This document shows, in pieces, positions 1 to 64,000 of a stretch of DNA of 64,000 nt; position 1 is the first letter of the stretch, and each line of letters starts with the position of its first letter. A program made the position numbers and the translations under genes. The stretch lies in assembly GCA_044226625.1 (NCBI GenBank), contig JBGAGQ010000006.1:96001-160000 (forward strand), read 5' to 3'. Below the pieces are notes generated by a model. That model had not been told where the DNA came from and did no database searches. It saw nothing but the letters and a program-made list of their open reading frames with translations. Origin of the DNA: Thermoanaerobaculia bacterium (GTDB lineage: Bacteria; Acidobacteriota; Thermoanaerobaculia; Multivoradales; UBA5704).

Positions 1-1082
1 AACGGGGTCTTCGCGACCCGGGCGTTCAACAGTTTGCCGCGCACTTCGATTCCGAGCGCCGTCCCCTCCGAGGCCTGCCCCACGGGCACGTAAGCGAGGC
101 CGAGCGCCTTCTGGAACGTCGGGCTCCAGGTGCCGCTAGTGACCGAGCCGACGGCGGCGCCGTCGACCATCACCGGATGGCCTTCGCGGGCGATTCCCCG
201 CCCTTCGATCTCGAAACCGACGAGCTGGCGCGCGAGCCCGCGCGCCTTCTGGGCGACCAGGGCGTCGCGGCCGACGAAATGCCCCTTGTCGATCTTGACC
301 ACCCAGGACAGGCCCGCCTCGAGCGGAGTCGTCGTCTCATTGAGCTCATGGCCGTAGAGCGCCATGGCCGCCTCGAGCCGCAGGGTGTCGCGGGCGCCGA
401 GGCCCGCCGGCAGGAGACCGAGCGGACCACCGACCTCGAACAGCCGGCGCCACACCGCGGGCGCGCCGTCGGTAGGGAGATAGAGCTCGAAGCCGTCCTC
501 GCCCGTATAGCCGGTCCGCGAGATCAGCGTCTTCGTCCCCGCGACCTCGCCGAAGGCGAAACCGTAATAACGGATCGCGGACAGATCGGTCGTCGTGAGC
601 TGCGCGAGAATTTCCATCGCCCGCGGCCCCTGGAGGGCGAGGAGCGCATAGGCGTCGGAGACGTTTTCGACCGCGACGCCGGTCGGAGCGCGCTCGGCGA
701 TCCAGGCGAAGTCGCGGTCAGCGTTGCTCGCGTTGACCACCACCAGGTAGGACTCCTCACCCAGCCGGTAGATCAAGAGGTCGTCGATGTACGTGCCCGA
801 CTCGTTCAACAGGCCGCTGTAGTGGGCGCGGCCGACGGCCAGCTTCGCCACGTGGTTGGGCGTGAGCGCGTCCAAGAACGCGGTCGCACCGGCGCCGTCC
901 ACCCGGACCTCGCCCATGTGCGACACGTCGAACAGGCCCGCGCGCTGGCGGACCGCGGTGTGCTCCTCGATCAGCCCGGTGTACTGGACCGGCATTTCCC
1001 ATCCCGCGAAAGGCACCATCTTGCCCCCCGCTTCGCGATGGAGGTCGTAGAGAGGGGTGCGCCGAAGGTTTTCCTCGCTCAT
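1..1082 (-). CDS. gcvT: Glycine cleavage system aminomethyltransferase T (3' end runs off window)
   Basis: Manual translation from ATG at 1082: MSEENLRRTPLYDLHREAGGKMVPFAGWEMPVQY...AGLFDVSHMGE...GLGARDTLRLEA; not in ORF track because no stop falls inside the window. Confidence 0.95.
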   Translation of the reverse strand, partial: MSEENLRRTPLYDLHREAGGKMVPFAGWEMPVQYTGLIEEHTAVRQRAGLFDVSHMGEVRVDGAGATAFLDALTPNHVAKLAVGRAHYSGLLNESGTYIDDLLIYRLGEESYLVVVNASNADRDFAWIAERAPTGVAVENVSDAYALLALQGPRAMEILAQLTTTDLSAIRYYGFAFGEVAGTKTLISRTGYTGEDGFELYLPTDGAPAVWRRLFEVGGPLGLLPAGLGARDTLRLEAAMALYGHELNETTTPLEAGLSWVVKIDKGHFVGRDALVAQKARGLARQLVGFEIEGRGIAREGHPVMVDGAAVGSVTSGTWSPTFQKALGLAYVPVGQASEGTALGIEVRGKLLNARVAKTP

Positions 1083-1246
1083 CAGATTCTCCCGGAACGG
1101 CTGCGAACCCTATCACCGGCCGGAAGCCAAGGCGGAAAACCGTCCGAAAGTTCCGTCGCAGGAATCGCAGGAAATGGCGGGACGGAGGGTTTCAGTTCTC
1201 GGCACCCGGGCTTCCCTCCCCCGGGATCTGACGAAGGAGATTCTCG

Positions 1247-1822
1247 ATGACCACCGCCCCCCGCCGCCGCCCCCGTTTCCTCCTCCCCCTGCTCGCCACC
1301 GCGGGGATCCTCTCACTCGGAGCCCTGGCGCTCGCCGCCTCGCCCACCCCGCGCTCGGCCGACCGGCCGATTCCGGGACGGCATCTCGGCCGGTTCGGCC
1401 ACGGTGAAGCGATCACCCGCCTGCTCGTCCTCGACACGGCCCAGAGCGCCAAGGCGACCGAGCTGGTCGCCCGGCTCCGGAGCGACCTCGCGCCGATCCG
1501 CGACTCGCGGCGCACGACGCGCGAGCGCCTGCGGACCGAGCTCGAATCCGCGAGGCCCAACGCCGAGACGATCGGCCGCCTGGTCCTCGATTCCCGCTCC
1601 AGCCGCGGCGCCGTCCGCTCTGCGCTCGAACGGTTCGACCAGGACCTCTCGGCCATGCTCAGGCCCGAGCAGCTCACCCGCTATAAGGAATGGAAAGACC
1701 GCCGCTTCCGGCACCGCGGCGGCGACCGCCTGCGCGAGCGCTTCCGCGGCCACAGCCGCGACGGCCTCCGGGGCGGCCCCGACGGACCTCCTCCGCTTCC
1801 GGGCGACGACCGGCCCCTGTAA
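1247..1822 (+). CDS. Spy/CpxP-like periplasmic helical protein
   Basis: Signal peptide, amphipathic helices, LDTAQ and LRPEQ (LTxxQ-like) motifs, G/R/P-rich tail. Confidence 0.7.
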   Translation: MTTAPRRRPRFLLPLLATAGILSLGALALAASPTPRSADRPIPGRHLGRFGHGEAITRLLVLDTAQSAKATELVARLRSDLAPIRDSRRTTRERLRTELESARPNAETIGRLVLDSRSSRGAVRSALERFDQDLSAMLRPEQLTRYKEWKDRRFRHRGGDRLRERFRGHSRDGLRGGPDGPPPLPGDDRPL

Positions 1823-1973
1823 CCCGAGCGTCACACCCCGGACCCGCCGGCGACCGCCCCGGAGCCTAGGCTTTCCCCGCGCGGTCGTCGGCTGATCCCT
1901 ACCCCCGCGCCTGTCATCCCCCACCGGATCGAAACGCCCCCCGGCGTCGCGGTCCGGTCTTTTTATGCCAGGT

Positions 1974-3362
1974 CTACAGCTCGCTCGGGAAGAGGAAGCT
2001 CCATTCCTGATTCGTGGCGCCCGGCACGCAATCGAAGAGGACGATCGGGGTGCCTGGGTCGGAGCTCATGCCTAGGGTGGTAAGGCATCGGCCGACGAAT
2101 CGGCTTCTTAGGTTCTTTCCAGAGTCCCAATACTTCTGGTGGTCGCGCGGTGGAGAGCAGTCGAACAGCTGGATCGGCGTGCCGTTCGTAAAGAACGCCC
2201 CCAGCTGCGTCGCACAGCCGCCGTTCTGATTGGCGAGCTGCGAGTCGACGAGGTTCCAAAGCTGGCTTGCCTCGCCGGGAATGCAGTCTTCGAGGACGAC
2301 CGGAGTTCCGTTCGCTGCCGAGCCGTTCTGGGCGGCGAGGCATTTGCCGCCGATGCCGTGGACGTGCCGCCAGAAACCGAGCCGATGGAGCGACTGTTGA
2401 AGCTCATCCGCGTGGGCCGCCACGCCTACCACCCGACCGGCGGCGTCGACGAGCGCCGATCCAGAGGCACCTCCGGTGAAGGGAATTCCCGCCACGAATC
2501 CGGTGTCGAACGTCGTGGGGTTGGGATTTACCAGGGTCACCACTCCCTCGTATGGCTGCTGGAAATGGCTGCTCCCGTGATGGACCGCGTGGAGGGTCTC
2601 GCCCAGCTCAGTCGTTCGCGGATTCATCGGCAGATACCCGAAACGCACCCCCGGCGCATCACCCGAGCCACTCCGCGGGGCGCGGGCCAGGCGAAGCAGG
2701 GCGAGATCTCGATCGAAGTCGGGGCCCGGACCGCCGGGCCAGCTCTCGAGGATCGCGTTGACGGGATAGACGAGGTTGGGCTGGTCGCCCCCTCCCCCTT
2801 TGACGTATTCGAAACGGACGGACAGGGCCGAGACGGGAAACAGATCGTGAAAGAACGAGTCGTAGAGGCAATGACCGGCGGTCAGAAAGAGATCCTCGCC
2901 GACCAGCGTGCCGGTGCACCACGGCGAATCGTTGAGACGTAGGGAACCGACGGAGCGCTCCAGGATCGCGGTCGAGCCCTCGGCGAGGGTGAATACGCTG
3001 GTCGACCAGCCGCTCCAACGCCCGGAACCGTCTACGGCCGCCAGGTTTACCCAATGGAGGCCGGGCTTGAGGTTGGCCGGCGCCCGGTACTCGCGCTCAT
3101 ACGGCGAAAGGGGGATCGGCGCGGTCTCCCATTCGGGCCAAATGACATAAGACGCCGCTCCGCGGCCGGACGTCCAGCGCCACAGCGGAGGCTCCGAGGT
3201 CGTCGCCGGCGGTTGGGTCAGGAAGACGGGGGCCGAGGGTTGGCCGAACGAAGCCGGGACGGAGACGAGCGAAAGCAGCAACGCGATCGCCAGCAAGGGA
3301 AACCCCCGGTGACGGGAGGTCGAACGGCGCTCGGTGACGCCGAGAGGTCGGGTGGCGATCAT
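1974..3362 (-). CDS. Secreted trypsin-like serine protease with C-terminal ricin-B lectin domain
   Basis: Signal peptide; triad motifs LTAGHC, DRDLAL, GASGS; C-terminal GKCL...QLW / GRCL...NQEW (QxW) repeats. Confidence 0.85.
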   Translation of the reverse strand: MIATRPLGVTERRSTSRHRGFPLLAIALLLSLVSVPASFGQPSAPVFLTQPPATTSEPPLWRWTSGRGAASYVIWPEWETAPIPLSPYEREYRAPANLKPGLHWVNLAAVDGSGRWSGWSTSVFTLAEGSTAILERSVGSLRLNDSPWCTGTLVGEDLFLTAGHCLYDSFFHDLFPVSALSVRFEYVKGGGGDQPNLVYPVNAILESWPGGPGPDFDRDLALLRLARAPRSGSGDAPGVRFGYLPMNPRTTELGETLHAVHHGSSHFQQPYEGVVTLVNPNPTTFDTGFVAGIPFTGGASGSALVDAAGRVVGVAAHADELQQSLHRLGFWRHVHGIGGKCLAAQNGSAANGTPVVLEDCIPGEASQLWNLVDSQLANQNGGCATQLGAFFTNGTPIQLFDCSPPRDHQKYWDSGKNLRSRFVGRCLTTLGMSSDPGTPIVLFDCVPGATNQEWSFLFPSEL

Positions 3363-3482
3363 TGGATTCTCCTTTCGAGCCGGAACGGACGAGGGCGACC
3401 CCGTGTTCCAGCATCCGCTTCAGGAGAGATCCGGAATGTCGTCGTGTGGGTTAGGCGCGTTCGCCGCCGCGATAACCTCGGT

Positions 3483-5612
3483 TTACCCCTTGCCGACGCG
3501 CGCCGCGGCGCGGGCCATCAGGTGCTCTTGGGAATTGCGCCTCTCCTCGCCCGGGGCCGGATGACGCTGGACGTAGCTGCCGTCGGGATGGAGGTCCCAG
3601 GCCTTGACGTTGTCGGCGAGCTGAAGATCGAGGATCTCGCGCAGCTCGGACTGGAGTGCGGGGTCTTCGACCGGGGCGATCGCCTCGACGCGGTAGTCGA
3701 GATTCCTCGACATCCAGTCGGCCGATCCGATGAAGTACTCGGGCGCGCCGCCGTTGCCGAAGTAGAAGATCCGCGCGTGCTCGAGGAAGCGACCGACGAT
3801 CGACAGGACGCGGACCGTCTCGCTCCGCCCCGGAACGCCCGGTCGCAGGCGACAGATGCCGCGGACGATCAGATCGATTTTCACCCCTTGGGCGCTCGCG
3901 TCGTAGAGGTCCTCGACGATCTGGGGATCTTCGAGCGAGTTCATCTTCGCCAGGACGTGTCCGCCGCGACCGGCTTTCTGGTGCTCGACCTCGCGCGCGA
4001 TCAGCTCGCGGAAACGGCTGCGCATGTTGAACGGCGCCACCAGCAGCTTTGCGAACGTCGGCCGGTGGACGTAACCGGTGAGCACGTTGAACAGCTGCCC
4101 GACGTCGGCCGCGAGCGCTTCGTTCGAGGAGAAGAGCCCCAGGTCGGTGTAGATCCGCGCGGTCTCGGCGTTGTAGTTGCCGGTCGCCACGTGGACGTAG
4201 GTGCGGATCGCGTCCTTTTCCTGGCGGACGACCAGGGCGACCTTGGTGTGGGTTTTCAAGCCGACCACGCCGTAGGCGACGTGCGCGCCCGCCTCTTCGA
4301 GCGCCTCGGCCCAGCCGATGTTCCGCTCCTCGTCGAAGCGGGCTTTCAGCTCGATCGTCGCGGCCACCTGTTTGCCCGCGCCCGCCGCGCGGATCAGCGA
4401 GCGCATCACCGACGAGTCGGAGGAGGTACGGTAGAGCGTCTGCTTGATCCCGAGCACCGCCGGATCGTCGGCCGCGGCGTCGAGGAAACGCTGGACGCTC
4501 GCGGGAAACGAGTCGTAGGGGTGATGGACCAGGAGGTCGCCCGCGGCGATAGCGCGGAAGATGTCGACCTCCTCGCCCGGCTCGGCGTGGAGCCGCGGCG
4601 GCGTCTGCGGTGCCCAGGCGCGGAACTTGAGCGCGGGGAGCGGCGCCTGACAGAGCACGGAAAGGTCCTTGAGCCCGAGCGGCGCCTCCACCTCGAAGAC
4701 CTCGTCGGTCGCGATTTCGAGCTCTTCGCAGAGCAGCTCGCACATCCAGTCGGGCATGCCGGTCTCGATCTCGACCCGCACCACCGTGGCGAAGCGCCGC
4801 TCGCGCAGCTCCTCCTGGATCGACTCGAGCAGGTCGTCGGCGGCCTCCTCGTACCGCTGGACGTCGGCGTTCCGGGTGACGCGGAACGGGTGGCAGGCGA
4901 CGATCTCCATGCCCGGGAAGAGGCGCACCAGATGGTGCCTGATCACCTCCTCGAGCGCCACGTAGCGGAGCGTGCCCGGGAACTGGAGGAAGCGCGGCAG
5001 GCTCCCGGGCACCTTGACCCGAGCGAAGCGGACCTTCTCGTCTTCCGGCGCGCGCACCGCGACCGCGAGCGAGATCGACAGGTTCGAGATGAACGGGAAT
5101 GGATGCGCCGGATCGACCGCGAGCGGCGTCAGGATCGGGAACAGCCGCTTCTCGAACTCGTTGCCGAGAAACCTCCGCTCCTCGTCGTTCAGCCGCTCCC
5201 AGCCCACCACCTCGAGCCCGTGCGCGGCGAGCGCCGGGCGCAGCTCCTCGCGCAGCAGCCGACGCTGGCGGTCGAGCAGAGGTCGCACGCGTTCCTGGAT
5301 CTCGGCGAGCTGCTGCCGCGGCGTGCGCCCGTCGGGCGTCAACTGGCGGAGCTGGCTCGCGAGCTGCTGTTTCAAGCCGCCCACCCGCTTCATGAAGAAT
5401 TCGTCGAGGTTGCTGTCGAAGATCGCGACGAAGCGCAGGCGCTCGAGCAGTGGATTCGTCTCGTCCTCGGCCTCGGCGAGCACGCGAGCGTTGAAGTCGA
5501 TCCAGGAGAGCTCGCGGTTGAAAAACAGGACGGGCGCTTCCGATTCGATCGCGGGGGCCGACCGGCGGGGGCGTGGTTTCGCTGCGGACACGGGCGATCC
5601 TTTGGGGGGCAT
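3483..5612 (-). CDS. ppk1: Polyphosphate kinase 1
   Basis: FFNRELSWIDFNARVL, HHPYDSF, ELKARFDEE, LKTHTK, GRFLEHARI, SADWMSRNL. Confidence 0.97.
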   Translation of the reverse strand: MPPKGSPVSAAKPRPRRSAPAIESEAPVLFFNRELSWIDFNARVLAEAEDETNPLLERLRFVAIFDSNLDEFFMKRVGGLKQQLASQLRQLTPDGRTPRQQLAEIQERVRPLLDRQRRLLREELRPALAAHGLEVVGWERLNDEERRFLGNEFEKRLFPILTPLAVDPAHPFPFISNLSISLAVAVRAPEDEKVRFARVKVPGSLPRFLQFPGTLRYVALEEVIRHHLVRLFPGMEIVACHPFRVTRNADVQRYEEAADDLLESIQEELRERRFATVVRVEIETGMPDWMCELLCEELEIATDEVFEVEAPLGLKDLSVLCQAPLPALKFRAWAPQTPPRLHAEPGEEVDIFRAIAAGDLLVHHPYDSFPASVQRFLDAAADDPAVLGIKQTLYRTSSDSSVMRSLIRAAGAGKQVAATIELKARFDEERNIGWAEALEEAGAHVAYGVVGLKTHTKVALVVRQEKDAIRTYVHVATGNYNAETARIYTDLGLFSSNEALAADVGQLFNVLTGYVHRPTFAKLLVAPFNMRSRFRELIAREVEHQKAGRGGHVLAKMNSLEDPQIVEDLYDASAQGVKIDLIVRGICRLRPGVPGRSETVRVLSIVGRFLEHARIFYFGNGGAPEYFIGSADWMSRNLDYRVEAIAPVEDPALQSELREILDLQLADNVKAWDLHPDGSYVQRHPAPGEERRNSQEHLMARAAARVGKG

Positions 5613-5753
5613 GGTCGGCAAGACGGCGGGAAAGTGGGCGACATGCTGCCACGTCCCGTGGCTTTCCCGGGTGACGGCGGCGTGACAGAGCGATTCTACC
5701 GCTCCCGACGCGCGGCGACTCGGGCGCCGGGGCGGGCTACAATCTGGCCCTTG

Positions 5754-7178
5754 ATGTCCACGGTCGCCGCACGTCCCCTCGCCCGCCGCCTCCTGATCAC
5801 GCTGCTGCCGCTCGCGCTCCTCGCCGGGTGTCCGCGCGGCGAGGCGCCGGAGCGGCCCGCGCTCTCGGGCGCGGCCAAGGGGTGGAACGTCCTGCTGCTC
5901 TCGGTCGACACCCTGCGCGCCGATCGGCTCGGCGCTTACGGCTATCGACCGGGGCGTCCCGGGCCGGACAACAGCCCGCGGATGGACCGCCTGATCGGTC
6001 AGGGCATCCGCTTCGACGGCGCCGAGGCGCAGCGGGCGGCGACCTGGCCGTCGCTCGCGACCATCCTCTCAGGGCTCTACCCTTCCGGCCACGGCGTGCT
6101 CGAGAACGGCTACAGCTTTCCCGACGGGCTGCCGACGCTGCCGATCGAGCTCAAAAAAGCGGGGTACGAGACCGGCGCGTTCCTCTCCAACATGTGCAAG
6201 GCGAACCACCAGGGGTGGAACGATTTCGCGTGTACGGGGGGCGAGGACGGCAAGACGGTGCAGCGCGCGATCGACTGGAGCCGCTCGCGCCAAGGCAAAC
6301 AGCCCTTCCTACTCTGGGTCCACCTGTTCGGGGCCCACGGCCCCTACTACAACGGCGGCGATCTCGCGGCGCGGGTTCTCGATCCGGGCTATGCCGGCCC
6401 GCTCGGCACGAAGCGCTGGCAGCTCGATCGCGTCCACCTCGAAAAGCTCGCGCTCTCCTCCCGCGACCGCACCCACCTCGACGCGCTCTACGACGCCGCG
6501 GTGATCGGCAGCGACCGCCACGTCGGCACTCTGCTCGACGGTCTCGCGGGGGCGGGCAAGCTCGACCGGACGCTGATCGTCCTGCTCGCCGATCACGGGG
6601 AGGAGCTCTACCAGCACAACGGCTACCTCTACCATTCGTGCTCGGTCTACGAGGACACGCTGCACGTGCCGTTTGCGATCGTCGCCCCCGGACTCGTTCC
6701 GGCCGGCGCCAGCGTGCCGCAACGGGTGGAGCTCACCGACGTCGCGCCCACGGTCTACGCTCTGCTCGGCGCCAAGCCCCCGCAGCAGCACGGCCGGTCG
6801 CTCGTTCCCTACCTCGAACGGCCGGGCGGCGGCGGCGCCGGCAAACCGGCATTTTCCGAGTACGGCCTCGGCCCGATCCGCACGATTCGGGAGGGGCGCT
6901 TCAAGCTGGTCTGGAATCCCCAGGGGTACGATCCGGTCTGCATTCCGAAGGCGCCGCCAGGGCATTACCCGATCGCGACCGCCGAGCTGTACGACCTCGA
7001 GGCGGATCCCGGCGAACGCAAGAACCTCGCGCCGGACGATCCGGCCCGAGTGCGCGAGCTCGCGCGGCACCTCGACCAGCGGTTCGCCTCCCTGCCCGGC
7101 CTGGGCAAGGCCGGCAAACAGGAGATCACGCCCGAGCAGCGGAAGAAGCTCGAGGCGCTCGGCTACGCGGTGCCGTAG
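5754..7178 (+). CDS. Sulfatase-like lipoprotein (alkaline phosphatase superfamily)
   Basis: Lipobox LLAGC; NVLLLSVDTLRAD, ADHGEE, ELYDLEADPGE, C-terminal LEALGY; start re-placed at ATG 5754 within ORF 3054..7178. Confidence 0.85.
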   Translation: MSTVAARPLARRLLITLLPLALLAGCPRGEAPERPALSGAAKGWNVLLLSVDTLRADRLGAYGYRPGRPGPDNSPRMDRLIGQGIRFDGAEAQRAATWPSLATILSGLYPSGHGVLENGYSFPDGLPTLPIELKKAGYETGAFLSNMCKANHQGWNDFACTGGEDGKTVQRAIDWSRSRQGKQPFLLWVHLFGAHGPYYNGGDLAARVLDPGYAGPLGTKRWQLDRVHLEKLALSSRDRTHLDALYDAAVIGSDRHVGTLLDGLAGAGKLDRTLIVLLADHGEELYQHNGYLYHSCSVYEDTLHVPFAIVAPGLVPAGASVPQRVELTDVAPTVYALLGAKPPQQHGRSLVPYLERPGGGGAGKPAFSEYGLGPIRTIREGRFKLVWNPQGYDPVCIPKAPPGHYPIATAELYDLEADPGERKNLAPDDPARVRELARHLDQRFASLPGLGKAGKQEITPEQRKKLEALGYAVP

Positions 7179-7200
7179 AGAGGGCCGATCCCGTTCGGGT

Positions 7201-7229
7201 TTGACCCCTCCCGGGGCGGGTGCTACCAT
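7201..7229 (+). promoter_or_regulatory. Putative sigma70 promoter
   Basis: TTGACC-N17-TACCAT with extended -10 TG, about 110 bp upstream of ATG 7340. Confidence 0.55.
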
Positions 7230-7339
7230 CCGCCGGCCTTTCTGGGCGGGCGGTTTTCGACGTTCTTGGCCGCCAGCCACCAGCGCCAATCAATTCATTC
7301 CTGAGCTTAATCGGTCCCTCAAGGGAGCTTTCCACGAAC

Positions 7340-8494
7340 ATGGATGCAAGGCACAAGGTCGTCATCGCGGGCGCCGGGGGGATGGGTAGCGCGGTCGGTT
7401 TGCTGTTGCGGGAGCTGGCGGATTTCGACGTCGACCTCTGGATCGGCGACCTCGATCTGGAACGGGCGAAGCACGCCGCCGCATGGATCGCCGACGGCTC
7501 GAACCGGACGGGCTCGGTCGAGCCCTTCCTGCTGCCGGCTTCGGGGGGAAGCCCCGAGTTCGAGCAGATCCTCGACGCGGGCGACGCCCTGCTCGACTGC
7601 CTGCCGGGCGCCGAAGCACCGCGCATGGCGCGCTTCGCGCGCGAGAGGCACCTGCATTACGCGAACTTGACCGAATACGTCCACGAGACCGATCAGGTGG
7701 TCGAGATCGCCCGCGGCGCCGACACCGGATTCGTGGTCCAGACCGGTATCGCCCCGGGGTACGTGAACATTCTCGGCCACGGCCTGTTCCAGGACTTCTG
7801 TCGCGACCACGGCGTCTCCGCAGTCGATTCGATCGAGATGCGGGTGGGAGCGCTCACGCCGCACTCCCCGTCGCCCCACTGCTACGGCTTCACCTGGAGC
7901 TCGATCGGCGTCGCGACCGAATACGTCAAGCCCGCGATCGCCGTACGCGACTTCGAAACGACGCTCCTGCCATCGCTCACGGAGCGGCGGAACCTCCAGC
8001 TCGGCGGCATCGTCTACGAAGAGGCGCTCACCTCCGGCGGCGCGGCCGACCTGCCGAAAGCGCTTGCGGGTAGGGTGCGGAACCTCGACTACAAGACCCT
8101 CCGCTACCCCGGGCATTACGCCTGGGTCGAGGCGCAGCTCGCCGAGTGCCCGGCGGGGGAAGATCCGGCGCACTTCCTCCACCACCGAATGCTTGAACAG
8201 GTCCCCCACGTCGACGGCGACGATCTCGTCCTCGTCTACGCCGCCGTCCAGGGCAAGAACGCCAAAGGCGTCCTCCATCGGCGCGAGATCGCCTACCGCG
8301 TCCGCCCAATGCAGATCGGAGCGCGAAAGCTCAAGGCGATCCAGACCACCACAACCTCGGCCCTCGCCGAATCGGTCCGCCTTCTCCTCCAGCCCGACGG
8401 CCCCAAGGGCGTCTGCTTCCAAAGCCAAATCGACCGCGCCACCTTCGCCGCCGGCCCCTTCATCGGCGCGGTTTATCGGGACGCGGAGATCTGA
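7340..8494 (+). CDS. Saccharopine dehydrogenase / lysine 6-dehydrogenase family NAD(P)-dependent oxidoreductase
   Basis: GAGGMG Rossmann motif, GIAPG, RVGAL, TWS, EY, TSGG, YKTLRYPGH. Confidence 0.85.
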   Translation: MDARHKVVIAGAGGMGSAVGLLLRELADFDVDLWIGDLDLERAKHAAAWIADGSNRTGSVEPFLLPASGGSPEFEQILDAGDALLDCLPGAEAPRMARFARERHLHYANLTEYVHETDQVVEIARGADTGFVVQTGIAPGYVNILGHGLFQDFCRDHGVSAVDSIEMRVGALTPHSPSPHCYGFTWSSIGVATEYVKPAIAVRDFETTLLPSLTERRNLQLGGIVYEEALTSGGAADLPKALAGRVRNLDYKTLRYPGHYAWVEAQLAECPAGEDPAHFLHHRMLEQVPHVDGDDLVLVYAAVQGKNAKGVLHRREIAYRVRPMQIGARKLKAIQTTTTSALAESVRLLLQPDGPKGVCFQSQIDRATFAAGPFIGAVYRDAEI

Positions 8495-8608
8495 GGGTAG
8501 GGTTCGCCCTTCTAGGCAGGTCCGCGCACTCGGCCAAGGTTAGAGGGGCCTCAGACTCTAGGAATTCGACGACGACTCGTTTGTCGCTCTCGCGCACGAG
8601 GCGAGGCC

Positions 8609-9028
8609 TTACATCGACCAGGCTGCGAGTCTCTGAATTCCTCCGAGCCTTCGGGCTTTGAGGTAGTAGGTGTCATCGGCCGTCACCAGGGAACTGCCGG
8701 TTTCGAGCGCGACGGCATGGTAGAGGGTATTGAAAAGGTGATGCCGGAGCTCGGCAGCCAGCCGGCAAGTCAAGCCGTAGATTCCAACCTCCGACCGAAC
8801 AGGAAACTCCAGGGCATCGAGCAACGTCACCGAGTCGGCGGCGGTGTCAGGGCTAAGGCGCGCTATGACCGCCGCAACTTCGGCGAGCTAATGCGGGGGC
8901 TGGACAGGTGCTATCTGACCCTTCCGGACGCAATCTAGGATCGCGAGAGCTTGGGACGCATCATCCTCCTTTTCTAGGGATGGAACGACCCACTTGACGA
9001 TCACGCTTGCGTCCAAGACCAGGATCAC
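8609..9028 (-). pseudogene. vapC: VapC/PIN-domain toxin interrupted by in-frame TAG at codon 47
   Basis: GTG start overlaps antitoxin stop (GTGA); MILVLDASVIVKW...QPPH*LAEV...LYHAVAL...LVTAD; TAG at 8888-8890. Confidence 0.85.
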
Positions 9029-9264
9029 GGTCGACCCTGGTGCCGCGCACGGGTCACTGCCGCAGCGGAAATCTTAGGCAGACGTTTCCGGAGATCGAGC
9101 AGGGCGTCGATCGCCAGAGCGCGTCGCTTCGAGCGATCCCGCTCCTCGATCGCCTCCGCCATGAGCCGCGCGATGATCGCGCTCCGGTTCTCCCCGGCGA
9201 ACGTTTCCTGGAATTTGACCTTGATCTCTTCCGGAACCCTGAACTCAATCGTCACAAAGGCCAT
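9025..9264 (-). CDS. VapB-type antitoxin (ribbon-helix-helix-like)
   Basis: GGAGG RBS; MAFVTIEFRVPEEIKVKF...NRSAIIARLM; 79 aa, directly upstream of the PIN gene. Confidence 0.75.
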   Translation of the reverse strand: MAFVTIEFRVPEEIKVKFQETFAGENRSAIIARLMAEAIEERDRSKRRALAIDALLDLRKRLPKISAAAVTRARHQGRP

Positions 9265-9323
9265 CGGAACACCTCCCTGTCGAGATCTTCGACAAGATGG
9301 GCTTTTTAAAACCCGGGGAGAAA

Positions 9324-9929
9324 TCAACTCTCCGCCGCGCGCTCCCGCCAGACAGCCCAGGCCATCCAGAGGTTTGCCGTAAAGAGCGTCGCCGCGAGCA
9401 GGAGGAGCGGCGCGCCGCCGGGCCAGAGGGAGGCGAAGCCGCCGAGCTGGTAGATCAGTCCGTAGCGGCGGAACGGCGGGAAGGAGATGCCGCCGAGAAT
9501 GTAGAAGGAGTGGCCGAGCAGGAGGAGCCAAACTCCCGGTACGGCCCAGGCGGCGTTTTGCCAGAAGAGAAGGCCGGAGAGCAGGACCGCCACGAGCGAC
9601 AGGTTGCCTTGGGCGCGTAGCGCCCAGCGGGCGAGTCCGCTCGCGGGGGCGTTCTCGGCCGCCTTGCGGATCGCCAGGAACTCGACCGCGCCGCCGAGCA
9701 GGATCGCGATCGACCAGAGGAAGAGGACGGCCCGGGGACCGCGGAAGGCGAGCGCTTTTGGAGTGAGGAACGCCGCTGTGGGGAGGACGGCCGCCCAGGA
9801 GGCCCACGTCCACCAGGCGCGCAGGAACGGCTTCGACGCCGCGAGGAAGCGGTCGCGCACCGGTTCGAGATCGTCGCTTCCCGCGGCGGGCTTCTTCCCC
9901 ACGAACAGCGGATCGTATTCGGAGGCCAT
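9324..9929 (-). CDS. Hypothetical integral membrane protein
   Basis: ATG 9929; about 6 hydrophobic segments. Confidence 0.65.
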   Translation of the reverse strand: MASEYDPLFVGKKPAAGSDDLEPVRDRFLAASKPFLRAWWTWASWAAVLPTAAFLTPKALAFRGPRAVLFLWSIAILLGGAVEFLAIRKAAENAPASGLARWALRAQGNLSLVAVLLSGLLFWQNAAWAVPGVWLLLLGHSFYILGGISFPPFRRYGLIYQLGGFASLWPGGAPLLLLAATLFTANLWMAWAVWRERAAES

Positions 9930-9952
9930 GAGGCGGCAGGGATCCGTCGACT

Positions 9953-11020
9953 TCAGCCGCCGGACGCAGGCACGTCCGGCAGCGCGGCGCGAAACGGCGG
10001 CAGCTCCGCGGGCTCGGTTTCGTGGAGCTTGCCCACGTCGATCGAAAGCGTGCCGTCGGGCGTCGGCGGGTTGAACAGGTTGACGAAGCGGGCGCCCCAG
10101 ATCATCTCGTCCGCGGTGTACGACGAGCGGGTGAGCACCGTTTGCGAGAACGTCTCGTCGAACGCCTGGATCAGGATCAGCAGCTCCGTGCTCGCCTCTT
10201 CGACCTCTTCGCGCGAAAGACCCCAGAGCGGGCTCGTCTCGTCGATCGGGTGGACCAGCGTCCAGGAGAGCGGGAAGAACTCGACGTGATCGCGCTCCAG
10301 CTTGAGCGGCAGGAATTCGCGTCCCATCCCCGCCACGCCGTCCCGGAAGCGGCCGAGGATCACCCGCGCCTCGACCTGGATCAGTTGGTTGCTCCGGCTG
10401 TTGGCGATCCGGAACATGAGCGCCCGGCCGTCGCGAAACGGCGCGACGATCGCCCGATCCGAAAACAGGACGCATGCTCCAGGGCGCGAGAAACGCGCGA
10501 AGACCAGCCCGGTGACGAGGGTCAGGCTGAGCAGGCCGGCGAGCGATTCCACCGTCACCAGCCAGTGGGCGACGAGCGAGTGGGGGCTGGTCGCGCCGTA
10601 GCCGATCGTCGCGAAGGTCTGGACGCTGAAGAAGAAATCCTGGAGGTAGATGTCGAGCGCTCCCGCCGACCGGTCGATTCCGAGCAGCGCCTCGGGTCCG
10701 CAGGCCCAGTAGGCGAAGCCGAACAGACCGTTGATCCCGAGATAGAGCGCGAGCACCAGGCCCAGGAAGCGGGGCCAGCTCGCGGTGAGAAGGAAGTGAT
10801 AGGGCGAGAGCGAGCGCCAGAACCCGAGACCCTCGCGCACGACGTTGAAGGTGCCGTTGCGGTTGAGCAGCCGGCGTCGGCTTTCGCGCGAGACGACGGC
10901 GCCGAAGCCGAGGTCCGGATTCGGGTCGAGCGGCGACGGGGAGCCCGACGGCGCGGGTCCGCCCCCCACCGCTCCGGCGGCCGGCCTCCCGGCGGAGGTC
11001 ACCTTCTTGCGGCCGATCAT
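9953..11020 (-). CDS. Inward-rectifier K+ channel (KirBac family)
   Basis: FFFSVQTFATIGYG selectivity filter, FARFSRP, LSWTLVHPIDETSPL cytoplasmic domain. Confidence 0.92.
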   Translation of the reverse strand: MIGRKKVTSAGRPAAGAVGGGPAPSGSPSPLDPNPDLGFGAVVSRESRRRLLNRNGTFNVVREGLGFWRSLSPYHFLLTASWPRFLGLVLALYLGINGLFGFAYWACGPEALLGIDRSAGALDIYLQDFFFSVQTFATIGYGATSPHSLVAHWLVTVESLAGLLSLTLVTGLVFARFSRPGACVLFSDRAIVAPFRDGRALMFRIANSRSNQLIQVEARVILGRFRDGVAGMGREFLPLKLERDHVEFFPLSWTLVHPIDETSPLWGLSREEVEEASTELLILIQAFDETFSQTVLTRSSYTADEMIWGARFVNLFNPPTPDGTLSIDVGKLHETEPAELPPFRAALPDVPASGG

Positions 11021-11063
11021 TGGCCCTAGCGTAGCAGCGTCCCGACGATATGCTCGGAGCGAC

Positions 11064-11834
11064 GTGGCGCTCGAATCCGCCGAAGCCCTGATCCTCTCCG
11101 TCTCGGACCTCCAGGACCGCGATCGCATCGTCGTCTTCCTCACCCGCGAGCACGGCCGGAAGAAAGGCGTCGCCAAGGGCTCCCGAACGCGCCACAGCCG
11201 CTTCGCCGGCCAGCTCCAGCCGCTCGCCAAGGCGGCGATCACCTGGTTTCAAAAGGAGGGGGCCGACCTGGTCCGGCTCTCCTCGGTCGAGCTGATCCGG
11301 CCCGCGGGTCCGCTGCTCGACCAGCTCGACGACATCCTGCTCGGCGCTTATCTCGCCGAGCACATGATCGAGTTCGCCCAGGAGGACGAGCCGAGCGAGG
11401 CGCTCTACCGCCTGCTCGACGCGACGCTCGAGGCGCTCCTTTCCGGCGTCGACCGGGACGCGGTCGCCCGTTACTTCGAGGCCTGGGTGCTCCGGCTCGC
11501 CGGAATCTTCCCCCCGCCGCGCGACTGCCCGGAATGCGGTGGCGACCTCGCGACGAAGGGGGCCGTCCTGCCCCGCGGCGGCGACGGCCTGCTCTGCGCC
11601 GACTGCGCCGACTCCGCTCACCGCGACGGGCGGACGCTCCAGCCGGGAACCCTCGATTTCCTGTTGCGAATCAGCCGCGTCCCCCCGGCGCTCGCAGGCG
11701 AGCCGAAGCCCCCCGCGGCGGTCCTCCGCCAGGTGGAAGAGCTGTGTACCGAGATACGCCGCGGTTTCCTGCAACACGAGCTCAAGAGCCGCCACGTGCT
11801 GGAGCAAATTCGCGGTCGGGTCGACACGCGGTAG
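11064..11834 (+). CDS. recO: DNA repair protein RecO
   Basis: DRIVVFLTREHG..GVAKG...SRFAGQLQP; YFEAWVLRLAG; CPECG..CADC zinc finger. Confidence 0.92.
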   Translation: MALESAEALILSVSDLQDRDRIVVFLTREHGRKKGVAKGSRTRHSRFAGQLQPLAKAAITWFQKEGADLVRLSSVELIRPAGPLLDQLDDILLGAYLAEHMIEFAQEDEPSEALYRLLDATLEALLSGVDRDAVARYFEAWVLRLAGIFPPPRDCPECGGDLATKGAVLPRGGDGLLCADCADSAHRDGRTLQPGTLDFLLRISRVPPALAGEPKPPAAVLRQVEELCTEIRRGFLQHELKSRHVLEQIRGRVDTR

Positions 11835-11862
11835 GCGGCGCCGCTCGAAAGACGGAGCACGG

Positions 11863-13863
11863 ATGCCGTACCTACCCGCCCTGCTGCTCGCGCTGTTCGC
11901 CTTCTGGGCCGGCAACTTCGTCCAGGGGGCGACGGGGCTCGGTGCGATCGCAGGTCACGCGGCCCTCGGTGTAGTGCTGATCCTTCTCGGCGGACGCGGG
12001 GGGGCGTTCACGGATCCCCTTCGGCTCGGCCGCGCCGGCCGGTTCCTCCCCTTCGCCGCGCTGGTCGCGGCGGTCGCGAGCCCGCTCGCCTCTCCGGTGC
12101 CTCGGACCGGCCAGGTCGGGATCCTGGTCGCCCTCCTCCTGCTGTTCGTCGCGCCGGTTCTCGCTCGCTCGTTCGAGCGCGACCCGGCCCGAGCCGCGGC
12201 GGCCGTCTCGGCGGTCGTGGTGCTGGTTTCGCTCTACGCCCTCGCGGCTTCGCTCGCCGGACGGTCGGCGCGTCCGGCGCTTCCACTCGGCCATCACACG
12301 CTGCTCGCCGCCTGGCTCGCGATGCTCCTGCCGCTCGCCGCGCTACCCGCGTTCGAACGAACGTCGCGGTCCGAGGGAGCCCCCTCTGCCAAGCATTCCG
12401 GGGGGATCGCGCTCGGCGCGGGCGCCGCGTTGATCGGCTTGCTCGCGCTCCTCGCCTCGCGCTCGGCCGCGGGACTCCTCGCCGTCGCGGCCCAGGCGGC
12501 GATCGCCCCACTCTTCCTCGGCGGCCGGCGGGCACGGAAGGCGACGTTCTGGCTCGCACTGGCCCTTCTACTCCTCCTCGTGCCCCGCGCGGTCGCCATC
12601 CTCTCCGGCCATGATCCCTCGGCCGCCGCCCGCCAGGTGTACTGGCGGGCGGGCGTCGCCGGCTTCGCCGAGCGGCCCCTGCTCGGTTGGGGGCCGGGGG
12701 CGACCCCCTGGACGATCGCGCCGTTCCTGCGCCCCATTCCGGGCGCGAACCCTCCCGGCGAAGCGGTCGGAGAGCTGCATTCGCTGCCGCTTACGATCGC
12801 CTACGAGCTCGGCGGAACCGGCCTCGCGCTCGCCGGGGCGCTCGCGCTCGCGTTCCTGCTTCGCCGGATCCGGGAGGAACGGGAAGCCCCCGATTCGCTG
12901 CGCCGCGCTGGCCTGCTCGGCCTGCTCGGCGGCGCGATCGCCTCGCTCGGCACGGGGGCTTGGTCGGTCGCCGCTCTGCCCGTCGCCGCGGTGATTGCCG
13001 CCAGCGCCGCGCTCGCCCCTTCGAGGGGATCGACCGAACCCTCGTCCGTGACTCGCATCGCGCCGGCGCGCCGCCCGGCGCTCGCCCGCGCGATCGGGGC
13101 CGCGTCGCTCCTCCTGCTCGCGCCGTTCGACCTCGGCCACCTCGACTACGACCGGGCGATCGGCACCGACCCGCGGCGGTCGATCGAAGCGCTCGACGAG
13201 GCGCTCGCGAGCGATCCCTCGTTCGGCCTCTACCGCGCGCGGCGCGCGGCGTACCGGGCGCGAACCGTCGGGGAGGACGCCGAGGAGGCCTGGCGCGCCG
13301 CGCGCGATGCGGGCGACGTCGCTCCGCTCTGGCTCCTCGCCGGCGAGTTGGGCGTCGAGGCGCGGCGCCCCTGGTCGGGCGCCGCGCTCGACCGCGCCTG
13401 CCGCGCCGCGCCGTTCGACGGCATCGCCCCCTGGCTGCGCCTCTCCGCCGCCCCTCCCGCCGATGATCCGGTCTCGATCGCGGCCCGCGCCTTTCTCGCC
13501 GAACCGAAGCTGCTCCAGGCCGTCCAGGGCCCGCCGCTCGCCGTGCGGCGGCAAGCCGTCGCGCGGATCGAGCACCTGCCTGGCCTCGACCGCGGCTGGC
13601 GCCGCGCTCTGGTTCTCGCCGCCCGTCGATCCCTTCCCTCGGGTCCGATCTCGTTTCTCACCTTCGGCGCCGAGACGCCGGACGGAAGCTTTTCGCTTCA
13701 CTGGTTCCGCCGCCTCCCCTGGGGCGCCTACCTCGGCGGCGTGGCGCTTCGCGGTGCGGCGCCCTCGGATCGAGAGCTGCCCGCGGCGACCCGATTACCC
13801 ACCACCGCCGCGAGCTTGTTCGACGATTCGGGCTGCCGACTCGGCGCGACGTCGACCCGGTAA
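11863..13863 (+). CDS. O-antigen ligase family (Wzy_C-like) membrane protein with helical C-terminal region
   Basis: Multiple TM helices; SRSA, R..YW...ERPLLGWGPG, H(S)LPL..AYELG motifs. Confidence 0.7.
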   Translation: MPYLPALLLALFAFWAGNFVQGATGLGAIAGHAALGVVLILLGGRGGAFTDPLRLGRAGRFLPFAALVAAVASPLASPVPRTGQVGILVALLLLFVAPVLARSFERDPARAAAAVSAVVVLVSLYALAASLAGRSARPALPLGHHTLLAAWLAMLLPLAALPAFERTSRSEGAPSAKHSGGIALGAGAALIGLLALLASRSAAGLLAVAAQAAIAPLFLGGRRARKATFWLALALLLLLVPRAVAILSGHDPSAAARQVYWRAGVAGFAERPLLGWGPGATPWTIAPFLRPIPGANPPGEAVGELHSLPLTIAYELGGTGLALAGALALAFLLRRIREEREAPDSLRRAGLLGLLGGAIASLGTGAWSVAALPVAAVIAASAALAPSRGSTEPSSVTRIAPARRPALARAIGAASLLLLAPFDLGHLDYDRAIGTDPRRSIEALDEALASDPSFGLYRARRAAYRARTVGEDAEEAWRAARDAGDVAPLWLLAGELGVEARRPWSGAALDRACRAAPFDGIAPWLRLSAAPPADDPVSIAARAFLAEPKLLQAVQGPPLAVRRQAVARIEHLPGLDRGWRRALVLAARRSLPSGPISFLTFGAETPDGSFSLHWFRRLPWGAYLGGVALRGAAPSDRELPAATRLPTTAASLFDDSGCRLGATSTR

Positions 13864-13910
13864 AAACCGCGTCCCGAGGGTCAAGTTGCGGTGTTCATTG
13901 GAGTTTCGGG

Positions 13911-14130
13911 TTTTCCCGCAGGATCTGTGGAAAACTCTGTGGGAAACCGCCCTGTGACGAAGAGAAAACAGCGGTGTAAACGGCGTTTTCACCGGATTGA
14001 ACAGTTTGTTGTGCAATCCAGCTAACATCCAATGGAATCAATGGTTTGAAGGTTCTTCATTCCGCGGACGCACCGGTGTCGCGCGCGTTCCGCGGCATTT
14101 CGGAGCGGGGATCCAGCCAAAGTTTCCACA
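13911..14130. promoter_or_regulatory. DnaA-box cluster with IHF site (oriC- or datA-like)
   Basis: TGTGGAAAA 13926-34 (perfect box), TGTGGGAAA 13938-46, GTTTCCACA 14122-30, weaker boxes at 13912, 13953 and 14010; AATCAATGGTTTG 14036-48 matches WATCAANNNNTTR; AT-rich; between convergent genes. Confidence 0.55.
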
Positions 14131-14303
14131 CTGGAACGCCGGCCGGTTGTCAAGGGCGGAATCTGGGCGGAATCGCTCGCTCGCGCTCGGTTCGGCAGGT
14201 CGATCGGACGATCTAAACCCCAGGCAGAATGCGTGCCGGGTGACCGCAACGCGAAGGAGAAAGCGGCGTGGCGGCCGGGGAACCGCCACGCCCAGGGGCG
14301 AGC

Positions 14304-17300
14304 TCAGGGCGCTCCGTCGAGCGGACGGCCGGGGACGTAGAAGACGTCACCGGTCGCGTTGATGTTCGCCAGGTAGGTGAGGACATGACCTCCTGCGAGG
14401 ACCTCCGTCTCGACGTGCCAGTTGGAGCCGTTCGCCAGCCCGGGGAAGACCCCGGCGAGGGTCCGCTCGAGATGCTGCCTCGGCTTGAGCGACATCGTGG
14501 TCTGGTGGAGCATCTGGCCCGCCGCGTCGACGAGGGTCAGCCGCACGTTGGTCGGCGCGTTGTTGAGGTTGATCACGCCGTAGCTCGACCGCGAGACCGG
14601 CAGCTGCTCGGCCCCGAAATCGACCGCATGCAGGCTCCCCTCGGAGGCCGGGCGCCGGGCGTCGACGAGCATGCCGAACCGTTGGGCCGGCGGACCGGGC
14701 GTGGTCGCGAAACCGAGTGCCAGGATCCGCGGGCCCGAGCCGAGGGGACCGGTCCAGAGGATGCGCAGGGCCCCCGTCGCCTCGTCCAGGTTGAACAGGT
14801 CTTTGGCGACGTCGTCGATCAGAAGCGCCGCTCGGGCCGGCAGCGAACGAACTACCGTTGGTGGGTTCGAGTTGTCCTGGCCGCGCAGCCAGAGCGACAG
14901 GGTGAGCTCGCGCGGCTGGTCGGTCGAGTTCCAGAGCACGAGCTTCGTCGTGAGCTGGGTGTTGAACTGCCCCTTGCCACGCACCACGCGGGGGATGAGC
15001 AGCTCGCCTTCCGAGGTGTCTGGGTCGAGCGAGCCCTCGGCCGGAGGGGGCGGCGCGGCAGGCAGGAAGATCTGGTCCTGGGAACCCGTCTCGAGCAGCG
15101 TCGCCGAGGCGGCAAAGCGGATTCCGGACGAGGTGAAGCGGGCGGTGAACGGTCCGGCTCGATCCTTCGCCGCGGGGAACAGGTTCGCGATCGGCTGCGA
15201 GCGCGTGGTCCGCGCGCCGAGCGAGAAGCTCGCGGGGGCGCCCACCGAGGCGCCGCTCGCGTCGAACAGCTCGACGTCGACGCGTCCTCCCGTCGCGTCG
15301 AGATTCGCGGCCAACAGACTGCTCAGGAAACCTCCTCCTTCGAGCACGCCGGCCACCACCCTGGGGGCGGCCGACCAGGTCGACTCGGGCTCCTCCGGCA
15401 CCAACTGACCGAAGCTTCCCCCCGCGACCTCGAGGAACGAGCGGGCGAAGGCGAAGGTATGCGCGGGAGCCGCCGCGGCGGAGAGGGGGCGCCGGATCTC
15501 GAGCGCGAGCGAGCCTTGGGTGCTGGTCTCGCCGAACAGCTCGCCGAGGACGTTGCTCAGGAACAGGGAGGTCCCGGCCGGGAGCGTCACCTCGCGCCGA
15601 TCGGGGTTCGGGTTGCCCGCCCCGCGCGGGAGGTAGACCAGGCCCACCCGGCTGTCGGACGGCCCGTCGTTGTGCAGCCAGAGATCGGACTTGAACACCC
15701 CGGAGGCGCCGCGCGGGCCGAAGATCACGCTCTGGAGGAACGAGTCCTCCCCGGGCAGCTCGACCGCCGGGCCACCCACCACCAGCTGGCCCGTGGCCTC
15801 CGCCGTCTGACCGACGTCGCCGAACGCCTTGATCTGAATCGTGTAGGTTCCCGGAACGTCGTAGAGGTGGTCGGCGCAGAAGCGGTTCGGAGCGCACGGC
15901 GCGACGGAGAAGGCGCGGGCGACGCCGCCGAGATTCCACTCGACGCGGACGACCGGGCCGGTGACGGTCGCCGCAAGATGCGCCACCGTACCGGTCGTGA
16001 CCGCCGGCGCCGGCACCCACGAAACGGTGATCGGTTGGGCGCTCGGCACCGTCACCGTCGTCCGGTTGCTCCGCCCGCTCTCCCCCCGGTTGTTGTAGGC
16101 GGCGACCTCGTAGTCGTACCGGTGTCCGGGCTGGAGCCCCGCGTCGACATGGGACACGGCGCCCGCGGGAAGCGAAACGAGCAGGGCGAGCGCGCCACCG
16201 TCCACCCCGCGATAGACCCGGAAGCCGATCTCGTTGCTGGAGCGATCCTGCCAAGCGAGGTTCGCGGCCAAGCCGGAGAGCGTCGCGGCGAGCCCCGCCG
16301 GGGCCTGGGGCGCGCCCCCACCGCCGCCCCCTCCTCCGGAAGGCGTGTAGAGGACCGCAAGGCCGGCTCGGTCGTCGTTCCCCAGCCGACCGCCGCGCCC
16401 GTCGTCGTGGATGAACGCCCGCATCACCGCGTTCATCTTGTCGGCGCTGTTGCAAGCCCCGCTGTCGGCATCTCCGCACGAGTGGCCGAGTCCCAGCGTA
16501 TGGCCGAGCTCATGGGTGAACAGTTCTTCGGCCGCCTGGCTCGGGCTGGCGCTGTTCTGGAAGAAGCAGCCGAGGTTCTGGTTGGTGAAGATGTCGGCTT
16601 CGAGCGCGCGCAGGTAGATCTCGTCGCGATAGGTCCCGCGGACGTCCTGATCGAGCCAGGGGCCACCGACGGCGAGCACCCCGCCGCGATCGCACTCGTA
16701 CGGATCGACGTCGGGGATCGAACGGTTGAAGAGGAGGGTGTTCGTGCCGTCCTGGCGGTCGATCGCGCCGCCGCCGGTGGTTCCCGCATAGCGGTAGTCG
16801 ACGTTGGTCGCACCGTCGCCGTTCCAGATCGCGAGGCCGCGCTGGAGCTCGGCCGCTCCCCCTCCCGCGAGCCCCGGCTGGCCGGCGCTCTCCCATCGCC
16901 ACGACACGCTCTGGCCCTGATCGAATTCGAACCAGCGCACCTTGAGGCCCTGATCCTCGAGGAAGGTGAAGTCCGCGGTCAGCTGGGACGGCTCGACGAA
17001 ATAGTCCGCCGCCCGCACCTTTCCCGCGGCGCGGTCGGCGAGCCAGCCGCTGAACCGCTCGAGGTCGCGCGGCTGCCGCCAGACCGCCGAGCTTTCGGTC
17101 CGGCCCGCCGCTTTCACCTCGGTGGCTCCCGAAAGATCGCGCAGCGCGAGAGCCCGGCCGCCGGCCGCGACCTCATGGAACGCGCCGAGCATCAGATGAC
17201 GGATGCGATAGGTCCCATCGTCCTGGGCGACCAGAAAAAGGAGAGCACGCTCCCCTTTTCGAAAGCCGGGAGCGCCGTAGACCTGGAAGAGCTTGCGGTT

Positions 17301-17570
17301 CTTGCTTCCACCGGGGATCCGAACCACGATCGAGCCGCCGGAAACGCTCCCCTGGACCAGCTGCTCGACCTCGGCCAGCACGTCGGTCGCGGGCATTCCC
17401 TCGACCGGGGCGGGGCTTACGTCCATCACTCGAACTCGCGCGATGACATCGGAACCTGCGGCGAGATCGCGGTCGCTCGCCATGACGAAGCTGGTGGCGA
17501 AAGCGGCGGGAGACAGGAGGGGTACCAGGGGAAGGAGGAGGCCGAAGAGGAGGGCGGGACGGCGACGCAT
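14304..17570 (-). CDS. Large secreted metzincin (matrixin-like) protease with FN3, PKD-like and two repeated C-terminal domains
   Basis: Signal peptide; HELGHTLGLGH plus Met-turn (NAVMRA); LAWQDRSSNEIGF FN3; HLYDVPGTYTI PKD-like; two xxGxxGxF..xLxxxN-initiated domains. Confidence 0.85.
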   Translation of the reverse strand: MRRRPALLFGLLLPLVPLLSPAAFATSFVMASDRDLAAGSDVIARVRVMDVSPAPVEGMPATDVLAEVEQLVQGSVSGGSIVVRIPGGSKNRKLFQVYGAPGFRKGERALLFLVAQDDGTYRIRHLMLGAFHEVAAGGRALALRDLSGATEVKAAGRTESSAVWRQPRDLERFSGWLADRAAGKVRAADYFVEPSQLTADFTFLEDQGLKVRWFEFDQGQSVSWRWESAGQPGLAGGGAAELQRGLAIWNGDGATNVDYRYAGTTGGGAIDRQDGTNTLLFNRSIPDVDPYECDRGGVLAVGGPWLDQDVRGTYRDEIYLRALEADIFTNQNLGCFFQNSASPSQAAEELFTHELGHTLGLGHSCGDADSGACNSADKMNAVMRAFIHDDGRGGRLGNDDRAGLAVLYTPSGGGGGGGGAPQAPAGLAATLSGLAANLAWQDRSSNEIGFRVYRGVDGGALALLVSLPAGAVSHVDAGLQPGHRYDYEVAAYNNRGESGRSNRTTVTVPSAQPITVSWVPAPAVTTGTVAHLAATVTGPVVRVEWNLGGVARAFSVAPCAPNRFCADHLYDVPGTYTIQIKAFGDVGQTAEATGQLVVGGPAVELPGEDSFLQSVIFGPRGASGVFKSDLWLHNDGPSDSRVGLVYLPRGAGNPNPDRREVTLPAGTSLFLSNVLGELFGETSTQGSLALEIRRPLSAAAAPAHTFAFARSFLEVAGGSFGQLVPEEPESTWSAAPRVVAGVLEGGGFLSSLLAANLDATGGRVDVELFDASGASVGAPASFSLGARTTRSQPIANLFPAAKDRAGPFTARFTSSGIRFAASATLLETGSQDQIFLPAAPPPPAEGSLDPDTSEGELLIPRVVRGKGQFNTQLTTKLVLWNSTDQPRELTLSLWLRGQDNSNPPTVVRSLPARAALLIDDVAKDLFNLDEATGALRILWTGPLGSGPRILALGFATTPGPPAQRFGMLVDARRPASEGSLHAVDFGAEQLPVSRSSYGVINLNNAPTNVRLTLVDAAGQMLHQTTMSLKPRQHLERTLAGVFPGLANGSNWHVETEVLAGGHVLTYLANINATGDVFYVPGRPLDGAP

Positions 17571-17833
17571 GGGCGGGCTCCTTGTTGCGATCCGGCGAGG
17601 ACGCTACGAATTTCCGAGTATAGGGGACCGGTCCGAGAGACCCCGGCTTCCGCCCCTGCTTTCAAGCCCTCCGCTCGACTCCAACGAAACCAACGTTCAT
17701 CCAGAAACCCCGACTCCGTCGATTTCCTTCCCATCCCATTCGAGTCGATCCCAAACCGGGTGTCGTTCATCCCAAATCGAGCGGCCCCCCGGCGCATTGT
17801 CGACCGCGCCGGGGGGACGGGATCTCGGAGGGA

Positions 17834-18205
17834 CTACGGACGACCAGCCGCGGCGGGCGGCGTCTCCACCTTTTTCTTTCGCACCGGCGGGCGCCGCGGA
17901 CGGAAGCCGAACTTGAGCAGCATCTCGCTGGTGAACCCGTAGTTGAACTGAAGACCGGCTCCCAGCCGGCCGCGGATCTTGTCGCCTCGTTTTACGAGAT
18001 CGGAGAGCTGAGCGTTGTTGCTCTGTACCGCGGCCCGCAGCTCGTCCTGCTTGTAGCTAAGATCGCGGGCCTCGATCAGCACCCCCTTCAACTCGGCGAG
18101 CGTCGCGGCCAGGTGCGGAACGTCACCGACCGCCGGCTCGAGGTTGTTGACCAAAGTGTCCCAGCGGGCGACCCGCTCGGCGTTGGATTTTCCTGTTGCG
18201 GCCAT
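17834..18205 (-). CDS. Hypothetical 123-aa helical protein with basic C-terminal tail
   Basis: Strong RBS (AAAGGAGA); coiled-coil-like body; YGFTSEMLLKFGFRPRRPPVRKKK tail. Confidence 0.8.
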   Translation of the reverse strand: MAATGKSNAERVARWDTLVNNLEPAVGDVPHLAATLAELKGVLIEARDLSYKQDELRAAVQSNNAQLSDLVKRGDKIRGRLGAGLQFNYGFTSEMLLKFGFRPRRPPVRKKKVETPPAAAGRP

Positions 18206-18308
18206 GATGCTTCTCCTTTCGAAACGTGGGTACTGCCTGGGTTGGAACGACGTGGGGCGACCAATGCGACCGAACGGCCGCCGAACGGAAGTGGGCGGTG
18301 GCGAAGCG

Positions 18309-18539
18309 TCCCTCCCCTCGCTTGGGGGGGGAGGTTAGGAGGGGGGCGAACGCATGGCGGTAGAGGTGAAATCGGAGCGGTTGGCCGGAGGAGAGCGCCC
18401 CCCCCTCGGTCCTCCCCCGCGAGCGGGGGAGGAGGCCCCTTCGGAGGGTCACCCCTTCGTCCAGTGCGCTCGGTCTTCCTCGAACCCTCAGCAAAGGGTC
18501 CCTCCCCCCGCGTGCGGGGGGAAGTTAGGAGGGGGGCGA
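18309..18539. repeat. Three REP-like palindromic units in alternating orientation
   Basis: TCCCTCCCC..GC.TG.GGGGG.A.GTTAGGAGGGGGGCGA at 18309-18349 and 18499-18539; inverted copy at ~18396-18433. Confidence 0.8.
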
Positions 18540-18546
18540 CCGTCGT

Positions 18547-18735
18547 TTGGAGGAGCTCGGAAGCCCGTTGGGCGAGATCGAACGTCGGTCGGGCGAGATC
18601 TGCGGTCGTTTGGGGGAGCCGGACCGCCCGTTCGGCGAGACCGGTCACCCGTTGAGCGAGATCGAACGTCCTTTGGGCGAGATAGAAACGGGATCGACAG
18701 GGATCAGCCGACGGTTGGGTTCCATTCGTCGTCCG
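18547..18735. repeat. Degenerate 21-bp tandem array (~9 units)
   Basis: Units start at 18547, 18568, 18589, 18610, 18631, 18652, 18673, 18694, 18715; consensus TTGGGCGAGATC plus 9 variable nt. Confidence 0.8.
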
Positions 18736-18853
18736 ATACGGCCCAAACGAGCGCGCGCCGAGGCGATCCGACGATCTCGACTCCAAACGGAGGGAGGCGC
18801 GCCGCATGCCGTCGGCGCCGTACCCCCGTCTTTCACAGGCTGTCTGTCAGCTC

Positions 18854-19044
18854 GGTGGCGGCACCATAACGCAGGGGTGTCCGAGAAAACGATAGTTTTT
18901 CCGCGGTCTCGTTTTTTTCTTTGAAGGGGAGGTCGTGCGCGGCTGTTCGCTCGCCTTGTTCGGAGGCGAAAGACGGGTGAGAAAAAGTCGTGCGCCGAAA
19001 ACTATCGTTTTCTCGGGCACCTATGCGTTAAGGTGCCCGCCACC
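18854..19044. repeat. 190-bp palindromic element with 46/47-bp inverted arms (MITE-like or structured RNA)
   Basis: 18854-18899 matches the reverse complement of 18998-19044 with 4 mismatches and 1 indel. Confidence 0.8.
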
Positions 19045-19123
19045 GCGAAAGCGCCTCGGAAGCCAGGCCGCCCCACCCCTTGAACCGCACCAAGAGCCGC
19101 CCGCCCCTCGCTGAAATGGCGTC

Positions 19124-19903
19124 TCAACCCGCTGGCGTCACCCGATACGTCCGAGTGGTCTCGCCGGACTGGCCTAGACCGGCGCCGCTCGAGACTTCGA
19201 CAGAGGAACTGACGTAGAGACGGCCGCCGGGGCTGCGCGAGAAGGTCTTCGTCTCGCGAAGGCTCACCTCGAAGGTGATGAGGAATTTGCTGAACTTGAG
19301 CTTGGCGTTCCGCTCGGTCGCGATCGGCAGACCGGCCGGGTCGAGCCAGATCTTGAGCACCTCGTCGCGGCTCTTGAGGCTTTTGCGCTCCCGGGAGTTC
19401 AGTCCGTCGCGAGGCTCGAGGTAGAGGACGCGCGTCGGTCGGCCGTTCCTGGGCTCGGTCTTGTCGGCGGAGAGCTTCGCTCCCTCGATCTCCAGCCGCA
19501 GCACTTCGGCGGGATCGAGCAGCTCGGTCGCCTTCTTCGCGTCCAAGAGACCGAGCCCGCCGTCTTTCCGCTCCGGGGTGTCCGGCGCCGCGGCGCGCCG
19601 CCATTCGGCCTGGCGGTCGGCGCGGATCTGCGGAGTCGGCCAGGTGAGGCGAAGCCCCGCGGCATCGTGCTCCGCGAGAGCGCTTCCTTCCTCCGTCGTG
19701 CGCTGATCATCACCGTCGTCGCTGCTCTTGCGAACGCTCGTGACGCCGATCTGCGCCCGAATCGCCGGTCCGTTCTCCGCTTTGCGAAGATTGGCCCGAA
19801 GATCGCCGAGGGGATCCGCGGCGAGGGGCGGGGCGGCGCCCAGAGAAACCATAAGGGCAAACGCGAAGGGAAAGAGGACGGTGGAAAATTTCGGTCGGTC
19901 CAT
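19124..19903 (-). CDS. Secreted hypothetical protein
   Basis: ATG 19903; signal peptide ending PLA-AD; beta-rich mature region. Confidence 0.7.
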   Translation of the reverse strand: MDRPKFSTVLFPFAFALMVSLGAAPPLAADPLGDLRANLRKAENGPAIRAQIGVTSVRKSSDDGDDQRTTEEGSALAEHDAAGLRLTWPTPQIRADRQAEWRRAAAPDTPERKDGGLGLLDAKKATELLDPAEVLRLEIEGAKLSADKTEPRNGRPTRVLYLEPRDGLNSRERKSLKSRDEVLKIWLDPAGLPIATERNAKLKFSKFLITFEVSLRETKTFSRSPGGRLYVSSSVEVSSGAGLGQSGETTRTYRVTPAG

Positions 19904-20131
19904 TCGATCTCCGTCGTGAGGGGAGCGCTTTCGGCCCCGGAGCTGGCTGCAAGATTCTCTCCCGCTCGCGTCCCCAGGAAAACACCGCCTCGCGCTAGAT
20001 ATGCCGTCCGTCCCGGAAGACGTTCGCGTCCTCTCCCGCATTCAGAGTCGCGCCACGGCCCGTCATCCAATCCCCTCGGCTTCGCGTACTGTGAGGGAGC
20101 GGCCAAGCCGCTCTCGAGAGGAAAACCGCCG

Positions 20132-20941
20132 ATGATTCGACCCCGCCTTTGGATCCTCCTGCTGCTCACCGCGGCGCCCGCCCTGGGCCACGATTTTTGG
20201 ATCGAGCCGACGGCGCTCTCCCCAGCGCCGGGCTCGCAGCTCGGCGTCCGCCTTCGCGTAGGGGAGAACTTCGCGGGCGACCCGGTGCCGCGCGACCCCG
20301 AGCGGATCGAACGATTCGCGATCCGCGGCCCGAACGGAGAGAAGCCCGTGCCGGGGATCCCCGGCGGCGAGCCGGCGGGGTTTGCCGCGGTCGGTCCGGC
20401 CGGGATTTACCAGATCGTCTATGACAGCAACCGTGCGTCGGTCTCGCTCGAACCACAGAAGTTCGAGGAGTACCTCCGCCTGGAAGGGCTCGAACGGATC
20501 CTCGACGTGAGGAAAAAGCGTGGTTTGGCGGACAAGCCGAGCCGCGAGGTCTATTCGCGGTGCGTCAAAGCGCTGCTCGCAGTCGGCGGCACGGCGGGGA
20601 GCGGTTTCGACCAACCCGTCGGTCTGGAGCTGGAGCTGGTCCCGGAGAAGAACCCGTTCGAGATCGAGCCGGGGGGCGAGCTGCCGGTCCGGCTGCTCTA
20701 CCGGGGTAAGCCGCTCGAAGGGGCCCTGGTGGTGGCGCTCCCCCATTCGCAGCCTCAGGCCGGAGAGATCAGGGCGCGCACGGACGCTCAAGGGAGGGTT
20801 CGGCTCAAACTGCCCGCCGGGGCGTCCGGACCGGAGATCTGGCTGATCAAGGCGGTCCACATGATCGAGGCGCCGAAGGACGTCAAGGACGCCGACTGGG
20901 AGAGCTTCTGGGCCTCCCTGGTCTTCCGCGCGGGACGATAG
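20132..20941 (+). CDS. DUF4198 family periplasmic protein (Ni/Co uptake associated)
   Basis: Signal peptide followed by HDFWIEP; [10 protein letters not shown]; RTDAQG; ESFWASL. Confidence 0.85.
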
Positions 20942-20984
20942 CTCCGAGCGGCCCGGGGGGCGCGTTGGTATATTTCGCACTCCC

Positions 20985-22010
20985 GTGACCGACCTCCTCA
21001 AAGCCATCCGATCCCGCGCGGCGAAAGCCCAGACGTCGATCGTCCTGCCGGAAGGGGACGACCCGCGGGTGGTCGCCGCCGCCGTCCGTGCGCGAGAGAT
21101 CGGCCTCTGCCGGCCGCTGCTGGTCGTCCCTCCTGGAACGATCCTCGATCCGGCGGCGATCGATCTCGAGCGGCTCGATCCGGTCGCCGATCCGGAGCTT
21201 CCGCGGCTCGAGGCGCTGCTCGTCGAGCGACTGGCCGGCCGGGGGCTGACCGCGGGCGCCGCGCCGGAGGCGGCGAAGCGAGTCCGTGACCCTCTCTACT
21301 ACGCCGACCTGTTGGTCCTGAGCGGCCGCGCGGACGGCGCGGTGATGGGCGCCAAGGCGACGACGGCCGACTCGATGCGCGCGGCGCTGCGCACGATCGG
21401 CCCGCGGGAGGGCTTGAAGACCGTCTCGTCCTGCTTCCTCATGGCATTTCCCGACGGCCGATCGCTCATCTACAGCGATTGCGGCGTGGTCCCCGATCCT
21501 GATCCCGAACAGCTCGCCGACATCGCGGAAGCTGCCGCGGAGAGCTGCCGCGCGCTGCTCGGAGAAGAGCCACGAGTGGCGCTGTTGTCGTTTTCGACCC
21601 GCGGCAGCGCGGGCCATCCCAAGGTCGACAAGGTCCGACGGGCGCTCGACCTGCTGCGCGGGCGCGCCGTAGGGTTCGCGGTCGACGGCGAGCTCCAGGC
21701 CGATGCCGCGCTGGTCCCCGAGGTCGCGCTGCGAAAAGCTCCGGAGAGCGCGGTCGCCGGCCGGGCGAACGTGCTGATCTTTCCCGACCTAGACGCCGGC
21801 AACATCGCCTACAAACTGACCGAGCGCCTCGCCGGTGCGCGGGCCGTGGGGCCGTTGCTCCAGGGGCTCGCCCGGCCGGTCAACGACCTGTCGCGCGGCT
21901 GCTCGGTCGAGGACGTCGTCGACGCAATGGCGGTCACCGCCCTCCAGGCGGCAGCCTCGGACTTGCCGGCCTCGGCGGACGCGGCAGGCAAAGGAGCAGC
22001 GAACGGATGA
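20985..22010 (+). CDS. pta: Phosphate acetyltransferase
   Basis: [49 protein letters not shown]. Confidence 0.95.
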
Positions 22011-23308
22011 GAGTCCTCGTCGTCGGCGGCGGCGGCCGCGAGCACGCGCTCTGCTGGAAGCTCCGGCAGAGCTTGAAACTCTCGCGGCTCTATTGCGCGC
22101 CGGGCAATCCGGGCATCGCCGAGGTCGCCGAGCGGGTGCCGATCGGGGCGGAGGAGATTGACCGCCTCGCCGATTTCGCGGTGGAGCGGAGGATCGACCT
22201 CACGGTCGTCGGTCCCGAAGCGCCGCTCGCGCTCGGGCTCGCCGACGAGCTCACCGCGCGCGGCCTCGCGGTCTTCGGACCGAACCGGCTCGCCGCGGAG
22301 CTCGAGGGCTCGAAGGTGTTCGCCAAACAGTTCATGGAGCGGCACGGCATCCCCACCGCGCGGTTCGCCCTGGCCGACGACGCAGACGCGGCCCGCGCGG
22401 CACAGGCGAGCTTCGGCTTCCCGGTGGTGATCAAGGCCGACGGCCTCGCCGCGGGCAAAGGGGTCTTCCTCCCCAACGACGCCGCGGAGCTCGAGGAGGC
22501 CCTCGCCGCGATCTTCGGCGAGCGGCGGTTCGGCGACGCCGGCTCCCGCGTCGTGATCGAGGAGCATCTGCCGGGCGAAGAGGTCTCGTTCATGGCGCTT
22601 TCGGACGGCGAGCGCGTGCTTCCGCTCGCCACCGCCAAAGACTACAAGCGGATCGGCGACGACGACACCGGCCCGAACACCGGCGGGATGGGCAGCCACA
22701 GCCCTTCGGGGCTGCTCACGGCCGAGGCGGCGGCCGAGGTGGTCGAGACCATCCTGAAGCCGACGATCGCCGGCATGGCCGCCGAGGGCCGACGTTTCGT
22801 CGGGGTCCTCTACGCCGGCCTGATGCTCACCGCCGACGGGCCCAAGGTGCTCGAGTTCAACGCCCGCTTCGGCGACCCGGAGGCCCAGGTGCTCTTGATG
22901 CGCCTCGAGAACGACCTGCTCGACGTGCTCGCGGCGGGGGCGGACGGCCGGTTCGAGCTCGAACGCCTCTCCTTCCGTCCGCAAACCGCCGCCGCGATCG
23001 TGCTCGCGAGCCCCGGCTATCCGGATCGGCCGCGGACCGGCGACGCGATCCGCGGCCTCGACCAAGCGGGGCAGGAGCCCGGCGTCCAGATCTTTCATGC
23101 CGGCACGGCGTGGAGGGATTCGGACGAGGGCGGGGCGCTGGTGAGCGCCGGAGGGCGCGTGCTGAACGTCTGCGCGATCGGCACCGATCTCGGCGAGGCG
23201 CTCGGCCGGGCCTATGCTGCGGTCGAGGCGATCGACTGGCCCGGAAAAGCGTTCCGGCGCGACATCGGGCGGAGGGTCGCCTCGGGATCTCGCTTCGAGC
23301 GGTCGTGA
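22007..23308 (+). CDS. purD: Phosphoribosylamine-glycine ligase
   Basis: [48 protein letters not shown]. Confidence 0.97.
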
Positions 23309-23523
23309 TAGCGTCTTAGCGTCGCCTTCCCGATCGGCCGTAGAAATCCCGTGGGGAGGCGCCGCGCGCCACGAAACGTCCCGCGAATGAGGTCAAATTG
23401 GCAGCGTCGATCGGAGGAGGGACGGCATCCCCTTCGATCGCCGGCAGGGATCGGCTGGTATCCATCCTGCAGGACTCGCCCGGCGATGACGCCGCGCGCG
23501 AGAGCTTCGAAGGCGGACCCACG

Positions 23524-24270
23524 ATGAGCGGTTGTGGTGGTTGCTCGTTCAAGGGCATGTCCACGGCGGTGGAGGACGCGTTCGTCGGCGTCCGCTTCCG
23601 CGACGAAACGAACCTCACGCTGTGCAGCACCGGCGGACGGATTTTCGCCCGAGGCGAGCGGGTCGTGGTCGACCTCGAATCCGGTCCGGCCTTCGGCCAT
23701 GTCGAGCAGTCGCCGATGCCGGTGTTCAAGCCGTGCCAGAAATCTTCCGCGCGGCCGATCCTACGCCCGGCCGATCAGGACGACTTCGCCTCCTTCGACC
23801 GGCAGGTGGCGAGCCAGACCGAGGCGAAGCACTTCGCCCAGGAGCGGTCCCGGGCGCTCAAGCTCGATCTCAAGATCTCCCGCGTCGACTTCGCGCTCTC
23901 GGGCAAGAAGGCGACTTTCTATTTCACCTCGGAAGGACGGATCGATTTCCGCCAGCTGGTTCGCGATCTGGCTTCGCGCTTCTCGATCAAGGTCAAGATG
24001 GTGCAGGTCGGAGCGCGCGACGAGGCCGCGCTGCTCGGCGGGATCGGCGTCTGCGGCCGGACCCTCTGCTGCTCCACCTGGCTCAAGGACTTCCGTCCAA
24101 TCTCGATTCAAATGGCCAAGCGCCAGAACCTGTCGCTCAACCCGTCGAAGATCTCCGGCCAATGTGGACGTCTCCTCTGCTGTCTCGCGTACGAGGACGA
24201 CCAGTACAAGACGCAGAATCCGGACCGACGTTCTCCGCCGATCCCGAGCTACGACGACACCGCCGCCTGA
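23524..24270 (+). CDS. ricT: PSP1 / RicT (YaaT) family Fe-S protein
   Basis: RIDFRQLVRDL, GARDEA..GGIGVCGRTLCC, SIQMAKRQNLSLNPSKISGQCGRLLCCLAYE. Confidence 0.9.
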   Translation: MSGCGGCSFKGMSTAVEDAFVGVRFRDETNLTLCSTGGRIFARGERVVVDLESGPAFGHVEQSPMPVFKPCQKSSARPILRPADQDDFASFDRQVASQTEAKHFAQERSRALKLDLKISRVDFALSGKKATFYFTSEGRIDFRQLVRDLASRFSIKVKMVQVGARDEAALLGGIGVCGRTLCCSTWLKDFRPISIQMAKRQNLSLNPSKISGQCGRLLCCLAYEDDQYKTQNPDRRSPPIPSYDDTAA

Positions 24271-24284
24271 GGCGCGTTGACCCT

Positions 24285-24638
24285 ATGGCCATTCGAAAGC
24301 TGATTCGCCCCGACATGAACGAGATGAAGAAAGAGACCCCCGCTCGCAGCCTGCGCCGCAAGCAGAGCCCGCCGGAGCAGACCAACGCCGAGGAGTTCTA
24401 CTACCTCAAGCAGATGGCCGCGAAGACGCCGATCGTCGTCATCCTGGACAACGACGAAGAGCTCCGAGGCTGGATCGAGTGGTACGACAAGGGGGCGATC
24501 AAGCTCAACCGCCACCAGGGTCCGAACCTGCTGATCCAGAAGCACCACATCCGGTACCTGTTCAAGGAAGAGGAGCTGCGCGAACAGCAGCGCGGTCGCC
24601 GGCGGTCCACCGCGGCGGCCGAGGCGCCTTCCGAGTGA
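24285..24638 (+). CDS. Hfq-like (Sm-fold) RNA chaperone
   Basis: YYLKQM..KTPIVVILDNDEELRGWIEWYD...NLLIQKHHIRY resembles Hfq Sm1/Sm2 (YKHAI). Confidence 0.7.
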   Translation: MAIRKLIRPDMNEMKKETPARSLRRKQSPPEQTNAEEFYYLKQMAAKTPIVVILDNDEELRGWIEWYDKGAIKLNRHQGPNLLIQKHHIRYLFKEEELREQQRGRRRSTAAAEAPSE

Positions 24639-25708
24639 GCGCCCCTTCATCGGCCGGTCCGATCCTCGCTCTGACTCAAGGGGACCCGGCCGGCATCGGC
24701 CCGGAGATCCTGCTTAAGCTGCTCGCCGGGTCGCCCCCCGCGGACGGCGGTGGTTCCTTGCCGACGGCCTGGCAGCCGCTCGTGATCGCCGAGCGCGCCG
24801 CGCTCGAAGCACTCCGTCCGTCGCTCCCCGACGCTCCCTTCGATCGGCTCGTCTACCTCGCTTCGAAGCCAGGCCGAGAGGAGCTCGCGGCCCTCGCCGC
24901 CTCGGGCGGCATTCCGGTGCTCGATCCGATCGGCGACCCGCGCCGGCCGATCGAGCTCGGACGCTCGGGTGCCAAGGACGCCGCCGGGGCGATGGCGGCG
25001 CTCGATTGCGGTATCGAGCTCGCGCGCACCGGGGAGGTCGACGCTCTGGTGACCGCGCCGATCGCGAAGAGCTCGATCGCCAAGCACCATCGCGCCGATT
25101 TCGTCGGCCACACCGACTACCTGGCGGAGGTCTGCGGCCTCGAACGCTACGGCCGCGACTATCTGATGGCGTTCCTCGCGCCCGATCTGCAGGTCGCCCT
25201 GCTCACCGTCCACCTGCCGCTGCGGGAGGCTCTCGACGCGGTGACCCCCGAGGCGACGCTCGAGGCGCTCCGCTGCCTGGATCGCCACGCGGGGGGGCGC
25301 ATCGCCCTCGCCGGCATGAACCCCCACGCCGGAGAGGGTGGCCTGCTCGGCGCGGAAGACGAGGCGCTGCTGGCCCCCACCGCCGCCCAGGCGCGCGGCC
25401 AAGGGATCGACGTCCATGGGCCCGAGAGCGCGGACTCGCTGTTCGCCCGCGCCCGCCAAGGGGAGTTCGACTGGGTGCTCGCGCTTTACCACGACCAAGG
25501 GCTGATCGCGGTCAAGACCGCCTGTTTCGGCCTCGCCACGAACTGGACGCTCGGCCTGCCGTTCCTTCGCACCTCGGTCGACCACGGCACCGCCTTCGGC
25601 ATCGCGGGCCACGGCAAGGCCGACGCCGGACCGCTCGAAAAAGTAGTCGAGACCACTCTCGGCTTGATCGAAGGCCGGCTGCCGAGAAAATCGACGGGCT
25701 CTTCATAA
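24635..25708 (+). CDS. pdxA: 4-hydroxythreonine-4-phosphate dehydrogenase PdxA family
   Basis: GDPAGIGPEI, GHTDYL, NPHAGEGG, YHDQGL, RTSVDHGTAF; GTG start overlaps upstream TGA. Confidence 0.92.
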   Translation: MSAPSSAGPILALTQGDPAGIGPEILLKLLAGSPPADGGGSLPTAWQPLVIAERAALEALRPSLPDAPFDRLVYLASKPGREELAALAASGGIPVLDPIGDPRRPIELGRSGAKDAAGAMAALDCGIELARTGEVDALVTAPIAKSSIAKHHRADFVGHTDYLAEVCGLERYGRDYLMAFLAPDLQVALLTVHLPLREALDAVTPEATLEALRCLDRHAGGRIALAGMNPHAGEGGLLGAEDEALLAPTAAQARGQGIDVHGPESADSLFARARQGEFDWVLALYHDQGLIAVKTACFGLATNWTLGLPFLRTSVDHGTAFGIAGHGKADAGPLEKVVETTLGLIEGRLPRKSTGSS

Positions 25709-25811
25709 ACCGGCGGCGCGCGCCGCGGGCGCTGCCGCCGGACTCGCGGGCAACCCGCCCCCGAATTCCAGGCCTCGGACCTTCGCGCGCGAAATCCGAG
25801 ATAATCCCGTC

Positions 25812-26267
25812 ATGGCCTCCGAGACCCCAAGGCACCGAGTGGAAACCGAGCTGCGCGCCGCCATGAAGGCGGGCGAAAAAGAGCGCCTGTCGACGCTCCG
25901 CATGCTGCTCACCGAGATCAACAACGAAGAGATCAAGAACGGCGAGGTGGACGAGGCCGGATTCGTCGCCTTGGTGCGCCGCGCGATCAAGCAGCGCGAC
26001 GACGCGGCCGAGCAGTTCGACAAGGGAGGCCGGCACGAGCTGGCTGAAAAAGAGCGGCGGGAAAAGGGGATCCTCGCCGGCTATCTGCCGGCCCAGGCGG
26101 ACGAAGGCGCGATCCGCGCCGCGGCCGTGGAGATCGCCGCGGCGGAAGGGCTCGCGTCGGGCGCCGGCATGGGGGCGCTCATGAAGGCCCTGCGCGAGAG
26201 GTTCGGCTCGAGCGCCGACGGAGCGACGCTCTCCCGGATCGCCAAAGAGGTCCTCTCCTCCCGCTGA
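25812..26267 (+). CDS. GatB/YqeY domain protein
   Basis: AMKAGEKERLSTLRML...IKQRDDAAEQF..GGR.ELA.KE..E..IL..YLP. Confidence 0.9.
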   Translation: MASETPRHRVETELRAAMKAGEKERLSTLRMLLTEINNEEIKNGEVDEAGFVALVRRAIKQRDDAAEQFDKGGRHELAEKERREKGILAGYLPAQADEGAIRAAAVEIAAAEGLASGAGMGALMKALRERFGSSADGATLSRIAKEVLSSR

Positions 26268-28198
26268 TGGGCAGATTCCTCGTCGGCACCGCCGGCCACA
26301 TCGATCACGGCAAGACCTCGCTGGTCCGGGCGCTCACCGGCATCGATTGCGACCGCTGGGCGGAGGAGAAGGCGCGCGGCATCACGATCGACCTCGGCTT
26401 CGCCCACCTCGTCCGGGGCGACCTCGAGATCGGATTCGTCGACGTGCCGGGGCACGAGCGCTTCCTCCACAACGCGCTCGCCGGGCTCGGCGGCATCCGC
26501 GCCATGCTGCTGGTCGTGGCGGCCGACGAGGGGGTCAAGCCGCAGACGCGGGAGCACCTCGCGGTCTGCTCCCTGCTCGGCATCCCCCACGGTCTGGTCG
26601 CCCTCACCAAGGTCGACCTCGTCTCCGAGGATCTGCGCGAGCTGGCCCAGCTCGAAATCGAAGAGTTGCTCGCGAAGACCCCTTTCGCCGGCGCGCCCAT
26701 CCTCCCCGTCTCGAGCTCGACCGGGGAGGGTCTCGCGGAGCTCGAAAGCGCGCTTCGATCGCTCGCCGAGCGCTCTATCCGGGAAACCCCGGCCGGGGAG
26801 ACCGATCCGGCTTCGTCCCCCGCGCGCCTGCCGATCGACCGCGCGTTCCATCTGAAGGGCCTCGGCGTCGTCGCAACCGGAACGCTCGCAAGCGGCGCGG
26901 TCCGCATCGGCGACACCCTCGAAGCGCTGCCCGGCGGCGAAAGGGTTCGGGTCCGAAGCATCCAGGTCCACGGCAAGCCGCACGAAACGGCCGAGGCCGG
27001 CGAGCGGACTTCGCTCCAGATCGCGGGCATGCCGCTCGAGGCGCTCTCGCGCGGGCTCAACCTGGTCGAGCCCGGGACGTTCGCCGCGTCCACCCGGCTG
27101 TTGGTCCGTTTCCGGCTCCTTCCCGATGCCCCCGCGGAAATCTCCGGGTATGTGCCGATCCGCCTCCATCTCTTCGCGAGCGAGGTCTACGGCCGCCTGC
27201 GGCCGCTCGGGCCGAACTCCCTGGCACCCGGCGAGAGTGGTCTCGCTGAGGTGCGCCTCGCGGCGCCGATCGTCGCCCGGCGCGGCGACCGGTTCGTCGT
27301 CCGGCGCCCCTCTCCGGCGGCGACGCTCGGCGGCGGCGAGGTGCTCGACCCGTTCTTCCGCCCTTACCGAGGCCGGCTGCTCGCCCCGGCGCTCGCCGCG
27401 CTGGGATCGCCGGACCTGCCCACCGCGCTCGCCTTCTGGGTCCTCGAGGCGGGGGAGCGCGGCGCGGAGATCGACGACCTCGCCCGGCGCCTCGGGGTAC
27501 GGCCGGCGACGATCGAGGCTCCGCTCCGGCGACTGACGAACCAGGGAAAACTGCTCGCCGTGCCGGCGGGACCCGGCCGAGACCGCCGATTCGTCGCCCC
27601 GGCCACCTACCAGCGCCTCGCCGAACGGGCGGCTCGGGTTCTGGCCGAGTATTTCGAGCGCGACCGGCTCGCCCTCTCGATCGGCAAGGCGGACGCCGTG
27701 CGGAAGATCGTCCGCGGCCGCGGCGCGGAGCTCGCCGACGTGTACCTCGATTGGCTCGGCAAGCAGAAGGTGCTGACCGTCTCGGAGGATCAGGTAACGC
27801 TTCCGGGGCGCGGCTCGCGCCTCACTTCGGAGGAGTCGGATCTCTCCACCCGGGTGCTCGCCCGGTTCGACTCCGGAGGGCTCGCTCCCCCTTCTCCGGG
27901 AGAAGTGAGCCAGGCGCTCTCGGCCAAACCGCAGATCGTCGACGGGGTGATCCGCCATCTGGTCGCCCGCGGCGAATTGGTGAAGCTCCCCTCGGGATTG
28001 ATCCTCGCCGCCTCGGCGGTCGCCGATCTCAAGCGCCGTCTGATCGCGACCGGATGGCCCCGCTTTTCGGTCCCTCAGTTCAAGGACCAGTTCGGCCTCT
28101 CGCGCAAATGGGCGATCCCGCTGCTAGAGCATCTCGATTCGACCGGCGTGACCCGTCGCCTGGGGGACGAACGGATGATCGTGCGTACGGACGGTTGA
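26267..28198 (+). CDS. selB: Selenocysteine-specific elongation factor
   Basis: GTAGHIDHGKT, EEKARGITIDLGF, DVPGHERF; C-terminal winged helices ending GLSRKWAIPLLEHLD. Confidence 0.95.
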   Translation: MGRFLVGTAGHIDHGKTSLVRALTGIDCDRWAEEKARGITIDLGFAHLVRGDLEIGFVDVPGHERFLHNALAGLGGIRAMLLVVAADEGVKPQTREHLAVCSLLGIPHGLVALTKVDLVSEDLRELAQLEIEELLAKTPFAGAPILPVSSSTGEGLAELESALRSLAERSIRETPAGETDPASSPARLPIDRAFHLKGLGVVATGTLASGAVRIGDTLEALPGGERVRVRSIQVHGKPHETAEAGERTSLQIAGMPLEALSRGLNLVEPGTFAASTRLLVRFRLLPDAPAEISGYVPIRLHLFASEVYGRLRPLGPNSLAPGESGLAEVRLAAPIVARRGDRFVVRRPSPAATLGGGEVLDPFFRPYRGRLLAPALAALGSPDLPTALAFWVLEAGERGAEIDDLARRLGVRPATIEAPLRRLTNQGKLLAVPAGPGRDRRFVAPATYQRLAERAARVLAEYFERDRLALSIGKADAVRKIVRGRGAELADVYLDWLGKQKVLTVSEDQVTLPGRGSRLTSEESDLSTRVLARFDSGGLAPPSPGEVSQALSAKPQIVDGVIRHLVARGELVKLPSGLILAASAVADLKRRLIATGWPRFSVPQFKDQFGLSRKWAIPLLEHLDSTGVTRRLGDERMIVRTDG

Positions 28199-28277
28199 TC
28201 CGCGCACCCAACCGAAGAGAAATTCGCGCCGCCGAAATTTGTTCCCAAAGACGTAGGAAGAACGAAGGGAGATCGAG

Positions 28278-28652
28278 ATGCCGACCATCGCCGTCCTGGG
28301 AGCCTCGTCGAACCGCGCAAAGTTCGGCAACAAGTGCGTCCGCGCCTACGCCCACGCGGGATATCGGGTGTTTCCGATCAACCCCACCGAGAAAGAGGTC
28401 GAGGGCTTCCCCGCCTTCGCCAAGCTCGCCGACGTTCCCGAGCCGCTCGATCGGATCAGCGTCTATCTGCCGCCGCCGGTGACGCTCGATTATCTGGACC
28501 AGATCGATGCCGCTCAGGCAGGGGAGGTATGGCTGAATCCCGGGGCCTACGACACGGCCGTGCTCGAAGCGGCCCGCGGCCGCGGGATTCCGATCCGCCC
28601 CGGCTGCAGCATCGTGGACATCGGGCTTTCGCCCGCGATGTTCGGCGCGTAG
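28278..28652 (+). CDS. CoA-binding protein (YccU-like)
   Basis: IAVLGASSNRAKFG, PINP, VWLNPG, terminal C. Confidence 0.88.
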   Translation: MPTIAVLGASSNRAKFGNKCVRAYAHAGYRVFPINPTEKEVEGFPAFAKLADVPEPLDRISVYLPPPVTLDYLDQIDAAQAGEVWLNPGAYDTAVLEAARGRGIPIRPGCSIVDIGLSPAMFGA

Positions 28653-28728
28653 GTGATACCGTAGCGGCCGACCCGCCGACCGGCCATCCGATCCGCTCCC
28701 TGGGCCGCTCGGCAGGCTCTCCTTCCGC

Positions 28729-29547
28729 ATGCGCAAGGTCTATTTCGTCAAGTATTACGACAAGGGGTCGACCGTGATGGCCGGCGACCAGATCGCCGAG
28801 GCGTTGCGAGCGCGGGGATATGAGGCCCGGTCGGTCTATCCGGGCGACGTCGCCTCGGTGCGCGACGCGATCCTCGTCTTCATCAAGACCTCGCGCTGGT
28901 GGCATCTCTGGCGCGCGAAGCGGAACGGCAACCGGACCGTGCTCGACGTGCAGGACACGGTGGTGTTCAAACGGCGGATCAAGAACCGGGCCTTCTATGA
29001 CGGGATGATCTGGAAGAACCGTCGCCAGGTCGAGGATTTCGCTCGACCGGGCTCGGTGAATCGAATCATCCATCACCAATGGGACCCGCGCTACGAGCCG
29101 AACCGGCTGGACGGGAACGAGATCAAGATCGCCTACGTCGGCCTCGCCCGTTCGCTCAAGCTTTGGGGCAAGCTCCCCGGCGTCGACTGCTTCGACCGCG
29201 ACTACTTCCGCCGCGCGCTCGATTACAACTGTCATCTCTCGGTGCGCGAGCCGGGGCGCGAATACCTTTACAAACCGAACTGCAAAGTTTCGACCGCCGC
29301 GGCCTGCGCCGCGAACCTGATCACTACGAAGGACGAGAGCGCGGTCGAGCTCCTCGGACCCGATTATCCGTACTACCTCGCCTCGCATGAAGAGGCGGAC
29401 GTGCTCGCGGGTCTCGAAAAAGCGCGAGCGACGTTCGGCGGACCCGAGTGGAGGGCCGGGCTCGAAACGATGCGCGAGGTCGCCGAGCTAACCTCGATCG
29501 ACCGCGTGATCGACGATTATCTGACCTTCTTCGCCGAGCTGGACTGA
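28729..29547 (+). CDS. Hypothetical protein, possible GT-B glycosyltransferase-like
   Basis: Good codon bias; YKPNCKVSTAAACAANLIT resembles the KPxxK...G.P.I donor-binding motif. Confidence 0.55.
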   Translation: MRKVYFVKYYDKGSTVMAGDQIAEALRARGYEARSVYPGDVASVRDAILVFIKTSRWWHLWRAKRNGNRTVLDVQDTVVFKRRIKNRAFYDGMIWKNRRQVEDFARPGSVNRIIHHQWDPRYEPNRLDGNEIKIAYVGLARSLKLWGKLPGVDCFDRDYFRRALDYNCHLSVREPGREYLYKPNCKVSTAAACAANLITTKDESAVELLGPDYPYYLASHEEADVLAGLEKARATFGGPEWRAGLETMREVAELTSIDRVIDDYLTFFAELD

Positions 29548-29593
29548 AAGCGCTTCGGCCTCTAACGCTCGAGAACCTCCAAGGAGACACGGC

Positions 29594-30004
29594 ATGGCCG
29601 TCGAAATCACCGGTCGTTACCTCGGCCACCTGAAGACGGAGATGACCCACGGGCCATCCGGCACCGAAATTCGGACCGCGGCCCCGGTCGACAACAAAGG
29701 GGACGGCAGCTCGTTCTCCCCCACCGATCTCGTCGCCGCGGCCCTCGGCTCCTGCATGGTGACCACGATGGCCATCGTCGCGGAGCGCGACGACATCCCG
29801 CTCGAAGGCATCACCTTTCGGATCGAGAAGCACATGGTGAACGACCCGCGCCGGATCGGCGCGATCCCGGTCGAGATCCAGATGCCTGCCGGGCTCACCG
29901 CCGATCAGCGACTCAAGCTCGAACGCGCGGCACATCACTGCCCCGTCCACCGGACTCTCTTGCCCGAGACGGACAAGACGGTGACCTTCGTCTATCCGGA
30001 TTGA
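29594..30004 (+). CDS. OsmC family protein
   Basis: AAPVDNKGDGSSFSPTDLVAAALGSC...CPVHRTL. Confidence 0.9.
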   Translation: MAVEITGRYLGHLKTEMTHGPSGTEIRTAAPVDNKGDGSSFSPTDLVAAALGSCMVTTMAIVAERDDIPLEGITFRIEKHMVNDPRRIGAIPVEIQMPAGLTADQRLKLERAAHHCPVHRTLLPETDKTVTFVYPD

Positions 30005-30018
30005 ATGGCGAGCGCCGG

Positions 30019-31080
30019 CTAGTCTGAGGCTGGCGCGAGCGCCGCGGCGGTCGAGGTCACTTCGCGGGTAAGCGCGGCGAGACCTCGGCCAGACCGGACC
30101 GCGGAGCCGTCCGGGGAGAGCCAGGCTTCAGCGAGGCGGGCGAAGAGATCGTCGCGCCGCGCCCGGTTCCTCCGGCCGAGCTCGACGAGGCCGCTTTCGA
30201 GCGGCCGGCGGCGCGCCGCGGACAGCTCCGCGGCCGTGGCCCCCGAAAGCGCGAGATCGAGCGTGCGCCGGGCGCGCTCGGCGCCGGCCTCCGCGGCGGT
30301 TTCCCGCAACAGCCGCTCCATCACGTGGGCGTCGTGCAGCTCCCCGAGCAGGTCCTGGAGCTGCTTCAACCGTTTGGTCGCCGCGCGCGCCGTGGGGCAC
30401 TCGGCCACGAACGGCTCCAGCAGGTAGCGCAGGCGTTTGGCGACGATCCGCGCCCGGTGGGAGCCCTCCTCGTCCTCTGGAGACGCCACGGCGGCTAGAT
30501 CGCTTCCGAGGCGCTCGGACAGCGCGAGCAGGGCGGCCGAGGCGACCTCGCCGAGTCGACGGGGCGGGCTCTCGGCGTCGAGCCGCACCTCGGCCCGGTA
30601 GACCGAAAGCCGCTCGCGCAGGCGCTCGGCGAGCGGTTCGAATTCCGCGTCGATCTCCTCGACGATCTCCCCGTAGGCGCGATCGCGAACCGATTCGAGG
30701 CGGGAGCGGAGCCAGAGATATCCCGGGCGCGCGGAGGGGGGAATCGGCGCGCCGGCGGCGGTCGCCTCGAGCCAGGCGAGCGCCACCTCGGCGTCGCGCC
30801 CTTCGCCGGTGGCTCCCGCGAGCTTCTTGAGCCGCTTGGCGAGCTTCCGGCCGACGCTTCGGCCGAGAAGATCGTCGAACGTGCCGAGCGTGCTGCGCAG
30901 GCGCCGCAAAGCGACGCGAAAATCGTGCAGCCCCTCGACGTCGTCCGGATCGGCGATGCGCGCCTTCGCCGAAGCCGCCTGATCGAGAAAGCCGAGCGCC
31001 AGGCGCCGCGCTCCTTCGTCAGGATCGCGCTCGGCCCAGACGATCGCGGGCGAAGGCGACGATTCCACCCCGTTGCTCAC
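30019..31080 (-). CDS. CHAD domain (polyphosphate-binding) protein
   Basis: LHDFRVALRRLRS, HRARIVAKRLRYLLE, LQDLLGELHD. Confidence 0.9.
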   Translation of the reverse strand: MSNGVESSPSPAIVWAERDPDEGARRLALGFLDQAASAKARIADPDDVEGLHDFRVALRRLRSTLGTFDDLLGRSVGRKLAKRLKKLAGATGEGRDAEVALAWLEATAAGAPIPPSARPGYLWLRSRLESVRDRAYGEIVEEIDAEFEPLAERLRERLSVYRAEVRLDAESPPRRLGEVASAALLALSERLGSDLAAVASPEDEEGSHRARIVAKRLRYLLEPFVAECPTARAATKRLKQLQDLLGELHDAHVMERLLRETAAEAGAERARRTLDLALSGATAAELSAARRRPLESGLVELGRRNRARRDDLFARLAEAWLSPDGSAVRSGRGLAALTREVTSTAAALAPASD

Positions 31081-31604
31081 CGAGAGCTATCCTTTTTCCC
31101 CGAGCCGAGATCGCGAAGCAGCGCGGGCGAGAGCGCCCACAGGAGCAGCCCCGCCCCCTCTTCCACCCGCCCTGGAAACGCCACGCAAGCCACTCCCCCT
31201 TTCCGGAAGCGGTGGAACGGCCGATCCGCGCCGACCAGCGCGGCGAGCAACTCGGAGAGATCGGGCTCATGGCCGACGAGGGCGATCGGATCGGCGGTCT
31301 CCAGGGCCAGCCAGGCCAGCAATTCCTCCCGTGGAGCACCCGGACGAAGCGGTTCGATCTCTCGCACCAGCGGCGGCCGTCGCAGCCCGGACTCGGTATA
31401 GGCGACTTCCACGATCGCCCCGGTCGCAACCGAACGAACGAGCGGGCTCGTCGCGAGCAGCTCGATCGAAGGAACCGCCGCGCGCAGCCCCCGCGCCGCG
31501 CGGCGCATCTTCTTCACGCCCTCCTCGGTCAGCGGGCGCAGATCGTCCGCCTCGATCTCGGTGCGATCGACCGCGATGGCGTGACGGATCAGGAGGAGGT
31601 TCAT
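31077..31604 (-). CDS. sixA: SixA-type phosphohistidine phosphatase
   Basis: LIRHAIA, RPLTEEG, TSPLVR, VGHEP, KGG. Confidence 0.85.
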   Translation of the reverse strand: MNLLLIRHAIAVDRTEIEADDLRPLTEEGVKKMRRAARGLRAAVPSIELLATSPLVRSVATGAIVEVAYTESGLRRPPLVREIEPLRPGAPREELLAWLALETADPIALVGHEPDLSELLAALVGADRPFHRFRKGGVACVAFPGRVEEGAGLLLWALSPALLRDLGSGKKDSSR

Positions 31605-31647
31605 GAGGCGGGCGGGACCACGGCAACGAGCGAATTGGGTGGACGTC

Positions 31648-32246
31648 TCAGCTGCCTAGGCCCAACTCTTCGAGCGACGACGCTTCGAAGATTCGATCCG
31701 CGAGCAGATCCAGTTGATCGTGGGAGTCGATCGCTTCGATTCGCTTTTCGACCGCCGCGGAAACCGAGCCGAATCGCCTCCGGATCTGGCGAAGAAGGGT
31801 ATTTCGGCTCCGCTCGAGACCCTGGCGAAGTCCCTGCTCCAGACCTCGCTGCATGAACTTGGCTTCCAACTTCTCTTCCCACGTGGTTTCCATGGCCTCG
31901 ACCTCCGGAGTCGTTTCGGCACGGCGCAAAGCGGCGTACCTTTCCGCCTCGCTCCCGGTCAATTGTAAGTAGGTTTCGACACAGTTGGCCAACAGGAAGC
32001 GCTCGACCTCGCCGACCGGCGCGGTCGCGATCTTCTGGAGCAGCCGGAGCTTTAGGCGGGCCGCTCCCATCTCGCACCTCACGCTCGAGCACGCGTTCGA
32101 CGTGGTCCGACCACGAAGCGCCCGGCGGTCCGCCGCGAAGAAAGACGACCACCGACAGCGCCGGCCCCGAATGTCGAAGGTATAGGCAGCAGGTCGTGAA
32201 AAAAGCTGCGAAACAGATCCTTGAACAGCTGGTCGTGGCGGGTCAT
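31648..32246 (-). pseudogene. Rpn/DUF4351-type protein remnant (internal deletion, frameshifted)
   Basis: ATG 32246 gives MTRHDQLFKDLFRSFFHDLL; C-terminal GLEQGLRQGLE...LLRQIRRRFG...SSLEEL lies in another frame; middle of the protein is missing. Confidence 0.75.
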
Positions 32247-32282
32247 GTAGGCACGTTCCTCCTGACCCGCTTAAGACGGAAC

Positions 32283-33751
32283 TCACCCCGTTCGATCTTG
32301 CAGTCGGTCCGGAGCGCGCATCGAACCTGAGAGGCTTTCGTCCCGCCGGTCGAGAAGAGGGGCCAACACCCACGCTCCTCCGAAGGTGGAGAAGGTGCCG
32401 AGGACGACCAGCCAGGTCCAGCCTAGGGGGATCAGCTTCTTCTCGGAGAGGATCAGCAGCGCCAGCATCAGCGCCGCGCTTGCGATCATCGCGACCAGGT
32501 TCGCGCGGTTTGCCCGGCGCTTCGTGACTAGGCCGAGCAAAAAGACTCCAAGGAGCGAGCCGAAGGTGACGCCGCCAATCTTGAAGGCGAGCCAGAGGAT
32601 CTTGTCGAACGAGCTGAACCAGAAGGCGAGCAGGGCGAGGACGACGCCGAAACCGACGATGCTTACGCGCGACGCGGCCAGGTAGTGGCCGTCGCCGGCC
32701 GGCCGGCCGAGCTTCTCGCGGAGCGGCTGATAGACGTCCGTGATGAACGAGGTCGCGAGGGCGGCGAGCGGCGAGTCGATGCTCGCGAGGACGATCGACG
32801 ACAGCATCAATCCGCGCAGGAAGCCGGGCATTGCGTGGCCGATGAAGTGGGGAAAGATCGCCTCGAGGTTCGCCGGGAGCCCCTCCGACGGATTCTGCGC
32901 GTAGAAGGCGTAGAGGGCGGTGCCGATCGCGAGATGGATGACCAGCACGAACAGGCTCACCCCCGTGGTCCAGAGCATCGTCCTCTGACTCGACTTTCGG
33001 GTCTCGACGGTGAGCAGTCGCTGCATCAGGTCCTGATCGGTGCCGCAGCAAGGGACGGCCCCCAATGGAACAGGCTCAGCCGGCCCGCCGGCTCGGCGAG
33101 CGCGAGCGCGCCGGAGAATCCGCCGTCAATTCGCGACAAGAGGAACGCGAGCGTCGCAATTCCCCCGACGACGATCACCACGGCCTGGATCACGTTGGTC
33201 CAGATGACCGCCCGCATACCGCCGAGCCCCATGTAAAGGATGCTCACGACGATGAAGCCCGCGATCACCGGCGCGATCGGCCAGCCGAGAAGGACCGAGA
33301 CGGCGAGGCAGGCGGCCATCAAGCGCACGCCCGAACCGAGCAAGCGGGTGACGAAGAAGAAGATCGCCGCCGTGCTCTGGGTGAGCCGGCCGAACCGGCG
33401 CCCCAGAAACTGGTAGATCGAGGTGCAGTCGAATTTGTAGAACGCCGGGATGAACAGGAAGGCGATCGCCAGCCGCGCCGCGATCGAGCCGAGGAAGATC
33501 TGCAGGTACTGCCAGTTCTCGCGGAATGCCGTAGCCGGCACCGAAATGATCGTGACCGCGCTTACCTCGGTCGCCACGAACGCGAGACAGGCGGCCCACG
33601 CGGGAATCCGACGTTGGCCGAGAAAGAACTCGGAGGTCGAAGTCTGGCGCCGCTCGAACAGCGCGCCGATGGCCACCATCGCGAGCAACAGGACCCCGAG
33701 GACGACGAAATCCTCCCAGCCGATCAAAGACTGTCCACCGAAGAGATTCAA
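32283..33751 (-). pseudogene. Sodium:solute symporter (SSS) split by a frameshift near 33050
   Basis: N-half EFFLGQR..PAW...ATEVSAVT ends FHWGPSL; C-half resumes in another frame with GTDQDLMQRLL. Confidence 0.8.
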
Positions 33752-33937
33752 ACCATTCGCTTCCTTTCCCGGGAGCGGAAAGCTTCGCACATCGGCGCGA
33801 CGGAGCCCACGCTCGGGCTAATACCCCTGCGCCTCGGTGCCGTCCTAACGGCTCGCGAGCGAGCTTTTCCGCGCCATTCTGCCGATCCGGCGCAAGATGC
33901 CGCAGCCGCGACACCGTAGACCTTGAGAGCGTTCGCC

Positions 33938-33966
33938 TTGACCCCGCGGCGGGGCGAACTTATGCT
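33938..33966 (+). promoter_or_regulatory. Putative sigma70 promoter of the HlyD-PCAT operon
   Basis: TTGACC-N17-TATGCT, 47 bp upstream of GTG 34014. Confidence 0.5.
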
Positions 33967-34013
33967 CGACCAATTCTGGAGAGGATGCTTATCTCGCATC
34001 AGGACAAGGATTT

Positions 34014-36110
34014 GTGGCGACCGAACGTGATTCCCTGAGGCTGATCCGCACCGACGCTGCGGAGCCGTCGATCCTGCTCGCCGGTTTCTCCGAGGGAGAG
34101 ACCGAAGGGCAGCGGCGGCGGCTGGGGACGGGCGCGCGCGTGGAAGTCGCGCGGACGGAGGCGGAGATCCTTGCCCATTGCGAGCGCGGAGACGTCGCGG
34201 TGCTCGCCCTGGGATCCGCGTTCTCGGGCGATCCGGCGCGCCGGATCCTCGAGACGCTCCACGAGCGGATTCCCGGAGCGAAGACCCTCTACCTCGTCGC
34301 GTCCGGCGGCCCCGACCCCTCCGTCTTCCAAGAGCTGATCGACGAGGACCGGATCTTCTTCCTGAGCCTCCAGCCGCTGGGCGGGGACGACCTCTCGGCC
34401 CTGCTCGAGAGCGCGATCACACGCTTCCGCACGCTTCGGCTCGCCGAGGAGGAGGCCGAGCGAGCGCGCCCTTCCTCGGATTCCGCGGCCACCACGGCGA
34501 CCGGTCCGAAAGAAGGATTGGCTCTCGCCGGCACCCTGCCGCTACCGGCGCCCAAACGGGACGCGCGGGCGGAGCTATCGCGCCGGGTGCTCGCCGCCGC
34601 CGGGCGGCTCGCCGCCGAGCGCGATCCGGCCGCGGCGGCTTTTCTGATCCGCGAGGACCTCGTCGATCTGATCGCCGCGGCGCGCGCCCATCTCCTGCTC
34701 TACGACTTCGAGACCGAGGTCCTCTGGGAACGCCGCGGTGGAATGTCCGCGGAGGAACGGCGGGAGAGCGCTGCGGTCGGCGTCGTGAGCTTCGTCGCGC
34801 GAACGGGCCGCCCGGTCGTCGCGAACCGCCTCGCGGACGATCCCCGCTTCGAGCGCGAAGCCGACGATCCGGAAGGCGACGGTCAGGGGCCGTTCATGGC
34901 GCTCGCGATTCGCGAGCCCGCGGTCGCTCCCGCTCACTCCGGCCCGGGCTCCTCCGCGACGCCCGGTTCACTCGGGCCGATCGTCGCCGTGCTCGCGGCC
35001 CTTCGCAACCCCGGCTCCGAGCCGTTTTCCGCGGCCGAGCGCGAGGCGTTTTCGCTCTACGCCGAACGGGCCGCCCCGGCGCTCGCCCAACTGGCGCTCG
35101 AGGCCCGCCTCGCCGAGCAGGGCAAGCGCGACGAGCGCAACCTGCGCGAAGGGGCGCTCGGCGTTTTCCGCGAGGAGGCGCTCGACCATCACATGGCGTC
35201 GGCGCGCAAGGAGGGAGACCTCCTGCGTATCTCGCCGGCCTGGATCGATTGGGCCTCCTGGCTGTTGCTCGGTCTCGCCGGCGCGGGGGTTCTCTTCCTC
35301 GCTCTCGGCCGGATCCACGAGCGGGCGACGGGAGTCGCCGTCGTCCGGCTCGGCGGGCGGAGCGAGATCACCGCGACCGCCGCCGGCACCGTCTCGTCGG
35401 TCGAGGCCCCCCCGGGGACGCGGGTGGAGCAAGGCGCCTCGCTGGTTCACCTCTACGGCGGCCCCGAAGCGGCGGAGCTTTCGCGCCTGGAGGGCGAATT
35501 CGAGCTGCAGCTCGCCTCGCGCCTGCGCGACCCGGGCGACCGCGGTGCGGAGGCGGCGCTGATCGGCCTCACCGGACAGATCGAGCTCGCGCGGGCGAGG
35601 CTCGCCGAGCGCGACGTGCGGGCTCCGCGCTCCGGGGTCGTGGCGGACGTAAGGGTGCGGGCCGGCCAACAGGTCGTGCCGGGGCAGGTGATCGCCTCGC
35701 TGTCCTCGATCCATGCCGCCGGTTCGGCGGATGGAGGCCCGCGGGTCGCCGTCCTTTTGCCCGGAAAGGTTCGTCCCCAGCTCGAAGTGGGATTGCCGAT
35801 CCGTCTGGAGCTCGACGGCTTCCGCTATGCCTATCAACGACTGCAGATCGAGGCGGTCAACGACGAGGTTCTTGGCCCCGACGAGGCCCGGCGGCTGCTC
35901 GGCAGCGGCGTCGGCGAGGGGGCGCAGATCTCGGGCCCTGTCGTTTTCGCCTGGGCGCGCCTTCCGGACGACGGTTTCGTCGTCGACGGTCGCCGCTATT
36001 CCTACTATGACGGCATGTGGGGCTCGGCCCAAGTCAGCCTGCGGTCCGAGCCGCTCGCCACCGCCCTGATCCCCGGCCTGCGCGTCCTCACCGGCGGAGG
36101 GCGCCGCTGA
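34014..36110 (+). CDS. HlyD-family membrane fusion protein with N-terminal receiver-like and GAF domains
   Basis: GAF segment (GVVSFVARTGRPV..DDPRF...FSAAE); FREEAL..H motif; one TM; split lipoyl halves (ITATAAGTV / VRAPRSGVV); GMWGSAQV. Confidence 0.85.
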   Translation: MATERDSLRLIRTDAAEPSILLAGFSEGETEGQRRRLGTGARVEVARTEAEILAHCERGDVAVLALGSAFSGDPARRILETLHERIPGAKTLYLVASGGPDPSVFQELIDEDRIFFLSLQPLGGDDLSALLESAITRFRTLRLAEEEAERARPSSDSAATTATGPKEGLALAGTLPLPAPKRDARAELSRRVLAAAGRLAAERDPAAAAFLIREDLVDLIAAARAHLLLYDFETEVLWERRGGMSAEERRESAAVGVVSFVARTGRPVVANRLADDPRFEREADDPEGDGQGPFMALAIREPAVAPAHSGPGSSATPGSLGPIVAVLAALRNPGSEPFSAAEREAFSLYAERAAPALAQLALEARLAEQGKRDERNLREGALGVFREEALDHHMASARKEGDLLRISPAWIDWASWLLLGLAGAGVLFLALGRIHERATGVAVVRLGGRSEITATAAGTVSSVEAPPGTRVEQGASLVHLYGGPEAAELSRLEGEFELQLASRLRDPGDRGAEAALIGLTGQIELARARLAERDVRAPRSGVVADVRVRAGQQVVPGQVIASLSSIHAAGSADGGPRVAVLLPGKVRPQLEVGLPIRLELDGFRYAYQRLQIEAVNDEVLGPDEARRLLGSGVGEGAQISGPVVFAWARLPDDGFVVDGRRYSYYDGMWGSAQVSLRSEPLATALIPGLRVLTGGGRR

Positions 36111-38380
36111 TGGCGGCCGAGGAGAAGGACATCCGGACGGAGAAAAGAGCTTCGAGCGGCCTCGTCGGACGTTTCCCCGCGCTCTCCCGCCTCACCGGCT
36201 GGGCGGGCGGCCGGCGCCGGATCCCCTACGTTCAGCAAACGGCGGCCTCCGACTGCGGCTCGGCCTGCCTCTCGATGGTGCTCGGGCTGTTCGGCAAAAA
36301 CCTCCGGCTCGACGAGGTGCGCGAGATCGTCGGGTTCGGCCGTGAGGGGGCCTCGGCCCCGTCGATCCTGCGCGGTGGAGAGTGGTTCGGTCTGCGCGGA
36401 CGCGGCGTCAAGGTCGAGCGGATCGAGGACCTGCGATTCGTCGACCAGGGGAGCATTCTTCACTGGAGGTTCAACCACTTCGTGGTCTTCGACCGCCTGC
36501 TGTCGGGCAACCGCGTGGCGATCGTCGATCCGGGCGGAGGCCGGCGGGTCGTGCCGTTCGAAGAGGCGAGGACCGCCTTTACCGGGGTCGCCCTGATCTT
36601 CGAGCCGGGCGAGGGGTTCGAACCGGCCGACAAGCGTCCTTCCGGCGTGCGCCGCTACCTGCGCCAGCTGCTCGGTCAATCGGGTTGGCTCGGCCGCGTG
36701 GTGGCGATCTCGGTGCTCGTCCAGTTGCTCGCGCTCGCGCTCCCGGTGCTCACAGGGATGATCGTCGATCGCGTCCTGCCGCAGGGCGATCTTTCCCTGC
36801 TTCAACTACTCGCGATCGGGCTCGGCGCGATCGTCCTCTTCCAGTATTTTGCCTCGCTGGTTCGCTCCTACCTGCTGCTCGCGCTACGCACGCGGCTCGA
36901 CGCGCAGATGACGCTCGATTTCCTCGACCATCTGGTGAACCTGCCCTACCTGTTCTTCCAGCAGCGTTCGGCGGGCGACCTGATGATGCGGTTGAACTCG
37001 AACGCCACGGTGCGCGAAATCCTCACTTCGGGCGCCCTGTCCGGCGTGCTCGACGGCACGCTGGTGGTGCTCTATCTCGTGTTCGTCTTCGCCGCGTCGC
37101 CCTCGATGGGGCTTCTCGTCCTCGGGCTAGGCGCCCTGCGGCTGATCCTCTTCCTCGGCGCGCGTCGCAAGACGAGCGATCTCATGTCCGAGTCGCTCCA
37201 ATCGCAGGCGGCGTCGCAGACCTACCAGGTTCAGATGCTCTCGGGCATCGAGACGCTCAAGGCGAGCGGCACCGAGCAGCGCGCGGTCGAGCACTGGTCG
37301 CACCTCTTCGTCGACACCCTGAACGTCTCGCTCGCCCGCGGCCGGCTTCAGGCTCTGATCGACGCGATGCTCGCGGCGCTCCAAAGCGGCTCGCCGCTGG
37401 TGATCATGCTCTTCGGTGCCTACCAGGTGCTCAACGCCGAGCTCTCGCTCGGCACGATGCTCGCCCTCAACGCGCTCGCGAACGGTTTCCTCACACCGCT
37501 CTCGACGCTGGTGTCCACCGCCTTCCAGCTGCAGTTGCTGGGCGGCTACCTCGAGCGGATCAACGACGTCATGGAGACGCCCGCCGAGCAGGACCTGGCC
37601 AAGGTTCGACGGACGCCGAAGCTGTCGGGCGAGATTCGTCTCGAAGAGGTGGCGTTCCGCTATGGCCCCTCGTTGCCGTTCGTCGTCAAGGAGGTTTCGG
37701 TCGAGATTCCGCCGGGCACGTTCGTCGCCCTGGTCGGGCGTTCCGGCGCGGGGAAGTCGACCCTTGCCGGCCTGCTCGTCGGGCTCTACGTGCCGACCTC
37801 CGGTCGCATCCTTTACGATGGGATCGACCTCGCCGAATTGGAGTTCCGCTCGTTGCGGAACCAGATCGGCGTGGTGCCTCAACATCCCTATCTGTTCGGC
37901 AGCTCGATCCGCGCCAACATCGCCCTCGCCGATCCCGAGCTGTCGCTCGCCGACGTCGCCCGCGCGGCGGAGAGAGCCCACATCCACTCCGACATCCAGG
38001 CGATGGCGATGGGCTACGAGACGCTGGTCGCCGACGGCGGCGCGTCCCTTTCCGGAGGCCAGCGCCAACGTCTGGCGCTCGCACGGGCGCTGGTCCGAAA
38101 GCCCTCGATCCTCCTGCTCGACGAGGCGACCAGCGCGCTCGATTCGGTCACCGAACGGCGGATCCAGAAGGAGCTGGAGGCCTTACGTTGCACCCGCATC
38201 GTCGTCGCCCACCGGCTGTCGACGATCCGCGCGGCCGACTTGATCCTGGTGATGGACGACGGTCGCCTGGTCGAAAGCGGTCACCACGAAGCGCTGGTCG
38301 CCCGCGGCGGGATCTACGCCGACCTGGTCGCCGCCCAGCTCGCTCGCGGCGAGGAGGCGGCGGACCTGGTGATGCAGTAG
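36110..38380 (+). CDS. Peptidase C39-containing ABC transporter (PCAT / LanT-type)
   Basis: QQTAASDCGSAC (catalytic Cys), HWRFNHFVVFD, IVDP; TM domain; GRSGAGKST, LSGGQRQR, LLLDEATSALD; TGATG coupling to hlyD. Confidence 0.95.
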   Translation: MAAEEKDIRTEKRASSGLVGRFPALSRLTGWAGGRRRIPYVQQTAASDCGSACLSMVLGLFGKNLRLDEVREIVGFGREGASAPSILRGGEWFGLRGRGVKVERIEDLRFVDQGSILHWRFNHFVVFDRLLSGNRVAIVDPGGGRRVVPFEEARTAFTGVALIFEPGEGFEPADKRPSGVRRYLRQLLGQSGWLGRVVAISVLVQLLALALPVLTGMIVDRVLPQGDLSLLQLLAIGLGAIVLFQYFASLVRSYLLLALRTRLDAQMTLDFLDHLVNLPYLFFQQRSAGDLMMRLNSNATVREILTSGALSGVLDGTLVVLYLVFVFAASPSMGLLVLGLGALRLILFLGARRKTSDLMSESLQSQAASQTYQVQMLSGIETLKASGTEQRAVEHWSHLFVDTLNVSLARGRLQALIDAMLAALQSGSPLVIMLFGAYQVLNAELSLGTMLALNALANGFLTPLSTLVSTAFQLQLLGGYLERINDVMETPAEQDLAKVRRTPKLSGEIRLEEVAFRYGPSLPFVVKEVSVEIPPGTFVALVGRSGAGKSTLAGLLVGLYVPTSGRILYDGIDLAELEFRSLRNQIGVVPQHPYLFGSSIRANIALADPELSLADVARAAERAHIHSDIQAMAMGYETLVADGGASLSGGQRQRLALARALVRKPSILLLDEATSALDSVTERRIQKELEALRCTRIVVAHRLSTIRAADLILVMDDGRLVESGHHEALVARGGIYADLVAAQLARGEEAADLVMQ

Positions 38381-38413
38381 ATCCGCAGTAGATCCCGTCG
38401 CGGACCGATCAAA

Positions 38414-38947
38414 TCAGGACGCCGGTTTGGCTTCCGGCGGCGGCGCGGGCCACTGGAGATAGAGCCCCTGTGGCGTCTCGGTCGGAGGCAGGGCGGCCGG
38501 GGCAGCATCGCCCGCGGCACCCGGCAGGGAGCGGATGAAGCGATAGATCGACCGGAGGTCGTCGTCGGTCATCGCGTGGAGCGCCCAGACCGGCATCGGC
38601 GGCCGTGCGGCTGAGACCTTGGCGGCTCCCACCCACTGATCTTCCGAGAGCGCCGCGGTATGAAGCCTCAGGTTCGTCGGATAGGTCGTGCCCCACGGGC
38701 CGCGGTAGCCAAGCGGCGTGCCGCGCAGCCATTCGGCCTCGGCCAACTGGCCACCCGATTCCGGGAAGCCCGCGGTATGGCAGTCGTTGCAGCCGGCGAT
38801 CGTCACCAGGTAGCGCCCACGCTCGGGCGAGGGTGATGCATCGGCGATGGCGGGAGCCGCGACCGGCTCCGGCTCGGGCGCCTTCGGAGCGCACGCGGAG
38901 GCGACGGCAGCGCCCAGCGCGAGCGCGAATAGGTTCCTCTTTCGCAT
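38414..38947 (-). CDS. Cytochrome c lipoprotein
   Basis: Lipobox ASAC; RGRYLV..AGCNDCHT; GPWGTTYPTNL; PPMP. Confidence 0.85.
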   Translation of the reverse strand: MRKRNLFALALGAAVASACAPKAPEPEPVAAPAIADASPSPERGRYLVTIAGCNDCHTAGFPESGGQLAEAEWLRGTPLGYRGPWGTTYPTNLRLHTAALSEDQWVGAAKVSAARPPMPVWALHAMTDDDLRSIYRFIRSLPGAAGDAAPAALPPTETPQGLYLQWPAPPPEAKPAS

Positions 38948-39080
38948 TGCAAGAGATCTCATAACGTCTTTCTCCTCAGAGAGTAAGCGGAATCTCAACG
39001 ACCTGGTGGCCCAGGCGGGACAGATATACGACGCGCCGGCCGCTGGGTTTCACGGAAGGATCGGGGAACGGGTACGCCCG

Positions 39081-39125
39081 AAAAGAAGAGGCCCCGCTCT
39101 CTCCAAAGGAGAGAAGCGGGGCCTC
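39081..39125 (-). terminator. Rho-independent terminator after the nuclease gene
   Basis: GAGGCCCCGCTCTCTCC / GGAGAGAAGCGGGGCCTC stem followed by a U-rich run on the minus strand. Confidence 0.75.
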
Positions 39126-39151
39126 GGAAAATCGGCCGTCAAGCTAACCGA

Positions 39152-44692
<5,541 letters not shown>

Positions 44693-44945
44693 TGAGGTTC
44701 TCCCCAGGCGAGGGCTCGAATCGTAGGGCTCGGGTGCGGACGGTCCCTAGGAGTGGGAACGGCCCGCGAATTCTCGCACCCCCGCGCGGCGGCGGGGTCA
44801 CGGCTCGACGTCAACGGTGCGGGGAAGATTACCCGAAAACCCGCCCCAGGGGATGGGGCACCGGCCCGGGCCGGACGAATCGATGTCGCCGGGGAGACCG
44901 GCCCGCCGGCCCGAAACATCGGACCGGCGTGTCCAGATCGCTTTG

Positions 44946-46397
44946 CTACTCCCAGACGATGAAGCCCGGACCGAGCAGGCCGTCCGGGTCGTACTTCTTT
45001 TTCGCGGCCTTGAGCGGCTCCCATTTCTCGCCGTAGTGGAGCGCCCAGCGCTCGGCCGTGTCGAAGGTGATGTAGCCGGAGAGATAGCGCTTCGCGCCGA
45101 ACTGGTGGATCGACAGCTCGCTCGCGAAGTCGAGGTTCTGGAGGTAGGCCCGGTACAGGTTCTCGGGCTCTTTCGGCCAGGCTCCGAGCACGCCCCAGCC
45201 GAGCACGTACTCGCCGCCCGGGTGCATGAAGTACGGCACCTCCGAGCAGTCCGTGCGCGACGGCCAGAGGAGGACGTGGCCACCCAGGCCGAGCGCCGCC
45301 GGGGGGAGGTTCGAGAGGATCATCTCGACGTACTCCTTGGCGCCGTCCCAGGGAAGGATCGTCTCCATCCACGGATGGGTGTGATCCCAGTAGCCGGTCC
45401 GGCGCCAGATCGCGAACATCGGCTCCATCCGCTGGCAGAAATCGAAAAGCGACGAGTCCTCGGTGTGTGCGTGGCGATAAGGCGACAGCTGGGCGAGGAC
45501 CTGGTCGTCGTTCGGCTCCTCGCCGTCGGTGAACTCGATGGTGAGGAACATCGGGAAGATCCAATGCCCGAACCCGACCACGCCCACCCCCGGCTCCATC
45601 CCTTCACCAATCCGGCGGAAGCCGAGCGGCGCCGGCGAGCAGATGCCGCCCATGCTCGCGAACGTGTCGCCGTCCATCACCTTCTTGGCGTCGGTCAGAA
45701 ACGCTCCGAGATCGTCGTAGACCAGGGTGTACTGGCGGACGTTGGGTTTGGCCGGGCGCAGCCGCGTCTTCAGCCGGGTGATGATCCCGATCTGGCCGAG
45801 CGTGCAGCGGACGGCGTCGAACAGCTCGCGGTTCGTCTCCCGCGAGCAGACGACGATCTCCCCTTCGCCCGTCACCACCTCGAGCTCGATCGCGTTGTCG
45901 GCCTGCGAGCCGTTGCGGAAGCTCGCGACGCCGAGCCCCGCCATCGAGGTCGTGCCGGCGACCGTCACACCGAGGTTGTTGGTGAGCGTCGGCGGAATCA
46001 GCCCGCGATTGATTGCTGCCTTGACCAGGTCGCGCCAGACCACGCCCGCGCCGCAGTCGGCGTACAGGCCGTCCCCGTTGATCTCGTGGATCGTGTTCAG
46101 CAGGGCGGTGTCGACGACGATGCCGCCGTCGACCGTGCTCTGGCCGGTTTGGGTGTGGGCCTGGCCGCGCGGAACGATCGGAGTCCCGGTCCGCCGGCAG
46201 AAACGAACGACCTCGGCCACCTCGGCCGCCGAGGTGCAGCGGGCGATCGCCCGCGGGCGACGCTCGACCATGCGGCCGAAGTCGGAAAGGTAGGTGTCGA
46301 GAATGGAATCGGCCGTGAGCAGCCGGTCGCCGAGGAGCGCGCGCAGCTCATCGAGGGAAGCCGCGGTCTCGGTCGGGATAGGGGAATGAACGGTCAT
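44946..46397 (-). CDS. FAD-binding oxidoreductase (VAO family), cytokinin dehydrogenase-like
   Basis: DFG, PRGQAHT..GQS, LEVVTGEG, LGQIGIIT, W...HPW, KKKYDP..LLGPG. Confidence 0.8.
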   Translation of the reverse strand: MTVHSPIPTETAASLDELRALLGDRLLTADSILDTYLSDFGRMVERRPRAIARCTSAAEVAEVVRFCRRTGTPIVPRGQAHTQTGQSTVDGGIVVDTALLNTIHEINGDGLYADCGAGVVWRDLVKAAINRGLIPPTLTNNLGVTVAGTTSMAGLGVASFRNGSQADNAIELEVVTGEGEIVVCSRETNRELFDAVRCTLGQIGIITRLKTRLRPAKPNVRQYTLVYDDLGAFLTDAKKVMDGDTFASMGGICSPAPLGFRRIGEGMEPGVGVVGFGHWIFPMFLTIEFTDGEEPNDDQVLAQLSPYRHAHTEDSSLFDFCQRMEPMFAIWRRTGYWDHTHPWMETILPWDGAKEYVEMILSNLPPAALGLGGHVLLWPSRTDCSEVPYFMHPGGEYVLGWGVLGAWPKEPENLYRAYLQNLDFASELSIHQFGAKRYLSGYITFDTAERWALHYGEKWEPLKAAKKKYDPDGLLGPGFIVWE

Positions 46398-46524
46398 AGG
46401 AGCCTCCGGAAAGTTGGATTCTACCCCACCGAACCCTTGCGGCCCGGTCCTCCCGCCCTCGGTGCGCCGCTTCGAGACCTGGGATGAGCTTCGCGCTCCC
46501 GCCTTCCGGTCCTAACGAGGAGGC

Positions 46525-47583
46525 TCAGGGGGCCTCGACGACGTCGAGCGCGACTTCCGCCGCGATCTCGCCGACCGGCTGGCCGCGGACGGTGCGGATC
46601 TCCGGTCTCGCCAGGTCCGCCAAGGCGTCCCGCTCCTCGCCCGAGAGGACCCCCATCAGAAGCAGCATCTCGATCGCGACTCCGTCGCGACCGCGTTCGC
46701 CGCCGTCGGCGATCTTGAATGCCAGGCCGAGGGGAATCGGCGCGCGCACCGCCATGGCGTAAAACCCTTCGGCGCCTTCCTTGCCGACCACCCGGCCGCC
46801 GGTCGCCGCGATCAATCGGGTGGTGAACCGTCCGGGGCCCGCGACCATCTCGGGGGCGGATCCCATCGCGTCGGCCACCCGATCGAGCGCGGCGGCGATC
46901 TCACCCGAGAGGCCCGCCGCCCGCGGATCGGCGAGCGCCGCGTAGGCGCGGGCCGCGGCGGCGATCGGAAGGTGGAACGCCGGAACGCTGCAGCCGTCCG
47001 TGCCGAGACCGATCTCGCTCTCTTCGAGACGCGCGATCGACGCTACGTGGGCGAGGATCCGCCGCTCGAGCGGATGGTCGGGCTCGGTATAGGCGTCGGT
47101 CGCCAGCCCGAGCAAACGGCAGGCGAGAAGCATCCCCGCGTGCTTGCCAGAGCAGTTGCTGTGCAGCGCCGAGGGCGCTTCGCCTCGGCGCTCCAATTCG
47201 CGCGCCGCCTCCTCGTCGAACGGCCGGTGGGCGCCGCAGAGCAGGTCGGAGACGGAAAACCCACCCTTGGCCAGCAGGCGCGCGGCGCGTTCCGTGTGCT
47301 CGGGCCGCCCTCCGTGGGAGGCGCAGATGAGCGCGAGGTCTTCTTTCGCGAGCTCGAACCGCTCGGCCCCGCCCGCGAGCAGCAAGGGGAGGATCTGAAA
47401 CGGCTTCGCCGCCGAGCGGACGTAGGTGGGAAGCTCCGGATCGCCGGTCGAGGCGACGAGGCGCCCCGAAGGGGTAGCCACCGCTGCCGCGCCGAGGATC
47501 CAAGACTCGGCGCGCCCATCCCTCGTCACCGCGGCGAAGGGCGCAAACGGGGAGGTTGCTGGCCGCCCGGAGGGGAGCGTCAT
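46525..47583 (-). CDS. L-asparaginase II (Rhizobium etli AnsA type)
   Basis: RSAAKPFQ, CASHGG, NCSGKHAG, DGCSVP, KEGAEG. Confidence 0.9.
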   Translation of the reverse strand: MTLPSGRPATSPFAPFAAVTRDGRAESWILGAAAVATPSGRLVASTGDPELPTYVRSAAKPFQILPLLLAGGAERFELAKEDLALICASHGGRPEHTERAARLLAKGGFSVSDLLCGAHRPFDEEAARELERRGEAPSALHSNCSGKHAGMLLACRLLGLATDAYTEPDHPLERRILAHVASIARLEESEIGLGTDGCSVPAFHLPIAAAARAYAALADPRAAGLSGEIAAALDRVADAMGSAPEMVAGPGRFTTRLIAATGGRVVGKEGAEGFYAMAVRAPIPLGLAFKIADGGERGRDGVAIEMLLLMGVLSGEERDALADLARPEIRTVRGQPVGEIAAEVALDVVEAP

Positions 47584-47918
47584 GCCTCCGAGGCGATCGC
47601 CGCGTCGACCGAATCGTAGGTCGGGAACAGCTCGGCCAATCGCGCCACGGCGAGCAATTTACGAATCCGCTCGGACGGGTTGACCAAGATCAGCTCGCGC
47701 TGGAAATCGCGGAATCGGCCGAGGTAGCCCACCAACTCGCCGATGCCGGTCGAGTCGATGTAGTTGATCTTCGAGAAGTCGATGATCACGTGCCCTTGAT
47801 CGTGATCGAGCGCGCGCTCGAGCGTCTGGGCGAAGAACTGAGCGCTCTCGCCGAGCTTGATGACACCCTCGACGTTGAGCACGGTGAACCCGGGCAGGTG
47901 ACGTTTTTCGACGATCAT
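47580..47918 (-). CDS. STAS-domain anti-sigma factor antagonist
   Basis: IDFSKINYIDSTGIGELV. Confidence 0.9.
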   Translation of the reverse strand: MIVEKRHLPGFTVLNVEGVIKLGESAQFFAQTLERALDHDQGHVIIDFSKINYIDSTGIGELVGYLGRFRDFQRELILVNPSERIRKLLAVARLAELFPTYDSVDAAIASEA

Positions 47919-48000
47919 GAGCGGGCCACGAGTCTAGCACGCGGCTCCCGGCCCGCTCCGTTCCTCGGCGGTTCGCCAGCCGGTCGGCTAGGAGTCGTCG

Positions 48001-48684
48001 CTATCGGTTCGCCGCGACCTTCTCGCCGCGGTCCAGGCGGACGTGCGCCTCCCCTACGCCGCAGTCGATCGAGATCCGGGATGCGCCTTTCCCCTCGTTC
48101 CAGACGATCTCGCGGGTGAACAGCCCTTCGCTCGACCAGTGGCGCCCGGCGGCGATCAGATGACCCTCGCCAACGCCTGTGTCGACCGACACCGAACGGA
48201 AGGCCGACTCCGGCGCGCTCACGTGAACCTCACCGACCCCGAGGTCGGCGACCACGTTGCCTTCGAAGCCGTCGATGTGGAGCTCGCCCACGCTCAGGTC
48301 CGCGTTCACGCCGAGCGACCGAGGCGCGGTGATCACGGCCTTGATGTGGAGGTTTCCCCAGCCCGACGTCCGCCTCGCCTTGACCGAGATCCGTTCCTCG
48401 GAGCGGGCGGCGGAGAAGGTGACGTGTTGGGCCCTCTGGGTACACGACTTGAGCCCGCGGCGCGAGCACAGGACCTTGAGGTCGACCTGCACCTCCGGCA
48501 CGTCGGCGGCGACGACCTCCACCTCCCCCACCGCCACGTCGAGCGAAACGCTCCGCAGGCCGGCGGCCGGAAAGTTCTTGGTGAAAGTGCGCACCACCTG
48601 ATCGTCGTTCGCGCGCGCCGGCTCGGCCCATGCGAGGGCCAGCAACGGGAGGAATAGAAGAGGAAGGGAGTTGGAGCGGCGCAT
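48001..48684 (-). CDS. Secreted DUF4097-like beta-repeat protein
   Basis: Signal peptide; repeated xxxGVGEV units. Confidence 0.65.
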   Translation of the reverse strand: MRRSNSLPLLFLPLLALAWAEPARANDDQVVRTFTKNFPAAGLRSVSLDVAVGEVEVVAADVPEVQVDLKVLCSRRGLKSCTQRAQHVTFSAARSEERISVKARRTSGWGNLHIKAVITAPRSLGVNADLSVGELHIDGFEGNVVADLGVGEVHVSAPESAFRSVSVDTGVGEGHLIAAGRHWSSEGLFTREIVWNEGKGASRISIDCGVGEAHVRLDRGEKVAANR

Positions 48685-48881
48685 CGTCAGGCCTCCTTGG
48701 GTTCGAGGCTTCCTACGTAGCCGAGGGGAAAGAAGTTCCAAGAACCGCGGGAGAATGTCCGAAAGACGGCTCGGTCTCTCGGAACGACACCTCGCGCCGA
48801 CGCTCCTCGACCGTTTCGAAATCGGGCTCGATCCTCCCCCGGCCCAGAAGAAGCCCGGGGAGCCATCGAAAGGAGGAAACC

Positions 48882-50360
48882 ATGACCTTCGCGGCCCCCC
48901 GCTTCGCCTTACGCAAACCGTCGCTCCTCGGGTCGGCGGCCCTCTCGTCCCTCCTGCTCTGGAGTTTGGGATGCGCCACCAATCCGGCGACCGGCAAGAG
49001 CCAGCTCGCCCTGATCGGCGAGGCGCGGGAGATCGAGCTCGGTCGCGATTCCGACCGGGAGATCGTCGCGTCCCTCGGTCTGGTCGACGACGCCGAGCTT
49101 CAGTCCTACGTGAGCCGCCTCGGGCATGCGGTGGCGGATTCGTCGGAGCGGCCTGGACTTCCCTGGACTTTTCGGGTGGTCGACGATCCGGTCGTCAACG
49201 CCTTCGCCCTGCCTGGCGGGTACGTCTACGTGACCCGTGGCCTGCTCGGCCACCTGACCTCGGAGGCCGAGCTGGTCTCCGTCCTCGGCCACGAGATCGG
49301 CCACGTCACCGCTCGCCACAGCGTCGAACAGATCAGCCGCCAACAGCTCGCCCAGATCGGCCTGCTTGGCGTCGCGATCGCGCGGCCCGACTTCGGCCGC
49401 TATGCCGATCTCGCCCAGACCGGCCTCGGGTTGATGTTCCTCAAATACGGCCGCGACGACGAACGGCAGGCCGACGAGCTCGGTCTGCGTTACCTGGTAC
49501 AGGCGGGGTACAACCCGCGCGAGATGCCGCCGGTCTTCGCCACGCTCAAGCGCGCGAGCGAGGCACAAGGAGGGGGGCGCGTGCCCGGATGGCTCTCCAC
49601 CCATCCGACGGAAGAGAGCCGGATCCAGTCGATCTCCCGAGGCATCTCGGGGTACGGCCGCGACTGGACCGGGTCCAAGGTGAACCGAGACGGTTATCTC
49701 GCCCGGCTCGACGGGCTCGCCTTCGGCGACGATCCCCGCGAAGGCTATTTCCTGCGCGCTAATCGTTTCATCCATCCCGGCCTCGGCTTCGAGATCCGTT
49801 TCCCGGAAGGATGGAAGGCCGAGAACCAGAAGCAGCGCGTAGCGGCGGTGAGCCCCGCCGAAGACGCGATCGTCGAGCTCACGCTCGCCAAGGAGGCGTC
49901 CCCGGAAGCGGCGGCCCGAGCGTTCTACGCCCTCGACGGGATCACCCGAGGCGAGTCGGTAGGGCGCGGTGGCAGAGCGTCGCTCGTCGCGAACCGGTTC
50001 GAGGCGCAGGGGCAACAAGCCACGCTCTACGGCATCGCGGGCTTCGTCTCCCAGGGGAGGAACGTCTTCCAGGTCCTCGGCTATACCCGCGAGGGGCGAT
50101 GGCAGGAGCTTTCCGACTCGCTCGCCGACGCGGTCTTGAGCTTCGGCCCGGTCTCCGAGCCGCGGCTCCTCCGAGTCGAACCGAAGCGGATCGAGATCGT
50201 CGAACTCCCCGAGACGATGACGATCGAGGAGTTCGCTCGCCGCTATCCGTCGACCGTCGAGACCGCGACGCTCGCGATCATCAACCAGGTGGAAGCTGGA
50301 GCGACGCTCGCGGCGGGAACCCATGCGAAACGCGTGCGCGGAGGAGAACTTCCCCGATAG
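48882..50360 (+). CDS. M48 family metalloprotease lipoprotein
   Basis: GGAGG RBS; LGCATNPATG; VNAFALPGG; HEIGH; ERQADELG; LSTHP. Confidence 0.92.
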   Translation: MTFAAPRFALRKPSLLGSAALSSLLLWSLGCATNPATGKSQLALIGEAREIELGRDSDREIVASLGLVDDAELQSYVSRLGHAVADSSERPGLPWTFRVVDDPVVNAFALPGGYVYVTRGLLGHLTSEAELVSVLGHEIGHVTARHSVEQISRQQLAQIGLLGVAIARPDFGRYADLAQTGLGLMFLKYGRDDERQADELGLRYLVQAGYNPREMPPVFATLKRASEAQGGGRVPGWLSTHPTEESRIQSISRGISGYGRDWTGSKVNRDGYLARLDGLAFGDDPREGYFLRANRFIHPGLGFEIRFPEGWKAENQKQRVAAVSPAEDAIVELTLAKEASPEAAARAFYALDGITRGESVGRGGRASLVANRFEAQGQQATLYGIAGFVSQGRNVFQVLGYTREGRWQELSDSLADAVLSFGPVSEPRLLRVEPKRIEIVELPETMTIEEFARRYPSTVETATLAIINQVEAGATLAAGTHAKRVRGGELPR

Positions 50361-50510
50361 CCGCGACCGAGAAATCGACGCAAGGTTCGCGAGGCCCACC
50401 GTCGCCTGACGCTCCGCGGAATCTTTTCTCCGGGAGGGCCGTATTCGAAGGATGACACCGGGCCGCGCGCCCGGCCCCCTGGTTCGAATCCCCTCGGAAG
50501 GAGCTCTCCC

Positions 50511-52352
50511 GTGCACGACGTGTCTTTACCGCTTCGCCGCCCGAAACGCGCGGCGATTCTCGCGCTGTTCGCCCTCGTCGCCATCGCCTCTCAGGCGAGG
50601 GCCGCCGACTCGCCAAAGACCGCAGCCCCCACGAAGCCCGCCTGGGTCGAGAAGAGTGACCAAAACTCCCAGGTCTTGATCGATCTCTTCGCCCGCCTCG
50701 GCCCGGAAGGGGCAAGCCAGTTCGGCGTCGACGGATACGACGAGAAGATCTCCGACTTCACCTCCGGCTTCGTCGAGCGCCAGAACGAGGAGACCCGCAA
50801 GGCGGTCGCCGAGCTGCAGCGCCGCCTCGCCGAGGAGAAGGATCCCGCGGTGCGCCAGGACCTCGAGATCCTGATCGGCTCGGCCAACGACAGCATCGAA
50901 GCGAACGAAGTGAACGAGCGTCTCGTCGTCCCCTACTTCGACGTCCATCAGTTGGTTTTCCAGGGTGTCCGCTCCCTGCTCGACGACCAGGTGGCGCCGG
51001 AACGCCGGAACGCCGCGATCGTTCGCCTGCACAAATACGCCGGGCTCGATCCGGCGACGAACGGCGGCAAGCCGGTGACGGTGCTCGCGGCCGAATACAT
51101 GCGCTCCCGCTTCGCGCAGCCGGGCCTGCTCGCGCCGACCAAGGCCGAGGTGGACAAGGCGCTCCAGACCACCGCGACCTTCTCCGACGGCCTCGGCGAG
51201 CTGTTCCAGAAGTACCAGCTCAAGGGGTATGAAAAGGATTACGCGGCGGTCAAGAAGCAGCTGGCCGAGTACGAGGCGTTCGTCCGTTCCGAGGTGCTGC
51301 CGCGCACGCGGACCGATTTCAAGCTTCCGCCCGAGCTGTACGCCCTGTCGCTCAAGCAGGTGGGCGTCGACATGAACGTCGACGAGCTGGTCTCCCGCGC
51401 CGAAGTGGCGTTCCGCGAGATCCAGAACGAGATGCAGACGCTCGCGCCGTTGGTGGCGAAAGAAAAGGGCTTTTCGGCGACCGACTACCGCGACGTGCTG
51501 CGCGAGCTGAAGAAGAACCAGATCGTGGGCGAGGCGATCCTTCCCCACTACGAGGGGCGGATCAAAGACCTGGAGAAGATCATCCGCGACCACCGGATCG
51601 TGACCCTCCCCGACCGGCCGATGCGCATCCGGCTCGCCAGCGGCGCGGAGAGCGCGGCGATCCCGGCGCCGAACATGCGGCCGCCGCGGTTGATCGGCAA
51701 CACCGGAGAGATCGGCGAGTTCGTGCTGCCGATGCGCATCCCGGGACCGGACGGAAAATTGATCGGCTTCGACGACTTCACGTTCGACGCCGCCTCCTGG
51801 ACCCTCACCGCCCACGAGGGGCGTCCGGGTCATGAGCTGCAATTCGCCTCCCTCGTCGAGAAGGGAGTCTCGCTCGCCCGCGCGCTCTTCGCTTTCAACA
51901 GCGTCAACGCCGAAGGTTGGGGCCTGTACGCCGAAGCCGAAGCGAAACCCTACGAGCCGCTCGACGGCCAGCTCGTGGCGCTCCAAGCCCGCCTGATGCG
52001 CGCCGCTCGAGCCCAACTCGATCCGGGCCTGCAGCGCGGCACGATCACGAAGGACGAGGCGACCCGCGTGCTGACCCTCGACGTCGGCCTCTCCGACGCG
52101 ATGGCGTTGCAGGAGGTCGAGCGCTATACCTTCCGCTCACCCGGCCAGGCGACGGCCTACTTTTGCGGCTATCAGCGCTTGATGGAGATGCGCACCGAGG
52201 TCGAGCGGACGCTCGGCTCGGCGTTCGACCGCCAGCGCTTCAACGACTTCATCCTCGCTCAGGGTTTGCTGCCGCCTTCGCTGCTCAAAAAGGCGCTGAT
52301 CGAGGAATTCATCCCGCACGAGAAGGCGACGGCCACGGCCGCCTCGCGCTGA
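50511..52352 (+). CDS. DUF885 family protein
   Basis: Signal peptide; HEGRPGHELQ, EGWGLYAE, EVERY...PGQATAY. Confidence 0.9.
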   Translation: MHDVSLPLRRPKRAAILALFALVAIASQARAADSPKTAAPTKPAWVEKSDQNSQVLIDLFARLGPEGASQFGVDGYDEKISDFTSGFVERQNEETRKAVAELQRRLAEEKDPAVRQDLEILIGSANDSIEANEVNERLVVPYFDVHQLVFQGVRSLLDDQVAPERRNAAIVRLHKYAGLDPATNGGKPVTVLAAEYMRSRFAQPGLLAPTKAEVDKALQTTATFSDGLGELFQKYQLKGYEKDYAAVKKQLAEYEAFVRSEVLPRTRTDFKLPPELYALSLKQVGVDMNVDELVSRAEVAFREIQNEMQTLAPLVAKEKGFSATDYRDVLRELKKNQIVGEAILPHYEGRIKDLEKIIRDHRIVTLPDRPMRIRLASGAESAAIPAPNMRPPRLIGNTGEIGEFVLPMRIPGPDGKLIGFDDFTFDAASWTLTAHEGRPGHELQFASLVEKGVSLARALFAFNSVNAEGWGLYAEAEAKPYEPLDGQLVALQARLMRAARAQLDPGLQRGTITKDEATRVLTLDVGLSDAMALQEVERYTFRSPGQATAYFCGYQRLMEMRTEVERTLGSAFDRQRFNDFILAQGLLPPSLLKKALIEEFIPHEKATATAASR

Positions 52353-52449
52353 GTCTCCGTGAGCCCGCGGGAAGAAGGACCCCGCGGGCTCGCCGACGCC
52401 TCGCCTGAGCCGCCGTTGCTGGCTGATTTCTCGAGCCGATCTCGCCGGG

Positions 52450-54216
52450 CTAAAGCGGCCAGAGAATCGGCACCAGCCAGAGCAGCAGCGCGACCATCAG
52501 CGCCGTGAGCGGCAAGCCGGCGAGCAGGAAGTCGCGGAAGCGATATTTGCCCGGACCGTAGACCAGTAGGCAGGACGGCTCGAACGGCGTGAGGAACGAG
52601 AGCGACGCCGCGAGCGTGACGAGGACCGCGAACGTCCGCGGGTTGGCGTGGATCTGGGACGCCGTCTGCATCGCGACCGGCAGCACCACGAGAGCCGCGG
52701 CGGCATTCGACATCGGCTGGGTGAGCAGGACGGTGAGGATCGTGAACGCGGCGAGCAGGAAACCGATCCCGAGAGGTGCGGTCCATTGGACGATCATCCC
52801 GGCGAGATAGGACGCCGCGCCGGTTTTGGACATCGCGGTGCCGAACGCCGTCATCCCGGCGATCAATATGAGCAGACGCCAGTCGATGAAACCGTATGCC
52901 TCCTCGGCGGTGACGATCCGAAGCAGCAGGACCCCCACGGCGGCGAGCAGGAACGCGATCGGCAAGGGGATGAGGCCGAATCCCGACGCAGCGACCGCGG
53001 CGATGAACAGGCCGATCACCGCGAGTCCGGAGCGCGTCCGCGCCGGCCGGTGCTCGGTCTCCTGGAGCATCCACAGATCCGGGTTGTCGGCAATCTCGGC
53101 GAATCGCTGCGACCGTCCCTGGAGGAGGAGCACGTCGCCGATCCGGAGCGGCAAAGTCCCCAACTTCTCGGGCAGGGCATGCCCTTGGCGGAAGAGCGCG
53201 ATCACCGTCACCCCGAACCGCCGCCGGAAATCCAGTTCCTTGATCGACCGGCCGACCAGGCTCGACTGCGGCATCAGCACCGCCTCGACCACCTTCATCG
53301 TCTCGCTGGTGAGGTCGACGTCGTCCGGCTTCAAATCCGGCTTGATCTCGATTCCCGGCGTGTCCTTGACCTTGAGCAACCCTTCGCGGCTCGCCTTGAC
53401 GATCAGCAGATCCTCGGCCTGGAGCGGCGTGTCGGGATCGGGCGAGAACTTGTTGCGTCCGCGAATGATCGCGAGCACCGTCGTCTCGAGCTCGTTGAAC
53501 GGCACCTCGCGCAGCGCGCGGCCGACCAGCGGCGACCGCTCGGTGACCACCAGCTCGGACAGGAACTGGCGCACCGAATACTCCTCGGTGAGGCTCGTCT
53601 CGGCGTGGGCGGGAAGGAAGCGGCGTCCGATGAAAGCCATCCACAAGGTGCCGACCAGACAGGCCGCGAGCCCGACCGGCAGAAACTCGAACAGCCGGAA
53701 CGGCTCCATGTGCGCGCTCTTCAAGAAAGCGCTCGCCGCCACGTTGGTCGACGTGCCGATCAGCGTGCAGGTGCCGCCGAGCATCGAGGCGAAGGCGATC
53801 GGGATCAGCACCTTGCTCGGCGCGACGTGGCTTCGTCGGCAGACTCCGAGCGCCGCGGGCAGCACCACGGCCGTGGTCGTCGTGTTGTTCATGAAGGCGG
53901 AGATGAAGGCGGTGACCAACATGACCGAGACGACGATCGCGGTCGGGCTCCCGCCGGCGTGGCGATGAACCCAGCCGCCGGCGCGATCGACGACTCCGGT
54001 GCGCATCAGACCGTCGGACAGCACGAAGATCGCGGCGAGGATGATCACGATCTCGTTGGAAAATCCCGCGAAAGCCTCCTTGACGTCGAGCACGCCGGAA
54101 AGGACCAGGATCGAAAGGAGGATCAAGGTTGCGACGTCGACCGACAGCCATTCGAAGGCGAACACCACGACCGCTGCGCCGAGCAGAGCGAGAACCAGGA
54201 AGATCTGAAACGTCAT
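52450..54216 (-). CDS. SLC13/CitMHS-type permease with two TrkA-C domains
   Basis: SAFMNNT, LGGTCTLIGTSTN, two RCK_C repeats, MSNAA, FLTP..P..LLVYGPG.Y.F.DF. Confidence 0.9.
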   Translation of the reverse strand: MTFQIFLVLALLGAAVVVFAFEWLSVDVATLILLSILVLSGVLDVKEAFAGFSNEIVIILAAIFVLSDGLMRTGVVDRAGGWVHRHAGGSPTAIVVSVMLVTAFISAFMNNTTTTAVVLPAALGVCRRSHVAPSKVLIPIAFASMLGGTCTLIGTSTNVAASAFLKSAHMEPFRLFEFLPVGLAACLVGTLWMAFIGRRFLPAHAETSLTEEYSVRQFLSELVVTERSPLVGRALREVPFNELETTVLAIIRGRNKFSPDPDTPLQAEDLLIVKASREGLLKVKDTPGIEIKPDLKPDDVDLTSETMKVVEAVLMPQSSLVGRSIKELDFRRRFGVTVIALFRQGHALPEKLGTLPLRIGDVLLLQGRSQRFAEIADNPDLWMLQETEHRPARTRSGLAVIGLFIAAVAASGFGLIPLPIAFLLAAVGVLLLRIVTAEEAYGFIDWRLLILIAGMTAFGTAMSKTGAASYLAGMIVQWTAPLGIGFLLAAFTILTVLLTQPMSNAAAALVVLPVAMQTASQIHANPRTFAVLVTLAASLSFLTPFEPSCLLVYGPGKYRFRDFLLAGLPLTALMVALLLWLVPILWPL

Positions 54217-54597
54217 GGCCGGGAGCTTACCAGCGGGACGAGAGCCCGAACGGTCGGCCGGATCGGACCGTCATTCCGACTGGCGCCGGAAGGGTGGAAT
54301 CGGCGGGGAGCTTGGCAGAGGGGGGCGTTTTGTGAGAACGTATGGCCGACAGGTGCCCGGCCTTCCCGATCCGTTCCGGGGCCGGAGAACCAAACCCAGG
54401 GCCGTAGATGCCTGGAACGGCACGTCTCTTCTGCTGAGGCCGCCGCGAATGCTGGGCAGGGTTAAAAACCAAACGGTTCGAAACCTGAGTTTGCGTCAGA
54501 CGTTTCAAGATCCATCGTAGCGGAATCAACGGTGCGCACCTCGGCGCCCTCCCGTGGGTTGCTGCGTGCGCGGCAAACGAAAAGGCGGAATTTCCGT

Positions 54598-56208
54598 ATG
54601 CCGTTTTCCTCGTTCGGACTCCATCCGGAACTCTTAGAGGGGGTTCGGAACCTCGGCCTCACCCATCCCACCAACCTGCAGAAGGACGCCCTGCCGCCGA
54701 TCCTGGAGGGGCGCGACCTGATGGCTCTCGCGGCCACGGGAAGCGGCAAGACCGCCGCGTATCTGCTCCCGGTCCTTCATGGACTGCTCGCCCGGCGCGC
54801 GCCCGCGGAGACTCCCGAGCCCGCGGCCGAAGGCTCGGATGCAGGGAACCCGGATTCGGGCGCGCAGCCTTCCACGGGGCGTGCCTTGATCCTCGCGCCC
54901 TCGCGCGAGCTGACGATCCAGATCCGCGAGAAGGCTCGCGCCTTCGGCCATCGGTGCGACCTGCGGATCCTCGCAGTCTGCGACGGAGGCGACGCCGACG
55001 AGCAGTTGTCGGAGGGTTTTGATCTCTTGGTCGCGGTGCCCACGAGCCTGCCCGCGGCGATCGAGCGGATGCCGAATCTCCTCGCCGGCGTGGAGATCCT
55101 GGTGCTCGACGAGGTCGATCGGATGCTCGGACCCGAGCTGGTCGCGGCGCTCGACCGCCTGCCCGAGGCGCCGCGCCAGCGGATCATCTTCGCCAACCTG
55201 CCGTCAGCCCCGGTGACCGAGTTCGCACGCCAACTGCTGCGCGAGCCCGTCGAGGTCGGCCAGTCCCGTCCGCCCGAGCTGCCGGAGAACCTCGATCAGG
55301 CGGTGTACGAGGTGCGCGAGGAGCTCAAGGCTCCGCTCCTGCTCGAGCTGCTCCGGCGCGATCTGGTGGCGAGCGTGGTGGTCTTCGCTCGCACCAAGCA
55401 TCGGGCGAACCGGCTGACCGAGCTGCTCGCCAAGAACGGCATCGTTTGCGATCGCATCCACGGCAACCGGTCTCCCGGCCAGCGCGCGGCAGCGATTGCG
55501 AGCTTCAACGAGGGGCGGTTGCGCGCCCTGGTCGCCACCGACGTCGCGGCCCGGGGCATGGGAGTCGAGGGCACGGTGAGCGTCGTCCATTTCGACGCGC
55601 CGACCTCCGGGGAGGACTACCTCCAACGCGTCACGCTCTCCTCCGACATCGCCGCCTCCCTGTCGCTCGTCGCCGAGCGCGAGCTCGGCGAGCTGCGGGC
55701 CATCGAGCGCATCCTCGGCTCGCCGCTGCCGCGCCGCACGCTCGAGGATTTCGACTACGCCCAAGAGCCGGAAGAAAAGCTCGAAGCGCAGGAGAGCAGC
55801 GCGGAGGCGCGACCCGCGCGACCCGAGGCGCGCCGTAACGAAGAGCGAAATCGGGGCAAGAAGCGCGAGGAACGCAAGCCGCAGCAGCCCAAACCGCAAG
55901 CCCAGGCGAGCGAGGGCGGAGAACGCCGCCCGCGTCGCGAGGCCCGGCAGCCACAGGCACCGCGGGCCGAGATCGGCAACTCGATCTACGGTCCGTACGG
56001 CGGCGGCGGCGGTGGGGGCAACTCGTACGGATCCGGCCACGGGCCGGGGCCGAACGGCAACGTCGCCCCGCGCCGCGGCAAGGGTCGCGGCTTCGTCCCG
56101 CCTTACCGGCAGATCCAGGGCGATCCGAACTCCAATTCGAATCCCTCGCTCCTCCCCGACCGTCCCCCTTCGGGCATCCGCGGCCGGCGCTCGACGTTCA
56201 AAGGCTGA
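54598..56208 (+). CDS. DEAD-box helicase-like protein with degenerate motifs
   Basis: Q motif, ATGSGKT, PSREL, DEVD, VFARTK, TDVAARG present; motifs Ib, III and VI altered; low-complexity R/G/P tail. Confidence 0.85.
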   Translation: MPFSSFGLHPELLEGVRNLGLTHPTNLQKDALPPILEGRDLMALAATGSGKTAAYLLPVLHGLLARRAPAETPEPAAEGSDAGNPDSGAQPSTGRALILAPSRELTIQIREKARAFGHRCDLRILAVCDGGDADEQLSEGFDLLVAVPTSLPAAIERMPNLLAGVEILVLDEVDRMLGPELVAALDRLPEAPRQRIIFANLPSAPVTEFARQLLREPVEVGQSRPPELPENLDQAVYEVREELKAPLLLELLRRDLVASVVVFARTKHRANRLTELLAKNGIVCDRIHGNRSPGQRAAAIASFNEGRLRALVATDVAARGMGVEGTVSVVHFDAPTSGEDYLQRVTLSSDIAASLSLVAERELGELRAIERILGSPLPRRTLEDFDYAQEPEEKLEAQESSAEARPARPEARRNEERNRGKKREERKPQQPKPQAQASEGGERRPRREARQPQAPRAEIGNSIYGPYGGGGGGGNSYGSGHGPGPNGNVAPRRGKGRGFVPPYRQIQGDPNSNSNPSLLPDRPPSGIRGRRSTFKG

Positions 56209-56225
56209 GGCGCGAGAAATCCCCG

Positions 56226-56257
56226 AGGCCCCGCTCTCTTCGAGGCGGGGCCTTTTT
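56226..56257 (+). terminator. Rho-independent terminator
   Basis: AGGCCCCGC / GCGGGGCCT stem followed by a T run. Confidence 0.8.
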
Positions 56258-56275
56258 CTATCCCGGAGGTCCTAG

Positions 56276-56791
56276 ATGGCCCGCGCCCGACGCTACTGGC
56301 TGATGAAATGCGAGCCGGAGGCCTATTCGATCGACGACCTCGAACGCGACGGCTCCACCTGTTGGGAAGGGGTCCGAAACTTCCAGGCCCGCAACTATCT
56401 GCGCGACGACTTCGCGGTCGGCGACGGAGTTCTTTTCTACGCCTCGAACTCGGTGCCCTCCGGCGTCGCCGGCCTCGCCGAGGTCTCCCGGTCGGCCTAT
56501 CCCGATTCCTTCGCCTTCGAAGCGAAACACGACTACTTCGATCCGAAGAGCGATCCGGAGAATCCGACCTGGTTCATGGTGGACGTCCGTTTCGTCGAGA
56601 AATTCGCCGAGATCGTGCCGCTCGAGGCGCTCAAGACGACCCCCGGGCTCGAGGAGATGATGGTCATCCGAAAAGGGATGCGCCTTTCGATCCAACCGGT
56701 CGCGAAGTCGGAGTTCGAGATCGTCAAGAAGCTCGGCCGCGCCACGGGCGGATCCGGCCGGCCCGGTCGGAATTCGGCGCGCGCGAAATGA
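56276..56791 (+). CDS. EVE domain protein
   Basis: YWLMKCEP, WEGVRNFQARN, YFDPKS, RLSIQPV. Confidence 0.92.
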   Translation: MARARRYWLMKCEPEAYSIDDLERDGSTCWEGVRNFQARNYLRDDFAVGDGVLFYASNSVPSGVAGLAEVSRSAYPDSFAFEAKHDYFDPKSDPENPTWFMVDVRFVEKFAEIVPLEALKTTPGLEEMMVIRKGMRLSIQPVAKSEFEIVKKLGRATGGSGRPGRNSARAK

Positions 56792-56976
56792 GCGCTTCGA
56801 CCGATTGGGTCGAGATCCAATGCCCCTACTGCGGCGAGCGGATCGAGGTCGCGATCGAATCCGACCAGTGGGGGAAGCTCGTCCAAGACTGCGAGGTCTG
56901 CTGCAATCCCTGGGAGCTCACCATCCGCCGCGACCGCTACGGCGACCTCGACGTCCGGGTGGAGAAAGCGCAGTAG
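56788..56976 (+). CDS. CPXCG-motif cysteine-rich small protein
   Basis: CPYCGE...QDCEVCCNPW; ATGA overlap with the EVE gene. Confidence 0.85.
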   Translation: MSASTDWVEIQCPYCGERIEVAIESDQWGKLVQDCEVCCNPWELTIRRDRYGDLDVRVEKAQ

Positions 56977-57000
56977 GTCGCCTGTGAAAGCGCCGACTCC

Positions 57001-57990
57001 ATGAAAACGTCGACGATGAAAGCGCTCGCCTTCGATTCCTTCGGCGACCCCGCGGTGCTCGGCTTGCGCGACCTACCCGAGCCGGCGCCGGCGCCCGGGC
57101 ATGCCCTAGTGCGCACCCGGGCGATCGGGCTCAACTTCGCCGACGTCTATCGGCGACGCGGCCACTACCACCTGGCCGGTCCTCCTCCTTACGTCGCGGG
57201 CTACGAGGCGGCCGGGGTGATCGAAACGATCGAAGCGACCGGAGGAGCGGACGTTCCCTTCGCCAAAGGCGACCGGGTGGGCTTCGCGGACAGCCCGTTC
57301 GCCAACGCGGAGCTCGTCTCGGTACCGATCGAGAAGCTGATCCCGCTGCCCGACGACATCTCGTTCGAGACCGCGGCGGCGATCCTCCTCCAGGGTCTCA
57401 CCGCCCAATACCTAACCCGCGACAGCCATCCGATCGGACCCGGCGAAAGCGTCCTGGTGCACGCGGCGGCAGGCGGGGTGGGCCTCCTGTTGGTGCAGAT
57501 CGCGAAACGGCTCGGCGCCCGAGTGCTCGGCCTTACGTCGAGCACCGGCAAGGCGGCCGCGATCCTCGCCGCCGGCGCCGAAGCGACCGCCCTCTACGAT
57601 GAGGATTGGGTGCGCGCGGCGCGCGAGTTTTCCTACGGCGAAGGGGTCGACGTGGTCTACGAATCCGTCGGCTCGACGCTCACCGAAAGCTTCGCCGCCG
57701 CCCGAAACGGCGGCCACGTCGTCTTTTTCGGCATGGCCGGCGGCGACCCGCCGCCGATCGACCCCCGCATGCTGATGGACACCTCGAAGCGGATCACCGG
57801 CGGCGACCTTTGGAACGTCCTGCGGACCGGCGAAGATCGTCGCTTTCGCGCGGCCGAGCTGTTCGGCTGGGTGCGCCAAGGCATCCTGCGGGTGACGATC
57901 GCCGCGCGGTACCCCCTCGCCGAGGGCGCCGCCGCCCACGCGTTCCTCGAGAGCCGCAAGAGCTCGGGGAAGGTGCTGCTGATCCCCTGA
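57001..57990 (+). CDS. NADPH:quinone oxidoreductase (MDR family)
   Basis: GLNFAD, GYEAAG, HAAAGGVG, SRKSSGKVLL. Confidence 0.9.
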   Translation: MKTSTMKALAFDSFGDPAVLGLRDLPEPAPAPGHALVRTRAIGLNFADVYRRRGHYHLAGPPPYVAGYEAAGVIETIEATGGADVPFAKGDRVGFADSPFANAELVSVPIEKLIPLPDDISFETAAAILLQGLTAQYLTRDSHPIGPGESVLVHAAAGGVGLLLVQIAKRLGARVLGLTSSTGKAAAILAAGAEATALYDEDWVRAAREFSYGEGVDVVYESVGSTLTESFAAARNGGHVVFFGMAGGDPPPIDPRMLMDTSKRITGGDLWNVLRTGEDRRFRAAELFGWVRQGILRVTIAARYPLAEGAAAHAFLESRKSSGKVLLIP

Positions 57991-58003
57991 GGATCTCGAC
58001 CGC

Positions 58004-58714
58004 TCAATACTCCGGTGTCTGCGATCGGCTGCGCAGCAGCACCTCTTCCAGCCGGACCTCGGGAGGAAGTCGCACCGCGAGCCGTAAGACCTCGGCCACC
58101 GCGTCCGGACGCAGGAACCACTCCTTGCCCGCGGCGCCTTCGGTCGATCCGGCGAACGTGGTGTCGGTCGCCCCGGGGCGCAGCTCCAAGATTCGCAGGT
58201 TCGGGTGCTCCTGCTGGAGAGTCCGGGAGAGGGCACGCAAAGCGAATTTGGTCGCGGTGTAGGCGCCCCCGGTCGGGAAGGTTCGGGCCGAGACGTCGGA
58301 GGAGATCATCGCCACCATCCCCTGCGACGATTCGAGCGCGGGAAGAAAGGCCCGGGTCGCGAGCCACACCCCTCGGACGTTGACCCGCCATTGGCGGTCG
58401 AAATCCTCTACGGACAGCTCATCCAGGCGCCCGAAGACGCCGACCCCGGCGTTGTTCACCAGCAGATCGAGGCGCGGACCGAACCGATCCCTCACCGCGT
58501 CGCGAAACCCCTCGACGCTCGCGGGCTCTTCGACGTCCAACCGGAACGCGAGGTGTTCCCCCGGCAGCTCGGCGGCGATCCGTTCGAGCGCCGAAAGGTC
58601 GCGCGCTCCGAGAGCCAAGGAGAATCCCTCCTCGGCGAGAACCCGCGCGAACGCACGGCCAAGCCCGCGAGAGGCCCCGGTGATCGCCGCGATGCGAGGG
58701 GTCGAGGAGGGCAA
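58004..58714 (-). CDS. Short-chain dehydrogenase/reductase
   Basis: TGASRGLG, NNAG, YTATK. Confidence 0.9.
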   Translation of the reverse strand: MPSSTPRIAAITGASRGLGRAFARVLAEEGFSLALGARDLSALERIAAELPGEHLAFRLDVEEPASVEGFRDAVRDRFGPRLDLLVNNAGVGVFGRLDELSVEDFDRQWRVNVRGVWLATRAFLPALESSQGMVAMISSDVSARTFPTGGAYTATKFALRALSRTLQQEHPNLRILELRPGATDTTFAGSTEGAAGKEWFLRPDAVAEVLRLAVRLPPEVRLEEVLLRSRSQTPEY

Positions 58715-58746
58715 CGCGCTATTCCACCGTCACGGGGCGCGAGCGG

Positions 58747-59067
58747 TCAGTCCGCTTTCGCCGCGGTGTCCTTCTTTTCCGCCTTGGGCTCGCTCTTGGC
58801 TTCTGTCTTGGCTTCCGACGAACCGCCATCGGACTTGGCCTCGGACTTCGTTTCCGAAGACGAGCTCGACTCGGACTTGCCGCTGCTCTTGCCGGCATAG
58901 TCCGTGACGTACCAGCCGCTTCCCTTGAACTGGAACGCCGGCGAAGAAACCAGCTTCTTGACCTCGCCGCCGCATTTCGGACAGGCCGCGAGTGGGGGAT
59001 CGGAGATTTTCTGGAGTTGCTCGGTGCGCGTGCCGCACGCCAGGCATTGGTATTCGTAGATCGGCAT
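58747..59067 (-). CDS. FmdB-family zinc-ribbon protein
   Basis: [12 protein letters not shown]...CPKCGG...[11 protein letters not shown] plus S/K/E-rich tail. Confidence 0.92.
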
Positions 59068-59123
59068 CGGGGAACGGGCTCCTCGAACTTGAAGTTTGGC
59101 TCGGCGCGCCGGCCGGCGGGCCC

Positions 59124-59987
59124 TCAGGAACCGGATTTGGGGGCGACAGTCTTGAACCGGATGCGGATCGCCCCGGAGCTCTCGTCGACCGGGGACTCCG
59201 CCGGGGGCGCCGCCCATCCGACCGACGAGGGCACCTCGCAGCGACGGATGAGCTGCAGCGCGGCAAAAGCGTAGAGCAGCTTGCCGTTTTCCGCCACCCC
59301 TCGCGGCCCCTGGGTGCAGATGTCGAACAGGGTCCGGCGCCCGTCCACCAGCTCGAGCAGACGCATCTCGTCGGACTCGAGGGCAGTTTCGATCAGGTCC
59401 TCGGTCCGATAGGCCGGCTCGAACACCGTCTCCTTGCGGCCGAGCCGCGCGACCAGGGTCTTCGCGTTCTGCGATCGCTCGATCCCACGTAGGATCACCT
59501 GCCGCATCGGCAATTGGATGCGAATCGCGTCGGGATTGCGAAAGCCGCCGATCTTGAACCGGATCTCGCCGTCCGGCCAGTCGAACAGGCTCCAGACGAT
59601 CCCTTCGATCTGCTGGCGGATCGCCTGGTAGACCTGGGCCGGGGCGAGCAGCCCGCGCTCGATCAGCAGCACGCCGAGCCGTTGATTCGTCTTCTGTCGG
59701 GCGGCCATCGCCTCGGCGAACGCCTGCGCGCTGAGCAGGCCACTTCGCTGCAGATGGTGGCCCAAGCTGTCGTGCAGATCCGAGGAGCTTGCCGAGACGA
59801 CGTTGCCTTCTCGGAGGAAGACCCGCTTGACCATTCCTTCGCGGGTCGCGACCATCTCGCCCGGCACCTGGAAACGGTCGATCGTATAGAGGATTTCCGG
59901 GAGAGCGACCTCGGAAAGGTTCCCTCGATACTGAAATGAGGTTTCCTCGTTGGGGGGGAGGTCACCCTCCGGCTGCGCCTGCGTCAT
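59124..59987 (-). CDS. DUF4388 domain protein
   Basis: [36 protein letters not shown]. Confidence 0.85.
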
Positions 59988-60086
59988 GCCCGCTCTCTCT
60001 TCGGAACGGGCGAAGGATACCATTGGAGGCTGTTTTCCACCTCCCGAGGAAGCCTCCAACGATTACCGCCCCATAATCACCACCCG

Positions 60087-61292
60087 ATGATCTCCCCCGA
60101 CGAAGCGTGGAACCGAATCGACTGCGAGCTGCGCGCACGCACGCCGGGGACGATCGTCCTGCCGCGCCGCGAGGCGGCGGGTCGAATCCTCTCCGAGCCG
60201 CTCACCGCCCGGGTGGACGTGCCGGCCGCGGACGTCTCGGCGATGGACGGCTACGCCCTCTCTGGCGAGGTCCCCTCGGTCGGCGAGCCGGTCCCCGTCC
60301 TCGGGGCGATCCGCGCCGGGGATCCGCCCGGCCGCTCCCTCCCCGCCGGAGCCGCGGTTCGGATCATGACGGGCGCCCCGGTGCCCTTGGGGGCGGACCG
60401 GATCCTCCCGATCGAGCAGACCGACGGCGGCCGTGAACGCGTCGTCTTCCGCGCTTCTCCTTCGGTCGGCGACCACGTCCGCCGTCGGGGCGAGATCCTG
60501 CGTTCGGGCGATCCCATGCTCGACACCGGGACCTCCTTGAGCCCCGCCGCGCTCGCCTTGCTCGCCACCCACGGCTACATCGAGGTGCCAGTCGTCCGGC
60601 CGCCGAGCGTCGCAATCCTTACGACCGGCGACGAGGTCGTACCGCCGGACATCGAGCCGGAACCGGGCCAACTGCGCGACTCGCACACCGATTTCCTTCT
60701 CGCCGCCACGGCGACCCTCGGCATCGCGGCCCGCTCGCTCGGCATCGCCCCGGATCAGGAGGAGGAGCTGACGACGCGGATTGCGGAGGGCCTCGGGTTC
60801 GACGTACTGCTCCTCTGCGGCGGCGTCTCGAAAGGCGAGCACGATTTCGTCGAGCCGGCCCTCGAGCGGCTCGGCTGCCGGATCCTCTTCGACGGCGTCG
60901 CGATCCAACCGGGGGCGCCGCTCGTGTTCGCGGTCCACGATCGAGGCATCGTCTTCGGCCTCCCCGGCAACCCCGCGTCGGTGATGACCTGTTTCTGGCT
61001 GTTCGTCCGCCCGGCGCTCCGGCGATGGCTCGGCGTCTCCGACGGTTTCTGGCGCGGCGCTCTGCGCGGAGAGCTCGAAGGGCCCCTCCCGGGAGCTTCG
61101 GCGCGCGACCGCTTTCTCGCCGCTCGGATGTCTTTCGTCGACGGCGCGATCCGGGTGTTTCCCCGGATCTCCCGAGGCTCCCACGATCTCGCCGCCTTCG
61201 CGCTCGGTGAGGGGCTCGTCCGCGTCCGAGCCGGCGCGTCGCCGCAGCAGGCCGGCGCGCCATGCGAGGTGTTGCCCCTTACCGGCCTGTGA
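60087..61292 (+). CDS. moeA: Molybdopterin molybdenumtransferase
   Basis: SAMDGYA, RIMTGAPVP, TGDEV, GGVSKG..D, GLPGNP. Confidence 0.93.
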   Translation: MISPDEAWNRIDCELRARTPGTIVLPRREAAGRILSEPLTARVDVPAADVSAMDGYALSGEVPSVGEPVPVLGAIRAGDPPGRSLPAGAAVRIMTGAPVPLGADRILPIEQTDGGRERVVFRASPSVGDHVRRRGEILRSGDPMLDTGTSLSPAALALLATHGYIEVPVVRPPSVAILTTGDEVVPPDIEPEPGQLRDSHTDFLLAATATLGIAARSLGIAPDQEEELTTRIAEGLGFDVLLLCGGVSKGEHDFVEPALERLGCRILFDGVAIQPGAPLVFAVHDRGIVFGLPGNPASVMTCFWLFVRPALRRWLGVSDGFWRGALRGELEGPLPGASARDRFLAARMSFVDGAIRVFPRISRGSHDLAAFALGEGLVRVRAGASPQQAGAPCEVLPLTGL

Positions 61293-61402
61293 TTGCGACC
61301 CGCCCTCGGTATCGACCTTGCGGTGAGTGTTTAGCGTTCGGAAAGGGGTGTTTCCTACTCGGGCACCGGGGCGCGGGACGCTCCTCCCTCTTCTTTTCGC
61401 GC

Positions 61403-61432
61403 TTGACAGAAAGCCCATCTCACCCCTAGCAT
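61403..61432 (+). promoter_or_regulatory. Putative sigma70 promoter of the thaumatin-like gene
   Basis: TTGACA-N18-TAGCAT. Confidence 0.45.
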
Positions 61433-61519
61433 TCCGATTATCCTGAAATGACGTGAGGTTCCTGGAGCCGCACCGGCTTCGGCTCTGCCGTCCACGGCGC
61501 ATGAGCGGAGGATGCTTCG

Positions 61520-62650
61520 ATGAGAAAATCGTCGTACGTCATCTCGATCGCAGCGGCTTGGGTGGTCTGCGCGACGTCACCCTTCTCGGGTCAACCGCCT
61601 CCGGGCACGCATCCTCGGCTGACCGTGGTCAACGGCTGCGCGTCCGGCCCGATTTGGGTCTTCTACCAGGTCGGTTCGGGCGGCGGCAGCTTGCCGAATC
61701 CGATCGGCGTGCTCTCCAACGGCGGCGGCCCGGTGAGCTCGCCTGGCGATCCGGTCCAACTGGCTCCCCGGCAGTCCGTGAGCTTCTACATTCCGGACAT
61801 GGGGATCGCGGCGACCCGGTTCTGGGCGGGATACGGCTGCGATTCCGACGGGAACAACTGCCAGCTGGGCGACAGCGGCGGCGCCCAAGGGAACTTGATC
61901 CTGCCCTGCCCCGCGGCCGGATGCGCGCCGCCGGTGGACTCCAAGATCGAGGGAACGTTCGGCTGTATTCCCGGCGTCACGCCGTGCCAAAAGAATCCGT
62001 CGAACGGCCAGCCGCTCACGGCGACGGATTGGATCGACACTTCGATGGTCGACGGCTTCACGCTGCCCTACAAGGCGACCGTCAGCGGCACTTGCGAGAG
62101 CGCGCCGAAAAACAACACGATCGATTGCACGCGCCTGGCCCCGAGCGTCTGTCCGACCGGCGACAACCTCTCGTACAACCTGAAGAACCAGAGCGTGTAC
62201 CCGGCGTTCGCGAGCATGAACTTGAACCTCACCAACCCGTCGCAGAACACGAAATGGGCCGGCACCTGGGCCGGCTGCTACGCTCCGGGCTCGATCCTGA
62301 CGATGAACAACTGGGGCAACGCCCCCGCCAACCTGCCGAACGCCCCGCAGCCGGCCGGCGGCCACGCTCCCGGCGTCTACAGCCCGACCGATACGGTCGC
62401 TGCGCCTTATACCTGCGGGGGAATCACCTCTCCTCAGTGCAACGCGGGCCCGGTGGTGAACACGAAGTACGTCGCGGCGATCCACAAATACTGCCCGCAG
62501 ACCTACGCCTTCGCGTACGACGATCAAAACGGCCTGTTCCAGTGCAACGCGGCTACGAGCACCAGCTATACGATGACTTTCTACTGTCCGGCGGCGGGTG
62601 CGCCGACGAATGCGACCGCGAAAGCCAAGGCGAACAAGCCGGGCTCGTAG
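61520..62650 (+). CDS. Secreted thaumatin-like (PR-5 family) protein
   Basis: Signal peptide; VVNGC..PIW, RFWAGYGC, KIEGTF, IDTSMVDGFTLP, KYCPQTYAFAYDD, YTMTFYCP; Cys-rich. Confidence 0.85.
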   Translation: MRKSSYVISIAAAWVVCATSPFSGQPPPGTHPRLTVVNGCASGPIWVFYQVGSGGGSLPNPIGVLSNGGGPVSSPGDPVQLAPRQSVSFYIPDMGIAATRFWAGYGCDSDGNNCQLGDSGGAQGNLILPCPAAGCAPPVDSKIEGTFGCIPGVTPCQKNPSNGQPLTATDWIDTSMVDGFTLPYKATVSGTCESAPKNNTIDCTRLAPSVCPTGDNLSYNLKNQSVYPAFASMNLNLTNPSQNTKWAGTWAGCYAPGSILTMNNWGNAPANLPNAPQPAGGHAPGVYSPTDTVAAPYTCGGITSPQCNAGPVVNTKYVAAIHKYCPQTYAFAYDDQNGLFQCNAATSTSYTMTFYCPAAGAPTNATAKAKANKPGS

Positions 62651-62789
62651 ATGAGTCCGGCGGTCGGATTCAGATGCCGGCCTCTAGCTGTCACGTAGCA
62701 CGACCCCACGGGCACTCACTTGATTAAGGTCGTATTGTAACAAGGAATTCGGCCTGGGTGCGTTTCGTCCACGACGAGGGAGAGTCGCC

Positions 62790-62966
62790 ATGAAGAGGAA
62801 ATCGAAAAAGCTGAGTTTGCGCCGTGAGACTCTGACCGCTCACCATTCCTCAGGCCACGCTGTCGGCGGCGCCACCATGAGCGCATGTCTTCCAGAGACA
62901 GGGTGCCAAACCTGCCATGAGACTTGCTTTTCGTATTGCGAGTCCTGCATTCGTGCGGGTTGCTAG
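62790..62966 (+). CDS. Double-glycine-leader RiPP precursor (lanthipeptide-like), 58 aa
   Basis: Manual translation MKRKSKKLSLRRETLTAHHSSGHAVGG|ATMSACLPETGCQTCHETCFSYCESCIRAGC; RBS GAGGGAG; below the ORF-track size cutoff. Confidence 0.85.
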   Translation: MKRKSKKLSLRRETLTAHHSSGHAVGGATMSACLPETGCQTCHETCFSYCESCIRAGC

Positions 62967-63088
62967 GGGCACGTACCCGACGAAGCGATAGCGTCCTCGG
63001 GCCGGGTTTGATGTTCAGGACCGCAGCAGGTCCTGGTCTGGGCGTTTAGGCGTCGCGATGAATCGGCTCGATCGAGCGAGTACGGGCA

Positions 63089-63493
63089 CTAAGTGATCAC
63101 CGGCGGCAGCTTGGCCGCGATCTCCATCCACTCCTCGACCATGCTCGGGATCGGTACGCGGCGCGTCAGGTTTCTGGCGGCGTTGATCTCGGCCAGTTTG
63201 CGGGCGAGCTGGGTCGGCCGCCGGGCTCTCAGCTCTCGGATCGAATCGACGCCCGCTCCCAGGAGCAGCTCGGCGTACTGGCGGCCGATGCCGCGAACCC
63301 TCATCAGATCGGCGATGTTGGCCCATCGGAGCAGCTGCGCCTCAGAAATTCCGCTCTGAGCGGCGACTCGCTTCCTGCCGCCGGGGTCGGAGCATCGCTT
63401 GAGGAGTCCGGAGATCGTCTTGATCCCACAACGCTCGAGCTCGGCCGCGAAGCCCGGACCGATCTCCTCGACCTCGTGAACGGCGTAGCTCAT
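63089..63493 (-). CDS. DUF4332 domain (helix-hairpin-helix) protein
   Basis: GGAGG RBS; EIGP..A..L...GI.T, WANIADLMRVRGIG.QYAELL..AGVD. Confidence 0.88.
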   Translation of the reverse strand: MSYAVHEVEEIGPGFAAELERCGIKTISGLLKRCSDPGGRKRVAAQSGISEAQLLRWANIADLMRVRGIGRQYAELLLGAGVDSIRELRARRPTQLARKLAEINAARNLTRRVPIPSMVEEWMEIAAKLPPVIT

Positions 63494-63599
63494 GCCCGAT
63501 CCTCCTGGATGACGGCTCGCAGGCTGGGAAGCACGAAGAGCCTGTCACCGATTACGCGACCGCGGGGCAAATGTTGGGCCACTCGGGGGCCCACTCCGG

Positions 63600-64000
63600 T
63601 CATCCGGCGTGGGCGAGGTTCCCCGCCTCCGAGGCGAAGGTCGACACGGACTCCGCGGGTCCGATCTCCAGCTCGAGCATTCGCCCGCCCATCGGCGCGA
63701 GCAACAGCTTGCGGCCTTGATCTAGGTCTTCGATCTCCAGGGCCCCGGTCGTGATCTCGGCCAGCAGGAACGCGCATCCTCCCGCCGCGTCGCCATGGAA
63801 CCGCCAGCCGGCGCGCAAACGCTGCCACCGGGTGGACGACCAGGCGCCCAGGGTCCCCCAGGGCAACAGCAGCCGAGAGCCGAGCCCGGCGGCCTGCAAG
63901 CCGGCGGCTCCCCCGATCCGGGGCACGAGGCTTCCGAGATCGAGCCCGGCCGCGAGGAGATCGGTTTCGAGGTCCGCCTCGAGACCGGCCACGCCGCCCG
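63600..64000 (-). CDS. 3' end of a hypothetical protein (probably starts beyond window)
   Basis: Open frame with host-like codon usage; no family recognised. Confidence 0.4.
   Translation of the reverse strand, partial: GGVAGLEADLETDLLAAGLDLGSLVPRIGGAAGLQAAGLGSRLLLPWGTLGAWSSTRWQRLRAGWRFHGDAAGGCAFLLAEITTGALEIEDLDQGRKLLLAPMGGRMLELEIGPAESVSTFASEAGNLAHAG

Follow-up and report, generated by a model that had tools for sequence, protein, structure and literature searches.

In this study, we asked whether a 58-aa open reading frame (ORF) in an uncultured soil Acidobacteriota genome, which encodes a peptide with a double-glycine leader and a Cys-rich core and lies without LanB or LanC in its own gene cluster, represents a genuine lanthipeptide precursor, and which enzymes could mature its product. 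The source genome is a MAG of 6.6 Mb in 133 contigs, with 97.9% completeness and 5.5% contamination. The window, meaning the whole stretch of 64,000 nucleotides that was analyzed (G000:C93:96001-160000), had 45 ORFs called, and 43 of these plus the ORF encoding MoeA were scanned with Pfam.

The reading frame and its surroundings

The precursor ORF comprises the following features, with positions given in the window:

62776..62782, + strand: Shine-Dalgarno-like GAGGGAG, 7 nt 5' of the precursor ATG
62790..62966, + strand: precursor ORF, ATG start, 58 aa
62790..62870, + strand: leader peptide, residues 1-27, with a basic N-terminus, an LxLxRET motif, and a Gly26-Gly27 end
62871..62963, + strand: core peptide, residues 28-58, 31 residues with 7 Cys and 7 Ser/Thr
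62964..62966, + strand: stop codon TAG of the precursor ORF

The sequence and its translation confirmed the ribosome-binding site, the GG at residues 26-27, and the 31-aa core with seven Cys and seven Ser/Thr that a first-pass annotation of this DNA had described. In translation, the core Cys spacing is C-x2-C-x3-C-x3-C-x2-C, and a Ser/Thr occupies the -5 position of four of the seven Cys. The ORF had also been called hidden, and it is indeed shorter than the 60-aa default listing threshold; moreover, its exact sequence was not found in a collection of 15 billion proteins, in which two paralogues from contig C4 are present. Given that it is missing from this collection, the precursor is unannotated in public data.

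The neighboring genes encode MoeA, a thaumatin-family protein, and a convergent DUF4332 protein, and the scanned ORFs of the window show housekeeping genes. The 376-aa thaumatin-family protein (61520-62650, + strand; PF00314, E = 8.7e-12) is encoded on the same strand, 139 nt upstream of the precursor, and belongs to a family known chiefly from plants and fungi. Elsewhere, the window encodes a protein whose C-terminal domain is that of inward-rectifier K+ channels (IRK_C; 9953-11242, - strand) and the selenocysteine elongation factor SelB (26267-28198, + strand). At 32283-33790 (- strand), two ORFs (260 and 254 aa) overlap, each corresponding to one half of the sodium:solute symporter family, and could represent a frameshifted gene or an assembly error.

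The composition of the precursor ORF is unusual. The first-pass annotation had remarked on codons ending in A/T, unlike those of the host, and this was borne out by a GC content of 0.56 and a GC3 of 0.62, the lowest among 49 scored paralogues (mean GC3 = 0.857; next lowest = 0.73). The ORF is also contained in a local GC dip of 0.57-0.59 (62600-63100), compared to a genome GC of 67.7%. Relaxed selection, recent acquisition, or low expression could account for this low GC3. A scan of positions 62300-63600 for promoters and terminators retrieved no sigma-70-like promoter; the only terminator-like sites, two in number, are on the minus strand within the upstream gene. A composition like that of intergenic DNA, a sequence missing from the protein collection, and no promoter or terminator called nearby would together fit an ORF that arose by chance in GC-poor intergenic DNA, and would then be no gene at all.

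Conservation argues otherwise. A genome of the same genus (G005) encodes a 61-aa relative, identical to P0002, which shares 55% identity with the precursor (E = 5.6e-9 in the per-genome search; E = 7.4e-5 against 1.84 billion proteins). All seven Cys align between the two peptides, the core motif PETGC-x2-CHETC is common to both, and different codons are used at 16 of the 30 identical residues. Given that this relative is conserved at the protein level, the precursor is more than a chance ORF, and together with the Shine-Dalgarno site and the match to a known leader family described below, this conservation renders a chance origin extremely improbable. We conclude that the ORF is very probably a real gene of the LanA family.

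The distribution of this particular peptide is narrow. A phmmer search with the precursor against 1.84 billion representatives returned two matches, one of which was judged real; the other, a protein of 884 aa with Cys-rich repeats (P0001), was judged spurious. A protein search by shared words yielded no candidate with three 5-residue words of the precursor, sequence searches did not find the core outside two related genomes, and a counterpart was clear in one of the seven same-genus genomes searched.

Leader family and divergence of the precursor

Following the suggestion of the first-pass annotation that similar leaders might be found among short ORFs elsewhere in the genome, we searched with a regular expression for the leader, which retrieved 16 short ORFs. 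A leader HMM built from these 16 then matched 51 short ORFs at E ≤ 0.05, plus four weaker ones that looked genuine by eye, a search that is partly circular in that the model was built from 16 of the ORFs it recovers; a few false matches occurred in long proteins and on contig C46. Counted from the HMM matches, the genome encodes approximately 55 leader-bearing precursor ORFs distributed over 33 contigs, and a GGAG/AGGAG-like stretch precedes nearly all of the 52 listed paralogues. As an independent curated check, we used the NCBIfam model NF038153 (lant_leader_L1a, "class I lanthipeptide"; cut-off 22 bits), which matched 35 places in the genome at E ≤ 1, 24 at E ≤ 0.05, and six above the cut-off, and had no match at E ≤ 0.05 in any of 14 control genomes. 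In related genomes, the number of matches at E ≤ 0.05 reached up to 38.

Upstream regions provided no shared signal beyond the putative ribosome-binding sites. Enrichment analysis of k-mers in the 200 nt upstream of 52 precursors produced nothing convincing, with no 8-mer present in eight or more of them, and sigma-54 promoter scores in these 52 regions had a distribution like that of 5000 random regions, with a single paralogue reaching a best match of 10/12 and the precursor a best match of 5/12.

The leader of the precursor had been attributed to the Gram-negative class I type that is cleaved by C39 peptidases. This attribution agrees with Walker et al. (2020; PMC7268733), who describe class I LanAs from Bacteroidetes as having an LxLxKx5L leader, often with GG at its end, and a cluster that also encodes a C39 protease. 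A 22-row alignment of the family is invariant only at M1, L8, L10, and one Cys. The precursor has L8-x-L10-x-R12, with His18 at the position of the last Leu of LxLxKx5L, where at least 90% of the 22 aligned members have Leu. It scores 14.9-15.0 bits with NF038153, below the 22-bit cut-off, and matches only positions 1-19 of the 32 in the model. Gly26-Gly27 is present, and residues -4 and -7 from the cut site are Ala and Ser, respectively; most aligned paralogues are hydrophobic in the leader part around this Ser. In the section of a review that deals with LahT150 (PMC12328550), -4 and -7 are the positions restricting cleavage by this protease. From these features, we place the precursor within the LxLxKx5L...GG (L1a) leader family of Gram-negative class I lanthipeptides, as a divergent member whose leader is atypical by the same comparison.

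This divergence brings forward the main rival to maturation in trans, namely that the precursor is a decaying or non-functional LanA paralogue, no longer recognized by LanB or the exporter and drifting toward intergenic composition. The lowest GC3 of all 49 paralogues, the local GC dip, His18 in place of a near-invariant Leu, a second leader half without NF038153 match, and the six of seven same-genus genomes in which no counterpart was found are all consistent with decay. However, the reading frame is intact and has a well-placed Shine-Dalgarno site, and the seven Cys and the PETGC-x2-CHETC motif were kept relative to the G005 peptide, even though 16 of the 30 identical residues are encoded by different, synonymous codons. 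Furthermore, the G005 copy has a lowered GC3 as well (0.74), which means that this composition may characterize the subfamily instead of indicating decay. We therefore regard decay as unlikely.

Modification enzymes, exporter, and core chemistry

The genome encodes one full-length LanB (C93:86992-90363, 1123 aa), with Lant_dehydr_N (572 bits) and Lant_dehydr_C (229 bits) domains. This gene is located on the same contig as the window, ending approximately 5.6 kb before the window start and 68 kb upstream of the precursor, and is flanked by genes for a solute-binding protein, three ORFs without family match, and glycine-cleavage genes. The three ORFs, directly downstream of LanB (283, 235, and 124 aa; C93:90427-92465, - strand), match no family in Pfam or NCBIfam; two of them are also found beside LanB in the closest relatives, with 44-76% identity (L034-L037), and these ORFs could be unrecognized accessory genes. 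Two stand-alone LanCs of approximately 430 aa each are encoded at C4:58628-59944 and C114:7232-8530. The C4 LanC, aligned to the solved LanC 8byk, has the WCYG and CHG motifs, and its gene is directly followed by one for a YtnP-like lactonase of the metallo-beta-lactamase fold (L011 9955-10824, on contig C4; 193.8 bits, below cut-off). The LanM N-terminal domain PF13575 was not found in this 97.9% complete genome, an absence that is weakly shown, as the domain had no match in the control genomes either.

Within the window, the first-pass annotation had reported no gene for LanB, LanC, LanM, or a radical-SAM enzyme, which stands for the 45 ORFs called and scanned as stated above, but it had overlooked the only Peptidase_C39 match of the genome:

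36017..38380, + strand: peptidase-containing ABC transporter (PCAT), 787 aa, with Peptidase_C39 (86.1 bits), ABC_membrane, and ABC_tran domains

The best NCBIfam match of this exporter is NHLM_micro_ABC1 (622.9 bits, below the cut-off of 853), and its entire length can be aligned to ComA 8hf7 and PCAT1 4ry2. Q-x6-DCG, NHF, and DP motifs are present, which we take to represent the catalytic Cys, His, and Asp. We propose that this protein is the leader protease and exporter of the precursors. Just downstream of the exporter region, an ORF called at 1846 aa (39152-44692, - strand) has six DUF11 repeats and a Calx-beta domain in its C-terminal 1606 aa, the part that was scanned.

The genes for LanB, the LanCs, and the exporter are not linked with one another, and 52 of the 55 precursors are linked with none of them. 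LanB is separated from the exporter by 45 kb, both the exporter and the C114 LanC are isolated, and only the C4 LanC is preceded by precursors, of which there are three. The proposal that the precursor is a stand-alone member of many dispersed ones sharing one synthetase thus fits the genome well, which has approximately 55 such ORFs, one LanB, two LanCs, and one exporter, so that both leader homologues and modifying enzymes are present. The explanation that we favor, and consider probable on these grounds, is that the precursor is a class I LanA, one of approximately 55 dispersed in the genome, and is matured in trans by shared, unlinked enzymes. The leader would dock on LanB, a tRNA-Glu-dependent enzyme, which would dehydrate Ser/Thr of the core to Dha/Dhb. 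One of the LanCs would add the seven Cys thiols to Dha/Dhb, generating a heavily ring-bridged peptide in which four rings may have i-to-i+5 spacing, and the C39 exporter would cut after Gly26-Gly27 and export the core.

Structure prediction provided weak support for binding of the precursor by LanB. The predicted complex of LanB residues 1-800 and the precursor had a score of 0.49, with 0.00 for the best of three controls, and the runs had a contact agreement of at least 26% and a partner pLDDT of at least 39. Of 80 solved complexes, 58 reached the mark used for such predictions, as did 2 of 110 mismatched pairs; with scores of 0.60 or lower, where this prediction falls, only seven of the 80 solved complexes reached it, along with both passing mismatches. 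A LanB-leader complex has been solved (NisB-NisA), and the pass may therefore reflect likeness only.

Core composition is informative about the chemistry. Across 49 cores, Cys, Thr, and Ser represent 17.4%, 15.3%, and 8.2% of residues, respectively, and the Ser/Thr count equals or exceeds the Cys count in 48. In a test of Ser/Thr positions based on 1000 within-core shuffles of the 49 cores, Ser/Thr were enriched at -5 (z = 9.2) and -1 (z = 6.3) relative to Cys and depleted at +5 (z = -4.0). Placement of Ser/Thr N-terminal to Cys is the directional pattern that lanthionine formation would predict, and in the precursor core, the four Ser/Thr at -5 may allow overlapping i-to-i+5 rings. Cys counts are even in 24 cores and odd in 25, and this lack of an even-number bias argues against a purely disulfide design. 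Altogether, the core statistics favor thioether chemistry over disulfides.

These statistics bear on a second rival, in which the precursor would be an unmodified, disulfide-bonded or metal-binding double-glycine peptide, cut and exported by the C39 exporter without lanthionines. Such a peptide would likewise have a GG site and a C39 exporter in its genome, its core would be Cys-rich, and no adjacent lan enzyme gene would be expected, all of which apply here. On the other hand, the precursor has an odd number of seven Cys, in line with the mixed parity across the family, Ser/Thr are at least as numerous as Cys in nearly all cores and lie preferentially N-terminal to them, and the number of leader copies follows the occurrence of this LanB type among relatives, as detailed below. 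We thus find an unmodified peptide decidedly unlikely and retain lanthionine formation in trans as the preferred reading.

The first-pass annotation had further noted a resemblance to SCIFF ranthipeptides, based on Cys spacing, and the genome was accordingly searched for SPASM radical-SAM genes along with the lan genes. Two were found in the genome, and one of these (C17:4223-5590) is located directly upstream of a paralogous precursor with an L1a leader, an arrangement that, together with the spacing C-x2-C-x3-C-x3-C-x2-C, would suit a radical-SAM-modified peptide (ranthipeptide or sactipeptide, SCIFF-like) whose SPASM enzyme is encoded elsewhere than in the window, where no such gene is present. 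Nevertheless, when the peptide was scanned against NCBIfam at E ≤ 10, only the lanthipeptide leader model and a spurious match to FtsH were obtained. The C17 enzyme best matches AhbD heme b synthase and NirJ2 (290 and 278 bits, respectively) and is encoded beside cytochrome oxidase genes, and we read its adjacency to that paralogue as probably coincidental. The other enzyme, encoded on contig C31, resembles StsB, and upstream of it lie precursors of its own whose MDLKxLxP leader is unrelated. With no match to the SCIFF model and both SPASM genes otherwise accounted for, we rejected the SCIFF/ranthipeptide reading, which we judge highly improbable.

Both SPASM loci have features of their own. 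The C17 protein (L010, 4223-5986 region) carries a C-terminal PCP_red domain, and its AhbD and NirJ2 matches are below the cut-offs. The C31 locus (C31:29263-33086; L013 3263-7086) is a separate RiPP-like cluster in which two or three small ORFs with MDLKxLxP-type leaders and Gly/Ser/Cys-rich tails are followed by genes for the SPASM enzyme, which matches the sactipeptide maturase StsB best (183.6 bits, below cut-off), and for an ABC transporter that lacks a peptidase domain.

Related genomes and known systems

The nearest named relatives of the LanB, at 82-85% identity, are encoded by Thermoanaerobaculia, Holophagales, and Acidobacteriota MAGs. Among 41 related genomes, 23 have the L1a leader (NF038153, E ≤ 0.05), 14 of them with at least 10 copies. 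The high-scoring LanB type, whole or in pieces, was present in 22 of the 23 leader-bearing genomes and in 2 of the 18 leader-free ones when score rows were read by eye, counts that are descriptive rather than a statistical test given that these genomes are kin and not independent.

In four loci of relatives (G024:C142, G027:C11, G027:C7, and G030:C127), an exporter, one or more LanAs, LanC, and LanB occur within a few kb. The LanA of G027:C11, which sits between exporter and LanC, is 38% identical to the precursor and has the core segment C-x-[DE]-T-C-F-x2-C in common with it. Exporter homologues adjoin this LanB type in five genomes (G005, G013, G024, G027, and G030), and LanB and the exporter are next to each other in G005 and 43 kb apart in G001, similar to the 45 kb found here. 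We also examined 80 public LanB loci, comprising the seven closest (75-85% identity) and 73 more distant ones. Within the fetched flank, 53 of the distant loci have LanC, 24 a leader match, and 20 an exporter, and none of the seven closest has LanC within 6 kb. In 121 genomes sampled across the class, the leader was found in 10, with more than 10 copies in four; given that so few genomes have it, break-up of the cluster and expansion of precursors are traits of this lineage.

From these observations, we tentatively suggest that this lineage may run a natural combinatorial library of class I lanthipeptides, an idea for which we would give slightly less than even chances. In each genome, tens of hypervariable precursors would be served by a single LanB, a single exporter, and two to four LanCs that are not linked, the repertoire would turn over fast, in line with a counterpart in one of seven congeners, and Ser/Thr-x4-Cys would give rise to overlapping, ladder-like rings, a topology that, like such substrate tolerance of a LanB, is not described for class I.

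If maturation in trans holds true, there would be a class I equivalent of the natural one-enzyme, many-substrate lanthipeptide systems that are documented for class II (ProcM and SyncM) and valued as engineering platforms, and LanB/LanC pairs could also serve a large, fast-evolving peptide library. No account of a class I system with many dispersed precursors came up in a literature search that excluded supplementary files and subscription journals, where one may have been published. According to the excerpted methods of Walker et al. (2020; PMC7268733), their search was limited to seven genes on either side of a LanC-domain protein, and 52 of the 55 precursors in our genome are located outside any LanC-centered neighborhood of this kind. 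Maturation in trans would thus explain why cluster-based genome mining misses nearly all such precursors, and hundreds of unexplored peptide cores are indicated in uncultured soil Acidobacteriota.

Compared to known systems, the precursor gene adds a new, divergent member to the L1a family of class I LanAs, which is already known. Characterized class I peptides with GG leaders (pinensin, Ped15.1/15.2, thalassomonasins, and viridisins) are operon-encoded with few LanAs (PMC9680876). The precursor shares with pinensin-type L1a systems a basic N-terminus, the LxLx[KR] motif, a GG site, and a core rich in Cys, Ser, and Thr, as well as a separate LanB, LanC, and C39 peptidase exporter in the genome. 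Unlike in those operons, the enzymes here are unlinked and the LanAs number about 55 on 33 contigs, and unlike pinensin-type LanAs, the precursor falls under the NF038153 cut-off and is devoid of the last Leu of the motif. With SCIFF and ranthipeptide precursors, it shares the close Cys spacing C-x2-C-x3-C, but it differs from them in having another leader, no match to the SCIFF model, and no partner maturase. The clusters G027:C11, G027:C7, G024:C142, and G030:C127 resemble our system in LanB type (552-580 bits), leader family, and exporter type, but have all parts within a few kb, whereas LanB in the genus of the window is without LanC within 6 kb in any of the seven closest loci.

The layout most closely recalls that of the prochlorosins and SyncAs of marine cyanobacteria, for which 29 ProcA precursors are cited for ProcM and 79 SyncA precursors for SyncM, both class II. 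As in those systems, tens of precursors combine a conserved leader with hypervariable cores, and many are encoded far from very few enzymes. Prochlorosin and SyncA systems, however, use one bifunctional LanM and Nif11/NHLP-type leaders, in contrast to the LanB, LanCs, and L1a leader described here. By analogy, therefore, our system would work like the prochlorosin/ProcM layout, as a class I counterpart but not a member of that family.
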